Origin: an uncultured Dehalococcoidia bacterium
Lineage (GTDB): Bacteria; Chloroflexota; Dehalococcoidia; Lucifugimonadales; UBA3495
Assembly: GCA_950072105.1 (NCBI GenBank)
Contig: CATMOE010000090.1
Coordinates: 1 to 10,864, forward strand
Length of the DNA: 10,864 nucleotides
Reading direction: 5' to 3'
A model generated the notes under the pieces. It saw nothing but the letters and a program-made list of their open reading frames with translations. It was not told the DNA's origin and did not search any database. Below, piece by piece: positions 1 to 10,864 of this stretch. The stretch's first letter is position 1, and each line of letters starts with the position of its first letter. A program made the position numbers and the translations under genes.

Positions 1-824
1 TCCCGGCTCTCAGGGGTCTCGTCACCCATGGAAGTGCTACCGATCATTCGGTACATATCGGCTACACCCTGGAATAAGTGTGGAGTCAGGCCCAGGTGGT
101 CGAATGTGTCCTTAATCTCTTCCATCTCGCTAACCCACCGGCGGGCTTTAGCGGGAACGCCGGGCAAACCCCGCTCCATCCGCTGCAATATCGCTGGTTG
201 GCTGCTTTGGAATTCCGCTTTTACGAAATCCGAAAGTCCCATCATCTCGGCGGCCATCAGCAATTCGGAATATAAGGCCGACGACCCTTTGGTCATTGCC
301 GCATAGCACATCTTGATTCCGGAAGCCTGTCCTACCTCCGTCCCGGCGATCCGTACGTCTAATCCAAAGTCGGCTAATCCTTCAAACTCGGAGGTGTTGT
401 CTCCGGAGGCGTAGAACCGGGGGCTGGAACCGTTCCGGGGTGGGCTACCCACGATGGAGGCGTCGATAAACCGGCCGCCCGCCTCGGTGATGATGGGTTC
501 CATCCGCCGGGCAACCTGAGGAGCGATGGCGTTACACTCGCCGAACAGAACATCCGCTCCGGTGGCCTTGATCGCTGCGGCTACTTCCTGGCAGATGCTT
601 GGCACCATCTCGGAGACGGAGATGGAGAGAATTATCTGGGATTGAGCAACCATGTCGTTCAGGTTCGCCACGTCAGTGATGCCGGCCGATTCCGAAAGGT
701 CCCTGGTCCGCTGGCTCCGGCCCGCCAAACAGGTAACAACCCGCAACTCATGCTCCCGTAACAACTGGCCCACGGCGTGGCCCATATCTCCGGGACTGAG
801 GATCGCTACTGTTTCAATCGACAT
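1..824 (-). CDS. NAD(P)-dependent oxidoreductase, 6-phosphogluconate/3-hydroxyisobutyrate dehydrogenase-like with DUF1932-type C-terminal domain (3' end truncated by the window)
   Basis: Not in the ORF track because it has no stop inside the window. Manual translation from the ATG at 824: MSIETVAILSPGDMGHAVGQLLREHELRVVTCLAGRSQRTRDL...ECNAIAPQ...FIDASIVGSPP...PRFYASG...GQASGIKMCYAAMTKG...KARRWVSEMEEI. It has a Rossmann-like PGDMG motif and the KMCYA/TKG and RWxxEMEEI motifs typical of this family. GGGGTG SD-like sequence at about 833-838. Confidence 0.85.
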   Translation of the reverse strand, partial: MSIETVAILSPGDMGHAVGQLLREHELRVVTCLAGRSQRTRDLSESAGITDVANLNDMVAQSQIILSISVSEMVPSICQEVAAAIKATGADVLFGECNAIAPQVARRMEPIITEAGGRFIDASIVGSPPRNGSSPRFYASGDNTSEFEGLADFGLDVRIAGTEVGQASGIKMCYAAMTKGSSALYSELLMAAEMMGLSDFVKAEFQSSQPAILQRMERGLPGVPAKARRWVSEMEEIKDTFDHLGLTPHLFQGVADMYRMIGSTSMGDETPESR

Positions 825-854
825 TTAAGTGACACCCCGATGTTTGAATTTATT

Positions 855-896
855 GAGTTAACTCTAATATTACGTGGCCGGGACGCCTGCCGTCCA
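855..896 (-). promoter_or_regulatory. Possible promoter (TGGACG-N18-TAATAT) with an adjacent perfect palindrome GAGTTAACTC
   Basis: Minus strand TGGACG (891-896) and TAATAT (867-872). Palindrome GAGTTAACTC at 855-864 in an AT-rich patch upstream of the oxidoreductase. Confidence 0.3.
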
Positions 897-905
897 GCGA
901 AGAAA

Positions 906-943
906 ATCCCCTCAACATTCTTTTTCAAGAGATAAGAGGGGAT
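906..943. repeat. Intergenic inverted repeat (REP-like hairpin)
   Basis: ATCCCCTC (906-913) / GAGGGGAT (936-943) perfect 8-bp arms, with an inner TCTT/AAGA pair around TTTC. Confidence 0.5.
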
Positions 944-957
944 CAACTCTTAAAAAG

Positions 958-1024
958 TGGTTCGACAAGCTCACCACGAACGGTGGAAGTTCTCTTTCCC
1001 TTTCGTTCTGAACCTGTCGAAGGA
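958..1024 (-). repeat. REP-like palindromic element (TTCGACAAGCTCA...TGAACCTGTCGAA type), possibly also the terminator/3' stabiliser of the fur-ureH transcript
   Basis: On the minus strand TTCGACAGGTTCA (1021-1009) pairs with TGAGCTTGTCGAA (973-961): 13 bp with two G-U pairs, plus an inner ACGAA/TTCGT. It is followed by CCACTTTTT. Resembles the widespread GGTTCGACAAGCTCACC...GAGCCTGTCGAAGG dispersed repeat (recognised from memory). Confidence 0.65.
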
Positions 1025-1051
1025 CCCAGCCGCGGGTTGGCGAATTAACCT

Positions 1052-1795
1052 TTAGAACAACCCGTCGACAAAACCGATCTGATACATCAAAAACCCACCG
1101 AATATGATACTAAACGTTCCCACGGCGAACTGGATCGTACGGTTTATATTGGGCAAACGACCGGCAGAAACCACGAAGGGAAGGCCGATGATCACGGTCA
1201 TTACCCCCATGCTGATCACCGAACCCAAGCCGAACAGCAGGATGTAGGCCAGACCCACTAACGGCGACTCGATGGAAGCCAACACGAGCAACGTCAGGGC
1301 CGCGCTCCCGGCCACCCCGTGTACCGTGCCAACCAAATAGGACTTCTTCCTCAGGAAAGGCTTACCTATCCCATGCGTTTCGTGGTGCGCCGGCGTGTGC
1401 TCCGGGGTCGCCGAGTGGGAATGGAAGTGCTGATGCGCTTCGTCTTCTTCATGGCCATGCGCGTGCTGGTGCACCTTCTTTTTCCGGAAGCTATAGATGA
1501 CCTGGGCGCCCAGGGCTACCAGCATCACTCCGACACCAAACTCAAAGAGCAGAGCCATCCGCTCCGGTATCGTCAGCCGCAGAGCGATGATCGCTATACC
1601 GATGATTAACAGTGTGGTGGTGTGTCCCAAGCCCCAGGAGACACCCACCCAGAAAGACCGTAGCGGGTTCTTATATTCACTGACAATGGTCGATACGGCA
1701 ACCACATGGTCCGGGTCTAGAGAGTGCTTGGAACCCAGAATCAATCCCAGCACCAAGGCCGCGAGCAAACCCAGCTCGGCTAGTTGTTCCTCCAT
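1052..1795 (-). CDS. UreH-like / NiCoT-related nickel-cobalt permease with His-rich loop
   Basis: HSLDPDH matches the NiCoT/UreH HxxDxDH signature. Also WGLGHT and GTVHGVAGS motifs, several hydrophobic helices and a loop with 12 His (HQHAHGH...HQHFHSH...HTPAHHETH). SD GAGGAG at 1801-1806. Confidence 0.82.
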   Translation of the reverse strand: MEEQLAELGLLAALVLGLILGSKHSLDPDHVVAVSTIVSEYKNPLRSFWVGVSWGLGHTTTLLIIGIAIIALRLTIPERMALLFEFGVGVMLVALGAQVIYSFRKKKVHQHAHGHEEDEAHQHFHSHSATPEHTPAHHETHGIGKPFLRKKSYLVGTVHGVAGSAALTLLVLASIESPLVGLAYILLFGLGSVISMGVMTVIIGLPFVVSAGRLPNINRTIQFAVGTFSIIFGGFLMYQIGFVDGLF

Positions 1796-1828
1796 GATGT
1801 CTCCTCGTTAAATGGCGGCAGCCTGTCT

Positions 1829-2275
1829 TTAGTGCTGGTGCGGGGTATTTCGCCCAGACCGGCACCCGGAGCACGTCCCCGTGATCGCGAAATGCTCCAG
1901 ATCAGGCTCAAAATCAAACTCTTCCAACAGAGTGTCCCTGAACTCGTCCAGGTAGGTAGGGCTTAGGTTGAACGCCCCGTTGCAAACACGGCATACCATG
2001 TGATGGTGGGGGCCGCTGGGATCGATCAACTCGTAGTGCAGGCGGTCGCCGATGGCCACCTCGGTTACCACGCCCAGGTCTTTGAACAGATGGAGGGTCC
2101 GGTACACCGTGGCGATGTCCATGTAGGGATACGCCTCTTTGGCCCGGCGAAAGACTTCGTCCACCCCCATATGTCCGCCACCATCGGCAACTATGGAGAG
2201 AACCAGTATTCGCTGGGGGGTGAGGCGGTGGCCCTTCTCCCGGAGAACATCGATCGCTTGTTGATGCTGTAGCAT
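1829..2275 (-). CDS. Fur-family metalloregulator (Nur/Zur-like)
   Basis: RLTPQR, ATVYRTL recognition helix, HHHMVCxxC and C-terminal GxCxxC structural zinc motifs. 148 aa. Confidence 0.93.
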   Translation of the reverse strand: MLQHQQAIDVLREKGHRLTPQRILVLSIVADGGGHMGVDEVFRRAKEAYPYMDIATVYRTLHLFKDLGVVTEVAIGDRLHYELIDPSGPHHHMVCRVCNGAFNLSPTYLDEFRDTLLEEFDFEPDLEHFAITGTCSGCRSGRNTPHQH

Positions 2276-2298
2276 TCTGTTTCGGCCAATAAAGGTAG

Positions 2299-2314
2299 TT
2301 GCAACCGTTTGCGT
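2299..2314. promoter_or_regulatory. Candidate repressor operator (minus strand ACGCAAACGGTTGCAA) at the predicted transcription start of the fur-ureH operon
   Basis: Dyad GCAA-N4-TTGC starting about 7 nt downstream of the -10 box. Confidence 0.55.
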
Positions 2315-2320
2315 TTACAT

Positions 2321-2348
2321 ATTCTATCAAACTGCAAAGGGTTGTCAA
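2321..2348 (-). promoter_or_regulatory. Sigma70-type promoter for the fur-ureH operon
   Basis: TTGACA (2348-2343), 16-nt spacer, then TG-n-TAGAAT extended -10 (2326-2321), about 45 nt upstream of the ATG. Confidence 0.75.
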
Positions 2349-2405
2349 GACAAATAGTGGCCGATTCACGACTGGGGAGAAGATCCGGCGCAGGTTGGAA
2401 GGGTG

Positions 2406-3683
2406 CTAGACCTTTACAGTGGCGATCATGCCGGCGGCTAGGACGCGGGCCCCGGCCATGGACAGGAAAACGATGGGCCATGGACTGCCGGTCATATCCA
2501 ACACGAAGCTGAATATGATCGCTTGAAGCCCGGCGTAGGCGTAGCCATGGGCGTCCAGCAGCCCGGAAGCAGTGCCTGACATCCGCCTTCCCGCAATGTC
2601 GATCGCTACCGTCGAGATAGGAGACAGTCCCATGGAGATACCGCCGATCAATAGCAACGACGCTCCCAGGGCGACATTGGTTGGCGGAACCAGGGCGATG
2701 GCGACGAGAGTCACGGCACTGATCCCGCATGAGACTAACACCATCGGCCGCCGGGCGCTGTGCAGTAGGCGATCTGATATGAATCCGGACAAAGGTGGGG
2801 CAATCATGTATCCCAATGGCAGCAGGACGGTAACCAAGATGGTCGATTCTATGGAAAGTCCGCCCTTGGTGAAGTAGTAGATGGGCACCCAAGTCGTCAG
2901 GCCGTACCGAACCACGTTCTCCAGTCCCTTCACGTGGCTTGCCAGCTGAAACCGTGGGTTGGACAATAGCTCTTTGTATGGACCAAGCCCCCTGAGACGC
3001 TCCGGCGAGATCGCTTCAGGGATGGCCGAGACCTCGTCGTCTTCTATGTATTCGGGAAGGCCAACGTCGGCGGGGCGGTCTCTTGCCAAAAAGAAAAACG
3101 CGACACCCAGCAGGGTAATGACTAACGGCGGGTAGCGGAAGGCGGCTCGCCAACCGAACTCGGCGCCGACAAACCCGGAGATCCACCACATCAGCAACAT
3201 GGCCCCGCCGGTGAACGTGCCGAGGATCCCCATGGCGACCCCTCGGTGGCTCCGCGGCCACCATTGGGAGATCATGCTGATCCCCGGGCTCCAGCACGCC
3301 GCGTTAACGAAGCCGGTTATCCCCCAGGGTATGGCGATGGACATCGCCGAGCCGCCGTAGCTGGTCACCCAGTTGAACACTGTGGTAAGCACGGCCCCCC
3401 CCAGCACCCACAACCGCAAGCCGTAGGCTTCCGCCAAACGCCCGTGGACCAGATCACCTAACCCGAAGCCCCACAAAAGCAGGGCGTTGATCATCCCGAT
3501 CTCTAAGTGGGTCAGCGCCAGGTCTTCTTGGACGAGGGGGGCTATCGGCCAGAAGTTAAACCTCCCCAGGTAAAGAAAAAGGTAGAAAACGCAGAAAGAG
3601 AGCAGAACGCGCCACTTCCAGCGATGATAAGTAGGAGGCAGCTCGGCGTAGGGCAACGCCCGAACGCCGCTCATCGGCCGCAC
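2406..3683 (-). CDS. MFS transporter, GlpT/UhpT (organophosphate:Pi antiporter)-like
   Basis: N-terminal YHRWKWRVLLSFCVFYLFLYLGRFNF resembles GlpT helix 1 including the Arg. Also GRLAEAYG and GFISDRL motif-A repeats, WWPRSHRG, GWRAAF and RDRP. About 12 TM segments. The start could be the GTG at 3683 or the ATG at 3674. Confidence 0.88.
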   Translation of the reverse strand: MRPMSGVRALPYAELPPTYHRWKWRVLLSFCVFYLFLYLGRFNFWPIAPLVQEDLALTHLEIGMINALLLWGFGLGDLVHGRLAEAYGLRLWVLGGAVLTTVFNWVTSYGGSAMSIAIPWGITGFVNAACWSPGISMISQWWPRSHRGVAMGILGTFTGGAMLLMWWISGFVGAEFGWRAAFRYPPLVITLLGVAFFFLARDRPADVGLPEYIEDDEVSAIPEAISPERLRGLGPYKELLSNPRFQLASHVKGLENVVRYGLTTWVPIYYFTKGGLSIESTILVTVLLPLGYMIAPPLSGFISDRLLHSARRPMVLVSCGISAVTLVAIALVPPTNVALGASLLLIGGISMGLSPISTVAIDIAGRRMSGTASGLLDAHGYAYAGLQAIIFSFVLDMTGSPWPIVFLSMAGARVLAAGMIATVKV

Positions 3684-3753
3684 CCGTCCTCGGCCGCGCC
3701 GGCCCTGTTATGCCGGTTCATAGGGGAATCTTGAGCATGTCGGACCATTAAAC

Positions 3754-3770
3754 TGTTACGGTTTCTAACA
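3754..3770. promoter_or_regulatory. TGTTA-N7-TAACA palindrome (GlnR/TnrA-box-like) upstream of the MFS gene
   Basis: TGTTA CGGTTTC TAACA with perfect 5-bp arms in an AT-rich intergenic patch about 70 nt upstream of the MFS start. Confidence 0.45.
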
Positions 3771-3802
3771 AACAAGTCGAGGCTGGAAGTGTTCCCGATT
3801 AA

Positions 3803-4468
3803 TTAAGCCAGGGTAGCACGATTGTTAGACTGCACCAACCGTACCACTTCTTCCACCGATTGGGATATGTCACCGGAAGAGTCCACGTTCAAGTGGGGCC
3901 GGGCGATCGTTTCTTCGTGGGGATACATCCTGCTATAGATCCGCCATCCGGCGTCTGAATAGTCGCTGGGATGCATCCCGGCTCCCCGGTCGGACAGACG
4001 GCGGCGGACGATCTCCCCGGGCGCTGTAATACGTGCCAAGACCATCGGGACCGATACTCGATCGGCGATCTCGTAAACGGGTTGTCTAAAACCCTCGGTC
4101 AGGTTGGTGGCGTCGAGCAGCACCAGCCGGTCCTGAAGCAGGTACTCTTCAATCAGCAGGTAGCAGGCGGCGAATAGACGGGCACTTTCACCCCGGGTAT
4201 ATTTGGGGTTGGGCGCCAGTACCTTGCGAAGCCGGTCGCTCTCCAATACCAACAAAGGCAGCCGTTTCCCCAACGCCTTGGCGAAATGCGATTTTCCGGT
4301 CCCTGGCAGTCCGGACAATATAATGAGGCAGGGTTTGTCAGTCGGCCCGGGCTGGGTTAGGGCGAATTCTCTAGCCAAGGCAATGCGCAGAGGAACGGCG
4401 GTTTCTTGAACTAGGGCGATGGAAAGGCCGCCAAATGGCTGACGTTGTTCGGAAGGTTCGCTACTCAA
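3803..4468 (-). CDS. P-loop kinase, AAA_33 / predicted nucleotide kinase family
   Basis: LIILSGLPGTGKS Walker A, ESDRLRK, VLLDATN, RRRL lid and SDA motif. Start codon uncertain (TTG). Confidence 0.85.
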   Translation of the reverse strand: MSSEPSEQRQPFGGLSIALVQETAVPLRIALAREFALTQPGPTDKPCLIILSGLPGTGKSHFAKALGKRLPLLVLESDRLRKVLAPNPKYTRGESARLFAACYLLIEEYLLQDRLVLLDATNLTEGFRQPVYEIADRVSVPMVLARITAPGEIVRRRLSDRGAGMHPSDYSDAGWRIYSRMYPHEETIARPHLNVDSSGDISQSVEEVVRLVQSNNRATLA

Positions 4469-4471
4469 ATT

Positions 4472-5434
4472 TCAAACGGCCTGGTTTGATTCCATATACG
4501 AATCGTGATTCCATTCGCCCTCGATCTCATGAGAAGCCACGCCCAGCAGGCCGGGCCCGGTATGGGCTCCCATGACCGGGGAGAACTGGCTGATAAACAT
4601 CTCCTGGCAGTTGATCTCATCTTGGATAAGCCGCTCGATCGCCAAGGCATCCTCCGGGGAGCCGGCTTCCATTATGTTAACCACTACCGGCGCACGGCCT
4701 ACACGCTGCTTCATGATAGCCACCAACCGGTCCATCGCCCGGAGGCGGCTCCGTGGCCGCTCCAACAACCGGGCTTCGCCGCCTTGCAACTCGGTCAATG
4801 GTCTGACACCCAAAAGAGAGCCGGTCCACGCCTTGATCTTGCCCACCCGTCCACTGCGGTTCAGATAGTCGAAACTGTCTAAGAACGCCAGCAGATTTAC
4901 CCTGGGTATCAACCGTTCGAGCCGGGCGGCGATGGGTTCCAGGCCGTAACCGTCGTGAGCCCACCGGGCTGCCGCCAAGGCAATGAGGCCCAAAGCGCCC
5001 GCCGCCGCTTGGCTATCGATGACCTTGATCCGGCAATTTGGCAACCTCTCGCCGGCCGTCTCGACGGCGGCAAGAGCCGACCGATTAGCCACGCTGAATT
5101 TGGCCGATACGGTAATACATAAGATGTTACTCGCCAACTCACCGGCGGCCAGCATTCCGTCAAGAAACTCCTGGGGCCGGGGGGCGGCGGTGGTGGGCAC
5201 TACTCGGCTGTCGCGAAGCATCTTGTAAAATTCGCCGGGGCTGATGTCGACGCCGTCACGATATGAGCGGCCATCGATAATCAACTCGTGGGGGACTAGG
5301 GTGATGTTCCATCGGCGTATCAGATCCGGGGGCAAACAGCAGGCGCTGTCGACTACTATGGCTACGTCAGCCTGTCCGGCCAAACGGCCGGCATCTCGAA
5401 ACTGGGCTGCACGATCAGTGGACATAGCATCCAC
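4472..5434 (-). CDS. degV: DegV/FakB-family fatty-acid-binding protein
   Basis: AIVVDSACCLP, YRDGVDI, PTTAAP, VIDSQ, YLNRSGR and C-terminal AHTGPG are DegV hallmarks. The start may be the ATG at 5425. Confidence 0.9.
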   Translation of the reverse strand: MDAMSTDRAAQFRDAGRLAGQADVAIVVDSACCLPPDLIRRWNITLVPHELIIDGRSYRDGVDISPGEFYKMLRDSRVVPTTAAPRPQEFLDGMLAAGELASNILCITVSAKFSVANRSALAAVETAGERLPNCRIKVIDSQAAAGALGLIALAAARWAHDGYGLEPIAARLERLIPRVNLLAFLDSFDYLNRSGRVGKIKAWTGSLLGVRPLTELQGGEARLLERPRSRLRAMDRLVAIMKQRVGRAPVVVNIMEAGSPEDALAIERLIQDEINCQEMFISQFSPVMGAHTGPGLLGVASHEIEGEWNHDSYMESNQAV

Positions 5435-5530
5435 CTTTCCGGCACATGGCCCTTGGATGTACGTAAGGAATCAGCACGTCCGAGGGGAAATGGGTAGTCG
5501 TCACGGCCTGGGCCAGGCGCACCGGATGGT

Positions 5531-5782
5531 CTATACCCCTAACTTACTTCGAACCAGAGCCACGACCAAGATGACAACGAACGGGCTGAAGTCTATCCCG
5601 CTGAACACGGTGTACCGCCTTATGGGGGCAAAAATCGGCTCGGTGATCTGGTTCACCAACAGGTTTATCCTGACCAACGTGGGATGGGGCCTTTGCCCGG
5701 CGATAGGCATGATGAACGAAAGGGCCACCTTGGCGAAAATCACGATGTATATCGCATTGAAAAACCACTGCAGAAGAACCAT
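5531..5782 (-). CDS. yggT: YggT/YlmG family membrane protein
   Basis: 83 aa, two hydrophobic segments, QITEPIFAPIRR and GIDFSP signature. Directly downstream of proC. Confidence 0.92.
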   Translation of the reverse strand: MVLLQWFFNAIYIVIFAKVALSFIMPIAGQRPHPTLVRINLLVNQITEPIFAPIRRYTVFSGIDFSPFVVILVVALVRSKLGV

Positions 5783-5794
5783 AGACCGCCCTAT

Positions 5795-6604
5795 CTACCC
5801 CTGTCCAAGTTTGATTGATTTTTGGAACGCGGCATTTACCGCATCAACGATGGCCGCGGGAACGCCGGCCCTTTCCAATACCTGCAGACCCTCGGCGGTA
5901 GTCCCACCAGGGGAAACCACCATATCCTTCAGGTCGGCTGGGTGACGTCCGGTTTCCATCACCAGTTGAGTGCTGCCGTATACGGTTTGGAGCGCCATCG
6001 TTCGCGCCATGTCTCTGGGCAACCCAACGTAAACCCCGGCGTCGATCAGCGCTTCGATAATCATGAACACGTAGGCGGGGCCGCTGGCGCTCAACGCCGT
6101 CGCCATGTCCATGTATTTCTCATCGTCTACATAGATTTCTTTGCCTACGGTTGACACGATGGACCGGGTAAAATCCCGCTGTTGCTCACTCACCTGGGGG
6201 GAGCAGGTCCACATGCTCATTCCCTGGCCGATCTGGGCTGGAGTGTTAGGCATCACCCGAATGATTGATTCGTGACTGAAACCTTTTGAGAGGGTGGACA
6301 TCTTGGCCCCGGCAATTATAGAGAGGACCGCCTGCTCCGGCCTAAGACGTTCCCCAAGTTCCTGAAATATAACCGGCAGGTCCTGGGGTTTGATGGCCAA
6401 GATCAGCAGGTCGGCTTCTCTAGCCGCATCCAGGTTTCCCTGGTGCGCTTGCACGCCGAACTCGCTGGAGAGGAATTGCCGCCGTTCCGGTCTGGGCTCC
6501 CCGATGGCTACATCGGTTGGAGCGGCAACTTGGGCGTCCAACACACCGCGAAGGATCGCCTCAGCCATGGTGCCGCCCCCGATAAACGCTAACTTCATCG
6601 CCAT
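5795..6604 (-). CDS. proC: Pyrroline-5-carboxylate reductase
   Basis: KLAFIGGGTMAEAI, LAIKPQ, SIIAG, RVMPNTP, TALSASGPAY and VVSPGGTT motifs. The start is placed at ATG 6604 (or 6598) because the ORF-track extension to 6637 runs into a BoxC-like repeat. Confidence 0.96.
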   Translation of the reverse strand: MAMKLAFIGGGTMAEAILRGVLDAQVAAPTDVAIGEPRPERRQFLSSEFGVQAHQGNLDAAREADLLILAIKPQDLPVIFQELGERLRPEQAVLSIIAGAKMSTLSKGFSHESIIRVMPNTPAQIGQGMSMWTCSPQVSEQQRDFTRSIVSTVGKEIYVDDEKYMDMATALSASGPAYVFMIIEALIDAGVYVGLPRDMARTMALQTVYGSTQLVMETGRHPADLKDMVVSPGGTTAEGLQVLERAGVPAAIVDAVNAAFQKSIKLGQG

Positions 6605-6621
6605 TACATCTCTATCAATTA

Positions 6622-6661
6622 TCCCTTCCCCCTCCAAGGCGGAAGCTTAGGATGGGGGTGA
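6622..6661 (-). repeat. BoxC-like palindromic repeat
   Basis: Minus strand TCACCCCCATCCTAAGCTTCCGCCTTGGAGGGGGAAGGGA: a pyrimidine-rich tail followed by a CTTCC..GGAAG hairpin. Same architecture as the CCCCTCACCCTAACCCTCTCCC..GGGAGAGGG-type dispersed repeats. Confidence 0.55.
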
Positions 6662-6699
6662 TACTTCACACCCTGTGCCTGTTCAGCAACGGGAGACCA

Positions 6700-6731
6700 A
6701 TTTCCTGGACCCCACGCATCCGGGGAAATGA
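6700..6731. repeat. Degenerate REP-like hairpin (TCATTCCCG...GGGAATCCAG type)
   Basis: Minus strand TCATTTCCCCGGATGCGTGGGGTCCAGGAAAT. ATTTCC/GGAAAT arms plus GGA/TCC. Confidence 0.4.
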
Positions 6732-6765
6732 TAACTTTAGCATACAGTTACGATATCTAAGGCCC

Positions 6766-6776
6766 ATTATAGCACC
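6766..6776 (-). promoter_or_regulatory. Extended -10 promoter element for the proC-yggT cluster
   Basis: GGTGCTATAAT (TGn-TATAAT) in the pdxA-proC intergenic region. No strong -35. Confidence 0.6.
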
Positions 6777-6825
6777 GTGGCTAAATCGGGCATGCCCTAT
6801 ATTCCGGAATTCTTGGACCGATGCA

Positions 6826-7842
6826 TCAGAAATCCGAAAGTCCGTTGCCCTTGGCCAGGCCCACCGCCAGCTTGATGGATTCCAGCATGCTAACCTCGCT
6901 GGCGATGCCTTTGCCGGCGATATCGAAAGCGGTGCCATGGTCCACCGAAGTGCGGACGAAGGGTAAACCCAGATTAGCGGTGATGCTTTCCTCGAATCCG
7001 TAGACCTTGACCGGTATGTGCCCTTGATCGTGGAACATGCACAGCACCGCATCGTACCGCCCTTGGATGGCCTGATGGAAGATTATGTCAGCCGGCACGG
7101 GGCCGGTGACGTCGATACCCCGCTGGCGGGCCGCCTCAACCGCCGGAGCTATCTCTTCGGCCTCCTCATTGCCCAGCAATCCGCCGTCGCTGCCGTGGGG
7201 ATTAAGGGCGGCCGCGCCGATCCTCGGACTTTTGAACCCCCAGCTTACGAAGTTGTCGTGGGTCAACTGAAGGAATTCTAGGATCCGGTCCTTCTTCACG
7301 TAGTCGCAAGCGATCCGCAACGACCGGTGTGTGGAGAGGTGCACCACCCGCAGATTTTTGGCCAGCAGCATGGTGGCTACCGTCTTTGCGCCGGATAACT
7401 CCTGCAGAAGCTCCATGTGGCCGATGGACTGATACCCGGCCAGGCTGGCTGCTTCCTTGTTCAGCGGCGCCGTCGCCAGACCGGCCACCACGCCGGCCAA
7501 CGCCAGTTCCCCGGCCCGGGTCACCCACTCCATGGCCGCCTTGCCACAGGTTGGGCTGATCTCACCCACGGTGATGTCTTCAGGGTTGAGGTTCTTTATA
7601 TCCAGGACGTCGATCACCTGAGGGTCATCTCCCGCCGTCGCCGGGTCGTCGGGTTCGTTTATGCGTAGTGATGTCCCCGTCAACTCCACCGCCTTTTGCA
7701 TGGCATAAACGTTGCCCACCACCAAGGGCCTGCAGGAGGCATAAACCCAAGCCTGGGATAGGGCTTTGACCACTACTTCCGGACCGATACCGCAGGGGTC
7801 TCCCATGGTTATGGCGATGGCGGGTTTTTCAATGACAGCCAT
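6826..7842 (-). CDS. pdxA: 4-hydroxythreonine-4-phosphate dehydrogenase family protein (PdxA / PdxA2-like)
   Basis: ITMGDPCGIGPE, TAPLNK, GHMELL, STH, NPH, FHDQGHIPVK and RTSVDHGTAFDIAGKG motifs. SD AGGAG at 7851-7855. Confidence 0.94.
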   Translation of the reverse strand: MAVIEKPAIAITMGDPCGIGPEVVVKALSQAWVYASCRPLVVGNVYAMQKAVELTGTSLRINEPDDPATAGDDPQVIDVLDIKNLNPEDITVGEISPTCGKAAMEWVTRAGELALAGVVAGLATAPLNKEAASLAGYQSIGHMELLQELSGAKTVATMLLAKNLRVVHLSTHRSLRIACDYVKKDRILEFLQLTHDNFVSWGFKSPRIGAAALNPHGSDGGLLGNEEAEEIAPAVEAARQRGIDVTGPVPADIIFHQAIQGRYDAVLCMFHDQGHIPVKVYGFEESITANLGLPFVRTSVDHGTAFDIAGKGIASEVSMLESIKLAVGLAKGNGLSDF

Positions 7843-7928
7843 ATTTACGTCTCCTGAATGCTGGACATTTGCGACGGTAATCTGTTTGAATGGAGTTACC
7901 GGTTTGGACCAACCTGGGCGCTGCCGAG

Positions 7929-7957
7929 ATTATAGCACCTGATAGGAGCAAATCAGG
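7929..7957 (-). promoter_or_regulatory. Extended -10 promoter for pdxA with an overlapping CCTGAT-N8-ATCAGG inverted repeat
   Basis: GGTGCTATAAT at 7939-7929. CCTGAT (7938-7943) / ATCAGG (7952-7957) spans the spacer and the -35 position. Confidence 0.55.
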
Positions 7958-8043
7958 CGGCCCGAAACGCGGTCCAAGGCGCAAATTCCGGAAAACTGAT
8001 AAGTCGATTACAGCCGGTCTGGTAACAGAAGAATCTTGACCGG

Positions 8044-8077
8044 AAAAGAGAAGCCCCCGGGGCCAACCGGGGGCTTC
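8044..8077 (-). terminator. Intrinsic terminator
   Basis: GAAGCCCCCGG-TTGGCC-CCGGGGGCTTC: perfect 11-bp stem with a 6-nt loop, followed by TCTTTT on the minus strand. Confidence 0.85.
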
Positions 8078-8222
8078 AGGGAGGAGGGCAGGCAGGTGCA
8101 TTGCACTGTCACCTACGAGGCTTAGCCACCTGTACCGTTGGGCGACCCCAACACTCCACCACCCGCACCTGCCTGTTGCCCCCAAAAATACTGATCAGGC
8201 GCCCGGCCCCCGGCCGGTTGGC
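8044..8222 (-). ncRNA. Candidate structured non-coding RNA of unassigned family, downstream of nrdJ
   Basis: Perfect 11-bp helix CAGGCAGGTGC/GCACCTGCCTG (8175-8165 with 8099-8089), extended by GGGGG/CCCTC including a G-U pair. It encloses the hairpins GTTGGG-GTCG-CCCAAC and TAC..GGC-TAA-GCC..GTA, and is followed by CCTCCTCCC and the terminator. 5' end uncertain (8183 or about 8222). Confidence 0.55.
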
Positions 8223-8266
8223 AAGTTTCTCCAGTCTCCAACGATTTCCGAGACCTAGCTTCATCT

Positions 8267-10702
8267 TTACTCGCACTTGTTCCATCCGCAGGAAACGCAC
8301 ATCAAGCACCCTTCCTGGTAGATGACCGGCGTGTTACATTCGGGGCATTTTCGGGCCTGGAAATAGCCGCTACCTTTAGACCCATTCCCATTGCCATTCC
8401 CGTTTCCGCCTTCCGCTAGAAGCTTTACCTGTACGCCGTTCTCGCCGGATTGTATCGGCAAGGCCGCGGCCTCTGACGTGTGTCGCTCCATGGCAAGAGC
8501 GACGGCGTCAGGACCCGAACGCACCAAGGTCCCATCATCCCAAGCCGGGCAGCAAGTGATTCCCCTAAGTTGCTCTATCACGATCTTAGGATCCAATCCA
8601 GAGCGAAGGGCTAGGGATACCAACCGGGAAATAGCCTCGAGTTGGGCCGAATCGCAGCCTCCGGCTTTACCCAGATTACCGAACACTTCGAAGGGGGTCC
8701 CTTCTTCGTCGAAGTTTATGGTCACGTACATGTTGCCGTGACCGGTGCGCACTCTCTCGGTGACGCCGCGGATGGACTGGGGCCGCCGCCGCGGTGTTTG
8801 GTAACCGGATTGGCCCGTTCCCAGCAACTCTGCCAGCGCGGCGCCAGAGTCCGATTCATCTTGCTTGCCGGTCGCGCCCGTGCTTAGGACCTGCCCGGAT
8901 TTACTACCGTCCCGGTACACCGTGATCCCCTTGCATCCCAGGTCGTAGGCCATGGTATAAGCGTTAGCCACGTCATCCGTCGTGGCATTATGAGGGAAGT
9001 TGATCGTCTTGGAAACCGAGTTATCGGTATATTTCTGGAAAGCGGCCTGCATCCGCACGTGCCATTCCGGGCTGATGTCGTGGGAGGTGCGGAAAACTCC
9101 TTTTACCCAATCAGGCACATCCAGGGTTTCTAGGCTACCCGTCTCCGCCAACTGTTCCATCAATGCTTCGGAGTAGAACCCTTCCCGCCGGGCCACTGCC
9201 TCGAAGTAGGGATTGACTTCCACCAGACGGGTGTTGTCCATCACGTTTCGGACGTAGCTGAGGGCAAACAGCGGCTCAATGCCACTGGAGGTACCGGCAA
9301 TGATGCTGATCGTGCCCGTGGGGGCAATGGTGGTGGGAGCCGAATTGCGCATGGGCCGCGGCTCCCCGAAGGGACCTGGAGTACTATAGGTACTGCCCGC
9401 CCACGCCGGGAAGGTGCCTCTTATATGGGAAAGCTCGCTGGATGCTGAAGCGGTCTCGTGATTAACACGAGCCATCACTTGTTCCGCCAGCTCCAAGCCT
9501 TCTTCGGAATCGTATTGGATGCCCATCTCGATGAGCAGGTCGGAGAACCCCATCACTCCCAGCCCGATCCGGCGGGTCGTCTTGCTCATCTCCTCGATTT
9601 CTTTGATGGGGTAGTTGTTCATGTCGATTACGTTGTCCAAGAGATGGACGGTGGTCCGCACCACACTTGCCAGCCGGTCCCAATCCATCGTCACGTCACC
9701 GTCCTGGTACCGGACCATGCGGGCCAGGTTAACCGAAGCCAGGTTGCAGGACTCAAACGGCAACAAGGGTTGCTCGCCGCAAGGATTGGTGCTCTCGATC
9801 GTTCCCAACTGAGGATTGGGGTTGTAGTGGTTGATCAGGTCCAGGAAAATCAAACCGGGATCTCCGGTCTTCCAGGCCATCTCCACCGCCAATTCAAATA
9901 TCTCGCGGGCGTTCTCCTGGCGGACCACCACTCCGGTACGGGGGTTAACCAGGTCGTAATCCTCACCCGACTTCACCCGTTCCATGAAGTCCCCGGTTAT
10001 GCCGATGGAGATGTTGAAGTTATTCAGGTTTTGGCCGTCTTCTTTGGACTGGATAAAAGTCCTTATATCCGGATGGTCTACGTTGAGAATGCCCATGTTG
10101 GCGCCCCGGCGCGTGCCGCCCTGCTTAACCACGTCGGTGGCGGTGTCAAAGGCCCGGATAAAGCTAACCGGACCGCTGGCGATTCCCCCAGTTGAGCCAA
10201 CCACGTCGCCCGCCGGACGCAAGCGCGTAAAGGAGAAACCCGTCCCCCCGCCGCTCTTATGAATCAGGGCCGTCTGCTTGACCTTGTCGAAGATCGAGTC
10301 CAGAGCGTCGTCGATCGGCAATACGAAGCAAGCGGAAAGCTGCTGCAGCTCCCGGCCGGCGTTCATCAATGTGGGAGAGTTAGGAAGACATTCCAGGCGC
10401 CACATCATTTCGTAGAATTCGTCTTCGGTGGCTTGCCGTTGCTCTTCGGTGGCTCCGTAGTTCAAGTCGGCCTGGGAAAGATTTTGAGCTACCCGGCGGA
10501 ACATGCCGTTGGGGTCTTCCAGGATGTTGCCTTCCCGGTCTTTAGAAAGGTAGCGGCGGTCCAAGACCACCTTGGCGTTTTCAGTCAGTTCTTGAGTCCG
10601 CTCGTTTATCAGCCGGGAAATGCCCGCCTCTGACAGTGCCAGGGCGATCGCCCGCCGCCGGTCATGAATCGATATATCAGAACTCTCGCGAGTGGTTGTC
10701 AT
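8267..10702 (-). CDS. nrdJ: Adenosylcobalamin-dependent (class II) ribonucleotide reductase with C-terminal TSCPD-like domain and zinc ribbon
   Basis: PNSPTLMNAG, QLSACFV, QGGTRRGANM, TNPCGEQ (thiyl Cys), SCNLASVNL, TTIAPTGT, SKTIN and CKGITVYRDGS motifs. C-terminal CPEC..CLMCVSCGWNKC. No ATP cone and no obvious intein. SD AGGAGG at 10711-10716. Confidence 0.97.
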   Translation of the reverse strand: MTTTRESSDISIHDRRRAIALALSEAGISRLINERTQELTENAKVVLDRRYLSKDREGNILEDPNGMFRRVAQNLSQADLNYGATEEQRQATEDEFYEMMWRLECLPNSPTLMNAGRELQQLSACFVLPIDDALDSIFDKVKQTALIHKSGGGTGFSFTRLRPAGDVVGSTGGIASGPVSFIRAFDTATDVVKQGGTRRGANMGILNVDHPDIRTFIQSKEDGQNLNNFNISIGITGDFMERVKSGEDYDLVNPRTGVVVRQENAREIFELAVEMAWKTGDPGLIFLDLINHYNPNPQLGTIESTNPCGEQPLLPFESCNLASVNLARMVRYQDGDVTMDWDRLASVVRTTVHLLDNVIDMNNYPIKEIEEMSKTTRRIGLGVMGFSDLLIEMGIQYDSEEGLELAEQVMARVNHETASASSELSHIRGTFPAWAGSTYSTPGPFGEPRPMRNSAPTTIAPTGTISIIAGTSSGIEPLFALSYVRNVMDNTRLVEVNPYFEAVARREGFYSEALMEQLAETGSLETLDVPDWVKGVFRTSHDISPEWHVRMQAAFQKYTDNSVSKTINFPHNATTDDVANAYTMAYDLGCKGITVYRDGSKSGQVLSTGATGKQDESDSGAALAELLGTGQSGYQTPRRRPQSIRGVTERVRTGHGNMYVTINFDEEGTPFEVFGNLGKAGGCDSAQLEAISRLVSLALRSGLDPKIVIEQLRGITCCPAWDDGTLVRSGPDAVALAMERHTSEAAALPIQSGENGVQVKLLAEGGNGNGNGNGSKGSGYFQARKCPECNTPVIYQEGCLMCVSCGWNKCE

Positions 10703-10710
10703 TGCCGGGT

Positions 10711-10796
10711 CCTCCTAAAGGGTCACAGGGTGTAACAACGGTGCGGGAACATGCGGCGTAACCCATCCCGCCATACCTCCCAACCTGTAACACCTT
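10711..10796 (-). promoter_or_regulatory. Structured 5' leader of nrdJ ending at the Shine-Dalgarno sequence
   Basis: AAGG(T)GTTACAGG (10796-10784) pairs with CCTGTGACCCTT (10729-10718), including a U-G pair. Inner stem GGT..GCGGGA/TCCCGC-ACC. AGGAGG follows almost immediately. Confidence 0.45.
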
Positions 10797-10864
10797 AACC
10801 GCTCGATGTTGTCATTTCCTTGCCCTACTGTCAGTGAAGGCCCCGCCGCTTGATCCACCGATGA

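Follow-up and report, generated by a model that had tools for sequence, protein, structure and literature searches.

The window, by which we mean the whole 10,864-nt stretch of DNA that was analysed, comes from an uncultured Dehalococcoidia bacterium and carries on its minus strand the gene nrdJ and, downstream of it, pdxA, with a structured element between the two (Table 1). The product of nrdJ is presumably a class II ribonucleotide reductase, an assignment adopted from the original prediction; the closest relatives of the gene are mostly from Dehalococcoidia, Chloroflexota or SAR202. The letters quoted in that prediction were found on the minus strand at 8044-8183, as was an anti-SD motif before the terminator, and the distance given from the nrdJ stop to the terminator, about 190 nt, was measured as 191 nt. 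The description of this terminator as the RNA's own is only half right: the hairpin and its tail are present, but the minus strand showed no other terminator-like hairpin between 7000 and 9000, and this one must therefore be the terminator of nrdJ too. Moreover, pdxA has its own extended -10 promoter 3′ of the terminator in 67 of 72 loci; the element therefore need not be a pdxA leader, and the earlier idea of a cis-regulatory aptamer controlling pdxA is unlikely.

Table 1. Minus-strand features from nrdJ to pdxA, listed in the direction of transcription.
Feature	Position	Strand	Basis or detail
nrdJ-type ribonucleotide reductase, 811 aa (barrel, all-alpha and TSCPD domains)	8267..10702	-	
Spacer from nrdJ stop to rod, poorly conserved, with A/U-rich end (possible endonuclease site or weak -10)	8184..8266	-	
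Closing stem, 5′ strand	8165..8183	-	8183-8179 with C-rich tract; 8175-8165 with 8099-8089
Central bubble, 5′ strand, G/U-rich, 18 nt	8147..8164	-	
Apical arm	8108..8146	-	6-bp helix (8146-8141 with 8113-8108), 3 bp, 4-nt bulge (8135-8132), 4-bp hairpin, 6-nt loop
Central bubble, 3′ strand, purine-rich, 8 nt	8100..8107	-	
Closing stem, 3′ strand	8089..8099	-	
C-rich anti-SD-like tract CCCUCCUCCCU	8078..8088	-	about half paired to element 5′ end
Intrinsic-terminator-like hairpin and short U tail, common to element and nrdJ	8044..8077	-	hairpin 8077-8050, 11 bp, tail TCTTTT
pdxA extended -10 (TGcTATAAT), 3′ of terminator	7929..7937	-	
pdxA	6826..7842	-	

By sequence comparison, the element is real and under selection. 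Within one genus (15 loci), identity over the element is 0.91, versus 0.60 at nrdJ third positions and 0.59 to 0.64 in the flanks; across genera (6 loci), it is 0.72, against 0.45 for those third positions; unequal spacer lengths depress the 0.38 obtained for the spacer across genera. A repeat or mobile element was rejected, since the element is single-copy in its own genome and viral contigs gave 0 matches to its pattern. Of 202 family genomes searched by DNA, 18 proved to carry it, all 18 best loci lying between nrdJ and pdxA, and the pattern matches in metagenomes were likewise just after the nrdJ stop (13 of 13). Two models, R1 and R2, were built on the two long forms of the element. In 29 of the best 30 R1 matches, the locus includes nrdJ; the remaining one starts at a contig edge. 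R1 recovers the second long form (long-2) at 37 to 53 bits, and the best R2 match in the window's own genome is the window's element, at 49.8 bits, with the shared terminator supplying part of these cross-scores. By genus (working labels), R2 matched 20 of 20 genomes in g7, 4 of 21 in g21, 0 of 21 in g2 and 0 of 17 in g11. Outside the family, 144 genomes yielded just 3 weak R1 matches, all terminator-like and away from nrdJ.

Sorting by eye the DNA after the nrdJ stop in 80 loci, some of which duplicate genomes already counted, gave 12 long-1 forms (the window's type), 20 long-2, 4 short, 2 truncated and 42 loci without the element, truncation being seen in sister species. Farther afield, among 30 nrdJ loci from across the order, the C-rich tract and terminator were seen by eye in three other families without the rod described below, and no other part of the element was seen in SAR202 families beyond its own. 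This module has kept its place before pdxA in two genomes of another family, where, after an insertion, it lies 1.3 kb from nrdJ. The NrdJ tree (FastTree, 88 sequences, midpoint-rooted with no outgroup) places long-2 on one side of the root and long-1 plus the short forms on the other, with element-less groups nested among them, one large one inside long-2. This nesting suggests repeated loss, and lost elements are replaced by plain terminators. From these comparisons, the range of the element appears to be one marine SAR202 (Dehalococcoidia) family, with probable loss in several of its lineages.

The nrdJ-pdxA gap often holds inserted genes (L051, L084, L086, L092, L095, L105, L106, L112, L114, L195 and L196), which by eye are small toxin-antitoxin-like gene pairs and repressor-like plus transposase-like ORFs; at L051 and L084, the last nrdJ codons are unlike those of all relatives, as if replaced at integration. 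When R1 was run on 20 loci, some with genes inserted after nrdJ, a full match was obtained only in the uninterrupted long form L053. Long-2 loci (e.g., L072, L085 and L242) also carry a conserved AACCATACCAC-type motif 20 to 60 nt after the terminator and about 30 nt before the pdxA -10, possibly a transcription-factor site. Pairing of the bubble with a CA-rich motif after the terminator was considered and set aside, as it is found in part of the second long form only, and GTGTGGT was rejected as a genome-wide DNA motif because it is not over-represented (z 0.1).

The window's own minimum free energy fold is the three-way junction originally proposed (-74.8 kcal/mol, z -3.08, 0 of 200 shuffles). 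The plus strand of the element folds with a z of -4.20, and z-scores thus cannot choose the strand; the excess of G-U over A-C cells, 46 versus 8 in alignment A2 and 89 versus 10 in A3, does so, bearing out the earlier argument from G-U pairing for the minus strand. The junction itself, however, is not borne out. Across 15 homologues, it leaves 86.1% paired, a value that 25 of 500 shuffles reach, and its first hairpin is not conserved (60.5% and 77.8% paired); only in the window's genus is the 3′ end of the 5′ bubble strand able to make that hairpin. A rod, in which GUCGCC pairs with GGUGAC, gives 92.9% paired in the same number of long-1 homologues with 12 compensatory cells. No shuffle of 500 matches the rod's paired fraction, compensatory cells or covariation score, whereas both count-of-pairs measures are non-significant (59 of 500 and 380 of 500). 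Only the window's genus (3 of 15) has the two folds nearly level in energy, at -35.1 versus -34.2, and the rod is lower in the other 12. Pair counts and energies therefore led us to reject the junction. RNAalifold returns the rod for both long forms, and in long-2, 14 of 42 pairs (terminator counted) show compensatory changes, with 0 of 500 shuffles reaching this; related sequences may beat such shuffles even without structure, and slid controls drop to 30 to 50% paired. Taken together, the covariation supports a rod with a closing stem, a G/U-rich bubble, a short bulged arm, the C-rich tract and the nrdJ terminator. The rod is about 105 nt, with an arm of about 13 bp, and its shape (closing stem, central bubble, terminal stem) is confined to the long forms. 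A stem topped by a G/U-rich single strand, followed by the C-rich tract and the terminator, is shared by the long forms and by 8 of the 10 short ones. The search for homologues and covariation that the original prediction had proposed came out in favor of a structured RNA: the element is conserved in the SAR202 family and the rod stems covary.

The short forms are built differently. The last nrdJ codons have their complement in a strand 30 to 60 nt past the stop; this would place the stop codon in the loop and make the structure foldable only as part of the mRNA. This pairing beats nearly all upstream windows in 8 of 10 cases (0 to 12 as good, of 182 to 288), and the stem is weak in the other 2. 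No compensatory change is seen in it, and its 85% paired fraction is reached by 500 of 500 shuffles, because the coding side barely varies. Moreover, folds that enclose the stop are common, 84 of 182 terminated ORFs having at least 12 CDS-UTR pairs; hence, it is the rank tests, not folding alone, that make the case for the short-form stem. The notion that the long form is a duplicate of the last nrdJ codons is unsupported (a median of 30% of control windows do as well, 34 loci), and pairing of the long-form 3′ strand with the nrdJ end is not special. Selenocysteine read-through at the short-form UGA was also rejected, the read-through peptides being unconserved by eye. In L163-L165 (genus g11), an unrelated gene end, at about 1047-1157 of L163, has a stem of about 14 bp between its last codons and the 3′ UTR, together with a C-rich loop and a similar terminator.

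Is the element, then, an RNA in its own right? At E<=5, Rfam has no family that fits the element proper, in keeping with the original description of the RNA as unassigned, and on the window, Rfam gives only a chance-level anti-hemB match to the tract and terminator (E 4.2); ARAGORN finds no tRNA or tmRNA in the element. Fourteen marine RNA runs from 14 studies contain most of 7800-8600. In four RNA runs, the element lies within contigs of 678, 1810, 209 and 290 nt at nrdJ-like depths of 45, 13, 27 and 71, figures that carry no ends, strand or level, cannot rank genes and possibly include DNA; two RNA contigs continue into pdxA. As a control, the SRP RNA locus in the same four runs gives zero-mismatch contigs at depth 431 to 1884 over flanks of about 4 to 30. 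No such abundance peak over the element is seen in the four metatranscriptomes at contig level, where short RNAs may have dropped out in library preparation; stacking the entire depth of the 678-nt contig on the element would, by arithmetic, give about 250, the SRP RNA itself spanning about 200 nt. A contig break at 8028/8057 in two runs was rejected as an RNA end, its 30-nt overlap being typical of a graph branch. Among the origins first offered, derivation from a 3′ UTR fits best, while a stand-alone abundant sRNA or a 6S RNA is not shown, there being neither an SRP-like peak nor a 6S profile match.

The 6S possibility deserves a closer look. A shrunken 6S RNA would bind sigma-70 RNA polymerase as a promoter mimic, and the closing stem, central bubble and terminal arm of the long forms are also those of 6S RNA (RF00013; Dehalococcoides sRNA1). 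Rfam 6S is over cut-off in 0 of 39 relatives and 2 of 121 class genomes, so that the 6S RNA of SAR202 is unaccounted for, and the proposed Dehalococcoides 6S is likewise described as Rfam-negative in the passages of PMC12961961 that deal with it. The same passages give that RNA (sRNA1) as 188 nt and third in abundance after the rRNAs (PMC12961961), and the Rfam model RF00013 has 187 positions. The element, in contrast, has a rod of about half this length, a G/U-rich bubble and no abundance comparable to SRP RNA in the same runs (a weak point, made at contig level); a profile of three Dehalococcoidia 6S matches (nhmmer) does not match it; and its patchy distribution, with absence from more than half of the 80 nrdJ loci, truncation in sister species and coding overlap in the short forms, does not fit a 6S RNA. 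A 6S function is thus very improbable, and on present evidence the element is not the missing SAR202 6S RNA. Synteny did not lead to a 6S RNA either: by eye, no 6S-like rod was evident after aspS, before tig or beside five tRNA-Arg genes, and no hpt orthologue was over cut-off. Canonical-looking 6S RNAs are present in other Dehalococcoidia, after aspS (L117) and before tig (L116).

Other housekeeping RNAs were considered on the same footing. SRP RNA sits elsewhere in the window's own genome, at L007:1501-1708 on contig C1, where the Rfam small-SRP match covers 98 nt and the abundant RNA contigs are about 110 nt longer, which suggests a large, Alu-domain-type SRP RNA. A two-piece tmRNA was rejected: the own genome has no detected tmRNA, yet 4 of 5 relatives carry an ordinary one. 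tmRNA was not found in two searched genomes of the window's genus (G000 and G001), possibly an assembly gap, and four other family genomes carry one. A Y RNA was likewise rejected, the Ro/TROVE protein being absent in 3 of 4 carriers searched and present in G008. The own genome also has about 29 tRNA genes on one strand of contig C23 (about 17600-22100), an array that is probably on a mobile element.

The anti-SD-plus-terminator layout resembles that of MmgR/SuhB, which makes a released sRNA the main rival to the reading we prefer, a cis-acting tail of the nrdJ mRNA. Such an sRNA, of about 145 nt, would be derived from the 3′ UTR by an endonuclease cut at the A/U-rich site or by a weak internal promoter, and its C-rich tract or G/U-rich loop would block the ribosome-binding sites of other mRNAs in the manner of MmgR/SuhB but without Hfq. 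It gains from the tract and terminator being the most widely kept part of the element, from CCTCC before terminators not being general here (4 of 180 versus a background of 1.7%), and from the A/U-rich stretch 5′ of the rod. In the accounts given in PMC7143759 and in part of bioRxiv 10.64898/2025.12.09.693200, MmgR/SuhB (RF00519) and anti-hemB (RF02837) share with the element a short stem, a CU-rich anti-SD tract and a terminator hairpin. The Rfam likeness is nonetheless below threshold for both, at 25.3 versus 41 bits for suhB/MmgR (in one short form, L173) and 17 versus 49.5 for anti-hemB, and where those two families are described as Hfq-dependent trans-encoded sRNAs in the same partial accounts, Hfq was not found in any of 5 genomes. 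Other points against such an sRNA are that pairing takes up most of the tract's first half (P unpaired 0.0 to 0.4 in 13 of 15), that the loop sequence differs between clades, and that no abundance peak is seen. A CCUCCUCCC tract is common to the element and the alpha-r14/cuckoo RNAs. The element has a single copy of it, in stem and linker, whereas the alpha-r14/cuckoo RNAs carry their motif in the loops of three hairpins (PMC7143759). On balance, we regard a released sRNA as a possibility of some weight, if an unlikely one.

A second way for the tail to act would be to fold back on nrdJ's own ribosome-binding site and first codons and block translation, as in the icaR 3′ UTR. For the window's own genome, a pairing of -28.6 kcal/mol is predicted between the nrdJ start and the 5′ strand of the bubble, which puts nrdJ at rank 10 among 3005 predicted starts, the strand having been picked after the match was seen. 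In long-2, 14 of 15 loci, all of them close relatives, have 0 to 20 windows out of about 60 that do better than the 3′ strand of the bubble. These matches do not extend to other long-form clades, where 32 to 59 of about 60 windows are better (6 loci) and several start regions are themselves G/U-rich. The C-rich tract fares no better, ranking 687 of 3005 against the nrdJ start and showing no significant covariation with its own SD (p 0.38 in 27 loci, 0.19 in 12 representatives). The regulatory 3′ UTRs of S. aureus icaR and B. subtilis hbs, as treated in parts of PMC7821165, do resemble the element in having a long structured tail, a C-rich anti-RBS-like motif and an intrinsic-terminator end, and are likewise lineage-specific and exchanged between relatives. 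Unlike them, as far as that account goes, the element gave no sign of conserved pairing to its own RBS, has most of the motif hidden inside the covarying rod, and in some forms would fold around the stop codon. Repression by such fold-back is, in our judgment, a slim prospect.

It could also be that the structure does nothing but protect the mRNA end, or that it is a ligand-binding or leader-peptide switch for read-through into pdxA. Repeated loss in exchange for plain terminators would fit a dispensable role of this kind, and the rod contains readable small ORFs that have SD-like starts, one of which, in long-2, has three Cys codons before its stop. Passive protection is at odds with unpaired and apical bases that are far more conserved than neutral sites, and the switch with the separate pdxA promoter and with the lack of matches to any Rfam riboswitch model, cobalamin included. 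As for peptides, only 8 of 32 changed codons in the long-1 ORF are synonymous and the frame is broken in 2 of 15 loci, while the Cys frame has 1 synonymous change of 15 and lacks its stop in L242. Small ORFs were rejected because the frames that end inside the element show no coding signal. Contrary to this, in a different frame of the second long form, 10 of 13 changes are at third positions; this was treated as an effect of GUG-type repeats, since ATG is present in only 4 of 20 loci, L075 has an internal stop, single-base indels shift the frame, and there is no stop within the element. The three Cys codons and stop of the long-2 arm lie in the apical hairpin (A3 columns 50-64), and a leader peptide there is unsupported. 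Altogether, a passive structure or a switch of this sort strikes us as improbable.

The reading that we tentatively put first at somewhat less than an even chance is that the element is the structured 3′ UTR of the nrdJ mRNA, acting in cis on the lifetime of that mRNA, and not a separate gene. According to parts of PMC7821165, hairpins impede PNPase, and 3′ UTRs are bound by proteins or sRNAs or pair with their own RBS; these precedents are why a cis element is favored. There is no terminator between the nrdJ stop and the element, a conserved TGnTATAAT-type promoter before the element was not evident by eye in the nrdJ loci, and the rod is absent from family loci with insertions after nrdJ. 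On the other side stand the A/U-rich stretch, 11 to 15 nt before the alignment starts and 72% and 89% AT, which, if it were a -10 box, would make the long forms separate transcripts, and the fact that the deepest-conserved part, anti-SD plus terminator, has the layout of a base-pairing sRNA, as well as the two genomes in which that module has stayed with pdxA and not with nrdJ. In the mechanism that we envisage, the element would be transcribed as the tail of the nrdJ mRNA and act on it; 3′-to-5′ decay would be obstructed twice, by the stem of about 17 to 20 bp and by the terminator hairpin, with the stem hiding most of the C-rich anti-SD-like tract; and the G/U-rich bubble might be where a partner, either an RNA-binding protein or a complementary RNA, docks to open the stem. 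For short forms, whose stem is made with the last nrdJ codons, this opening may fall to the translating ribosome. A more speculative extension, which we think has little likelihood as it stands, is a 3′-end feedback switch on dNTP supply. Here, a scaffold either set around the nrdJ stop, where it reads ribosome completion, or free in the UTR would present the G/U loop to a metabolite-responsive partner, and opening would unmask the anti-SD tract, with no part for Hfq.

SAR202 bacteria are abundant in the deep ocean. Our literature search found no paper on this element, on structured RNA motifs of SAR202 or on regulation of SAR202 nrdJ. Absent from Rfam 15, the element is a new RNA motif, restricted in lineage, whose broad kind is known but whose two architectures make an unusual pair, and it is a solid candidate for curation. 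Its naturally occurring long and short forms offer a comparison for the origin and loss of 3′ UTR regulators. A covarying element fixed at the end of a ribonucleotide reductase mRNA points, at the level of sequence, to control of DNA precursor synthesis that may be exerted post-transcriptionally at the 3′ end.
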